Positions 1 to 64,000 of a stretch of DNA of 64,000 nucleotides are shown here, in pieces. The notes below the pieces were generated by a model, which was given only the letters and a program-made list of their open reading frames with translations, was not told where the DNA came from and searched no databases. The position numbers were made by a program, and so were the translations under genes. Every line of letters starts with the position of its first letter. Positions within the stretch are counted from its first letter, which is position 1. The DNA comes from Macrostomum lignano (Eukaryota). The DNA is taken from the NCBI GenBank assembly GCA_002269645.1, contig NIVC01000100.1, forward strand, positions 1-64,000. Reading direction: 5' to 3'.

Positions 1-3000
1 CTTTAAGTCAACAAACAAAGCAGTCAATTGCTACAAAGGTTAGAAAGATGACGTGTTTTTTCGTGTTATTGCATATAAACTTGCTTCTATTTGAGAGAAT
101 GTCCTATTCCTAAATCTTTGTAGGTGAAATCAATGAGATTCATTATTGGGTATAGTGAGCAGCACCTGCAACCAGCATTCCTCGATGAGTACTTCCGTGA
201 AGTAATAATTTCTAAGTTTGATTTCTGGATCAAATAATATACTGAGATATAAAAATACAACTTACTTATTAACTCGAAGCCCTACTTTTTGCTTTTCAGT
301 GGAATCTTACTTCTAACCAGACCCTGCTGCAGATGGTGACTGGTTGGACAAAATTTCTACAGTTCAGGGCTAGAGCACGACTCAAGAGCAATCGATCGAC
401 ATTTGAGTCAGTGCCGTTAGTTATTCTACGGGCGCCAGGATGCCCACAGCCCTACAGCAATTACTATCACTAGTGTATTTTAATTCAGTTTTTCTACCGG
501 TAAAAGCAGTGCAACTAAAGTAACTAATAAATTACTATTTGAGGCATTTACAATTCCAGGGAGACTCTGGACATCACTTCCGTTTATCCAAGCTATCACA
601 TTGAAGAGAATGCAGTTTGTAAGGGATTTTTTCTTATAAAATTTCTCTTAAAATCTGCATTGCAAAGCATTGTAGAAAACTGTCAAACTGTGTGAATTTA
701 ATTTTCAGTTGTACCAGCAGCATTCTTCCAATGGCCATTCCATATGTGGGACAATTCAATGCCATAGTAAGTTGTAGCCACAGTACTAAAATAACAAGAT
801 GGGCCACTCAGGCAAATATACTTTTAAGTAAAGCAGCTTTCTACTATCAGTTCAGTAGCAAGAAGAATACATAAGGTATATTTTATAAAATTAAGCCAGC
901 TGAAATGACTTTGATAAGGCTCAGGTCAGGAGCCCAAGCTTGCAGGCGTAAACAGCTTGCTAATTGGTTCAGCAATAATGTACATTAGCCAGTCCACTGA
1001 AATGTACATGGCAGCTTTAGGCTAAAATTCCGAGACGGGCAATAAAAATTGGGGCGGCGGTGCGGGGTAGTCTGGAAAGGCACGGTCGGAGGGTTTAAGC
1101 GGGGGGGGTGTGGTAAGAGCCAAAATAAGAGCCAAAATAAATTAAAATGCTGGGAGTACGACGTTTGCTTGCAGGAACTTTGCTTGCTGAACTTTACTTG
1201 CGAATTTTGATGTCTGCTTCCTAGAAATTCGCAATCACAATTGCAAGGTTTTAACTTGCCGAATTAGAATGTCTGCTTGCTTGTTTTGATTGCTTGTGAA
1301 GTTGGTCCGTCAATTATTACTTACTACAGATGCTTTGCAAGTGGATTCTTATCAGCGTCGACGTAAACTGACTTGACACGAAGCTTTCAAACTAGGCTTA
1401 TAGAGTTTCATTCTAAGAATTTAGGGGTCGCAATATAAAGCTGTCGTAGCGTAAGTTCGATCGTACGTCGGAACTTTTACACTACGGAGATGGGAGCTAA
1501 GAACGATCTTATCTTACGATGTTCTGCATTAGGGCTTTTCAAATCCGCCATATCCTCATACAAAATCATAACACTATAGGCGACTTCCACGAATCTTAGA
1601 AAACAAAATTAGAATACAAGAGCTCAATAATAGGTTCTCTAAGGTTCCGCAAGAAAACTGTGGCTGGCAAATCTCGGCAAGCAAAGTTCCTGCAAGCAAA
1701 ATTCGGCAAGCAAAGTTCGGCAAGCAAACTTCGGCAAGCAAAGCTCGGCAAGCAAAGCTCGGCAAGCAAACTTCGGCAGGCAAAATTCCGCAAGCAAAGT
1801 TCGGCAAGCAGACTTCGGCAAGTAAAATTCTGCAAGCAAAGTTCGGCAAGCAAAGTTCGGCAAGCAAAATTCGGCAGGCAAAGTTCGGCAAGCAGACTTC
1901 GGCAAGCAAATTTCCGCAAGCAAAAGTCCGCAAGCAAACTTCTCGCAAGCAAATTTCATAGACCCAAAATGCTTCTGTTTAACTTACTACTGAACTGAAA
2001 GTATATAACACGCAAATTAGTTATTCTAGTATCTGTGGTTGTATCCTAATAGACAAATAGTCGATACCGAATTATAAGCTGAATTAATTGTCCCCATAAA
2101 TATTCTACTGATCCATTCTGACTTTGCAGTTACCTAAAATTTGGCATCATCGGCTCCGCCATAGCAGCGCAAATGACTAAAGCGTTTGACGCAATCGGTG
2201 AGTGAGTCAGCGAACGAATTGGCGCATATCGTTCAGCTGTTGTAGGAAATATACAAGTGCATTTTTATCCTATGCACATACCATTGTCCCAGCGCCACTG
2301 CAGTTCTGTCACCCCAACCCAACCCCTAGCCTACTGTAAAGTGCTTCCTTTATTGGCGGCATCAAGCCCCGTTCCATGCACCTTTTCATCCTGACAGCTT
2401 CCTGCACTGTTCTGCCATTCCTGCTGCAGTACGGACGTCAGTAGATATTTTTTTTGGGGGGGGGGCGTCTGCATGACATGCTCAATGCAAAACTGACAAC
2501 TCAAGCCTCCATTTGTCACCTCTCTCTGCGTCCTTCAAGCCTCGTCTGTGTCTCCCGTGTTTCTCTGGCGCAGTTCACATTTTCGACAGAGAATGAGTCG
2601 GTTTTTTTCCAGACTGGAGTCAATTTTTCTGATTAGGTTTTTTGTATTATTTTCTTGCACTAGAAATTCACTGCATGATAGGAGCATTATTTTTCTGACA
2701 GGTTTTAAAAGCTTTGGCAAACTTTCGTTTTCTATTTGCATATTCAATGTTTTCTTCTTGCAATCAATTAGGAATAGGATCAAGACTGAGAGACATGTGC
2801 AGAGAAAATAGATTGACAAAAACTCTCCAAAATAACTCAAATTTATGTTTGGGGGTGAACTTTTCTCCAACAAAAATGCTACTCTTTATTAATTAACATT
2901 TTCAGGCTCTCTGTGGACGGGCTTAGAAGATTTAGCTGTCAACGAGCAGCCTCTACTGCTCAGCTCAGAAGCTGAGAATTGCTACGCATCGTTACAGGCT

Positions 3001-4066
3001 ACTGTTGATGTGAGTAGAATAGTCAGCCTTGAAAGCGACTTTTATAATTTAACAAAACTAATAGAATACGCTGTCAAAACAGCGTCGAAACGGTCTCAAC
3101 CACAATTGGGACTGTATTAATGCAATGTATAATAGAGGAATGCATACGCTATTTTAAAAGATATAGGCAGCTGAAATGACTTTGATAAGCTTAGAAGCCC
3201 AAGCTTGCAGGCGTAAACAACTTGCTAATTGGTTCAGCAATAATGTACATTAGCCAGTCCACTGAAATGTACATACATATAACAGCTTTTTGGCTGGAAT
3301 TCCGAGAAAGGCAATAAAAATTGGGGTGGGGAGGGGTGTGAAAAGGCGCGGTTGGAGGGTTTAAGCCGGGGTAAGAGCCAATAAATGAGCCTTGGCTTTA
3401 AAAACACATTAAAATGCTTCCGTTTAACTTGCTACTGAACTGAAAGTAGCTTACACGCAAATGTGCTGAGTGGCTCATCTAGTTATTCTAGTATCTGTGG
3501 TGCAAACAGTCAAAACCCACAATTTTTTCCAATGCATCCACGTTAAAAACAACAAACTGCAGACGACATCCAAGGCGACAATTCGTTTAGCTTTCGCCAC
3601 AGCCTGGGGCCTGCGAGTGGCCCAACTGGCTCACGAGATGCACCTGATGAGGCGAACAGACAAGCAGCTGGGCCTGCCAACCTTGAGTTATTCAGCAGAC
3701 CAGTTGCTGTTTATGGCTTTTGCGCAGGTAAGAAAAATCTTTATTTAATATGAAATTTCATAGCAGTATTATTGGCTTAACAAAATAATTGACAATGGAA
3801 TTTTAGACTCACTGCGGCACCGAACGAGCGAAGTATAAACTTCGTCTCAGAGACAGTTATTTTCCGATGAAAAACAGGTATGAGATATGTGGATTTATTT
3901 GTTATTCAATGTTTGCTGCTCAAAGATCCATGATTTGCAGTACTGCAACTGCAACTTGTACATTTCCAGGGTTGAATTTGCTGTCCAAGGTTCGCCAGTG
4001 TTCAACAGAGCATTCTCATGCCACGAAAATCAAATGCCGGAAACTGCGTGGACGTGCAGCCCTTGA
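1..4066 (+). CDS. 3' part of a neprilysin/M13 peptidase-like gene, predicted catalytically inactive (5' end lies outside the window)
   Basis: Phase-consistent GT-AG exons 1-38, 124-201, 300-406, 560-618, 709-766, 2130-2197, 2906-3009, 3563-3727, 3807-3877, 3970-4066(TGA). Translation includes MRFIIGYSEQHLQPAFLDEYF, SVYPSYHIEENAVFVPAAFFQWPF, LKFGIIGSAIAAQMTKAFDAIG, AWGLRVA...LPTLSYSADQLLFMAFAQTHCG and RVEFAVQGSPVFNRAFSC, collinear with the M13 C-terminal domain. HExxH is replaced by AQMTK and ENIAD by LAFAT. Confidence 0.88.
895..3500 (+). repeat. Dispersed ~330-bp segment present twice in introns of the M13-like gene (about 895-1151 plus 1966-2040, and about 3167-3500)
   Basis: Shared text such as CAGCTGAAATGACTTTGATAAG...GCAATAATGTACATTAGCCAGTCCACTGAAATGTACAT...AAAATGCTTC(T/C)GTTTAACTT(A/G)CTACTGAACTGAAAGTA; the first copy is split by the 1152-1965 insertion. 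Confidence 0.85.
1152..1965. mobile_element. Non-autonomous DNA transposon (MITE-like), 814 bp, with subterminal GGCAAGCAAA repeat array
   Basis: 8-bp TSD AAAATGCT (1144-1151 and 1966-1973); imperfect TIRs GGGAGTACGACGTTTGCTTGC vs revcomp end GGGTCTATGAAATTTGCTTGC; the paralogous site near 3412 has a single AAAATGCT; the right end recurs at 51630-51918. Confidence 0.8.
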
Positions 4067-4989
4067 TGCTGGGTTTCTTCCGACTATAACTATAATTCCA
4101 TTGTTAATTTTTAAACTGATGGTTACTGTTGTTCCTATCTTATGCTTTGCTAACTCTGCAATGAAGCTAATGTATAATAGTGCTATAGCAATGCAACTAG
4201 AGCTATTATCTTGTCCCCTCCATAATTATCTGATATTCGGATTTGTTTATCAAATAAAGCCGGAAACTTTTGTACACACGAGCTATCGATACATCAAGTG
4301 ATGTTTTAAACCATGGAAAACCAAAGCACGAGATGTCAGTTTAACACTAAGAAGAATACTGAAAGGCACCTCATCAAACGTAGAGCAGTTTATGCTGCTA
4401 CTCGAGTACAACGAATACAAAATCATTCAGCCACGTCTTTGCAGTTGACAGGATACTGTACTTCTGTACGCTTCATTGAATAAAACAAAAGAAAACAGCA
4501 TCTGCTGTGTTTGGGAACCCATGCGATACATTTCTGACAACCAGCTGATGCACAGTAGTCACTTATCCTAGCAGCTGTTCTGCTCAATTGAGCTGCAAAA
4601 CATCATCTTCTAGCTTTGAGTTGCTAATATGTTTCGGTATTCACGCCTAGCTTATGCAAAAAATGTTGCTCAACCAATCGAGACGGTAAATTTTCTCCCC
4701 TAAAAAAATTCTGCCATTTGGCTTTTCTGAAGCGTCACTTTGCTGAGCCAAAGCTTACCGTGTAGGTTTCTTTTGTTGAGAAGATAACATTATATATACA
4801 TGCAGCGGCGATGGGATTAAGATGTGTCTGCAAGCGAATCAACAGACACTTTTCCTGATCTCGCAGAAGAAACTCGCTGAAATGCGATCCAACTTTCTAA
4901 TAAACAGCTTTATTAGTTTTATAGGTAAGTGCAATTTCGGCAAAACAGTCGGGATTCTAGGAATCGAGATACGTCTGGCCGCCCGTAAA

Positions 4990-6984
4990 ATGACAGCCAA
5001 GTACCATGTACTTTTACTGCTTGTACGGTGCTGGCAACCCTATGTCCGTGTGTTGAGGTGCGACTAACCATGGCCAACGGTGCTTAACTTACTATCGTGT
5101 TAATCCTACTAGCTAGCAACACAATAACGCCTGGAAATCTTAGCCTTCCTCCCGCAGGCGCTCACTAGCTGCAGTCAATTTGTCCGCTCCTCCGGGCCAA
5201 TCCAGCTCGACCCGACCGTCAGTAGTTTCTTCATCAGCGAGCCCGGCTCAGCCTCCATCCAAGACTGCCTGCTCAGCTGCCGGTCGAAGGGGTGTGTCGC
5301 AGTCAGCCTGCTGCGGGCCAGCCGCATCTGCCAGCTGCTCTTCGTCGAGGACGCCTCGCGGACTGCCGGATCGCCGCGCAGCCACGCGTGGAGGTCACTG
5401 GGATCCGAGGCTGGCGCCGAGGTGTGGAAGGCGGTCGACATCGACAGCATCATCGACTCCAGGAGGCTCAACATCACGCTGGAGTTTTCAAGTGAGTCGC
5501 CTGATTAATTCAATAAAGTTTAAAGCAATGAAGGCGTTTTAGAAAAGTGAGTTGGCGGATTCGACGTCCTAACACTCGAGCGAGTTAAGCAGGATTGGCT
5601 GCTGGCCTTGCAAGCTTGTTGGTGCATTTTATTCGATTTTGGGAGCCTGCGAATCTTCTAAGAAACACTAGGGATGCCAGCTACAAAGAGGATACCAGCT
5701 ACAGAGGAGGCGCCAGCTACAGAGGGTACAGAGGGGGCGCCAGCTACAGAGGGGGCGCCAGCTACAGAGGGGGCGCCAGCTACAGAGGGGGCGCCAGCTA
5801 CAGAGGGGGCGCCAGCTACAGAGGGGGCGCCAGCTACAGATGGGGCGCCAGCTACAGAGGGGGCGCCAGCTACAGAGGGGGCGCCAGCTACAGAGGGGGC
5901 GCCAGCTACAGAGGGGGCGCCAGCTACAGAAGAGGCGCCAGCTACAGAGGGATGCCAGCTACAGAGAAGATGCCAGCTACAGAGAGGATGCCAGCTACAG
6001 AGGGGGGCGCCAGCTACAGAGGAGGCGCCAGCTACAGAGGGGGCGCCAGCTACAGAGGGGACTGCAAAACTGCAAAACCCGCAGACTCGAGCACAGGTAC
6101 GAACGGCTCCATCCTGCAGCTGTCAATCAACGTGACAGGCTGCTATCGAATTAAGGCAGCAGGAGCCGCTGGCGGGTTCAACAGTTTCCACAATCGAGTC
6201 GGCGGCAGAGGCGCCTTCGCAGCTGGACGCTTCAAACTCGCTGCCGGAGCGCGACTGTCAATCGTGGTGGGCCAGGCTGGCGGCCCGACAACGCTTGGCA
6301 ACGCTGGTGCTGGCGGAGGCGGTGGTAGCTTCGTGTACATGACTGGGAACGGCCAGCTGCTGCTGGCGGCAGGCGGCGGTGGCGGCGCCTCATCCTGGGC
6401 TTCAGGTGAGAAGCGGGTCTTATCTTCGAAAACTATAGCCAGGGTCATAAAAAGCATTTTCTCTTCTTTCGGCAACAACAGGCTGTCAAGGACTGGCCGC
6501 CAGCACTGGTGGCGACTCGAACGGCGGTAACAAGCTGAACACTGGCTACGGCGGCAAAAACGGCCAGCCTGGCAACAACGGCAACGGCAGCAATCCGGAC
6601 TTCGACGGCGGCTGCGGCGCCGGCTGGCTGGGCATGGCGCCCCGACGAACCAATGCCGGGCACGGAGACTCTGGCGGTGATCGCAGCGTCGGTTGGATCG
6701 GCGGCGCGGCTGGCAGCGGCGGCGGCGGTGGCGGCGACGGCGGGTTTGGCGGCGGCGGCGGAGGTGGACGCTCAGTTGGCGCGGCTGGCGCTGGTGGCGG
6801 CTACAGCGGCGGAGGCGCCGGGACCGGCGCTTATCACTCCGGCGGCGGAGGCGGCTCTGTCTGCGGCGACGGTGTCACCGGTGGCAGCGACTGCATCCTC
6901 ATGGATGGCGACGTCATGGACGGCTCAACCGTTCAAGGCCGGGTGACGCTTCAGCTTCTGCCAGACGCTGAGTCAGCCTGCTGA
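4990..6984 (+). CDS. Secreted protein: signal peptide + PAN/apple-like domain + ALK/LTK-type glycine-rich domain; no TM or kinase
   Basis: Exons 4990-5022 (MTAKYHVLLLL), 5158-5491 (SIQDCLLSCRSKGCVAVSLLRASRICQLL, PAN-like Cys spacing), 6085-6405 (GCYRIKAAGAAGG...GGRGAFAAGRFKLAAGARLSIVVGQAG...GGGGGSFVY...LLLAAGGGGGA) and 6482-6984 (GGCGAGW...GGFGGGGGG...GAGGGYSGG...GGGGGS, stop); all junctions GT-AG and phase-consistent. Exon 1 is the least certain. Confidence 0.85.
5671..6061 (+). repeat. 18-bp minisatellite (GGGGCGCCAGCTACAGAG)n in intron 2 of the glycine-rich gene
   Basis: About 21 tandem units read directly; the same unit occurs at 19328-19468 and 33372-34270. Confidence 0.95.
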
Positions 6985-7755
6985 GCTGCACCTCTTTAAA
7001 CAAAGAAAAAGTTTTTTCATGATTTGACCACTTTAACTCTGGACTATTATCAATATAGTGGAAAATATTATTAAACCATCGGTTTTTAATCAAAATTAAG
7101 GACGCAAATCCATAAATATGTTGCTTTGGTCTTTTCGTTCTCGGTCTTGATTAATTTGGACCAATTTGTAGCTGTGCAATAATAGAGCATGGTTTCCGAG
7201 GTCTTTAATACATGATAGCGCTCTCTGGCTTTCCCATTATCGCCCGCAAAGCCTGGGTGGTAATACTGTGATTGATTTAATATGTGCCATGGAGTGTGGG
7301 TGTCAACCATAGACAATGATTTAATGAGTAACTATACAGTTACTCTACAGCCTTGTCGGGTGGGCCGATATAATCGTCTATGGCAATAATCAAATATCCG
7401 CCACGTAGTCATGGTACAATTGTAGTTTCGACAATACCTTGACAAGAATCTTTGGTTACTAGCGGGAGTGGCCGGATTCTAAGAATCTTAAAGTAGCTCT
7501 GGCTTTGCAGAGAAGCTTTATAATTTAACTGTCTAAGGTACAGATAGGCAGTTTGGTTTATCACAAACACTGCAAACAGTATTAAGCATTTTACTGTACT
7601 ACTAATAGTAATAAAATAACTTCAATTTCAATGACTTTAAACGAGTAGTATATCTTTATTTAACGATTATAAAGCGATTCTTCAAAGGAAGTCCTTGATT
7701 TTGTACGAATATATAGATGACGCAGCAGAGCTTCAAACGCAGTCTGTGTTTTTGT

Positions 7756-9926
7756 TTACTTCTTCGGCGCCTTGAACTTCGGCTTGCCCAGCGGTCGGAT
7801 GTGTTGAAGCGAGTCAGCGGCCCCGGGTTGTCTGGAAAATAGTTTAAAGGATGACAGAGGTTGAGGGAAGTCTGCTGATGGGATTTTTGAGATTCTTTTA
7901 CAGTAGGGATGCCAACCGGTTTAAACGGTTTTTGGCCCGGTTTGACGGTTTCCAACTCCTAATCCTAATTAGGTCACAATTATCAGAGAGGCAGACTCAA
8001 GGGGGCAGAGAGGCAGACTCAAGGGGGCAGAGAGGCAGACTCAAGGAAGCAGAGAGGCAGACTCAAGGGGGCAGAGAGGCAGACTCAAGGGGGCAGAGAG
8101 GCAGACTCAAGGGGGCAGAGAGGCAGACTCAAGGGGGCAGAGAGGCAGACTCAAGGAAGCAGAGAGGCAGACTCAAGGGGGCAGAGAGGCAGACTCAAGG
8201 AAGCAGAGAGGCAGACTCAAGGAAGCAGAGAGGCAGACTCAAGGGGGCAGAGAGGCAGACTCAAGGAAGCAGAGAGGCAGACTCAAGGGGGGCAGAGAGA
8301 TGCAATGTAAATGACGAGTTTTCTATAAAAAGCTTTCAGTAAACTCAATCTAAGAGTACATGTAGACTAAGACTAAGAGTTTGTCCATACTATTCGTGTT
8401 GTCATTAACTCTGTCAAACTTTTGAACAATTGATGCACAAAATAGTTTTTAAAACTGGTTTTCTTTAAAAAAGACTGTTTTTAAACCGGTGAACAGGTTC
8501 TCAAAAAGGCGCGGTTTTTGGCATCAAAACTTTACAGAGTGTTTCTGAAAAAAATCTTGATTAACTTGCGAGTGTACCCTAAATAAAACACATGCTTGCT
8601 TCAGTTGCAACTTGGAATTAGTGAGCATTTGGTGTTTAAAAAACTGAAGACATCCAGCTACATCTCGCCAATGCATTTTGCACAGGCTGCTGCATATAGC
8701 AAACGTACTATTACAACATATGCGCTGATTTCTTCAATGGAAAACAGATTTTCAGCTTGTGCAGCTAGAGGAAGAAGGTTCATCAGAAGACTTGGTAGTG
8801 TTTTCCTCCTAGTACAGGTTTAGCGAAGAAAGTTCACTCTGGCTCCACAGGGACAGCAGCTGTCAGTTCGCTGTTGCTGGGGTTCTGCACTCCCCCCGCT
8901 GGTTCCCACTGCGGACATGCGGTTCTGCGCGTGGGTGATGAGAGAAGCAAAGAAATAAAAAAGAAGGAAGATGGACAGACAAAGTGCATTAGCGCTTTCG
9001 ATAGGTGCATACTAGCTTTGCCTGTAACTTGACCTTAGCTTCTCATTGACCTGAAGGCTTAAAATAACTTCGTTAGCAACCGTCGGAAAAAACTCACTTC
9101 ACAACGATTAGGGTTAGTGAATTCCCAGACTCCTTGATGAGGCTGGATGCTTGGGCGTGGCTCAACTGACGGGTTTTCTGACCGTTCACCGACTGGATGG
9201 CGTCTCCAGAGTGCAGCTTGCCGAAGGCTGCGGACTCGGGCTGGACCTGGCACAGTGCGGGCGGCTCTGGGCATTCAGAACAGAACTGTAGAGAAAGACA
9301 GGCAGACACTGAGACAGACACTGAGACAGACACTGAGACAGACACTGAGACAGACACTGAGACAGACACTGAGACAGACACTGAGACAGACACTGAGACA
9401 GACACTGAGACAGACACTGAGACAGACACTGAGACAGACACTGAGACAGACACTGAGACAGACACTGAGACAGACACTGAGACAGACACTGAGACAGACA
9501 CTGAGACAGACACTGAGACAGACACTGAGACAGACACTGAGACAGACACTGAGACAGACACTGAGACAGACACTGAGACAGACACTGAGACAGACACTGA
9601 CACAGACACTGAGACAGACACTGAGACAGACACTGAGACAGACACTGAGACAGACACTGAGACATTTCAACTCAGTAAAAAATCGAATTCACCTTCATAA
9701 CGGTCAGCTGAGTCCTGTAGTCAGCTCCGCCTTGCAGCCGGAAGCCCCACATCTGATTAGCCGAACGTTGCAGCGACACCTGCACAGGGGCTTGCGGATC
9801 TGCTTCCGGGTGTTCCTGGTGCTGCTGGTGCTGCTGGTGAGGCTGATAAGGCTGGTGCTGATGCCCTGGTCCGTGAAATTTGGAAGAGACTGCTGACACA
9901 GGTCTGGCTGCAACCGCGTATAGCAT
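7756..9926 (-). CDS. Short PDZ-domain protein of the PDLIM/ALP-Enigma/Zasp type
   Basis: Exons 9926-9693 (His/Gln-rich leader, then [31 protein letters not shown]) and 9246-9098 ([49 protein letters not shown]) form a complete PDZ with the WGFRLQGG loop. Downstream exons 8924-8838 and 7831-7756(TAA) are phase-consistent but less certain; the true start may lie upstream. Confidence 0.78.
7985..8300. repeat. 22-bp minisatellite (AGAGAGGCAGACTCAAGGGGGC)n
   Basis: About 14 tandem units with GGGGG/GGAAG variants; lies in a predicted PDZ gene intron. Confidence 0.95.
9296..9663. repeat. 12-bp minisatellite (GAGACAGACACT)n filling the intron that splits the PDZ domain
   Basis: About 30 near-perfect units; explains the SVSV, QTLR and DTET ORF artefacts. 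Confidence 0.97.
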
Positions 9927-10565
9927 ATTTTTAATATTTAGTGCTGTCCTTAGACACTCAGCTGCGCAATCGAAAATTCAAACAGAACCAATATAGCAAT
10001 GATCCTATACAACCTGACCATATCGCTTTTATGGACGATTCTCTTTGGTTTTCTGCTTCACGGTTGTTGCAATTTCTCTTCCCCTCTTCTTCCCAAATGA
10101 TCCGGTTTTTCTGTTGGATAGCCAATGACTTTGCCCCTGTCAAGGATGCTGTGCGGTAGCTCGCAAGCATTTATTGACTAGACACTGGTTCTGGCTCTCC
10201 AAGGTCATTATCTGAATTTATGGATTGGTGCGATGTGCTTTCAATAATTGGTTAGTCAAAATATGCACAAGTATTGGCGTCGTTACTTCCACTGTACGAG
10301 CGGAGTTGGACAAATTTTTACATGCCTAATTTACAGTTGAAGGTTCATTCAGGGCAGCTTGGGGTTTGGTTCTGCAGGGCAGCGGAGGTCTGTGATGCAT
10401 CAGTCTCCTAAACGTAGTGGTCATTTATTCGTTTAATACAGATTAGGCAGGACCTTCTAGGGGAAGTCATTATTCAAAACTGAACGTTGCTTTCGACTTG
10501 AAGAACCGATACCAAACTGCAGGAATTCACTTCACAGATTAATGGCAGAACTGTATCCCTGAAGC

Positions 10566-11047
<482 letters not shown>

Positions 11048-11380
11048 ACGATCGTAGATCTATCCGGATCAGAGTTCATCCCATATTTTAAGGACACAGC
11101 TTGGTAAGGCGATCTGCTTTAGCGGAGCCCGAGAATCAGCCCTGCACAAGCAATCTGTTGGGTCCTTATTTGGTCATTGGAGAAAAGTACGTGCGAGCTA
11201 AAACGCTATTTAGCCCGATACGATGCGCAAATGTGAAGGCCATTGCATGGGCAAATATAGGCGAACTTAGATTTATGTCTGGGATCAGCCTGAGGTCAGT
11301 GGCTTTGTTGCTAATCTTTTTCCGCAACCAAATCTCACGCCAAAAATTTCTTTTTAAGTCCAAATTGACGACGTTCCCGT

Positions 11381-12037
11381 GAGATAAAGGCAGATTGGAG
11401 TGAGATAACGGCAGATTGGAGTGAGATAAAGGCAGATTGGAGTGAGATAACGGCAGATTGGAGTGAGATAAAGGCAGATTGGAGTGAGATAAAGGCAGAT
11501 TGGAGTGAGATAAAGGCAGACTGGAGTGAGATAAAGGCAGATTGGAGTGAGATAAAGGCAGACTGGAGTGAGATAAAGGCAGCTTAGAGTGAGATAAAGG
11601 CAGATTAGAGTGAGATAAAGGCAGCTTGGAGTGAGATAAAGGCAGCTTAGAGTGAGATAATGGCAGACTGGAGTGAGATAAAGGCAGACTGGAGTGAGAT
11701 AAAGGCAGCTTGGAGTGAGATAAAGGCAGCTTAGAGTGAGATAATGGCAGACTGGAGTGAGATAAAGGCAGACTGGAGTGAGATAACGGCAGATTGGAGT
11801 GAGATAAAGGCAGATTGGAGTGAGATAACGGCAGATTGGAGTGAGATAACGGCAGATTGGAGTGAGATAACGGCAGATTGGAGTGAGATAACGACAGATT
11901 GGAGTGAGATAACGGCAGATTGGAGTGAGATAAAGGCAGAATGGAGTGAGATAAAGGCAGATTGGAGTGAGATAACGGCAGATTGGAGTGAGATAAAGGC
12001 AGAATGGAGTGAGATAAAGGCAGATTGGAGTGAGATA
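11381..12037. repeat. 21-bp minisatellite (GAGTGAGATAAAGGCAGATTG)n
   Basis: About 31 units read directly. Confidence 0.96.
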
Positions 12038-12524
12038 AGGGTGTTAAAAGACAGCTTATTATTTATTGCAGCAAATATCAACTGTTTAGTGTTTTTGTTT
12101 GACACGACTGAAAATGCTTCTTAGAACAAAGCAACTAAGATTTAAGAAAAAAGCATACAGAAAAACGTGGTTATTTGTTCCTACAGCAAGATTCATTAAG
12201 AATTTCTCATGTTTCTTTGATTTGCGGATCGTTAAAAATAAAAATTATATTTTTCGGAAGACTTTGAATAAAATTTGAGTAGCTTTAATTAAAACACATA
12301 GTGATAAGTTTTTTTTACATTTATTTGAGGTTGAATGCGTCGAAAACTGACTTATTTAAATTTAAATATTTTTACACCCAATAACTACCATAGACTATTC
12401 TCATAGCTTTATATTTGTATACTTCAGTAAATAAACCTCAGAAATTTCCCGCCAGTTAATGACCATAGAGTTTTGGCCATAGACTAAGCCAAATGACTTC
12501 AGCTCGTAGATAAACCGCAGATCC

Positions 12525-12837
12525 TTAGCCTTCGCCGAACTTGTCCACAATGCAATGGTACTCCAAGTGAGCCCGACCAAAAACCCGAGCTCCATGGCAA
12601 ACCAGGCCTTTGCAGCACTGTACAGTAAAGAATGGAGTGCGACAGGCTTCCTCTGCCTTAGCGCACCTAAATGGTAGACATGCGCGTGTTTTCACTTGTT
12701 TACAGTGTATATGGAGTCTGTCATGACAGGAAGCGCGATGCTTACTTGACAGTTCGAACTGCAGCTGCGATATGGGTGCCGGAGACAAGCAGGAGCAGCA
12801 GAACTTGAAGGATGATCAGTTTCTTAAGAACTTGCAT
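12525..12837 (-). CDS. Secreted inhibitor-cystine-knot (knottin) peptide, 77 aa precursor
   Basis: Exon 12837-12746 (MQVLKKLIILQVLLLLLVSGTHIAAAVRTV, signal peptide), 79-bp intron GTAAGC...TTTAG, exon 12666-12525 (KCAKAEEACRTPFFTVQCCKGLVCHGARVFGRAHLEYHCIVDKFGEG*). Cys framework C-x6-C-x8-CC-x4-C-x14-C. Confidence 0.88.
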
Positions 12838-13065
12838 GATCACAGACCAGACACTTATCTGTGCTTTCTGGCTGAGAATCGGTATCCAAGTGAAAACTTA
12901 TTGCGGCTCAAAAGTATTTGAAACCAGGAAATTAATAGAAATTCGTTTGCCAAATTCGAATTCTAAATAGTAAATGCATTTTTTTAATTCCTGAGCATTC
13001 CGTGCCTGGCTTGAAAATAATTTTAATTCTTTTTTTCATTTAGAACGAAGAAAGTTTATAGAATT

Positions 13066-13793
<728 letters not shown>

Positions 13794-14373
13794 TAGTTAA
13801 AAAGCGGCATTTACCTTTTAAAGTTGTATTTCAATCAAAAGTTCTGCATTTACTACTTATAGTACACAAATAAGATTATGCTAGTAATTAACGAAAAACA
13901 ATATCCTTCCTAGTCAGCCGTGTGCCATATGCTCCGCTATCAGAGACAGCTTATGCCTCACTATCAGCTCATTGATCTGTATCTGTGCCCGGCATCTCTG
14001 AAGCTGAGCCCACTTCATTGCGCAACCTTTGATCAATCGATCTGACAGATGAAATCTTGGGCTCTTAGAATTTGAAACGCTGACTGGGTTCAAATGAATT
14101 GTTGCGCTTTCGTTTTGATAATATTATACTTGACTGAGAATTGTCTGCTTCGATTTCTAGTTTTTCGCAATCAGTTTTTGCTTGAATGCATCTCCGTTTC
14201 CATTCTGGAAGACTGGCTGGGGGGAAGAGGTCATGACCCGATTAAGATATCTGGCTATGACTTTTCTGGCTGGAATAGAGAACAAACAAAGTTTCAATTT
14301 TATCACGAAACTGTTGCTGAAGAATCTGTTGCGTTGATTGTCAGTCTTGTAAATGTGTCAGGAGCATCAATGG

Positions 14374-14982
14374 TTTGTGTCAGGATCTCGATGTATTGTG
14401 GGTCAGGATCTGCATGTGTGTGTCAGAATTTCAATGTATTGTGTATCAGGATCTCGAAATATTGTGTGTCAGGATCTCAAAGCATGTATGTCAGGATCTC
14501 GAAGCATGTGTGTCAGGATCTCAAAGTATTGTGCGTCAGGATCTCAAAGTATTGTGTGTCAGGATCTCGAAGCATGTGTGTCAGGATCTCGTTGTATTGT
14601 GTGTCAGAATCCCAATGTATTGTGTGTCAGGATCTCAATGTATTGTGTGTCAGAATCTCAATGTATTTTGTGTCAGAATCTCAATGTATTGTGTGTCAGG
14701 ATCTCGCTGTATTGTGTCAGGATCTCGCTATATTGTGTGTCAGGATCTCGAAGTATTTTGTGTCAGGATCTCGATGTATTGTGTCAGGATCTCGATGTAT
14801 TGTGTCAGTATCCCGAAGTAGGTGTGTCAGAATCCCGAAAAAGGTGTGTCAGGATCTCGAAGAAGGTGTGTCAGGATCTCGAAGAAGGTGTGTCAGGATC
14901 CCAAAAAAGGTGTGTCAGTATCCCGAAGTAGGTGTGTCAGGATCCGAAAAAAGGTGTGTCAGGATCTCGAAGTAGGTGTGTC
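14374..14982. repeat. Degenerate ~20-24-bp minisatellite (GTGTGTCAGGATCTCGAAGTATT-like)
   Basis: Tandem GTGTCAGGATCTC core, with unit variants changing along the array. Confidence 0.93.
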
Positions 14983-15796
14983 AGAGGCATCAGACTATTT
15001 AGAGCCACGCATAAAAAATTGACCCAGTTGGCTACACAACAAAAATGTTAAAATTTGTATTCATTTTTAATTTCAAAGCCAACGCCAAAAGTCTCAAGGG
15101 AGCAACGAGAGTCGCAAGAGATGGACTCAGCAAGGAAAATCTCGCTCGTAAAAATCTTAGGGAAATTAAAAAGTTTCTCGGACTTGACGTCACGTTTCGC
15201 TGTCTCGATCTCCACTTTCCCCCCAAGGGCAATTCTTAATTTATGAGTGACGCAACTTCTAGCCCGAAATTACGTAATCTTTGTCTTGAAATAACTGAAG
15301 AAATATCTAAATGAAGACGAGTCTTACATATAGAATTGAAAACTAAAAGCAAAGGAATTAAGAGGCGTATCTCAAGTGCTCCCAGTGCGGTGCTTGAAAC
15401 CTCTCGGCAAATATTCTACCTACACTGGGTCAGTCCAGTAAAGTGAAGAGGAACTCGTGACTTTGTAACCATTATAGCATTTCACCTTGCAGCCCGGAAT
15501 GAACAGTCCCTGTTTTGTTTGGGTCAATCACGAGAGAAAAAGTGATTGGCACAATTTTCACCAGAATTCGATTTCTGAACAGATATGAGAAAAAAATTGC
15601 GTGATTAAAGAGAACTCAGATTTTATTTTAATAATTGTGATTCTCCGAGCAGACGGATGTGTAATTGATTGATGGGATTTTTGTTATGCTGCTTGGTTGC
15701 ACAGTTGTGAAAAGCATTAAGCAATTATTTTCTAATCTGGCACTGTGACTGACAGAACTCAGAAGCGAGAATGTTAAGAATATATTTTACTTGTCT

Positions 15797-16497
15797 TGGC
15801 GCCACTTTGTTACTTGTTTTGGCGCCACTTTGACATCTGCTTTGGCGCCACTTTGTTACTTGTTTTGGCGCCACTTTGACATCTGTTTTGGCGCCACTTT
15901 GTTACCTGTTTTGGCGCCACTCTGACATCTGTTTTGGCGCCACTTTGTTACTTGTTTTGGCGCCACTCCGACATCTGTTTTGGCGCCACTTTGTTACCTG
16001 TTTTGGCGCCACTCTGACATATGTTTTGGCGCCACTTTGTTACCTGTTTTGGCGCCACTCTGACATCTAATTTGGCGCCACTTTGTTACCTGTTTTGGCG
16101 CCACTCTGACATCTGTTTTGGCGCCACTCTGACATCTGTTTTGGCGCCACTTTGTTACCTGTTTTGGCTCCACTCTGACATCTGTTTTGATGCCACTGTG
16201 TTACCTGTTTGGCGCCACTTTGACATCTGTTTTGGCGCCACTTTGACATCTGTTTTGGCGCCACTCTGACACCTGTTTTGATGCCACTTTGCTACCTGTT
16301 TGGCGCCACTCTGACATCTGTTTTGGCGCCACTTTGTTACCTGTTTTGGCGCCACTCTGACATCTGTTTTGATGCCACTTTGTTACCTGTTTGGCGCCAC
16401 TCTGACATCTGTTTTGATGCCACTTTGTTACCTGTTTGGCGCCACTCTGACATCTGTTTTGGCGCCACACCGACATCTATTTTAGGCGCCACTCTGA
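15797..16497. repeat. ~21-22-bp minisatellite with TTTGGCGCCAC core, alternating two spacer variants
   Basis: Units TTTTGGCGCCACTTTGTTACCTG and TTTTGGCGCCACTCTGACATCTG. Confidence 0.95.
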
Positions 16498-16976
16498 CGG
16501 TTTTAGCGCCTTACTGTCAGCTATTTCGGCTAGTTTAATATAGTCCACTTGTTTCAGTAGGCACTGCTCACTACACAGAACAGAGTGTAAGGGATTTTAG
16601 CAAAAGCGGTGATTCACATCCATGTTTCCAATCCGAAACAGATTTGTTTTGAAACTGTCTACCCTTATAATCAGATAAGCTGCATCTCGTAGACAAATTC
16701 CGTATTCGAAATTGCTTAAACCGCACGCACACCCTAGCAACCGATAATTACAGAAGAGAATTTTGTTAGAAAATATTAGAATATAGTCTTTGTCTGCAAT
16801 AGTTGCACCCTGTAGAGAGCGTCTGCGTTCCCAGTTTTCTAGTTCGCCGTCGAGTTTCCGGGAAAACTATTTCTTAGATAACGCTCCGTCTCTGTCTGCT
16901 GTGTTTATCAGACTGGAAACGGTTATAAGCCTCTCCAGAATCTTCGCTCTGCTTCATCAATATTCTCATGATGACA

Positions 16977-16980
16977 GCTC

Positions 16981-17037
<57 letters not shown>
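16977..17037. repeat. (CT)n microsatellite
   Basis: Read directly. Confidence 0.95.
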
Positions 17038-17039
<2 letters not shown>

Positions 17040-17235
17040 ATAACAGTCTGTTACCTTCAGTCTTCCAGAAACACTTTTACGACCTTCCACTGACCTTTGT
17101 TGACCCTTAGCTGCGTCGATCGCTTGAATAAGAAGATTGATTAATTAGTCAATTTGGCCAAGTTGGTAAGCTGATTGCGTCATGGATGGCTGTTTGAATC
17201 AGAAAAAACCTGCGTCCTGAATCTGGAATAACGTG

Positions 17236-17500
17236 ATCCCTGGTTGATCCCTGCTTGATCCCTGCTTGATCCCCGATTGATCCCTGCTTGATCCCAGCTT
17301 CTTGATCCCTGCTGGATCCCTGCTCGATCCCCGATTGATCCCTGCTTGATCCCAGCTTCTTGATCCCTGCTTGATCCCTGCTTGATCCCTGCTTGATCCC
17401 CGATTGATCCCTGCTTGATCCCTGCTTGATCCCCGATTGATCCCTGCTTGATCCCTGCTTGATCCCTGCTTGATCCCTGCTTGATCCTAGCTTGATCCCT
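17236..17500. repeat. 11-bp minisatellite (GATCCCTGCTT)n
   Basis: Read directly. Confidence 0.93.
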
Positions 17501-17840
17501 GCCGGTTGCCTGCATAAAATAACAACTAAATTCTGTAAAACACTGGCCTAAGTAAGTCTCTGTAAAATGATTCACAATGGACAAATTCACTTTTGCCTTC
17601 AGCTTGTAGCAACTAAATTCATAACCATATCGAAACCTGTACCCCCAGGTAGAAATAGACAATATATAGTAACATAAAAGTCATCTACAGACATCCCAGA
17701 ATTTTTATTACCTTGTGTAGTAGACGGCAATGACTTACAGAATGCTGCATTCAAATGAATGGTCGCTAAAAATATTGCAGACATTGGCATTCACGATAAA
17801 AGAAACGAAGTACTAAAATGTAATTTTGAAAGAAGACACA

Positions 17841-18060
17841 TTGGCGCCCACTTCAGCACACAGTGGCGCCCACCGCTTCAGCACACGATGGCGCCCACCG
17901 CTTCAGCACACAGTGGCGCCCAGTTCAGGACACAGTGGCGCCCACCGCTTCAGCACACAGTGGCGCCCAGTTCAGGACACAGTGGCGCCCACTTCAGCAC
18001 ACGATGGCGCCCACCGCTTCAGCACACAGTGGCGCCCAGTTCAGGACACAGTGGCGCCCA
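17841..18060. repeat. Short array of the 25-bp GTGGCGCCCACCGCTTCAGCACACA satellite
   Basis: Same unit and orientation as the 26376-31069 array. Confidence 0.95.
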
Positions 18061-18535
18061 AAAAGACCAAGCCAAAAGCTAAAAAAACTGCAGTAATACT
18101 TTCTGCTCAGTAGATAAACTCTTCGCAGGAAATTTTAGAAGCATTAGCAATAAAACTTTGCGACTTTCACTGGCGCTTTGAATCAGTTTTCCTCTGTGAG
18201 TTAAAAATGACATTTCTTCATTGTCAACACCTTATCATTAACTGACTATTTTCTTACCATGCAAAACAAACTGTCAAAACTGATTAGAACAGGAAAAACT
18301 CAAAGAGAAAAAAGTTTCTTGATAAAAAAGACGCCCACTCACACGCGGACTTGGGGCTTCTCAGCGGGTCTTTCTTTGGCAGCCAGGAAAATATAAACGG
18401 GCCAATAGCAATACAGCTAGTGTTTCATTGGCCCCAGGTCCGAGAACTGTCAACCCAACATTAACGTAACGTTGCAGGCATTTTTAAGAGACAAGAAAAA
18501 AGGTAGAATTTCTAAGAAAATCTTTAACACTAACC

Positions 18536-20780
18536 ATGACGGCACTTTTTCTGCTTTTAGAATTATTGCTGCTTTTAGGCAGCAGCAAACTTGCAGTAGG
18601 CGCTGACAGTCTCTGCTCTGGGCGGCCTGGCTCGCAGTTCTGTCGGGTTGGCGGCGCTCTGGACGTCTCCTGCTCACCCGACACCGCCTCTCTGGTGCTC
18701 AAATTCCAGAGCGTCGCCTCCTGGCCAGCGTCTCCCGCCTCTCCCGGTCGGGGCCTCGTTGGCTGCGACTCGGTTGACCACTTGAAGGTCACCGGCTGGC
18801 AAGGCCCCGAGCTTGAGTCCGGGCACACTGCTCAGCTACCGAACCTGTCATCGATGGAGATTCTCGACGGAAATTTAACGACCGTTGGGCCCGACGTGTG
18901 CGGCAAACGGCTGCGGCAGCTCAGTCTGGCCAGGAATCGAGTTCGGGACCTCAGCCAGCGAGCTCTGATCGGCTGCGGCAGTCTCGAGTCGCTCGACCTC
19001 AGCGACAACCGCATCGAGAGGCTGCCGGACGGCCTGCTGGCCGCCTGCGGATCGCTGAGAACGCTGAAGCTGAGCGGCAACCGGCTGAGTCAGCTGGGAC
19101 CCCGGGCTCTGCAGGTGACTGGCTCAGGCTGCCATTTAACTCGTGTTGCTAGGGGGTGCTGGGACCCCGGGCTCTGCAGGTGACTGGCTCAGGCTGCCAT
19201 TTAACTCGTGTTGCTAGGGGGTGCTGGGAGCCCGGGCTCTGCAGGTGACTGGCTCAGGCTGCCATTTAACTCGTGTTGCTAGGGGGTGCTGGGAGCCCAA
19301 CTGTGCAATTTCTCATTTTCAAAGAGAGGGGCACCAGCTACAGAGGGGGTGCCAGCTACAGAGGGGATGCCAGCTACAGAGGGGGTGCCAGCTACAGAGG
19401 GGATGCCAGCTACAGAGGGGCACCAGCTACAGAGGGGGCACCAGCTACAGAGGGGTGCCAGCTAAAGGGGGGTAGGATAAAATCTTAATAGAAGGTTGCC
19501 ATTCATGCAACTCATGCAACTGAGGCTACTTCACCCAGCCAATTTAAAGCCAAAACTCTGGACATTAAAGCCCCAATCCAATCTGGTTGAACTCCCGCAG
19601 GGCGCCGTCAGCCTCTTCGAGCTGCACGCCCTCGGCAACCAGTTCCGCACGCTGGGCAGCCTCGAACGGGCCTTCGCCTCCAACCAGAGGCTCAGCCTCA
19701 TCGACCTGCGCAACAACGAGCTGTTCGCGTACCTGCCCGCCTCCGACGACGGCCTCTGTGGTCCCGAGAACGTCACCGTGCGGCTGCACTTCGCCGGGTG
19801 TCCACCGGCTCCAGCGACTGACGCGGCCGTCTGTGAGACGGTGCGGCGACACCGCTGCTTGGGCAGCTCGGCGCACCTGCTGGTCACCTTCACCAGCTGT
19901 CAGGTGAGTCAAGGAATGATTTTGGAGGGACAGAGTAACTCGATGGTAAACTCGCAACGCCCCCGGAGACTTTGTCCCACAACGAGTGATGACGGCAATT
20001 CTGCGCATTCCTCTGACTCTGAGCACAAGCGCGTCAATACACAGGGTTTACAGCGGCCCTGACTTTCTAATCCTGCTAGGCGTGTACACTCTCACGGCCC
20101 CTCGCGGAATCGATCTGATTGAGACTTATTTTCTCCTCTCACACAGGTTCCCATAGCAACCAAGTGCTCATCGTCGTTTCCGAAGTCCGACCTCCAGCGG
20201 TGGTCGCTCAACAACAGCCGGAACCAACTTCGGTTAACGCAACAGCAGCCACACCGACTACCCCAGCCTGTCCCAGCGTTGCACGGCAACAGTCGCATCC
20301 GACTGTCGATTTTTCACTCGCCTCAGCGAAGCGGCCGTCGCAGCCAAGTCGGATCCAGCCGTGTGGCTGCTGATTGCCCTGGCCGGCACTGTGCTCTTCG
20401 CTCTGCTTCAACTACTCGTCTCTCTTGCCGTCTGTCATCGGTTGAAGCTTCGCTTGGCTCGCCTGCAAGTGCGCGCCGAGCAGCTGGCCAGAGAGTGCTC
20501 CAGCCACCAGTCCTTCTGTCACAACCATCGATCGTCCATGCTGTGTAGTCGGCAGTCCGGTCTCAGCGGAGGTCGCATGACCCCTAGCGGTCGGGGACCT
20601 TCGTCTCATTGCGGCGGCATCTCGGAGTTCGGCGACTCGACCGTGCCAACCTTTGCGACACTGACGGCGGTGCACACGACGCCGCAACAGCCGCTACTGA
20701 CTGAGAAGCAGGGAGAACCGGACTCTGGCAGCAGCGGCCTGCCCGACTCAGAGGAAGTCCCTCATGGAGATCAGGACTGA
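18536..20780 (+). CDS. LRR-containing type I transmembrane receptor, copy A (frame discontinuity before the TM segment)
   Basis: Exon 18536-19114 (signal peptide MTALFLLLELLLLLG, LRRs LRQLSLARNRV, LESLDLSDNRI, LRTLKLSGNRL); exon from 19601 (LSLIDLRNNEL, Cys-rich cap); stalk from acceptor 20147; TM VWLLIALAGTVLFALLQLLVSLAVC and tail to 20780. Stalk and TM are in different frames. No TIR or kinase domain. Confidence 0.8.
19328..19468 (+). repeat. GCCAGCTACAGAGGG minisatellite in intron 1 of LRR copy A
   Basis: About 8 units. Confidence 0.92.
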
Positions 20781-20892
20781 GTCCTTGGAGTACTTCAATG
20801 GTGATTTTGCTTTGAATGATAAGATTTTGGACAGTTTTTTTCTGTGTCTGATTTCTTCATTGCTGCGTCCGAATGCAAAAACATTATCTGAT

Positions 20893-21780
20893 AAAGTGTC
20901 AGATCAAGTATCAGATCAAGTGTCAGATCAAGTGTCAGATCAAGTGTCATATCAAGTGTCAGATCAAGTGTCAGATCAAGTGTCAGATCAAGTGTCAGAT
21001 CAAGTGTCAGATCAAGTGTCAGATTAAGTGTCAGATTAAGTGTCAGATCAAGTGTCAGATCAAGTGTCAGATCAAGTGTCAGATCAAGTGTCAGATTAAG
21101 TGTCAGATCAAGTGTCAGATCAAGTGTCAGATCAAGTGTCAGATCAAGAGTCAGACAGAGTGTCAGACAGGTTGTCAGACAGGGTGTCAGAAATAGTGTC
21201 AGATAAAGTGTCAGATATAGTGTCAGATCAAGTGTCAGATAGAGTGTCAAATAAAGTGTCAGATCAAGTGTCAGACAGAGTGTCAGATCAAGTGTCAAAC
21301 AGAGTGTCAAATCAAGTGTCAGACAGAGTGTCAGACAGGGTGTCTGAAATAGTGTTAGGTAAAGTGTCAGATCAAGTGTCAGATCAAGTGTCAGACAGAG
21401 TGTCAGATCAAGTGTCAAACAGAGTGTCAGATCAAGTGTCAGACAGAGTGTCAGACAGGGTGTCAGATCAAGTGTCAGATCAAGTGTCAGATCAAGTGTC
21501 AGATCAAGTGTCAGATCAAGTGTCAGATCAAGTGTCAGATCAAGTGTCAGATCAAGTGTCAGATCAAGTGTCAGATCAAGTGTCAGATCAAGTGTCAGAT
21601 CAAGTGTCAGATCAAGTGTCAGATCAAGTGTCAGATCAAGTGTCAGATCAAGTGTCAGATCAAGTGTCAGATCAAGTGTCAGATCAAGTGTCAGATCATA
21701 TCAATTAGAGTATCATGTAGTGTCAGATAGTGTCAGACAGATTGTCAGATAGACAGTTTGATAAAAGTGTCAGGTAGTGT
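20893..21780. repeat. 12-bp minisatellite (TCAGATCAAGTG)n
   Basis: About 70 units with a variant central block. Confidence 0.97.
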
Positions 21781-22311
21781 GTCAGGCGGGGTCAGTATTC
21801 AGTCATACAGTGTCAGATAATTTTTTTCATGATTTTTCTCTGGCTTGCTCTGAAACAAATATCTTAGCCAATTCATGACTAACATAGCATGTAATGTCTC
21901 CCTGGATATCAATGTAAATCATGTACATCATGTATTCATACTTAGGCGGCCAGCTCGATGCTGTAAAACGTTATAAATGTTTTTTCTCACTACGATTAAG
22001 CATGTATTGTCACGCGAAATAGCCGATGCAACTGCGTATTTAATGCTTTAATAACTTGCAACTTGGATTATTTGATTTTTTTATGAACTGAATAATACCT
22101 AGTCGGAATGAATAGTTTCAAATTTGATGCAACATTAACTTGTTTCTGTTACTTGCAGCGAAAATCGGTTTGCTAGCTTATTGAAACATTGCGATTGTCA
22201 ACGTTTTTATGTAGAAAGAAAATAGATCCTTTAGTATTTGCTCCGACTACCAAAGTGCATCAAGGACTTTAAAGATGACCATACAGATAATAGATCAGAT
22301 GGGTCTCATTT

Positions 22312-22926
22312 GTGTCTGTCAGTGTCTGTATGGAGCTTGTCTGGTGTCTGTCTGGTGTCTGTCTGGTGTCTGTCTGGTGTCTGTCTGGTGTCTGTCTGTC
22401 TGTCTGTCTGGTGTCTGTCTGGTGTCTGTCTTCGTGTCTTCCAGATGTCTGTCTGGTGTCTGTCTGGTGTCTGTCTGGTGTCTGTCTGGTGTCTGTCTGG
22501 TGTCTGTCTTCGTGTCTTCCAGATGTCTGTCTGGTGTCTTCCAGGTGTCTGTCTGGTGTCTGTCTGGTGTCTGTCTGGTGTCTGTCTGGTGTCTGTCTTG
22601 GTGTCTTCCAGGTGTCTTTCTTGGTGTCTTCCAGGTGTCTGTCTGGTGTCTTCCAGGTGTCTGTCTGGTGTCTTCCAGGTATCTGTCTGGTGTCTTCCAG
22701 GTGTCTGTCTGGTGTCTTCCAGGTATCTGTCTGGTGTCTGTCTTGTGTCTGTCTGGTGTCTGTCTGGTGTCTGTCTGGTGTCTGTCTGGTGTCTATCTGG
22801 TGTCTTCCAGGTATCTGTCTGGTGTCTGTCTGGTGTCTTCTTGTGTCTGTCTGGTGTCTGTCTGGTGTCTTCTTGTGTCTGTCTGGTGTCTGTCTGGTGT
22901 CTGTCTGGTGTCTTCCAGGTGTCTGC
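22312..22926. repeat. 11-bp minisatellite (GTCTGTCTGGT)n with GTCTTCCAGGT variants
   Basis: Read directly. Confidence 0.95.
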
Positions 22927-23425
22927 CTGGTTCATCTCCGGTATATGTTTAGCGTTTTCTCTTGTTTTGATACTGTCATCATTTGAAAATGTGTTGAAAT
23001 CAAAGAAAATTTCTTATTAATTTTCTCAACGTTAGTTTACACCAAGCTGACATAACAAATTAATTCTAAAATTATCACTGATGCGTCTAGTTTAACCAAA
23101 AACACCGCTCCATATCACTGACAAATCGTGATAAATTTTGATGTTATTAAAAATGCTTGAATTACGAAGAAATCACTGGCGCCATCGGCTGTCTGGAAGC
23201 TGGTAAAATTTTTCTAAACAATGTTTTGACAGCAAAAGTAGCCGCGCGTGTTGTGCAGGGCTTGAAAAAAAGCGGAGGCATCGAACTGCCACACACGAAG
23301 CTGCGGCATGGCTGATAAGTAGAGAGAGCGGCTTGACTTCCGTGCACTGCGGCTTCGTAAACACAAGCGATCCGTGTACCATCTGGCTGGTGCAAGGGTT
23401 TCTGAATGTAGCATCTGGGCAGGGT

Positions 23426-24292
<867 letters not shown>

Positions 24293-24877
24293 AAGTTTCC
24301 CAATGTCAGGCTTTCCAGGTATCCAGCTATGAAATCCATGACACTGGGTCTGCAGATTGGTCAGGTTTATACACTGGGCTGAAGTGTCGCACTGGGTATT
24401 TCTTATCTGCACAGGGACTGAATTCGGTGTAAGCGCAGGTAGTTTTTGTTTTTAGGTTTCAACTATGTGGATTTTTTTACTCCAAACAGGGACTGGTGGC
24501 TTAGCCTCAGTGTGACAGTCAGATTGTAATAAACTTGGCTTGGGCTAGCTAGATAAGAAACCGTTGGCCAGGCTAAAGTTAAAGCTGACTTCAACCTATA
24601 TATTTCGAGCCATATTGAAAGTGCTTATGAGCTGTGTTCCGTATCTATACCAGTGCATACTGGATTCGGCCATGTAAACTTTGTTATTCAATGCCTAGAT
24701 AACTAATTTGCACAGACTGCACTGACTGAAGGGAAGTGTTTTGTACCGGATATCAACTAGGATAAGGATGCATTCCTCTCGTGATTGTCCCGGGTTCGAA
24801 AATCCTTGATCCAGCTAGTTAGGAATTTGAGTTAACGTTTAGTCCCAAATTTGGGGCATTTTCAGTGCTAAACTAAC

Positions 24878-25922
24878 TGAGTCATTGTGGCGCCAAACTA
24901 ATTGAGTCATTGTGGCGCCAAACTAATTGAGTCATTGTGGCGACAAACTAATTGAGTCAATGTGGCGCCAAACTAATTGAGTCATTGTGGCGACAAACTA
25001 ATTGAGTCATTGTGGCGACAAACTAATTGAGTCATTGTGGCGACAAACTAATTGAGTCATTGTTGCGCCAAACTATTTGAGTCATTGTGGCACCAAACTA
25101 ATTGAGTCATTGTGGCGCCAAACTAATTGAGTCATTGTGGCGACAAACTAATTGAGTCATTGTGGCGCCAAACTAATTGAGTCATTGTGGCGCCAAAATA
25201 ATTGAGTCATTGTGGCGACAAACTAATTGAGTCATTGTGGCGCCAAAATAATTGAGTCATTGTGGCGACAAACTAATTGAGTCATTGTGGCGCCAAAATA
25301 ATTGAGTCATTGTGGCGACAAACTAATTGAGTCATTGTGGCGCCAAAATAATTGAGTCATTGTGGCGACAAACTAATTGAGTCATTGTGGCGACAAACTA
25401 ATTGAGTCATTGTGGCGCCAAACTAATTGAGTCATTGTGGCGCCAAACTAATTGAGTCATTGTGGCGCCAAACTAATTGAGTCATTTTGGCTCCAAACTA
25501 ATTGAGTCATTGTGGCTCCAAACTAATTGAGTCATTGTTGCGCTAAACTAATTGAGTCATTGTTGCGCTAAACTAATTGAGTCATTGTGGCTCCAAACTA
25601 ATTGAGTCATTGTTGCGCTAAACTAATTGAGTCATTGTTGCGCTAAACTAATTGAGTCATTGTGGCGACAAACTAATTGAGTCATTGTGGCGCTAAACTA
25701 ATTGAGTCATTGTGGCGACAAACTATTTGAATCATTGTTGCGCTAAAATATTTGAGTCATTGTGGCGACAAACTGATTGAGTCATTGTTGCGCTAAACTA
25801 ATTGAGTCATTGTGGCGCCAAACTAATTGAGTCATTGTTGCGCCAAACTAATTGAGTCATTGTGGCGCCAAACTATTTGAGTCATTGTGGCACCAAACTA
25901 TTTGAGTAATTGTGGCGCCAAA
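24878..25922. repeat. 25-bp minisatellite (TTGTGGCGCCAAACTAATTGAGTCA)n
   Basis: About 41 head-to-tail units without unique spacers. Confidence 0.97.
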
Positions 25923-26375
25923 CAAATACACCTTATACGATAAACTTTAAGCATCTAGAAACGATCAATATTATAGTTTTTTAAAAGCAAAACAATTTTG
26001 TTTACTAGAGTTTCACAACTCTGTAGCGTTAGTTTAAAGCTATTTTTGCTTTTACTCAACCGGGTAAGGCGTGTGTCACCGGGTCAAGGTCAGGTGAGCC
26101 GGTGGTTAAAAAAGCCGTTACAAAAGAGCAGCAACTGAGCAGCTGTTTCACTATCCTGGCATTTCCCTTTTCCTGGTTTGCGTGACCCAGCGCTTCGGTC
26201 GCAGGGCATTGAGTAGAACAGACAATATTTAGCACTGATTGATTTATTACCCGATTCTCTAAAATGCTTTGGCTTGGCATTTTTTTATAACTGAACAGGG
26301 CCTTCATGGCCTGCGTTGCTTGCTGGAGTAGCCTGTGAGTTGCAGAGCCCACCTCCAGTGACTGCCACTTAAAAA

Positions 26376-29300
26376 CACAGTGGCGCCCACCGCTTCAGCA
26401 CACAGTGGCGCCCACCACTTCAGGACACACTGGCGCCCACCGCTTCAGCACACAGTGGCGCCCACCGCTTCAGCACACAGTGGCGCCCACCGCTTCAGCA
26501 CACAGTGGCGCCCACCGCTTCAGCACACACTGGCGCCCACCGCTTCAGCACACAGTGGCGCCCACCACTTCAGGACACTGTGGCGCCCACCACTTCAGAA
26601 CACAGTGGCGCCCACCGCTTCAGAACACAGTGGCGCCCACCGCTTCAGGACACTGTGGCGCCCACCGCTTCAGAACACAGTGGCGCCCACCGTTTCAGAA
26701 CACAGTGGCGCCCACCGCTTCAGGACACTGTGGCGCCCACCGCTTCAGAACACAGTGGCGCCCACCGCTTCAGGACACTGTGGCGCTCACCGCTTCAGCA
26801 CACAGTGGCGCCAACCACTTCAGGACACACTGGCGCCCACCGCTTCAGCACACAGTGGCGCCCACCGCTTCAGCACACAGTGGCGCCCACCGCTTCAGCA
26901 CACACTGGCGCCCACCGCTTCAGCACACAGTGGCGCCCACCACTTCAGGACACTGTGGCGCGCACCACTTCAGGACACTGTGGCGCCCACCGCTTCAGAA
27001 CACAGTGGCGCCCACCGCTTCAGGACACTGTGGCGCCCACCACTTCAGGACACTGTGGCGCCCACCGCTTCAGAACACAGTGGCGCCCACCGCTTCAGGA
27101 CACTGTGGCCCCCACCACTTCAGGACACTGTGGCGCCCACCGCTTCAGGACACTGTGGCGCCCACCACTTCAGGACACTGTGGCGCCCACCGCTTCAGAA
27201 CACAGTGGCGCCCACCGCTTCAGGACACAGTGGCGCCCACCGCTTCAGGACACTGTGGCGCCCACCGCTTCAGAACACAGTGGCGCCCACTGTTTCAGAA
27301 CACAGTGGCGCCCACCGCTTCAGAACACAGTGGCGCCCACCGCTTCAGAACACAGTGGCGCCCACCGCTTCAGAACACAGTGGCGCCCACCGCTTCAGAA
27401 CACAGTGGCGCCCACCACTTCAGGACACAGTGGTGCCCACCGCTTCAGAACACAGTGGCGCCCACCGCTTCAGAACACAGTGGCGCCCACCACGTCAGGA
27501 CACTGCGGCGCCCACCACTTCAGCACACAGTGGCGCCCACCACTTCAGGACACTGTGGAGCCCACCGCTTCAGAACACAGTGGCGCCCACCACTTTAGGA
27601 CACTGTGGCGCCCACCGCTTCAGGACACTGTGGCGCTCACCGCTTCAGCACACAGTGGCGCCCACCACTTCAGGACACTGTGGCGCCCACCGCTTCAGCA
27701 CACAGTGGCCCCCACCACTTCAGGACACTGTGGAGCCCACCACTTCAGGACACTGTGGCGTCCACCGCTTCAGCATACAGTGGCGCCCACCACTTCAGGA
27801 CACACTGGCGCCCACCGCTTCAGCACACAGTGGCGCCCACCGCTTCAGCACACAGTGGCGCCCACCGCTTCAGCACACAGTGGCGCCCACCGCTTCAGCA
27901 CACACTGGCGCGCACCGCTTCAGCACACACTGGCGCCCAGTTCAGGACACAGTGGCGCCAACCGCGCCTACCACTTCAGCACACAGTGGCGCCCACCGCT
28001 TCAGGACACAGTGGCGCCCACCGCGCCTACCACTTCAGGACACAGTGGCGCCCACCGCTTCAGGACACACTGACGCCCAGTTCAGGACACAGTGGCGCCA
28101 ACCGCGCCTACCACTTCAGGACACAGTGGCGCCCACCGCTTCAGGACACAGTGGCGCCCACCGCGCCTACCACTTCAGGACACAGTGGCGCCCACCACTT
28201 CAGGACACACTGGCGCCCAGTTCAGGACACAGTGGCGCCAACCGCGCCACCACTTCAGGACACAGTGGCGCCCACCGCTTCAGGACACAGTGGCGCCCAC
28301 CGCGCCTACCACTTCAGGACACAGTGGCGCCCACCGCTTCAGGACACACTGGCGCGCACCGCTTCAGCACACACTGGCGCCCACCGCTTCAGCACACAGT
28401 GGCGCCCACCACTTCAGGACACTGTGGCGCCCACCGCTTCAGAACACAGTGGCGCCCACCACTTCAGGACACTGTGGCGCCCACCGCTTCAGGACACTGT
28501 GGCGCCCACCACTTCAGGACACTGTGGCGCCCACCACTTCAGAACACAGTGGCGCCCACCGCTTCAGAACACAGTGGCGCCCACCGCTTCAGGACACTGT
28601 GGCGCCCACCGCTTCAGAACACAGTGGCGCCCACCGTTTCAGAACACAGTGGCGCCCACCGCTTCAGAACACAGTGGCGCCCACCGCTTCAGAACACAGT
28701 GGCGCCCACCGCTTCAGAACACAGTGGCGCCCACCGCTTCAGCACACAGTGGCGCCCACCACTTCAGGACACAGTGGCGCCCACCGCTTCAGAACACAGT
28801 GGCGCCCACCGCTTCAGAACACAGTGGCGCCCACCACTTCAGGACACTGTGGCGCCCACCGCTTCAGCACACAGTGGCGCCCACCGCTTCAGGACACTGT
28901 GGCGCCCACCGCTTCAGCACACAGTGGCACCCACCACTTTAGGACACTGTGGCGCCCACCGCTTCAGGACACTGTGGCGCCCACCGCTTCAGCACACAGT
29001 GGCGCCCACCACTTCAGGACACTGTGGCGCACACCGCTTCAGCACACAGTGGCGCCCACCGCTTCAGGACACAGTGGCGCCCACCGCTTCAGCACACAGT
29101 GGCGCCCACCATTTTCAGGACACTGTGACGCCCACCGCTTCAGCACACAGTGGCGCCCACCACTTCAGGACACTGTGGCGCCCACCGCTTCAGGACACAG
29201 TGGCGCCCACCGCTTCAGCACACAGTGGCGCCCACTTCAGCACACAGTGGCGCCCACCGCTTCAGCACACAGTGGCGCCCACCGCTTCAGCACACAGTGG

Positions 29301-31069
29301 CGCCCACCGCTTCAGCACACACTGGCGCGCACCGCTTCAGCACACACTGGCGCCCAGTTCAGGACACAGTGGCGCCAACCGCGCCTACCACTTCAGCACA
29401 CAGTGGCGCCCACCGCTTCAGGACACAGTGGCGCCCACCGCGCCTACCACTTCAGGACACAGTGGCGCCCACCGCTTCAGGACACACTGACGCCCAGTTC
29501 AGGACACAGTGGCGCCAACCGCGCCTACCACTTCAGGACACAGTGGCGCCCACCGCTTCAGGACACAGTGGCGCCCACCGCGCCTACCACTTCAGGACAC
29601 AGTGGCGCCCACCGCTTCAGGACACACTGGCGCCCAGTTCAGGACACAGTGGCGCCAACCGCGCCACCACTTCAGGACACAGTGGCGCCCACCGCTTCAG
29701 GACACAGTGGCGCCCACCGCGCCTACCACTTCAGGACACAGTGGCGCCCACCGCTTCAGGACACACTGGCGCGCACCGCTTCAGCACACACTGGCGCCCA
29801 CCGCTTCAGCACACAGTGGCGCCCACCACTTCAGGACACTGTGGCGCCCACCACTTCAGGACACTGTGGCGCCCACCGCTTCAGAACACAGTGGCGCCCA
29901 CCACTTCAGGACACTGTGGCGCCCACCGCTTCAGGACACTGTGGCGCCCACCACTTCAGGACACTGTGGCGCCCACCACTTCAGAACACAGTGGCGCCCA
30001 CCGCTTCAGCACACAGTGGCGCCCACCACTTCAGAACACAGTGGCGCCCACCGCTTCAGAACACAGTGGCGCCCACCGCTTCAGGACACTGTGGCGCCCA
30101 CCGCTTCAGAACACAGTGGCGCCCACCGTTTCAAACCACAGTGGCGCCCACCGCTTCAGGACACTGTGGCGCCCACCGCTTCAGAACACAGTGGCGCCCA
30201 CCGCTTCAGGACACTGTGGCGCTCACCGCTTCAGCACACAGTGGCGCCAACCACTTCAGGACACACTGGCGCCCACCGCTTCAGCACACAGTGGCGCCCA
30301 CCGCTTCAGCACACAGTGGCGCCCACCGCTTCAGCACACACTGGCGCCCACCGCTTCAGCACACAGTGGCGCCCACCACTTCAGGACACTGTGGCGCGCA
30401 CCACTTCAGGACACTGTGGCGCCCACCGCTTCAGAACACAGTGGCGCCCACCGCTTCAGGACACTGTGGCGCCCACCACTTCAGGACACTGTGGCGCCCA
30501 CCGCTTCAGAACACAGTGGCGCCCACCGCTTCAGGACACTGTGGCCCCCACCACTTCAGGACACTGTGGCGCCCACCGCTTCAGGACACTGTGGCGCCCA
30601 CCACTTCAGGACACTGTGGCGCCCACCGCTTCAGAACACAGTGGCGCCCACCGCTTCAGGACACAGTGGCGCCCACCGCTTCAGGACACTGTGGCGCCCA
30701 CCGCTTCAGAACACAGTGGCGCCCACTGTTTCAGAACACAGTGGCGCCCACCGCTTCAGAACACAGTGGCGCCCACCGCTTCAGGACACACTGGCGCCCA
30801 GTTCAGGACACAGTGGCGCCAACCGCGCCACCACTTCAGGACACAGTGGCGCCCACCGCTTCAGGACACAGTGGCGCCCACCGCGCCTACCACTTCAGGA
30901 CACAGTGGCGCCCACCGCTTCAGGACACACTGGCGCGCACCGCTTCAGCACACAGTGGCGCCCACCGCGCCTACCACTTCAGGACACAGTGGCGCCCACC
31001 GTTTCAGGACACATTGGCGCCCACCGCGCCTACCACTTCAGCACACAGTGGCGCCCACTTCAGCACAGG
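26376..31069. repeat. 4.7-kb satellite of a 25-bp unit (GTGGCGCCCACCGCTTCAGCACACA) with higher-order duplications
   Basis: About 190 units; rare variants recur at fixed offsets of 3436 bp and 1417 bp. Confidence 0.98.
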
Positions 31070-31979
31070 ACAAACAGGGTGAAGCATTAGCTTTTCGTAT
31101 TCAAGGGGCAGTCTGTTATCACTCTCTCATTCTCATATGCATCAGTCTGTTCCATTCGTGCTATCAAATTATTTTTGATAGTTGCGTATGTCCCCACATT
31201 ATATAGCAGCTGGCATATCACTGCAGGAGATGCTGGAGTTCGCATCGGTTATATTTTCTTATCTAAGAACCCTTTCAAAGCAAGTACAAGGATACATAAA
31301 TGCTAGAAAAAGGAGCAGGTTTGTTTAAACAGAGGTTTTCAAAAATGAACACTTATATAATTTTAGCAGTTTTAGCTGGACGAGAAAAAACTGGCCTATG
31401 CAACAAGGCACTAAAGGGGAAATGGTTTTGACTTCTATAAATTCATGCTTTGCTACAGAAATTGCGCAGTCTACGAGTATAGGCTTCTTTTAGAAGCACT
31501 AGTATAGACCAGATTATACGTTTTTGCTTTCTCGACTGCTCTCTTCCACTCTGACTGGTTGCTAAGGCTGAAATAATTGTCTAAAAAGTTTTCAATCTTG
31601 CAGCAGTTCTGCGTCACTGCCACCTGTTTGCAGAAATTGAGCCGAAAACTCTCTGGTAGAAGCACAGGTTAATATGCAAATAAAGCATTCTGGAATTGAC
31701 AGGCAAGAGTTACACCTTGACCTTCTTCATTAATATTCAGTCATTTATAATAAGCCAAAAAATAAACCCTACTCAGTAGTCAAGTCCTAAAAAGAATTTT
31801 TGCTCAAGTATTGAAATCGGGTGCTCTCTTTCATTTATTTTTTGGAGATAAAAATGACTTGATCAGCTGCTATGCAAAGCACATAGATTGAATGATTTGA
31901 ACGTATAAACTGGTCGCTGTTTAAATACACTCGCTTAGTATAGTGGCGCCGATTCAAACTCAATAATGTCTACATGTTA

Positions 31980-32255
31980 TAGCAGTTTCCAAGCCAGAAA
32001 ATTTGCAATCATCCTTAGCGGGAGAATCAAGCATTTAGTAGTCCTTGTTGAAGAGTTGCTTTTCACTGTCTATGGCCCAAACTGGGGTCTGTGGAGCAGC
32101 CAATTTGGAAATTCATGTAGACAAACACACGGATATGACAGACGATAAGAGTTCAGCGACCTACCGCAGACCCCAATTTGGGCCATAAACAATTAATAGC
32201 AAGTCTTCAAGTGCGCCAAGTGCTTCTGGGGTTGAATAGGCTTGGAAAATGCATT
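31980..32255. mobile_element. Palindromic foldback/MITE-like element
   Basis: Arms 32048-32094 and 32164-32210 are reverse complements (TTGAAGA(G/C)TTGCT...TATGGCCCAAA(C/T)TGGGGTCTG(T/C)GG); outer TTCCAAGCC/GGCTTGGAA also pair. Confidence 0.65.
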
Positions 32256-32337
32256 TATTTCAATTATACCTAAAAACCACGTGAATAAAATGAGACTAGT
32301 CTACAACATGTGACGCAATCAACTCCAACTCAATCGA

Positions 32338-35007
32338 TTATTGCAACTGAGTTTCATACCGCCGACCACGTGACTCGGCGTCATCCTCGATAAACAACTC
32401 CAGCTGTTGAACTTCAACGTGATTCGGGTCGTCGCAATCTGAGGCGCCTTCGACAACAGAGCGGCACCTGCTGTTGCAGCCTGTTCGGCAGTGTGGCGGC
32501 AAGCTTGCTGTCGGCGCTAGAAGCGAGTCCCGACTGTACAGAGTCTGGAAGCGTTTCAGTTGCAGGTCGGCTGCATCAATTCCAGAGCCTAGTAGCGGCT
32601 CTCGGCACACCTGCAGTCGGGCCATCTGCAGCTTCAGCCGATGACAAACCGCCAAGGAGGTGATCAGAATGACTAGACAGAGGGCCACACTGCCAGCAAG
32701 GCTGTACAGCAGCCACACGCCGTCAGGGTAGAGGCCGAATCTGCGGAGTAGCAACGATTCGATGGAGGATACGTCGGTACCGACTTGAAGACTGTTCAAA
32801 GTTGGACAGACAGCAGGCGGTGTTGAGGCCGCAGTCTCTGACTCTTTTCTTGCCGTTGTTGACGCTTTGCCAGTTGGTGAACAGCTTGATTGGTGCATGG
32901 AATCCAGCGACACCTGACAGCTGGTGAAGGTGACCAGCAGGTGCGCCGAGCTGCCCAAGCAGCGGTGTCGCCGCACCGTCTCGCAGATGGCCGCGTCAGT
33001 CGCCGGAGCCGGTGGACACCCGGCGAAGTGCAGCCGCACGGTGACGTTCTCGGGGCCGCAGAGGCCGTCGTCGGAGGCGGGCAGGTACGCGAACAGCTTG
33101 TTGTCGCGCAGGTCGATGAGGCTGAGCTGCCGGTTGGAGGCGAAGGCCCGTTCGAGCCTGCCCAGCGTGCGGAACTGGTTGTCGAGGGCGTACAGCTCGA
33201 AGAGGCTGACGGCGCCCTGCGGGAGTTCAACCAACGAGATTGGGGCTTTAATGTCCAGAGTCTTGGCTTTGAAATGGCTGGGTGAAGTAGCCTCAGTTGC
33301 ATTAGTTGCGTGATTGGCAAACTTTTAGTACATCTTGAATTTTGTCAGGAGCTGCTGTTTAACTGGTGCCACCTGTGTAGCTGGCACCCTCTGTAGCTGG
33401 CATCCCCTCTGTAGCTGGCGCCCCCTCTGTAGCTGGCGCCCCTCTGTAGCTGGCGCCCCTCTGTAGCTGGCGCCCCTCTGTAGCTGGCGCCCCTCTGTAG
33501 CTGGCACCCTCTGTAGCTGGCACCCTCTGTAGCTGGCACCCTCTGTAGCTGGCACCCTCTGTAGCTGGCATCCCCTCTGTAGCTGGCGCCCCTCTGTAGC
33601 TGGCGCCCCTCTGTAGCTGGCACCCTCTGTAGCTGGCATCCCCTCTGTAGCTGGCACCCTCTGTAGCTGGCATCCCGTCTGTAGCTGGCATCCCCTCTGT
33701 AGCTGGCGCCCCTCTGTAGCTGGCGCCCCTCTGTAGCTGGCACCCTCTGTAGCTGGCACCCTCTGTAGCTGGCATCCCTCTGTAGCTGGCGCCCCTCTGT
33801 AGCTGGCATCCCCTCTGTAGCTGGCATCCCCTCTGTAGCTGGCATCCCCTCTGTAGCTGGCATCCCCTCTGTAGCTGGCATCCCCTCTGTAGCTGGCATC
33901 CCCTCTGTAGCTGGCGCCCCTCTGTAGCTGGCATCCCCTCTGTAGCTGGCGCCCCTCTGTAGCTGGCATCCCCTCTGTTGCTGGCACCCTTTGTAGCTGG
34001 CATCCCCTCTGTATCTGGCACCCTCTGTTGCTGGCACCCTCTGTAGCTGGCATCCCCTCTGTAGCTGGCGCCTCTCTGTAGCTGGCATCCCCTCTGTAGC
34101 TGGCACCCTCTGTAGCTGGCATCCCCTCTGTAGCTGGCGCCCCTCTGTAGCTGGCATCCCCTCTGTTGCTGGCACCCTCTGTAGCTGGCATCCCCTCTGT
34201 AGCTGGCATCCCCTCTGTAGCTGGTGCCCCCCTCTGTTGCTGGTGCCCCTCTCTGTTGCTGGTGCCCCCTCTCTTCCTCAGGAGAAATTGCACCGTTGGG
34301 CTCCCAGCACCCCCTAGCAACACGGGAAGAATGGCAGCCTGAGCCAGTCACCTGCAGAGCCCGGGGTCCCAGCACCCCCTAGCAACACGAGGCAAATGGC
34401 AGCCTGAGCCAGTCACCTGCAGAGCCCGGGGTCCCAGCTGACTCAGCTGGTTGCCGCTCAGCTTCAGCGTCCTCAGCGATCCGCAGGCGGCCAGCAGGCC
34501 GTCCGGCAGCCTCTCGATGCGGTTGTCGCTGAGGTCGAGCGACTCGAGACTGCCGCAGCCGATCAGAGCTCGCTGGCTGAGGTCCCGAACTCGATTCCTG
34601 GCCAGACTGAGCTGCCGCAGCCGTTTGTCGCACACGTCGGGCCCAACGGTCGTTAAATTTCCGTCGAGAATCTCCATCGATGACAGGTTCGGTAGCTGAG
34701 CAGCGTGTCCGGACTCGAGCTCGGGACCTTGCCAGCCGATGACCTTCAAGTGTTCAACCGAGTCGCAGCCAACGAGGCCCCGACCGGGAGAGGCGGCCGA
34801 CGCTGGCCAGGAGGCGGCACTCTGGAAGTTGAGCACCAGAGAGGCGGTGTCGGGTGAGCAGGAGACGTCCAGAGCGCCGCCAACCGGACAGAACTGCAAG
34901 CCAGTCCAATTGTAGCAAGTCATCTTCGCCTCAACCGATTGGCTACCGCTAAACACCAGGGTCAGCAGCAGCATAAACTGAATCAGCTTTCGCAATAGTC
35001 CGGCCAT
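32338..35007 (-). CDS. LRR-containing type I transmembrane receptor, copy B, about 489 aa, apparently intact
   Basis: Exons 35007-34417 and 33216-32338; signal peptide MAGLLRKLIQFMLLLTLVFSG, LRRs near-identical to copy A, stalk, TM VWLLYSLAGSVALCLVILITSLAVC, cytoplasmic tail without a recognisable domain. Confidence 0.88.
33372..34270 (-). repeat. GCCAGCTACAGAGGG minisatellite (17-18-bp units) in intron 1 of LRR copy B
   Basis: About 50 units, sense to the host gene. Confidence 0.96.
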
Positions 35008-36315
35008 TGACAGCTATCAAGTTCGAGGAAATTCGAATGCGTCTAAAGCACGCAATTAGTCATACGGTAGTTGGAAGTTCTGCTTTCTATTGAATATCGC
35101 ACAATATGAGCGTTGGCGAGCTGTTTTTTAGAGTCTGCTCTTCCGTCTTGTTTACTTTCTTTTTTGGATGCCCCTGGATATTCGGTCCCGAGCGCTGTAT
35201 TCTATGTACACCCTTGGGCCTCTGTCTCTCATCTCTACCCCTCCCGACCTCTCTCTCCGTTTCTGCTTCTCGGCGTTTCGCATCCAATAGGAAACTGCAT
35301 TGAGGTTGTGGGTGAGAAGAAAATCTGCTTTCCTTCCAAAGGCGGTTGTGTGTGTTGGTGTCAGTTTTCGTTGACACTAAATACAATGCCCCCTAATACT
35401 GAGGCACTTTTATATTGCATATAGTGGCGAGTGAGAGAGAAAAAGCAGAGTATTCTTTTAGTAGCTAATAAAACAAGAAATAAAACTTACTTGCCTCCAG
35501 GGTCAGGCAGAGAATCCAGCGCACGACTGGGGGCCAGTCGAGTGAAGAGAGGAGGGGGAATATAAGCTAGAGAAAAGGAGAGAGAGGTGAGAGGAGAGGA
35601 GAGAAGAGATGAGATACCTTGAGTCGGCCGGATTGCTATTGTGAAGTTTCAAAGTACCCCGAGGATCGAAGTTTGCCGAACCTTAAGCTAATATAAGTAT
35701 ATTTTCTGTTATTATATTGTAACTCTCTGTATTCTTAAAATTGATAATTGGTGAGTTTGCGTTTCCGGAGGGATATCAAGCAAAAGATAACTTGCAAAAG
35801 AACTATTTAGGCTAGCTAAAAAGCAATGAAGATCCTAAGGATAAAAAATGGAAGATTTTTTGTCAAAAAAATTTATCCAATTTAAATGATCAGTTATCAC
35901 ATGACTCACGAATTTATTAAAGCTTAAAAAGATAAAAATGCAACTGTTCTTTTTTAATTTTGCACAAATTTCTGCTTTTTGCATTGTGCTCAATCGAATT
36001 TGGCCATAGAAAACTCTGTCGAGACAGTAAAACGTCACCAAAGCTATGCTTGAAGAATATTTTAGAATTTTTCCTGATTCTACCTGAATTCTACCTTTGC
36101 ATGCTTGGAATTTCTGGGACAGAAATTTGCGATTGTGACCGCGGGTCATTTTGGTAAACATGCACTCGATTTATGATTTTCAATTCAATCGTATTGGCAT
36201 GCACAAAATTTTCTTGCTTTGATAAGAAAAAACAGCGAAATTCGACGTTATCAATGATTTATTACCGCACAATAAAGTTTACATCTTTCAAATTAGCAAT
36301 ATAAGTAGTATCGCA

Positions 36316-36577
<262 letters not shown>

Positions 36578-36882
36578 CCCTCTTTAGGTCCGCAGTCATG
36601 CGCCAGGTTCTCTATCTGGCTCTTGACGTAAAAAAAATTGCTGACCTCTGGCTAAAAGCATCAGAAACTTTCAACTGTTGCTAGTTTTATCCCGGAACTA
36701 ACAGTTCATCTGTTTATCCAAGAATTATCCCCGCTAAATACTAGCAATTAGCGCTTAGCGTCACCAATTTTAATCCCATACTATGCAATACAAAAAATAC
36801 TATATAATCGGCTGCTATCAGCTGGATCTGTTTGAAAACTGTTTCTCTGTTTCTCAGCAAGACTCAAATCTAAATTTAAACA

Positions 36883-38277
36883 ATGCGTCTAGGATGCTTG
36901 ATGTTGGTTTTTCTGCTTCTGGCGACCAAAGCGATGGGAACTTCCGAGGTAAGCAATTAGGTGAGGAGAGGAGAGGAGAGGAGAGGAGAGGAGAGGAGAG
37001 GAGAGGAGAGGAGGGGAGAGGAGAGGAGAGGAGAGAGAGAGGAGGGGAGGGAGAGAGTAGAGGAGAGGAGAGAAGAGGAGAAGAGACCAGACCAAAAGCA
37101 GAATATGTAGCTGTGAACACTGCAGGCGGAGTTCGAATCGCGGTACAGAGACTGCATCCTGCAGGACACGAACTGCCCGAATAACAGTAGCGTATACAGC
37201 TACCAGCGACTCCTGCCAACTCTGCAGCTGATGCAGCGAAAGAAGCCACCAAGAGAGTGCGACTGCAACATCCAAAGTGAGGGCTGTGTCAGACGGTGCT
37301 TCTATGCCTTCCGACTCCAGCTGGACATTTTGGCTGCGGAGTTCAGGGCTGGCAATGATATGGCTAGGCGTGAGGTGAGTTCGACCCTGTCCTGAAGTGT
37401 TCGACCCCATCCTGAAGTGTTCGACCCTATCCTGAAGTGTTCGACCCTATCCTGAAGTGTTCGAACCCATCCTGAAGTGTTCGACCCTATCCAGAAGTGT
37501 TCGACCCCATCCTGAAGTGTTCGACCCTATCCTGAAGTGTTCGACCCCATCCTGAAGTGTTCGACCCCATCCTGAAGTGTTCGACCCTATCCTGAAGTGT
37601 TCGACCCTATCCTGAAGTGTTTGACCCTGTCCTGAAGTGTTCGACCCTATCCTGAAGTGTTCGACCCTATCCTGAAGTGTTCGACCCTATCCTGAAGTGT
37701 TTGACCCTGTCCTGAAGTGTTCGACCCTATCCTGAAGTGTTCGACCCCATCCTGAAGTGTTCGACCCTATCCTGAAGTGTTCGACCCCATCCTGAAGTGT
37801 TCGACCCTATCCTGAAGTGTTCGACCCTATCCTGAAGTGTTCGACCCCATCCTGAAGTGTTCGACCCTATCCTGAAGTGTTCGACCCCATCCTGAAGTGT
37901 TCGACCCTATCCTGAAGTGTTCGACCCTATCCTGAAGTGTTCGACCCTATCCTGAAGTGTTCAACCCCATCCTGAAGTGTTTGGCTCTTTCGTAAAGTTC
38001 CAGTGCTGGCTTTGATAAACAAAAATAACGAACTCCCCAAAATTTGCAGCAGTTTACTAATTTCGCCCGTAGCAACATGAATCGCCTTAGGCCTTGCATC
38101 CTCGAGGGCAGGAACTGTCAGCAAGTGTATGGCCCGTCGCTCAACTACATGTCCGACTGGTTGCGCTACGAGCTCCGGATTAACTACATGCCTCCGGTGT
38201 GTAACTGCGACGTGAACAATGAAAACTGCGGCAGGCCGTGCATGTACGCCATCCTAAAGTCTGAGGCCGGATTTTGA
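36883..38277 (+). CDS. Secreted ~180-aa protein with two tandem copies of a 6-cysteine module
   Basis: Exons 36883-36948 (MRLGCLMLVFLLLATKAMGTSE, signal peptide), 37126-37374 and 38050(or 38053)-38277; all phase 0, GT-AG. Each of the last two exons encodes C-x6-C-x27-C-x-C-x6-C-x3-C. Confidence 0.85.
36961..37085. repeat. (GAGAG)n microsatellite in intron 1 of the Cys-module gene
   Basis: Read directly. Confidence 0.93.
37375..37982. repeat. 20-bp minisatellite (GTGTTCGACCCTATCCTGAA)n starting at the intron 2 donor site
   Basis: About 30 units; the first unit overlaps GTGAGT. Confidence 0.97.
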
Positions 38278-39458
38278 GGCTCTGCAACTCGATGAAAACT
38301 TATAATAACCATGCAGTAATTGGTGTATTAACAATCGATGGGAATATTTGGATCGGGTAATAAAATATTCCTTTAAAAATCCTAAAATGCTATGTATAAT
38401 TCCTTTTTGCAACCTAGTTGGTATGCAAGCTTTTAAATTAATCATGGATACGGAAATCAGACTTGCGAGACTGAAGATTTTCTCGTTGGCATAGCCGAGT
38501 TTAATTTAATCCCTGGGGCATCAATTTGATCATTTGACGCCATCAGGTACATCACTACGACTCGTCACGCTTTGCACCAGATTATTGATGAACGTCTGGA
38601 ACCTGGCTGCCGTCTAGCCTTCTTGCCCCTTCTGCTGCGACCTTGAGTCCAGATTTTAAAGCCTGTCTTGTCGATGAAAATCAAGTGAATCTCAGGGGCA
38701 CAATCCAGTCAACCGCAGTGATGAGCTGCTTGACCAAAACATTCGGCTTACTGTTGACTCACAAACTTGCAACTCCGGATCGGCTTAACGAAGCTTAGGC
38801 TTCATTTCTTGCAAAGTTAGCAGTGGGTTTTCTTTGATCCATTCCAGTAGGTGCTGCACATGAGCGTCAGTAAGTTTCACTTGACGAGCACCTCCTCGAC
38901 TTGGTCGGTTCCGGCGATCAGTGGGCGAGTTTGTACCGCATTCGAATCGAGTAAACATTAGGAGATGGCTTCAATCACCATTTTTGTGGCGATGCGGAGC
39001 AGCGTTGTCTTGCAGCAGCTGATTGGGCCCTGTGAGTGCAAGCTGGGCCTTTTGTCGCGAATGGCTCTTTGCACCTTGCGCAGCACTTCCAAATAATAGT
39101 CACCATTGACTGTCTGGCCGGCAGGAACAGCCTGATCGAAGATGATGCCCTCGCGATCAAAGAAAGTCACATGCATGATTTTCAGCTGAGCAATTCTCCT
39201 TGCAGCCTTCACTGGCCTCGGAGAGCCAGGCTGGCACCAAGATGCGCTCTGCCGCTTCAGTTTCAAGCCACGATTCTCTGAAGAAACTGAAGTCCCTCGT
39301 GCCTGTGTCTTTGCAGATGAGCTGCGCTGAGAGTTGTGAGACCTTCAGCTCCTCTGACGACAGGATGTGAGGCACCCACTTTGCGCAAATCTTCCTGACT
39401 CCAAGATCTTCAGTCAGAACTTTATGGATTTTGTCATGAGACACGCCAGTATACTCAG

Positions 39459-39514
39459 CGGGGGCTTACGGCCGACCTTCAAGAGGTGCCCCTGTTCTTA
39501 ACTAACGGACCGTA
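39459..39514 (+). ncRNA. Predicted compact HDV-like self-cleaving ribozyme at the LINE 5' end
   Basis: P1 (C)GGGGGC/GCCCCU(G); P2 UACGG-CCG/CGG(A)CCGUA; P3 ACC/GGU with 7-nt L3 UUCAAGA; J4/2 CUAA; P4 reduced to a short linker. Predicted cleavage coincides with the TSD boundary. Confidence 0.75.
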
Positions 39515-42500
39515 CCACCACCGAGCCTGCGAAGAAGACCAAGAGAACGCGTCGAACTCCGAAAACCTTCTATCCGTCATGCGACTCCGCGGCGGCAATA
39601 GTGACATTTCAGTCCACCGCCGCCGGCCGCGCAGGAGACACAGGAGAGCAGCGTCGCGCAAAGCCGAGCCGGACCAAGAGCTCCTTGTGCAGTTTAACTG
39701 CAATGGCATCAAAAGCCGTAATACGGAGCTGGCCCACAGGCTGGCCTCCCTGCGCCCCGCCGCTATACTCCTTCAGGAAACCAAGCTTAAGAAAGAAGAA
39801 GATTATAACCCGCCGCGGGGATACGTGGTGGCCTCCAGGGAAGATGGAGTACATAACGCCGGCCCCGATGACCGCGCTGTCGTGACACCTGCTCACCCAA
39901 ATCGGCCACCCGACGCTAACGGTACAGGCGCCGCCGGGACACGACGCCGTACCAACCCGCGCTGCCGGCTGAGATTCCCAGGACTCCGCGAAAACTGGTG
40001 CGCCGGATGTCGCAGCGGCCGTACCGCCTGTAGCGTCCGTTTCACACCATGGCATGGCGCAGACAACCAATCTGTTCAAACCAGTGCACCCGGACGAGAA
40101 ATCACCAGCACGCCACCGCCAGCCCAGTCCACTATCCCAAAAACCAACAAAAAAATTACAGGACGGGGAGGTACTATGGTGCTTGTCCGCGATGACGTCC
40201 AGTACGACAGACTCAAAGTCGATAGAGAACACGACCTCCTGGACGTTGCCGCCTGCCGCATCCGCCTCAAAGGACAGCAGCCGATCGTGATAGCATCTAT
40301 CTATGCACCGCCATCCAGCTGCCAACGCCCCGATAACACCTGGCAACCCAGCTTCACCAATCTCCCGACTACCGGTAGAGTCATCCTCGGAGGCGACTAC
40401 AACGCACACGGAAGCTGGGACCGCCACATTGATGAAGATCTCAGAGGCCAGACCGTCGACGAGTGGGTCGCCCGCAATGGGCTCGTCATCTGCAATACCA
40501 CCTGCCACACACGCACCTGCCCCAGTACTGGCCGCCTCAGTAGCCCAGACGTGACCATCTGTAGTAGCACCATTGCCGGATCCATCACGGACTCCTGGAA
40601 GACGCTACCAGACTGGGGAAGCGATCACCTGCCGATCGTTTTCGGCCTCCCAGCCTCTAACGCCGGAAAGACCCGTCACTGCGGGCAAAAACGCTGGATC
40701 TATAAGAAGGCAGACTGGGGAGCCTTCAGGGAGTCGCTAAATACCTGGGCAGAATCCGAACGCAACGACACCACCTTAAACACAGAGGCCACACGCCTTG
40801 CCGAAGCCATCCTGAACGCAGCAAGACTTGCCATCCGCGCAGCTCCGGGAAAAAGACGAGACGCCTGCCGTTCTGGAACGACGCCTGCGAGGAGGCCTCC
40901 AAAGCTACACGTTCCGCGAGACAATCCGCAGAAAAAGAACCGACACCAGAAAATATTATTGCCGCAAACAGAGCCCGCCACAACGCCTCAGGCTGCCTCC
41001 GGAGGGAGAAAGAAGCCTTCCTGCTCGACAAAGCGGCAAATTTCAGCCAGGACTCGGACATTTTTGGCTTACTCCGCGCTATGAGAGGCGATGGTTTTAA
41101 AACTCCGGACCCGGCTGCCATTGTCAGGGCCGCCTCCCCAGACTCGCCGGAGCGCACCGCACGCACTAACAAAGAGAAGGCCGAACTCTTTTGCCAACTC
41201 TACGCCGAAGTTAGCCGAGTCCCCAGACGAAAAAATGACTCGGCCATCAGATACGAAGCGAACGAGGCCACTACGCCTATGGGTGACCCCCAAACAGACG
41301 GCCCGGACGCCCCTTTCGAGATCGACGAGCTCCGCGCCGCTATCCGATGTCTCAAATCAGGGAAGGCTGTGGGAACCGACGGTGTCTCCAACGAGATGCT
41401 TAAACGCCTCCCGCCGGCCGCTGACAAAGCCTTACTCAGCCTCATCAACCGCACCTAGCGGGAGGGCAAAACACCTACCAGCTGGCGAATTGGCACCATT
41501 ATACCGATCCAGAAAAAAGGGAAAGACGCCGCATCACCGGGCAACTACCGCCCCGTCGCACTTACCAGCTGCATCGCCAAGTGCGCGGAGCGCATGGTTC
41601 TGGCTCGTCTTAACTATGACCTGGAGAGCCGTGGCGGTCTCTCGCTCACTCAAGCTGGTTTTCGTCGCGGTCGTAGCACCGAGGAACAGCTCGCGCGAGT
41701 CTGCCAAGCCATTTTTGACGGCCTCGAGAGTCTACCGGCGCTACGCAGCATCCTCTGCCTCCTCGACTTCTGCCGAGCGTATGACAGAGTATGGCGCCTG
41801 GCCCTGTATGCCAAAATGCACCGCATGGGCATCCCCAAGCGCATCATCCGCTGGATCCGCGGCTTCCTGTCGGACCGTCACAACGCAGTCCGCTGGGTTA
41901 ACGCCACGAGCCGCAACAGAGTTTTCCGCGAAGGTCTGCCACAGGGCAGTGTGCTAGCGCCCACGCTGTGGAATATCTATGTCAACGATTTAGCCCAAGC
42001 AGTCGCCGAGGCGAACCCTTTGGTCAACCTCAGTCTCTACGCCGATGACTCGGCCTTACTGGCGACCGCTCGCACACTCGACATCTGTGCCAGAGAACTC
42101 CAACCAGCCCTGGATGCAGTGGCCGACTGGTGCCGAGATTGGAAAGTCTCCATTAGCACTGGGAAATGCTGCTACTCCACCTTCACTCTAGCGGCAAATG
42201 AAAACAACGGCAAACGGAGAGTGAACCTCCAGATCAACGGCGACAAGCTTGCCTTCGATCCAACTCCGACCTTCCTGGGACTCAGTCTTGACGACAGCCT
42301 AAGTTTCAGCCACCATGCATCAAAGATCCGTAAAAAGATGGCCGCCCGCAGAAGACCTCTCACTGCCCTCGCTACCAGATCGGCCGGTGCGGACAGTCAG
42401 ATCCTCCGCATGGCTTACATCGCCACCGTTCGCTCTGTTGCCGACTACGCGTGCGGGGTCTGGGGGTCCTTCACTGCAGCCAGCTCTAAGCTGCTGATCG

Positions 42501-43807
42501 ACCGCCAACAGCACAGCTGTGCGCGGATCATCACTGGGTGCCTCCAACTTACTCACATCCGGGACCTGCTTGCGGTGGCGAACCTGTCGCCTTTCAGCCA
42601 TCTGGTGCTACAGCGCAGTGCGACACTCAGAGAAAGAATCCTACGTCTCCCGCAGGACACCCCAGCACTTCAGGTCGCCATAATGGACACCCGACCACGA
42701 CTGAAGAATCGAGCCTTTGAGAGCCACCAGAGAACACCGAGAGACCCAAAGGACATCGTCACCGTTCTCCACGACTACCAGCGAGAACACCGTGGTTGCT
42801 GGCGCCGCGTTAGCCAAGAGCTCGACAGACAGGGGTTGCTCAACGGCCCCACCAGGGAGCCCGCTCCGCAGCCCCAGCCGCCGTGGACGGTCCACGAAGC
42901 GATCACCTTCGACCTCAGTTTGGCTACGCAGTGCAGCCGCAGCCAGCCCCAGAGCCTCCGCAGCGATACTGCACTGAGGTACCTCGAGGAGCGCGGCTCC
43001 CACCCGGTCAGCGTTTGGACTGACGGCTCGGCCGCCGGCGGCACATCGGACGGCACCAGCGCAGCGGTGATCATCACCCCATGCTGGGGTCGGGTCGTCA
43101 CCAGCGCTGCAGGGAACATCTGCAGCAGCACCCAGGCGGAACTTCAAGCCATACTGCTTGCCATCCAGAATACCAGAGAGCATCAATGTATCGACATCTT
43201 TACTGACTCCCAGGCGGCCATTTACAGCATCATGGCGGGCCAGCGCAGCAACAGCAGAATCGTCTCCGAAATTTGGAACCAGAGTAACGATCACTCCATC
43301 CGCATCACCTGGAAACCGGCTCACTGCGGCATCCCCATGAACGAACGCGCAGATAGGGCGGCTAGATTGGCGACCGCAGATCAGAGCGACCATGGTGCCC
43401 CCATCATGGCAGCCAGCGCTTACCTCTGCCGGAAAAGACGTGATCTAGACCTCGAGCTTTGGGGCCGTAAGGCGCCATGGCCAAGACTCCCAACCTTGCC
43501 GAGGAAACTTGAGGTCCTGGTCAACCAGCTCCGCGCCGGCTGCAGCAACCTTGCCGCCGCCACCAGACTCCGACTCGGCCTGTCCGACTCCGACGTGTGC
43601 CCGGACTGCGGAGCTCGCGACACCGAGCAACACATTCTTTTCGACTGCCCACGAGGGTCTGCGGCCCGCCCCGGCGAACAAGACGCACTCCTGGTTGACG
43701 CGAGCCTCACCATCAACCTTCTTCGCAGGCTGGGGCGCATCTAGCGCCCCCGTCCCTTGCAGCCCAGCTGACATCGAGACGTGCGGTGCAGAGAGAGAGA
43801 GAGAGAG
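39460..43807 (+). mobile_element. Near-full-length Ingi-like non-LTR retrotransposon (single ORF: APE endonuclease, RT, RNase H, CCHC), mildly decayed
   Basis: 12-bp TSD AGTA(T/G)ACTCAGC (39448-39459, 43808-43819). Motifs QFNCNG, LLQETK, GGDYNAH, SDHLPI; YRPVALTS, LLDFCRAYD, GLPQGSVLAP, YADD; TDGS/AELQAI/TDSQ/HCGIPMNERAD; CPDC-x7-H-x4-C. (GA)n 3' tail; frameshift near 40835 and nonsense TAG 41456-41458; no ORF1. Clade assignment is by architecture. Confidence 0.92.
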
Positions 43808-44765
43808 AGTAGACTCAGCCAGCTGACGAGTGGTGACACGGCGATCCTCTTGCAGAGCAGCTTCCACCTTCTGCACCAACTGTGTTGTTCGCGCTGAACA
43901 GGGCCTTCCACTTCGAGGTTCGTCTTGAACACCCTCTTTGCCGTCAAGAACACTTGCCATCCAGCGACGAACAGTGTCATATGACGGGCAAGAGTCTGCC
44001 ATGGCTCGATGCATGATTGCATACGTGTCTCTGTTGGAGACAGCCCAAAAGCAAGGCGTGGAACTTGATGATGGTTCGTTTGTCTTCTTTAGAGAAGCTT
44101 TTTATGTAAAAGCTTAAAAGCTTTTTATGTAGAAGCTTTTTATGTATTTTATGTAACAGGCACTTTATATACCAGGCAGTGGCCTGGGTTTAGCCGCATT
44201 TTGTTACGTAACTTACAAAAATATATATTGGTCAATAAGCAAAGCTTTTCTGACAGCCCTCGTACGGACCTTCACTTGTAGCCACTGAGAAATTTTCATC
44301 GGCCTATCGCCGCGCTGGTGTGCTCCCAGCTGATAAAATTGAACTCCGCTAAAATAGAACGAGTGTCGACCATAAGACAGAAAATTTTCGGTATCCATGA
44401 AATTCATGAAAATCAGTATTCAGTGATTTCCGTATCCATAATGATTAAATTGAAAGCTTGCAGTACCAAAACTGGGCCGCAAAAAGTAATATAACTGAAG
44501 CCGAAAATCCCAAATCCTATGGCCGCTCCTACACATTTTTACCATAAACAGAAGTCTGAAACTAAAATCTGACTAAAATTATCGCTGGCATGCTTATAAA
44601 CAGCCTCAGAGCCGCAGACTATATAAAATATGATTGCTCATTTAATCGTTAAAAAATTGTACTATTCTGAGCCGGGAATGTGTTGTCTATGGTAATTTTG
44701 ACAAAAACTAGGATACTATATCATATAATCTCCTCGAAATCAGGAGCAATCGAAGTTCATATGTG

Positions 44766-44852
44766 ATAAACGCCGTTTAATTAATCATAGTCTATGGTTA
44801 GAATATCCGAGGCTGCATTTTAACCACAGAATGTGAATTAAACGGCGTTTAT
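44766..44852. repeat. 87-bp hairpin with perfect 17-bp inverted ends (possible tiny MITE)
   Basis: ATAAACGCCGTTTAATT (44766-44782) and AATTAAACGGCGTTTAT (44836-44852). Confidence 0.6.
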
Positions 44853-45460
44853 TATTTACTTATATATTATTAAACCATACAATCCATTTCTAGTTGTAAG
44901 CTTTTGTCTATGGTCGGAAAGGTAGGAGCCCGTTTGCCCGATTGCCTGATACAAATTTCTGGATTAAACTTAGAGTTACAGATGCACTTGTGCTTGTAAA
45001 TTGAATTTAATGTAGTTCAATTGAGTATGTATGCATACGAGTAAGTGGTCAGTTTTTGACCATAGCAACACGCAGTTAATATTTTTCTAGTATAATATGC
45101 TTAATTAAACCAGAAACATAAGGTTTCGAAAGTTTTGCAGTTTCGAAGTTGAAGTTTATTATATTTGAAATTTTCAAAAATTTAACTGTACCTTAACTAA
45201 TAACAGGTTTTGTCAATCAGACTAAAGTTTTGAAAACTGTAACATTTGCAACACTGTCTGTCGGTCGGGTTGCTAAGAATTGCGTCAGCGACGGCAGAAG
45301 TACAAACTCCCAGTTTTCTCATCCTTCACGCACCTGTGAGGAAAGCAGCACGGTCTTAAGGGCATGAAATCCGTCACGCGGCAGATTTGAGTACTCGGGG
45401 TGCACCTGGAGTGTTGAATAGCGGTTTAGTGTAGGTGTTATTACTGACAGATAAACTGAC

Positions 45461-45747
<287 letters not shown>

Positions 45748-46489
45748 GACACAAATACAAAAGGACTTGCAGTACTCACAAAGACTCAGCGAGTTGCGGC
45801 AGTGTTGCCATGGTAGCAAACAGTACAAAGACAGTGAGAATCGCGATTCCGAACTTCACGGCCATAGTCTAATTGATTGAATTCAGCAGTGCAGTGCGGA
45901 CTTGTAGGAGCTGCATATGGGTCTAATGCATCTATCACCACCATTTTATAGGCAGCCGATGGCTTCCGACCATAGACATCGGTTTTTCATGCAAATACAG
46001 TCTGTAAAGTTCTTGTACGTATAGTAAAATAATTTGCCATTGCTTTGTGCCATAGACCATTCAACTGTTTTTTGACCTGTTCTGAGCTCGCTAGATTTTC
46101 AATCTCTCAAGTTTTGCTTCATCGAGAGAGGCGAATTAAGTATTGATGACTACATGTAGTGCGTCAGTTTAAATTTACAAAGGCAGGCAGAAAGTTCAGA
46201 AAGGCAGAATGCCCATGAGGTACTCGCGTGATTCTATGGCTATACCAGTGTCTGCTCTTGTCTGACCTTTACTTGTTATTACAAACTGTTATTGTACCAT
46301 AGACATCGTGCCGGGTTGTACGATAGACATCGCTGTCGAGTAGTAGGTAGTGGCTTATTTGACTGGAATGAATTTGAATATAGTACTATAGTTTATTTAT
46401 TGTGAAGCTTGTGAATAGCCAATTTTAAACCTCTTAAGTCTAACGATTGTAAGATCAATTAGCTATACTTTAATATACTTTAATTTCGG

Positions 46490-46792
46490 CGGGAAACCCT
46501 CCTGTGGGAAACCCTCCTGCGGGAAACCCTCCTGAGGGAAACCCTCCTGCGGGAAACCCAGCTGCGGGAAACCCAGCTGCGGGAAACCCTCCTGCGGGAA
46601 ACCCTCCTTCGGGAAACCCTCCTCCTGCGGGAAACCCAGCTGCGGGAAACCCTCCTGAGGGAAACCCAGCTGTGGAAACCCAGCTGCGGAAACTCTCCTG
46701 CGGGAAACCCTCCTCTTGCAGGAACCCTTCTGCGGGAAACCCTCCTGCGGGAAACCCAACAGGAGGGAAACCCTCCTCCTGCGGGAAACCCT
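46490..46792. repeat. 15-bp minisatellite (GGGAAACCCTCCTGC)n
   Basis: Read directly. Confidence 0.93.
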
Positions 46793-46939
46793 CAAAAAAC
46801 CAGTTATTTTTAATCAGCTTTGAAGGGCTCTTGAAAGATTAAACATCTAGAGGTGCTCCAGGAGCCGTTTTAGCCAGCAGTGAACGACGATGGATAAGCT
46901 GACAAGATCCTGTCCGTGCAATATACATGGTGCTCCTCA

Positions 46940-47083
46940 TCATTGGAGCGTTTTTTGTACAACTGCACAATTGCATCTGATAAACACCTGAATGAAATGT
47001 GTCAGAAAACTACCTTGAAGTATCGCAAGCGATTAGAGCAACTTATCGAGAATAACGGAGGCCATGTTGAAGTGTACAACTGA
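46940..47083 (+). mobile_element. Tc1/mariner-superfamily transposase C-terminal remnant
   Basis: KYRKRLEQLIENNGGHVE* matches the typical R..CI...GGHVE ending of Tc1/mariner transposases. Confidence 0.5.
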
Positions 47084-47266
47084 GATGGAATTGAACCGAT
47101 TTAGATAAGACTACAGACTGCAATAAAATCCGATATGCGTACCATCTTTGAGTAAAATTTCAATGCTACGAGCGTATTTGGTATTTGGTAGATTACCACT
47201 ACTAGTGATGGAATCTGATGGATCAGAATTTCATGGAAGAAAGAAATAAGAGTTGTATAGCCATAT

Positions 47267-47452
47267 GGGTTGTAGCCTAGTGGGCAGAGCGTCGGACTCA
47301 CGACTGGAAGGTCGGGAGTTCGATTCTCGACCCACTCGGAACAACCCCTCCTTGGACTGAACAGCCGTACGCAGGCAGCCTTCAGATGCGCCGCGCAATA
47401 GCTGCGGCTGAGCTGTCGGTTGCACATCTGGTCATTAGAGCAGGTGTAACGA

Positions 47453-47484
<32 letters not shown>

Positions 47485-47510
47485 TACTACTATTATTATA
47501 ATCATTATTA
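47267..47510 (+). mobile_element. tRNA-derived SINE
   Basis: A box TAGCCTAGTGG (47273-47283), B box GTTCGATTC (47318-47326), non-tRNA body, (ATT)n tail from about 47453. Confidence 0.78.
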
Positions 47511-48092
47511 TGGTGATGACATACTCTTCGCATAGGTGCTAGAAAACGGAGAGATTTCTATCTTGTTTTTGCAGCGAAGTCTGCATAGCATCCATTGAAA
47601 TTCATAAGTTCAAAATCAACAAGATAATGGCATAGAAAACATCAAAGCTATGCAATGTGAACAATGTGAACCCAATATACAAAATTTGATTATCAATTTA
47701 GCCCATACCCTGATATTGTAGTGACCTTGTACTAAACCTTCGCGAACCTTCTCACCATGTAGTAAACATTTCAATATAGAAATCTCCGCGATAAATACAT
47801 GTATAGTTCTAAATATAGTAACTATTTCAAAAACATTCTTTCTTTCAGAGTGTTCCATCAAAAATCATAAATACGTGCATAAAGCACCCGCAATCAAACG
47901 GTTGCAGACCTTTGGCTCATTATTATCTCGTTCTCAATAATATTAATAACCAAGAACCACCGCCTTCTGTCTCATTTATTTAAACCGTTACAATATGAAA
48001 GGATATCATTTCGAAATATTCGTCAAAGACCTTATCGACGAAGGTTTCCTCAGTAATGATATTAGCATATCTGCCTACTTGAATGATCCGGT

Positions 48093-49274
48093 GTGAGCCA
48101 GACTTTGCTTTCCAACTGGCAATGGCTTCTTGGCGGCAGTCCATCCAATATTGAGTCGCTTTTGTGCGTTGGAATAAAGAGCTTCGCGTGCAAAGCAAGC
48201 TACATTTCCTTGTTCCCAGCGGTGGAGGAGGTGAAGATGGCGTTCAATATTGTGTTTGCAGTCGCCAACCTCCTGACTCTGGCGATCTGGTGCCGTTTCA
48301 AGGAGCCGAAGCAGCAGACGCCAACTAGACCAGAGGTTGGCATTCAATTGCTGCTCCTTCGGTTTTTCAGCGCTTATAGTCTAGCAGCTTGCATCGTGTA
48401 CATTTTTTTGGTTCATCGCCAGTTACGACCGTCAACTCGGTCGCGAGTGCCGTGATTATGAGCGTAGCGCGTTGGATCGTCGTGGTCGTGGACACTGCCA
48501 AGATATTTATGGCCTTTACCAAAAGGAGCGCCGCATTCAGTCTCTAATGACTGCCGCCTTTTTAATTGAGTACTCGCATCCGCGACAGAAACTGCTGCTT
48601 TTCACTACCAAAAAGAGGGCCCTGGTTTCACTTTTTGTATTGTTCCTTACTTTGCTGCTGCTGTCGTTTGCGATGTCCACAATTTATGGCTACATTTACT
48701 GTCCAAACGAAGATTCACTGCTCGAAATAAAACTAAGAATTTCGCGTCACTTAAATGTAATTCTCAACGACCTGATAGTCATCCTAAACGCTGTCCTATT
48801 GGTGCTCAGCGTCATTTTGCTCATCGTGTTCGCCTCCAAGCGTTGCTGCGCGTGCTGCCGCTGTGATGGCAGTTACATGCATAGCGAGTCGCGTGCCAGT
48901 GAATCTGTAGCTTATCTGACTCAAATAGAAGATGATGAGCAGTCTGAAAGCGAGGCTAACGAATCCGCGGTTGTACTGCAGGCGGGCAATTCTTCAGAAC
49001 TGCTGGCAAACGAACTGAGGCGACTGATATTCTGGAAACAGGTGGTGCTGGTGCTTCCTCAATTAGTTTTTTTCGTCAAATTACACTCTCTTAGACTAGT
49101 TGAGCATAGCTATGGTACTCGTATGTTCCAACTTATTGGCTAATTGCTTCCCAAGCATTGTTCGTTGCCGGGATGCCAGTCGTGACTCCAATTGCTAGTC
49201 CGACATTTCTCAGAGGTTTTGTTTCCGCTGTGACCGAAGTGAAAAGTTATTTGCCTTGTCGTCTGCCATGGTAG
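48093..49274 (+). pseudogene. Intronless rhodopsin-class 7TM GPCR-like sequence with frameshifts
   Basis: TM1 AFNIVFAVANLLTLAIW; TM2 IQLLLLRFFSAYSLAACIVYIFL; TM3/ICL2-like LMTAAFLIEYSHPRQKLLLFTTKKRALVSLFVLFL; TM5 NVILNDLIVILNAVLLVLSVILLIVF; TM6 QVVLVLPQLVFFV; TM7-like ALFVAGMPVVTPIASPTF. Pieces fall in different frames (breaks near 48430-48550 and 49135). Confidence 0.55.
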
Positions 49275-49542
49275 AGTGTCGGCTAATCCTTCGGCGAAAC
49301 AGTGTTAACAATTTGAATTGAACTTTAATAGTTCAATAGTGATCGATGAACATTAATAATTATTGCAATTATGTGCAACACTGTTAGCTATATAATAATT
49401 TTGATTGTCACATGCTATTTCAAATACAATATTCAGAAATTTATACAATTACATTGATATTTTTTCCTAAATTGAATCTTCATTTATTCAATTTTTTCTC
49501 AATAAACTGTTATTTGTCTGGTGTTTTATTACGCTCGTATGT

Positions 49543-51177
49543 ACATAGACTCGTATGTCTATGGCAGAAACATCCCCTTCAAGAAGGAGGTCAAATACCT
49601 CGGTGTGACGCTAACGCATGACCTGCGCTGGACGAAGTACCTTGATAACGTCATCGGTCGGGAAAAACGCTGCTTTGCCCAGCTGCGCAGAGCCATCGGG
49701 CCAACCTGGGGCCTCTCGCCAAGAACGGTCCGTTGGATTTATACCGGCATCATCCGGCCCAGTATCACATACGCGAGTCTCATCTGGACTAGCGTGCTGG
49801 AGCAGAAGACCGCCCGTCAGCGTCTACACCAGCTGCAGGGCAGCATTTGTCGCGCCATCACAGGTGCGTACCCGTCTACCCCTTACGAGGGGCTGAACAC
49901 TATCCTTAATCTTCCTCCGCTTCACCTATTTATTAGGGCGGAGGCTATGAAGTCCGCCTCCCGACTTATCAGAGATAAAACGTTAAATAACGTACCCTCT
50001 GGCTTTATGCCAATGAAAACCTTAATCCCGCATATGGACTTTATCCGCCGCGACCTCAACAACATCCACATGGACCTGGGCAATGTTGATAGTCGACTCC
50101 CCGCCCTCAATATCAGGAGGGGCTTCCAGACCGCCATCCCTGGCCGAGACAGCATTCCGCTGGATGTCGGCGTGAACCGGCGCAGCATTCACTGCTTCAC
50201 CGACGGCTCGCTGTTCAACGGCCGCGCTGGAGCGGGTATTGCCATCTTCCACGAGGGTAAGATGCTTTTCCAGGAAAGTCTGCACCTCGGTGAGAACACC
50301 TCAGTTTTCCAAGCTGAAATTTGCGCCATTGAGCAGTGTGCCCAGCAACTGCTTCAGGCGAACATTAATAACTTTAATATTAATTTCTACACTGATAGCC
50401 AAGCTGCTATTAAGGCCTTAACCACTGAGAATATCTCCGCTGCTACGGTATCTCAATGCCTCCGCAGTGTACAATCTCTCTCAGTCCTTAACAGGATTAG
50501 AATTATCTGGACACCCGGCCACAGCAACATCCTGGGCAACGAGCTCGCGGACTCTCTCGCCAAGGAGGGCAGCAACCCAGACGGCAACCACCGTCTGATG
50601 AGGCTACCCACTCCCAGGTCGCAAGTCACCCGCCATACCCACAGGTGGCTCCATCAGCAGCACCAGCTCCACTGGAACAGCTGCACCGAGTACAGGCAGA
50701 GCCGCTCTGCCATGCCTAACCTGAACAGGAAAGTCTCTGATTACCTGATTTCGCTTAACAGAACCGACCTCAGGGAGATATGCATGGTCCTAACCAGCCA
50801 TGGATTCTTCCAGAGACATATCTCGTTGCAAACCGGTTGCCCTCCCACCTGTCCTTTCTATGGCATAGGAGAGGAGACCGCGGAGCATCACGTCACCTTC
50901 TGCCCTTACTTCAACAAGGCGCGGCACAAATACCTCGGCCACCCCCAGCGGATGGACGAGCTGACCACCCCGGACAATATCCGTGACCTTCGCGCCTTCG
51001 TCCGGGACTCCGGCCGGATGAGGGTCACCGATGCCTCCACTGCGAACCTGCCAACTACTGGCGGGGACTGGGTGCACCCCCAAGGTTAATCCTTGTGCTC
51101 TTTTACCTTGGGGTTGCGATAGGGGCCTCGCGGCCTATTCGCGGCGCCTGCGCCCCCCGTCAGTAGTAAGTAAGTAG
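49543..51177 (+). mobile_element. 5'-truncated LINE (Loa/Lian-like): RT C-terminus, RNase H, degenerate CCHC
   Basis: 13-bp TSD TACGCTCGTATGT (49530-49542, 51178-51190); KYLGVTL...[70 protein letters not shown]; short TAG/TAAG tail. Confidence 0.9.
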
Positions 51178-51460
51178 TACGCTCGTATGTTATGAAAAAT
51201 ATGTTTTTTTATATTCGGCACATTGCACTACATGAATTTAAATTTTTAACAGCCTCTTTAAATACAGAGAAAAACAAAAACAAGTGATTTTAAATATTGC
51301 CAAATTTGGTTGTTTGAGTACTATAATTAGCTCTTGAGTTTTTGTGTTAGAGCTAATTAATTAACACTGGCGTATTATGGTGATCATGAGTTGACGATAA
51401 GAAACAATAAAAAGTTACAAGTTACAAAGCTCAAGGCAGTAAAAGGGCGACATTAAGTTC

Positions 51461-51571
51461 AGGGGCTCTAGAATGGCGCTAGTCGACTCGGGGCGCTAAT
51501 TGGCGCTAGTGGACTCGGGGGCTCCAGAATGGCGCTAGTGAACTCGGGGGCTCCAGAATGGCGCTAGTGGA
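51461..51571. repeat. Short ~30-bp tandem repeat (GGGGCTCCAGAATGGCGCTAGTGGACTCG)
   Basis: About 4 units. Confidence 0.8.
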
Positions 51572-51629
51572 CCCGATCTTCTCTCCCCTCCTCTCTTTCT
51601 CTCTTTTTGGTGCTTGACTGGGTGCTGGT

Positions 51630-51918
51630 GAAAACTGTGGCTGGCAAACCTCGGCAAGCAAAATTTCAGCAAGCAAATTTCCTGCAAGCAAAGTTCGGCA
51701 AGCAAAGTTTCTGCAAGCAAACTTCGGCAAGCTTATGTGCAGCAAGCAAATTTCTTGCAAGCAAAGTTCGGCAAGCAAAGCTCGGCAAGCAAACTTCGGC
51801 AGGCAAAATTCCGCAAGCAAAGTTCGGCAAGCAGACTTCGGCAAGCAAATTTCCGCAAGCAAAAGTCCCGCAAGTAAACTTCGGCAAGCAAACTTCTCGC
51901 AAGCAATTTCATAGACCC
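51630..51918. mobile_element. Right-end fragment of the 1152-1965 MITE family
   Basis: AAAACTGTGGCTGGCAAA...(CGGCAAGCAAA)n...GCAAGCAATTTCATAGACCC matches 1655-1965. Confidence 0.85.
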
Positions 51919-51939
51919 GCTCCTGACCGCTCTTCCTAC

Positions 51940-52790
51940 CAACGACGACGGCTTACTGTTGCGGCGACGCGTGGGTCGACGTCAACCGGAGAGACGGCTA
52001 AGCGTACTTGGCTACGCCGACTATCTCGTCCTGCTGTCCTCAACTGTCGATAGCGCCCAGCGACAACTGGGAAAGCTAGTTGCTGTGGCGGCGAGTGCTG
52101 TTGCGGCGAGTTGCGGCGGTCAACACGCGGAAGACCGTCGTGCTCTGCGTGCCGGATGACATCGAGGCTGCGATTTAGTGACGAGGCGCTGATGGACAGG
52201 CGACAGAGCTTCAGCGTTGTCAGCAGTTCGTCTACCTCGGCGGTCTGGTTCCCGGTGTCCGCGAGGATTTGCGGCGTCGCTGAGGGGTTGTTTCGGCTGC
52301 CTTTCGTTCTGTGAGGGCAGTCCTGCAGTCCGAGGCCTTACCTGACCACCAGAGGGCGGCGTTGTTCCAGGCGGTGATCAATACCGTCCTGCTGTACAAA
52401 CCGAGACCTGGACGCTGACGGAGTCGCTCGAGCAACAAGTTGACGCGGCGCACGCTGGCCTGCTGCGCGCCGCCTTCAAGCGAGTGACTAACGCGGCTTT
52501 GTATCACCGCGCCGGCCTGGTCCGTCCAAGCGACCTGCTGCGCCGTCGGCGACTCCAGCTGGCAGGCCACATCATCCGCGCCGAGTCGCACTGCCCACAC
52601 CGGTGCAAGGAGGTGCGGCTGCTAACACTGCAGGCACACTACTGGCGGGGGCAGAGCCGCACTCAGTTTTTCGTCGACTGCCTGCTGGCTGACGCCGACG
52701 CCCCGGATTCGGCCGGCGGCGTGGCGTTCGTTCGCGACATGGCCTTGAAGCGCGCCTTGTGACGCTAACTGCGTATTTTGTTGGTGTTGT
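51940..52790 (+). mobile_element. Degenerate RTE-like LINE 3' fragment
   Basis: LSVLGYADYLVLLSSTVDSAQRQL (RT YADD region) and LLRRRRLQLAGHIIRAE...RGQSRTQFFVDCLLAD, the RTE-type C-terminus; many frameshifts. Confidence 0.7.
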
Positions 52791-53699
52791 TCTCTCTCTT
52801 CGCTCTCCTCTCTCCCCTTTTCTCTTCCCTCTTCTCTCCACTCTCCTCTCCTCTCTCCTATCTCGCCTCTTCTCTCATCTACCCTTTTCTGGCTCTCTAT
52901 GTGCAAACATTTGTACTTAGATCACGGTAATTTCAAAGGGGAACATGGTTATGACGAATAATAGCGTTGCAAATTCTATGAAAAGCATAAAAGACTCTCA
53001 GATTTATATTCTATATATTCGTGAAATAATACATATACAACGTGTACCACTTCAAGGTCGTTATTACTTGCTTTCGCTAATAAAAACCTTTCGTAGTCGG
53101 CGAAGGCCGCGGTTCTGAATCAGTTTCTTATACCGCAGCTTCTTGCTTCTCCAGGGCGGCTCGCCGCGATTGAAGGCGGTTTCGGCGGCGGCACATCTGC
53201 TGAGGAGATATTTGAGCAAGTTGGGCTGCTGAGTTAATTCAATTGGACGAATTCAACTGTTGGGTCTTCCTTTCAGCGTCCTCCAGAATCTCCAGGCAGC
53301 GTTATGACGGACACTCCGACTTCAAAAAACTGAAGTTGATGCGAGTGTATAGTATTAAGCTATCAATTGACAAATTCTCGTAAAAAATAATCTCAATCAT
53401 TTCAAGTACAGCTGACCTATTCAAGGCGCTGCACCTACTCGTAAATGTGGTCATAAAAAGATCTATTTAACACTTCGAAGATCCAGGACTTCGGCAGGGG
53501 AATTATAGTTCCGAGAGTAGTGCTTTTATAGTTCTCAGTATCCGCTGAAAACTAGCCACCTAATTCCTTTCTAAAAGTAGTCCTCATTTTTGTGATTACG
53601 TTGTATATGCGCATACGATAAGCAAACTTCATCAAGGAACAGTTTGCGCTCCAAAAAAATGATGCGCTCACCGAGAAAGTCCTCCCAGATAGGAGAACA

Positions 53700-54900
53700 G
53701 ATTTCGCAGCGGGTAGGCGAATGACTCGGTGAAGAGGCTGGTTTCGACAGATTCGGGGCAGAGGTCCAGCGCCGCTTTCGCATAGTTTTGCAGAATTACC
53801 TTAGCCTGTATAGGGCGTCTTGCGGCCACGAATTTGTGGTTGTGTGACCCCATACTTGATTGCTGCAACGGCGCTGGCAACCGTTTTCTGACCCAACCCT
53901 GTGTCTTCTGGCGTGTCAGCACTCGATGGTAACACTGAAGCAGCTCCCTGGTGCCATTAAATGAGGCCCAATTTTCGAGAATGTAGTCTATTGGAGGATG
54001 AATATAAAGGATGAATTCCTCCACGATTGTGTACTCAACCAGGCCGTACTTGTTAGTTCGGCCATACCAAATGTTCATTGACATTAGCAATATCTGAAAA
54101 GAATTCGAATGAATTGCCACCCGTGCTATCGATGAGTTACAGAAAAGCAGATGAAGATTTATGTTGCATATTCTAGTACTGATGCGGCTTAGTTGTTCTG
54201 TTAGCCTATGGGCATGGCACACATCTGTGTCGTTAAATAAGTCGGTCGGTAATGGCAGACACCCGCAGGTGCGCTTGAACGATCTTGCTGTACTGTATGA
54301 CTTGAATCAAACAATCCTGATTTGAGCCGAAGAATTGTTCCGGTTCTTAAAGTTACCGGGCCACGAGAAGTCCATCGTGCAGGTGACATCCGGCAGGTTG
54401 TCACTGCATGGTGCGGATTCGCGGTTCACCAGCTTTGCTACGGTTTCAGTGGTCACCCTGGCTGAGGATGTGGCCGTGCGGAGCCAGGAAGCCGGAGGTG
54501 ATGTCTGGCCTGTAGCAGCTGTTTTGGTACCGAAGTGGAGCAGGAAAGTGCAAAGGTAGCGACTGGTTTTCCAGTGTTTGGTTGCCTAAATGCAGTTTCA
54601 ATTAGGGAGGTCTGAGCGGTTCATTGTTGACCATGGGATGCGAGAACGCCAGTACATGCACTACAGAACTTGCTGGACCGCGGTTGGACCTAGTGTCTGC
54701 GAATGCGCAATTCCTCAAACCACGGCCCAACCGCCTCGTCACCTTTGTGGGTTTGTAATGGAAGGCGGCGAAATGTACCATGGGCGCCTTGGCCGGTATA
54801 CAAGTTGACCCCGGCAGGCAGGACGGCGGTTCCAACAGACCCGAGGGTGAAGTCCCTGAAAAAGCGGCAAAGCAGTTCAAAGGGATGCTAGAAATTAAGC
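53700..54900 (-). pseudogene. GC-rich decayed coding-like segment with weak protein-kinase-like motifs
   Basis: Scattered across frames: GQGAHGT (about 54793-54773), GD..LKP (about 54460-54440), MDFSW (about 54375-54361). The order is kinase-like but there are multiple stops and shifts. Confidence 0.2.
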
Positions 54901-55392
54901 TTCCGAGGATTTTTTAGCGGCAAAACCCCCCAGTGTATATGGGACAACGGCTCAAAATCTTCCTTTAAAGGTCGTTTCCATAGCAAGGTCGTTTTTTGAT
55001 TTAGTCACCATCGGTCCGACCTAATGTTTTATGATGTGGGCCTACTGTGACAGTGTCGTTTGTTAAAGGCATGTATCATATCGTATTCATTATTTCGCAC
55101 GCATACCGTACTACTTGTAATCATTAATTCATTTTTAACAATATTCTATACGTATTAATTTTGCGCTTATGTTATTTTTGTATTTGTATTTATCTATAGT
55201 ATAGCGTTCTTTCTTCTTAATCTTCTATATTTCTTCTTCTATTAACTATCTATAGTATCTGTAGTTATTTGTAGCCTCGCATGTATTTATTATATTATTT
55301 TTGTATTTCCTGCATATCGTGTTTACTTCCCGTGGAGTAGTTCCTATTTATGTACATGCATTTACATGCAGTAATTCTAGCACGATATGTTA

Positions 55393-57159
<1,767 letters not shown>

Positions 57160-60100
57160 TCGATTATAATTTGTACATTGCGCTTGCATATGGGGGTTTG
57201 TCTCTGATTATCTAGGCTTGTTTATCAATTTTTATCATATTTACATGCTTATTATAGATATACGCTTGCAGTCAACGGCCGCAATTTCTTACTTCTCTGC
57301 TCGCGGCCTCTTAGACATCTCATGCTGGCTTTCCTCGCCCTCACAATTAAATAATTAAGTTTACCATTCCGTCGCTTGGCTTGGCCCACCAATAGACAGG
57401 GTCCCAACCGCGGCCTTCGCAAGGCGCAACCAGAGCCCATTGCATTAAAGTGCATCTCATCAAATTACATTACGCTAGTGTGAAATCGCGGCTGCTGATC
57501 TGGATCGTTGACTCTCTATCAAATTAAATTACAATGTAAATTATCTGCTACGCAAAGTCTTCCGCCTTACTCGTCACACTAATCTTGCATAAATATGCGT
57601 CGCAAAATTATGAAATTATTGATAATTACTTACTTTTGTCACGTCAGTCCTTAATCGGTGTTCTGAGGTGGTAGGGGCAATAGCAAATGGCCGCCGCCAG
57701 CGGAGGAGTTCCTTACCAACGGAAATAGTTAAAAAAGGCAAAAAAGTATGTTACTTTTAAAATAAAAAATAGTTAATTTTATACTACTTACTTTTTAAAA
57801 TTGAAGTTAACTTGGTTCCTGGTCTTTTACGATGTAAAAAATCAACCATTATAAGTCTTTTTGTTCTTTAAAAAAGGAACATTTTTCAAACTTCAACCTT
57901 TCCAAGAAACAAATAACAACGCCCTCAACGCCGACTAACAAAAAAACGCATGACGCGTGGCCATGCCTAAATTTTTAAGATACTAATTTTTAGATAATGT
58001 GTTAGTATTGACATTTTGTTACTGTTTATTAATAATTCTCACTGAGCACTGAGCTCTTGCCGATTGTGAGTTACCACAGAAGGAAGAGCTTAGTCTTGGT
58101 AGATAAAATAGGCCTACTTTTTTGTTACTATTCTATCTTTCACTTGCATAAAAAGTTATGTGAAAACTCAGCATTGCATTGCAAAGCTATGATAGAAATT
58201 TTGGAAAGTTTTGGGATTAACCTCAATTGTAGCATAGGCCTAGTCTATAAGTGATAGCAGGCCTAGCTAGCTACTATGTCCATAGCACACTGATCTATAC
58301 TAAGGATGCCTTAGCCCTTAAGATGCTTCACCAGTCTTCTTACCAAGAGCATTTCAAAGATTTAGGGTGTATTTAGGTGAATACACTTCTCTAATAAGCT
58401 CTCAGTTGAGCACACACCCAAGTGCTGCTCTTGCCACAGATCTAAAAACATATGCCCAATACCCATTTGACCCATCCAAACCAGATGGGTAAAATGGCCA
58501 TTGGCCAAGGTAAGTTGCAAAATCAAAAATGCAAAAAATGGTAAATTGGGAGAAGAAGAGAAAAGGAAAAAATGAGAGAGAAAAAAGAGAGGGTAAAGAA
58601 GAGAAAGAGAAAAAAAGGCAAGAAAAATCATTTACAAAGTTGAAATTAAATAGCAATTGGGGGAACTAAGTTGCAATCAGGAGGAACTAAATTGCAATCG
58701 GGAGGAACTAAGTTGCAATTGGGAGGAGCTAGGTCGCAAATCTGGACAAAACTAAGTTGCACTGGATGTGCGAAATTTTGAGGTTAGGCATGTATGTCTA
58801 AAAATATGCAGCTGTGCTTTCGCTATGCTTTGTGCTAAAATTTTTGCAACTGTCCCTGTGCCATCAGCTGAGCATCAACAGTGATGAGTCACCTTTTCTC
58901 GTGCAATAGTCGGATGAGAATGTTATAATTGAATTGACATGACTCAATTGATTTTCTCTTTAGAGTTTGTTGAGAGAAAGTGAAAATGGCCTTCTGGGTC
59001 GCTGGCTAGTTTGACTTTATTTATTTAGATAAAGCAAAGAGAAATTGATGTGTGGGGGGTGGGGGCACGAAGTGTATGAGCAGATATACATTGCACAATA
59101 GGGGGAGTGGGGTAAAAGGAGAATCAGCTTTTTCTTAATATAAAGAAAACCATTTGGGCTAAATAAATATAAACTTTTTTATTAGATAAAACTGCCACCA
59201 CATTTCAACAGCTAGAAGAAATGCTAGGGCCATGAGCTTTCTGCAGAAGGCCTGAATTTATAGATTTATATGCAAGTTAATTAGTTAGCTAAATTCCCCC
59301 TCTATAAGTTTGAGATTTAGTTTAGAAAATTGAACTCCAAGTATATTTGTGGCTAGGACATTAGAGCTTGATCACTCAGGAATACACCGTGCCTAGATAT
59401 TCATTGATTTCCCTGAAATCAATATGGCACATACATGCACAACAGTTGGCCGAGTCGGCAATGATTTGGCAGCCAACCAAGGTAAGTCGCAAAAATTGCC
59501 ACCCCAAAAATACAGATATAGTACTAATTAGATGACGAGGCATTTAGCCCTTATAAGACAGTCATAGTTACTCCTGCCATTTACCCAAAATTGCATTAAT
59601 TTGCTTTAGGGTTTTTTTCACAGGTAAGTCGCATTTTTGGCCAAAAACTACGTCACATTTTTTGTTCAAACTAAGTCGCACGGCCAATCGAATTTTGGAG
59701 TTTGCGCATGTATGATATGGCATATGTATAATATAGACATGTATATAATAGCTAATGTCAATCTTATCATGTTTAATTACATGCAACATTAGAAACTTAT
59801 ACTTGATACAATGAGTTACACCTGGTTTGTAGGACAATATAGATATACATTAGGCCTTGAAGAAAAGATCAATTAGCCATGAAGATTGTTTTGACTTTCA
59901 ACCATTTCAGAATTTGCAGACAAATGCATAGCACATACACCCATGCTTTTCATTACTTTCTGAAATAGGTTAAGATAAACACATTTTTAGCAATTTTGAA
60001 AAGTATCTCAACTACTAATATCAAGGTTTTTCTTATTTTCTGGCAGCCTTGGAAATCTATAAACTGTGGTCACTTAACTATCTATAGCATAGTTACTCTT

Positions 60101-61048
60101 ATAGTTCAACACATTTCTATAGTGATTTGGCAATCTATTATAAGTATTAGTTAACTTAAAAAGGATAGTAGGATAACTACCAGGACAACAAACTGCTGCC
60201 ATTGGATTTTATCTTTTTTTATATTAACATAATAGATATTTTTAATCTGAATTGATAATGAACATTGCATTATAATAATTGTTATAGCAAAATATAAATA
60301 TTCTAGAAATTAAAGTGTTTTAAAAGTAACAGAATGTTAAAATGAATAAATGAACCTTTTGATTGGAAAGTTATATCCTCAATTAAATTTAGACAGTATA
60401 CTATATAATGAAATAGAGTAGCAATTAACAACATATGGGTAACTTCATATTAATTTCTCGACAAATGATTAATTAAGCACTAATGTAATAAGTGAGTATT
60501 ATTTTCATATAGTCACATTATGTTGTTATTATATAACAAAACAACAACAGGTTGTTATTATATGATAGGATTAGTAGCCTGGATTAGGATTAGTAGACCT
60601 GTCTAAAGAATTAATTGACCTCCAATCCAATATTATTCTTCATACTTGTATCGTTTTTGACACAAAAGTTATAAAACAAAAAATTCAGCTAGACATAATG
60701 CTACTTTGAGTTTTTACAACTTTGGGCTATTTTATTGAAATAAAAAACTATATAAAATGGAGATTTCACTATGCATATATATAAACTACTATAGAGAGAC
60801 ACGCTGTGCATGCTAAATTAAAAGAATGCTAATCTTCACTGCCTTAGATCAAATGCAATCATTGTTTTTGGTACATTCTTACAGGAAATTGGCCTCCAAA
60901 AATACACAATCTTTGAGTGTAGCATCCTGATACACTGCTAGTGGTCCTCAATAGAATTTTAATTAAAAGATGACAATAACTAGCAGTTTAATTTTATTCT
61001 TGGCCAATTTGTTGACTTTAAAATTAATTCTTCAGTTTAAACAAAGTG

Positions 61049-62988
61049 ATGAGCAGCCGAGCCAGCAAGCGGCAGTCAGTTGTGCAGGCAGATCAGCCTG
61101 AACTGGATCGTCAAGTTGCCGCGCTGCAGCACTTGGACACTTGCTGCAAAGAGATCTGCTCCGGCTGCAAAACTGCTTGTCAATCGTTGAAGAAATGTGC
61201 CCCAGCCGAGTGGGAGCTGGTCATGGGCCTGATGCAGCATTCTGATCAGTTTCCGGAACTGCAAGCCTGCTTGGACCAATGGCAGGGCTTGGTTCGGGCT
61301 AAAGAGTTGGCTTATGACCAACTGGCCAACCATATCACTAGATTTGTGGCTAAGCCCATGGCTCAACTGCAGAGAATTCAACCGTGCGTTGCTCGACAGG
61401 TCAGCTAAGATAATTCATTAATTCTTCAATTGTGGGATATTTTTGCTTTGGAATTTTTCAGTGGATTTGTTGATGTTGAGATCTGTGAATGTTTGGATTT
61501 TTAATAATAGGATCAGTGAATGTTTGATTTTTCATAGGATCTGTGAATTTTGGGATTTTCAATGGGATTTGTGAATGTTGGGATTTTTAATGGGATCTGT
61601 GAACGATGGGATTTTTAATGGGATCTGTGAATGTTGGGATTTTTAATGGGATCTGTGAATGTTGGGATTTTTAATGGGATCTGTGAATGTTGGGATTTTT
61701 AATGGGATCTGTGAATGTTGGGATTTTTAATGGGATCTGTGAATGTTGGGATTTTTAATAAGATCTGTGAATGTTGTTATTTTTAATGAGATCTGTGAAT
61801 GTTGGGATTTTTAATAATGGGATCAGTGAATGTTTGATTTTTCATAGGATCTGTGAATTTTGGGATTTTCAATGAGATTTGTGAATGTTGGGATTTTTAA
61901 TGGGATATGTGAATGATAAGATTTTTAATGGGATATATTAATTTTTTTAATGGGATCTGTCTCTGTGAATTCTGGGATTTTAAATAGGATCTGTGAATGT
62001 GGGTATTAAAAAAGAATATAATTCAACGAACCCGACTCAGGTAAAGCGACGGGAGCGGAAGCAGAGCGAGGAGGCCAGCCTGGAGAGCAACCTGGCTAAG
62101 GAGGAGGCCAAGAGCGGCACTGCCGGCAGTCGAACCGGGAAACGCTTAGCGACTCTGGCTTATCTGCGCCGGGATTTGGAATCCACAAAATCTCAGCTGG
62201 CTCAGCTTAATGAGGCATTGCTTACCGATCTGCAAGCTTTGCAGGTAAACGCGTCTGACTCATCCTTACTCACCCCTGGTTCGAATCCGTGCGCGGCAAT
62301 AATTAAGGCTTGTGCACAGAGATACAAGTGTCAGATGTGATTGTCAGACAAGTGTCAGATATGATTGTCAGACAAGTGTCAGATGTGATTGTCAGACAAG
62401 TGTCAGACAAGAGAAACTAGTGTAGTGTCAAAGATGATTGTCAGACAAGTGTCAAGAGAAACTAGTGTCAAAGATGATTGTCAGACAAGTGTCAGATGTG
62501 ATTGTCAGACAAGTGTCAGACAAGAGAAACTAGTGTCAAAGATGATTGTCAGACAAGTGTCAAGAGAAACTAGTGTCAGATGTGATTGTCAGACAAGTGT
62601 CAAGAGAAACTAGTGTCAGAGATGATTGTCAGACAAGTGTCAAGAGAAACAAGTGCCAGAGATGATTGTCAGACAAGTGTCAAGAGAAACTAGTGTCAGA
62701 GATGATTGTCAGACACGTGTCAAGAGAAACTAGTGCCAGAGATTGCCAAATGCAATCCACCCGCAGGCCGCTCGTCCCGACTACGCGAGGCCCTGCGTCA
62801 GAGCCCTGGCCCAGGCGGAGGCTCAGCACTTCGACCAGCTGGCTCAGCTGTGCGCTCGCGTCAGCGACTGTTTCGCTGCCGAAGAAGATTTTATTTGTTT
62901 AACCGCCGACTCTTACGCTGAGATGACCAAGGATCGATTGAAACAGATTCGGGCGCTAAGTATTGTGGCCGATACAACCGATTCTTAG
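61049..62988 (+). CDS. BIN3: Bridging integrator 3 (N-BAR domain protein), about 258 aa
   Basis: Exons 61049-61399, 62041-62244, 62767-62988, all phase 0, GT-AG; VKRRE, LLTDL...RPDY..P and C-terminal IRALSIVAD match the BIN3 pattern (...LRALSIVADD). Confidence 0.85.
61480..62000. repeat. 28-bp minisatellite (GGGATCTGTGAATGTTGGGATTTTTAAT)n in BIN3 intron 1
   Basis: Read directly. Confidence 0.93.
62325..62745. repeat. Composite minisatellite (GATTGTCAGACAAGTGTCAAGAGAAACTAGTGTCAGA-like) in BIN3 intron 2
   Basis: Read directly. Confidence 0.9.
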
Positions 62989-63149
62989 GCCTTTGTTTAG
63001 CCTTTTTCAATCAGAAAAAACGACTCCTTTGTCTTGAGTGAGATTTTCTTTCATTATTGAAAGGCAGTGATTTGTCTGTAATTTGTCACTGAGTCTTTGA
63101 TACTTAATGTCCCGAGTAATTAAATCTGAGTTGTTTGTACTTTAATCCC

Positions 63150-63400
63150 AGAGTTGTAGATGCTTTAATCCCAGAGCAGTTTGTACTTTAATCCCAGAGC
63201 AGTTTGTACTTTAATCCCAGAGTTGTAGATGCTTTAATCCCAAAGCAGTTTGTACTTTAATCCTAGAGTTGTAGATGCTTTAATCCCAGAGCAGTTTGTA
63301 CTTTAATCCCAGAGTTGTGGATAATTTAATCCCAGAGTTGTGGATAATTTAATCCCAGAGTTGTGGATAATTTAATCCCAGAGTTGTGGATAATTTAATC
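63150..63400. repeat. 23-bp minisatellite (TTTAATCCCAGAGTTGTAGATGC)n
   Basis: Read directly. Confidence 0.9.
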
Positions 63401-64000
63401 CGCGGTATTTAGTTGTTTGTACTTTAATACCATTGTTGGCACCTGGGATTAAATTATCGATATGTTAGAGTTGTGGATGCCTAAATGCTTTAATGAACTA
63501 TTAGGCGATTTTAAAAATTGATTGATTGAACATCATTATACTCGTGCGTTTGTATCTCAAAATAAATATATTTAAAATTTTATTCAATATGAATGAGACT
63601 ATGGTATGAATAAGCAGTTGTACAGTTTTTTATTTAAGTTAACGAATTTTTGTAATTTTTGACAAAATTTCAGTTTTTGCTACTACGAGTAAATTTGTTT
63701 CACTATTGCTAACAACGTGATCTACATGTATGTATTTTTTTTGTTATATTCCGTCAGTATCTATCTACCCAGATAACACATGTGTCTTTATACTCCAAGT
63801 AAACAGATTTTATACAATATATTAGTTTGATTTTATTTGCTAGTTTTAAAGAATAATATAAAAAACTTTCTATTGTTGATTTTGCTCAAAGTTGACTAAA
63901 ACAAAGCCGAAAAGTTAAAACGGTTTTAATTTAAAAAAAATATTCGATATCTTCGTTCGTTAACGATCGAAAGTTTAAGTTAATGGTGGATTTTGCAAGC

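What the first reader, a model, noticed from the sequence alone, without database searches (positions are those of the whole stretch)
36883..38277. Secreted protein built from two exon-encoded copies of an unrecognised 6-Cys module
Seen: signal peptide, then CILQDTNC-x27-CDCNIQSEGCVRRCFYA and CILEGRNC-x27-CNCDVNNENCGRPCMYA. Cys spacing is identical (C-x6-C-x27-C-x-C-x6-C-x3-C), CIL..N, PP and YA are conserved, and there is one module per phase-0 exon. I do not recognise this pattern as a named domain. The gene is only partly visible in the ORF track. Inference: a lineage-specific disulfide-rich secreted module arisen by exon duplication.
Basis: partly seen in the sequence, partly recalled or inferred. 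Interest (0 to 1): 0.7.

Follow-up and report, generated by a model that had tools for sequence, protein, structure and literature searches.

The report
Flatworm secreted two-module cysteine-rich protein
This is a real small gene of the flatworm Macrostomum lignano that encodes a secreted protein built from two copies of a helical six-cysteine module matching no described domain; it is a typical lineage-restricted orphan whose function is still unknown.

Summary
A three-exon gene (36883-36948, 37126-37374, 38050-38277, + strand; GT..AG introns, all phase 0) encodes a 180-aa protein: a signal peptide plus two homologous modules, each with the Cys spacing C-x6-C-x27-C-x-C-x6-C-x3-C. The organism is Macrostomum lignano. 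The protein is already in UniProt as an uncharacterised entry (A0A1I8G7C1) with the same exon junctions. Two further M. lignano paralogue lineages share the design; the one whose locus I read (P0003/P0005) has the same exon layout. Module 1 is closer to module 1 of the paralogues than to its own module 2, so the exon duplication predates the family's expansion. No relative was found outside M. lignano. Pfam, PDB sequence search, hhalign against saposins, and Foldseek on an AlphaFold model (pLDDT 70, all-helical) all found nothing. UniProt's automatic "saposin B-type" name for one paralogue could not be reproduced. Function is only inferred: probably a disulfide-stabilised, non-enzymatic extracellular binding or signalling protein. 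Expression of this copy is unproven. Orphan secreted Cys-rich families are common in invertebrates, so interest is modest.

The parts
36801..36807 (+). TATA-box-like TATATAA, 76-82 nt upstream of the start codon
   Evidence: pattern scan; it is the only TATA[AT]A[AT] match in 36600-36883.
36883..36948 (+). Exon 1: 22 codons encoding the signal peptide MRLGCLMLVFLLLATKAMG|TSE, with likely cleavage after Gly19
   Evidence: The exon has the same 22-codon length as exon 1 of paralogue P0003. UniProt model P0001 starts at the in-frame Met7 (36901) but uses the same donor site.
36949..37125 (+). Intron 1 (177 nt, GT..AG, phase 0), mostly an (AGGAG)n microsatellite at 36959-37086
37126..37374 (+). 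Exon 2: module 1 (83 aa), with Cys spacing 6,27,1,6,3
37375..38049 (+). Intron 2 (675 nt, GT..AG, phase 0), filled by about 30 copies of a 20-bp minisatellite (GTTCGACCCTATCCTGAAGT) at 37379-37981
   Evidence: The equivalent intron in paralogue P0003 is only 83 nt.
38050..38277 (+). Exon 3: module 2 (75 aa) plus the TGA stop codon, with Cys spacing 6,27,1,6,3
38359..38364 (+). AATAAA polyadenylation signal, 82 nt after the stop codon

Best explanation
This is a genuine three-exon gene of Macrostomum lignano encoding a small secreted protein. The mature protein is about 161 aa and 18.9 kDa, with pI 8.3.

Shown:
- The protein consists of a signal peptide followed by two homologous modules, one per exon, each carrying six cysteines.
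- It belongs to a small paralogous family seen only in M. lignano. All members share the same layout of signal peptide, module and module; the exon structure is confirmed for the window gene and the P0003/P0005 lineage.
- The module duplication happened before the gene family diversified.

Inferred:
- Each module is predicted to be all-helical. It folds as a roughly three-helix unit held together by intramodule disulfides.
- Cys4-Cys5 form a local staple at the start of the last helix. This pair is lost together in module 2 of two paralogue lineages.
- Cys1 and Cys2 are tied to Cys3 and Cys6.
- The protein has no catalytic motifs, no membrane anchor and no conserved processing site. It most likely acts outside the cell as a stable, non-enzymatic binding or signalling protein released from a secretory (gland) cell. 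The paralogues diverge fast on a fixed scaffold.
For: - Gene structure and signals.
- An independent UniProt gene model (P0001) uses the same two junctions.
- Paralogue P0003/P0005 has the same three phase-0 exons (22-codon signal-peptide exon, then one module per exon) with short introns. Its NCBI model comes from a transcript-based annotation (PMC5730564).
- M1/M2 homology goes beyond the Cys scaffold, and M1-M1 and M2-M2 scores exceed M1-M2 scores across paralogues.
- Invariant residues across members only 31-34% identical to this protein include all the scaffold Cys, the I after Cys1, the N before Cys2, the P/E before Cys3, and R and Y-A around Cys6.
- Module 2 of P0003, P0005 and P0007 has lost Cys4 and Cys5 together.
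- The AlphaFold2 model built with the four-sequence alignment has pLDDT 70.1 and pTM 0.52, and is all-alpha.
- No known family matches by Pfam, PDB sequence search, hhalign or Foldseek.
- CDS GC3 is 0.70, similar to the paralogue's 0.74.
Against: - No transcript, proteomic or in situ evidence for this particular copy could be obtained. The transcript-based NCBI annotation yielded models for the paralogues, but none for this protein was present in the searched collection.
- The disulfide connectivity and the three-helix fold rest on a moderate-confidence model from only four sequences, plus one pattern of correlated Cys loss. I could not inspect model coordinates.
- The functional statement is an inference by exclusion.
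- UniProt automatically names paralogue P0003 a 'Saposin B-type domain-containing protein', so at least one profile method sees a saposin-like signal.
- pN/pS between the two near-identical P0003/P0005 copies is 0.75 from only 7 substitutions. That does not demonstrate purifying selection.
Confidence: 0.7

Rival explanations
1. The modules are highly diverged saposin-like (SAPLIP) domains. On this reading the protein is a lipid-binding or membrane-perturbing protein, for example digestive, lysosomal or antimicrobial, as in other flatworms.
For: UniRef names paralogue P0003 (A0A1I8GAE8) 'Saposin B-type domain-containing protein'. The module is all-helical, about 80 aa, has six Cys and sits in a secreted, mildly basic protein. 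The 27-residue gap between Cys2 and Cys3 resembles the saposin C2-C3 spacing seen in the reference alignment A4.
Against: - The Pfam models SapB_1, SapB_2 and Saposin hit none of the family members, even at E<=10. They hit the human reference domains at 1e-12 to 1e-15.
- hhalign of the module profile and of the full-length profile against human saposins A-D gives probabilities of 0.07% and 0.18%.
- Foldseek of the model against the PDB, which I know to contain many saposin-fold structures, returns nothing better than E=5.9.
- The Cys spacing 6,27,1,6,3 spans 49 residues. Saposins span about 75 residues between first and last Cys, with 2-3 residues after the first Cys and 5 before the last.
- The joint loss of Cys4 and Cys5 in paralogue module 2 does not fit the nested saposin connectivity. 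It would break two disulfides rather than one.
Confidence: 0.15
2. The protein is a prohormone. It is cleaved at the dibasic site RR103-104, which lies at the module boundary, to release two separate disulfide-rich peptide hormones of about 80 and 75 aa. This would be analogous to helical six-Cys neurohormones such as CHH/ITP.
For: There is a signal peptide. An RR lies two residues before the exon 2/3 junction. The module size and six-Cys, helical character are in the range of CHH/ITP-type hormones (my own knowledge).
Against: - The dibasic site at the boundary is not conserved. P0003, P0005 and P0007 have ...GKTDPTEIANAERQ... and ...GLTDPVEIENAERQ... there.
- The model predicts the boundary to lie within or between long continuous helices (H68-91 and H95-118 of P0001) rather than in an exposed linker.
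- There is no Pfam hit to Crust_neurohorm or any hormone family.
- There is no amidation signal.
Confidence: 0.07
3. This particular copy is not a functional gene. It could be a silent or decaying duplicate in a repeat-rich, recently duplicated genome, with its open reading frame merely not yet disrupted.
For: - The introns are swollen by micro- and minisatellites.
- The gene lies among transposon debris and satellites.
- No transcript-based NCBI model for this protein was found, although the paralogues have them.
- Another database copy, P0002, reads as garbled.
Against: - All three exons are intact, with canonical splice sites, a start codon, TATA and polyA signals, and all 12 scaffold cysteines.
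- GC3 is coding-like.
- The protein is only about 33% identical to its paralogues, yet keeps every invariant scaffold residue. That implies a long history under selection, not a recent dead copy.
- P0002 comes from the older ML2 assembly; PMC5730564 reports that its Mlig_3_7 assembly improves on ML2's accuracy, so P0002's frameshifts may be assembly errors.
Confidence: 0.08

Closest known systems
Saposin-like proteins (SAPLIP; Pfam SapB_1/SapB_2, PROSITE saposin B-type profile)
   Same: Secreted, all-helical module of about 80 residues with six cysteines, often found in tandem copies. The gap of about 27 residues between the second and third Cys is similar. One paralogue carries this name automatically in UniProt.
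   Different: There is no HMM, profile-profile or fold-search similarity. The Cys spacing after Cys3 is different and much more compact (x1, x6, x3 against roughly x10, x24, x5). The correlated loss of Cys4 and Cys5 argues for a different disulfide connectivity.
Orphan secreted proteins of M. lignano gland cells, e.g. the prostate-limited putative seminal fluid proteins Mlig-pro1-76 (Weber et al. 2018, PMC5977470)
   Same: Same organism. Both are small proteins with signal peptides and no homologues elsewhere. In that screen, 31 of 76 prostate-limited transcripts had no BLAST hit, and 38 of 65 translated candidates had a signal peptide.
   Different: No link between this gene and any Mlig-pro transcript could be established. 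The paper's held supplements contain no sequences. The resemblance is one of category only.
Helical disulfide-rich water-borne signalling proteins (Euplotes Er pheromones, Aplysia attractin) and helical six-Cys neurohormones (CHH/ITP/MIH). Comparison from my own knowledge, not tested beyond Pfam.
   Same: Small secreted helical bundles or hairpins locked by three disulfides. Sequences evolve fast on a fixed Cys scaffold, and the proteins act as non-enzymatic ligands.
   Different: The Cys spacings differ. Those proteins are single-domain (40-75 aa) rather than a two-module tandem. No sequence relationship was found (no Pfam hit).

Membership tests
Saposin-like proteins (SAPLIP) | Match to the Pfam SapB_1 (PF05184), SapB_2 (PF03489) or Saposin (PF20825) models | tested here: not met
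   There were 0 hits to these models at E<=10 or E<=1 for the whole protein, for each module and for P0002, P0003, P0005 and P0007. In the positive control, human saposins A and C hit at 5e-12 to 5e-15.
Saposin-like proteins (SAPLIP) | Profile-profile similarity to bona fide saposin domains | tested here: not met
   hhalign of A2 (four modules) against A4 (human saposins A-D) gave probability 0.07%. A3 (full length) against A4 gave 0.18%.
Saposin-like proteins (SAPLIP) | Six-Cys pattern C-x2/3-C ... C-x~10-C ... C-x5-C spanning about 75 residues, with nested disulfides C1-C6, C2-C5 and C3-C4 | tested here: not met
   The observed spacing is 6,27,1,6,3, spanning 49 residues, compared with A4. 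Connectivity was not measured, but the joint loss of Cys4 and Cys5 in paralogue module 2 is not what nested pairing predicts.
Saposin-like proteins (SAPLIP) | Saposin fold (compact bundle of 4-5 helices) | tested here: inconclusive
   Foldseek of the AF2 model against the PDB found no match (best E 5.9, TM 0.20). However, the model has only moderate confidence (pLDDT 70, pTM 0.52, four-sequence alignment).
Saposin-like proteins (SAPLIP) | Match to the PROSITE saposin B-type profile, the presumed source of UniProt's name for paralogue A0A1I8GAE8 | not testable with these tools
   The name was seen. No PROSITE profile scan is available here, so neither the score nor the matched region is known.
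CHH/ITP/MIH neurohormones (Pfam Crust_neurohorm) | Match to the family HMM and its six-Cys spacing | tested here: not met
   There was no Pfam hit at E<=10. The spacing differs from the CHH pattern as I recall it (own knowledge).
Macrostomum two-module six-Cys family (defined here: window gene, P0003/P0005, P0007) | Signal peptide followed by two modules with PCI[LV]xxxNC ... [PL]PxxCxC ... ExxCxRxCxYA motifs | tested here: met
   Alignments A2 and A3. phmmer of module 1 hit P0003 at E 1.8e-12.
Macrostomum two-module six-Cys family (defined here: window gene, P0003/P0005, P0007) | Three-exon structure with a 22-codon signal-peptide exon and one module per phase-0 exon | tested here: met
   Window gene. 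P0003 locus L001: exons 6001-6066, 6142-6405 and 6489-6740. The P0005 locus L002 aligns throughout. No DNA was available for P0007.

The most novel reading that the evidence does not exclude
The module is a structurally new disulfide-stapled three-helix domain that arose within Macrostomorpha. It has no homologue or fold analogue in Pfam or the PDB. The family would be a fast-evolving set of secreted ligands, for example seminal-fluid or other gland-derived proteins that act on a mating partner or on conspecifics.
Probability: 0.3. Interest if true: 0.45.

Novelty: new variant of a known kind. Interest (0 to 1): 0.3.

Why it matters
If the module is truly a new fold, it adds one more disulfide-rich helical mini-domain to the catalogue. 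It would also be a clean example of domain birth followed by exon duplication and gene-family expansion in a basal flatworm. If the family proves to be gland- or prostate-expressed, it would add candidates for the seminal-fluid and sexual-conflict work done in M. lignano. Otherwise it is one of many taxonomically restricted secreted Cys-rich proteins found in any invertebrate genome. It opens no long-standing question.

Tried and rejected
- **Profile search of the 5.8-billion-protein collection with the four-module alignment.** It returned nothing, not even the family's own members, so it says nothing about wider distribution.
Neither gave a result, so splicing of this copy is not directly confirmed.
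- **Single-sequence AlphaFold model (pLDDT 47).** Too poor to use. It was replaced by the four-sequence model.
- **P0004 (1,800-aa HYR-repeat adhesion-GPCR-like protein, E 2.5e-4).** Rejected as a spurious hit from a repetitive protein over a 34-residue stretch.
- **PDB profile hits (CYRI-B, a papain-like protease, CEBiP; E 0.56-1.5).** Chance level.
- **Weak Pfam hits to DUF7545 (E 0.17) and Tospo_nucleocap (E 0.012).** Both are far below their gathering thresholds and each appears in one paralogue only. Rejected.
- **P0006 (1,369 aa).** It is a chimeric gene model fusing this gene to the downstream mariner and LINE ORFs, not a second copy.
- **Metagenome scan.** No relatives.
- **Literature.** No paper or held supplement mentions Mlig029205. 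The Weber 2018 supplements lack sequences.
- **pN/pS between P0003 and P0005.** Only 7 substitutions, so it is inconclusive.
- **First attempt at that comparison.** It used an exon 3 start one base off and is superseded.

Full report
**1. Observation**

The stretch 36883-38277 on the + strand contains a compact three-exon gene.
- Exon 1 (36883-36948) has 22 codons, MRLGCLMLVFLLLATKAMGTSE, and is followed by GTAAGC.
- Exon 2 (37126-37374) has 83 codons. It is preceded by CTGCAG and followed by GTGAGT.
- Exon 3 (38050-38277) has 75 codons plus TGA and is preceded by TTTGCAG.
- All exon lengths are multiples of three, so both introns are phase 0.

The spliced product is 180 aa. Exons 2 and 3 each carry six cysteines with spacing 6,27,1,6,3. 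A six-frame pattern scan finds this spacing nowhere else in the 64-kb window.

The two modules are about 32-34% identical. Their local BLOSUM62 score is 79. Full shuffles give 26.5 +/- 5.2, and shuffles with the cysteines fixed in place give 35.3 +/- 8.7. None of 2000 shuffles reaches 79 in either test. The similarity is therefore real homology, not just a shared Cys count.

Other gene signals are present.
- A TATATAA lies at 36801-36807, and there is an in-frame stop upstream of the ATG.
- An AATAAA lies 82 nt after the stop codon.
- The N-terminus is hydrophobic and ends in A-M-G|T, and there is no later hydrophobic segment.
- CDS GC3 is 0.70, against 0.49 at first and 0.43 at second codon positions.

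The introns are inflated by an (AGGAG)n microsatellite and by about 30 copies of a 20-bp minisatellite. That is why an ORF track shows the gene only in part.

**2. Organism and database status**

The protein is 100% identical to UniRef A0A1I8G7C1, an 'Uncharacterized protein' of the free-living flatworm Macrostomum lignano (P0001).
- That model starts at the in-frame Met7 but uses exactly the two exon junctions derived here.
- I prefer the upstream ATG at 36883. It gives a charged n-region (Arg2) and makes exon 1 exactly 22 codons, as in the paralogue.
- P0006 (1,369 aa) is a chimeric model of the same locus, run on into the neighbouring mariner and LINE ORFs.
- P0002 is a garbled model of another copy that reads through the minisatellite intron.

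**3. Family**

phmmer of module 1 against 1.84 billion representatives found only P0001 and P0003, plus one spurious repetitive protein, P0004. A search with P0003 added P0007, which is 61% identical to P0003. P0005 is a near-identical second copy of P0003. All of these are M. lignano proteins.

All have a signal peptide followed by two modules (alignment A3). Although the other members are only 31-34% identical to this protein, the following are invariant:
- the scaffold cysteines;
- Ile after Cys1 and Asn before Cys2;
- Pro and Glu before Cys3, and a Glu between Cys4 and Cys5;
- Arg between Cys5 and Cys6, and Tyr-Ala after Cys6.

The P0003 locus (L001) has the same gene structure. Its exons are 6001-6066 (22 codons), 6142-6405 and 6489-6740. 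All are phase 0 with GT..AG introns, and the introns are only 75 and 83 nt. The BOX15_Mlig gene models in NCBI derive from a genome-guided transcriptome annotation (StringTie/TACO/TransDecoder; PMC5730564). I infer from this that the paralogue's splice pattern is RNA-supported.

Across paralogues, M1 scores higher against other M1s (119, 159) than against its own M2 (79). M2 behaves the same way (114, 101). The exon duplication therefore predates the divergence of the gene family.

A scan of JGI metagenome contigs found no relatives. The profile search of the large protein collection was uninformative.

**4. Is the module a known domain?**

- Pfam gives no hit at E<=10 for the whole protein, the paralogues or the isolated modules.
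- The PDB sequence search gives no hit for the single sequence, and only chance-level hits (E >= 0.56) for the profile.

One lead needed testing: UniRef calls P0003 a 'Saposin B-type domain-containing protein'. I presume this comes from the PROSITE profile, which I cannot run. I tested the lead in four ways.
- (a) The Pfam saposin models do not hit any family member, yet they hit human saposins A and C at 1e-12 to 1e-15.
- (b) hhalign of the module profile, and of the full-length family profile, against an alignment of human saposins A-D gives probabilities of 0.07% and 0.18%.
- (c) The AlphaFold2 model from the four-sequence alignment (pLDDT 70.1, pTM 0.52, all-alpha) has no Foldseek match in the PDB (best E 5.9, TM 0.20) or in BFVD.
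- (d) The Cys spacing is different and much more compact after Cys3.

I therefore do not file the module under SAPLIP. A very remote relationship cannot be excluded, because the model has only moderate confidence and the alignment is shallow.

**5. Anatomy and likely mechanism**

The model predicts roughly three helices per module. In P0001 numbering these are H16-29, H42-52 and H68-91 for module 1, and H95-118, H122-125/H130-143 and H157-171 for module 2. Cys1 lies at the end of the first helix. Cys3 and Cys4 lie just before the last helix, and Cys5 and Cys6 lie in its first turns.

In P0003, P0005 and P0007, module 2 has replaced Cys4 (by Tyr or Phe) and Cys5 (by Ala) together, while keeping Cys1, Cys2, Cys3 and Cys6. 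The simplest reading, which is an inference, is an intramodule Cys4-Cys5 staple plus two disulfides linking Cys1 and Cys2 to Cys3 and Cys6.

The mature protein is about 18.9 kDa with pI about 8.3. It has one N-glycosylation sequon (N41) and no anchor or retention signal. The RR at the module boundary is not conserved in the paralogues, which argues against prohormone processing.

My best-supported reading is a stable, non-enzymatic extracellular binding or signalling protein, released by a secretory cell type, with paralogues that diverge fast on a fixed scaffold. The target and the tissue are unknown. The literature shows only that orphan secreted proteins are common in this species. For example, 31 of 76 prostate-limited transcripts had no BLAST hit (PMC5977470). 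Nothing links this gene to those transcripts.

**6. Caveats**

- Expression of this particular copy is not shown. I could not retrieve a transcript contig, and no transcript-based NCBI model of this protein was in the collection.
- pN/pS between the P0003 and P0005 copies is 0.75, from 2 synonymous and 5 non-synonymous changes. That is too few to interpret.
- The disulfide map and the fold are predictions.

**7. Verdict**

This is a lineage-restricted secreted protein made of two exon-encoded copies of a six-Cys helical module that matches no described domain family.

It is not new to databases, since UniProt already holds it as an uncharacterised entry. It belongs to a very common category, the taxonomically restricted small secreted Cys-rich proteins. 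I rate it a new variant of a known kind, with interest about 0.3.

Noticed in passing
window 26375-31027: A 4.6-kb satellite array of 25-bp units (ACACAGTGGCGCCCACCGCTTCAGC; also scored at periods 50 and 75). It produces several spurious ORFs of up to about 1,000 aa in the ORF list. Related units also occur at 17835-18060.
   Followed up: no
window 32338-35007 (- strand): The upstream neighbour is a leucine-rich-repeat protein gene. The exon at 34348-35007 encodes a signal-peptide-like start plus LRR_8 repeats (Pfam E 1e-29). A further ORF at 32338-33234 has a hydrophobic, TM-like segment. The two are separated by an 18/34-bp minisatellite at 33372-34252.
   Followed up: partly
window 38958-39266 (- strand) and 39486-43744 (+ strand): Immediately downstream of the gene lie a mariner-type transposase fragment (Pfam Transposase_1, E 1e-13) and a non-LTR retrotransposon with endonuclease, RVT_1 and RNase H domains. 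UniProt model A0A1I8IJ90 (P0006, 1,369 aa) wrongly fuses the Cys-rich gene to these ORFs.
   Followed up: partly
window 36320-36574 and 45446-45747 (also 13065-13793): There are long tetranucleotide microsatellites of the same motif in opposite orientations: (TCTG)n just upstream of the gene, and (GACA)n, the reverse complement of a rotation of that motif, about 9 kb downstream. They bracket the gene together with the transposon block. The window as a whole is unusually rich in micro- and minisatellites (34 TRF rows with score >= 300). This fits the report that simple and tandem repeats make up 15% of the M. lignano genome (PMC5730564).
   Followed up: no
window 36883 vs 36901: The UniProt model of this gene starts at the second in-frame ATG (MLVFLLL...). 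The upstream ATG at 36883 gives a more canonical signal peptide (Arg in the n-region) and matches the 22-codon first exon of the paralogue. The database start is therefore probably six codons short.
   Followed up: partly
window 36889-37410 (- strand): A 173-aa antisense ORF overlaps exons 1-2 and the microsatellite intron. It is low-complexity (SSPLL repeats). It was not searched for homologues. I take it to be a by-product of the repeat and of the GC3-rich sense frame.
   Followed up: no
L001 517-3624 (- strand): The P0003 paralogue locus also sits next to a retroelement, a Ty3/gypsy-like LTR polyprotein with RVT_1, RNase H and integrase domains. Both family members examined therefore lie in transposon-rich surroundings.
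   Followed up: no
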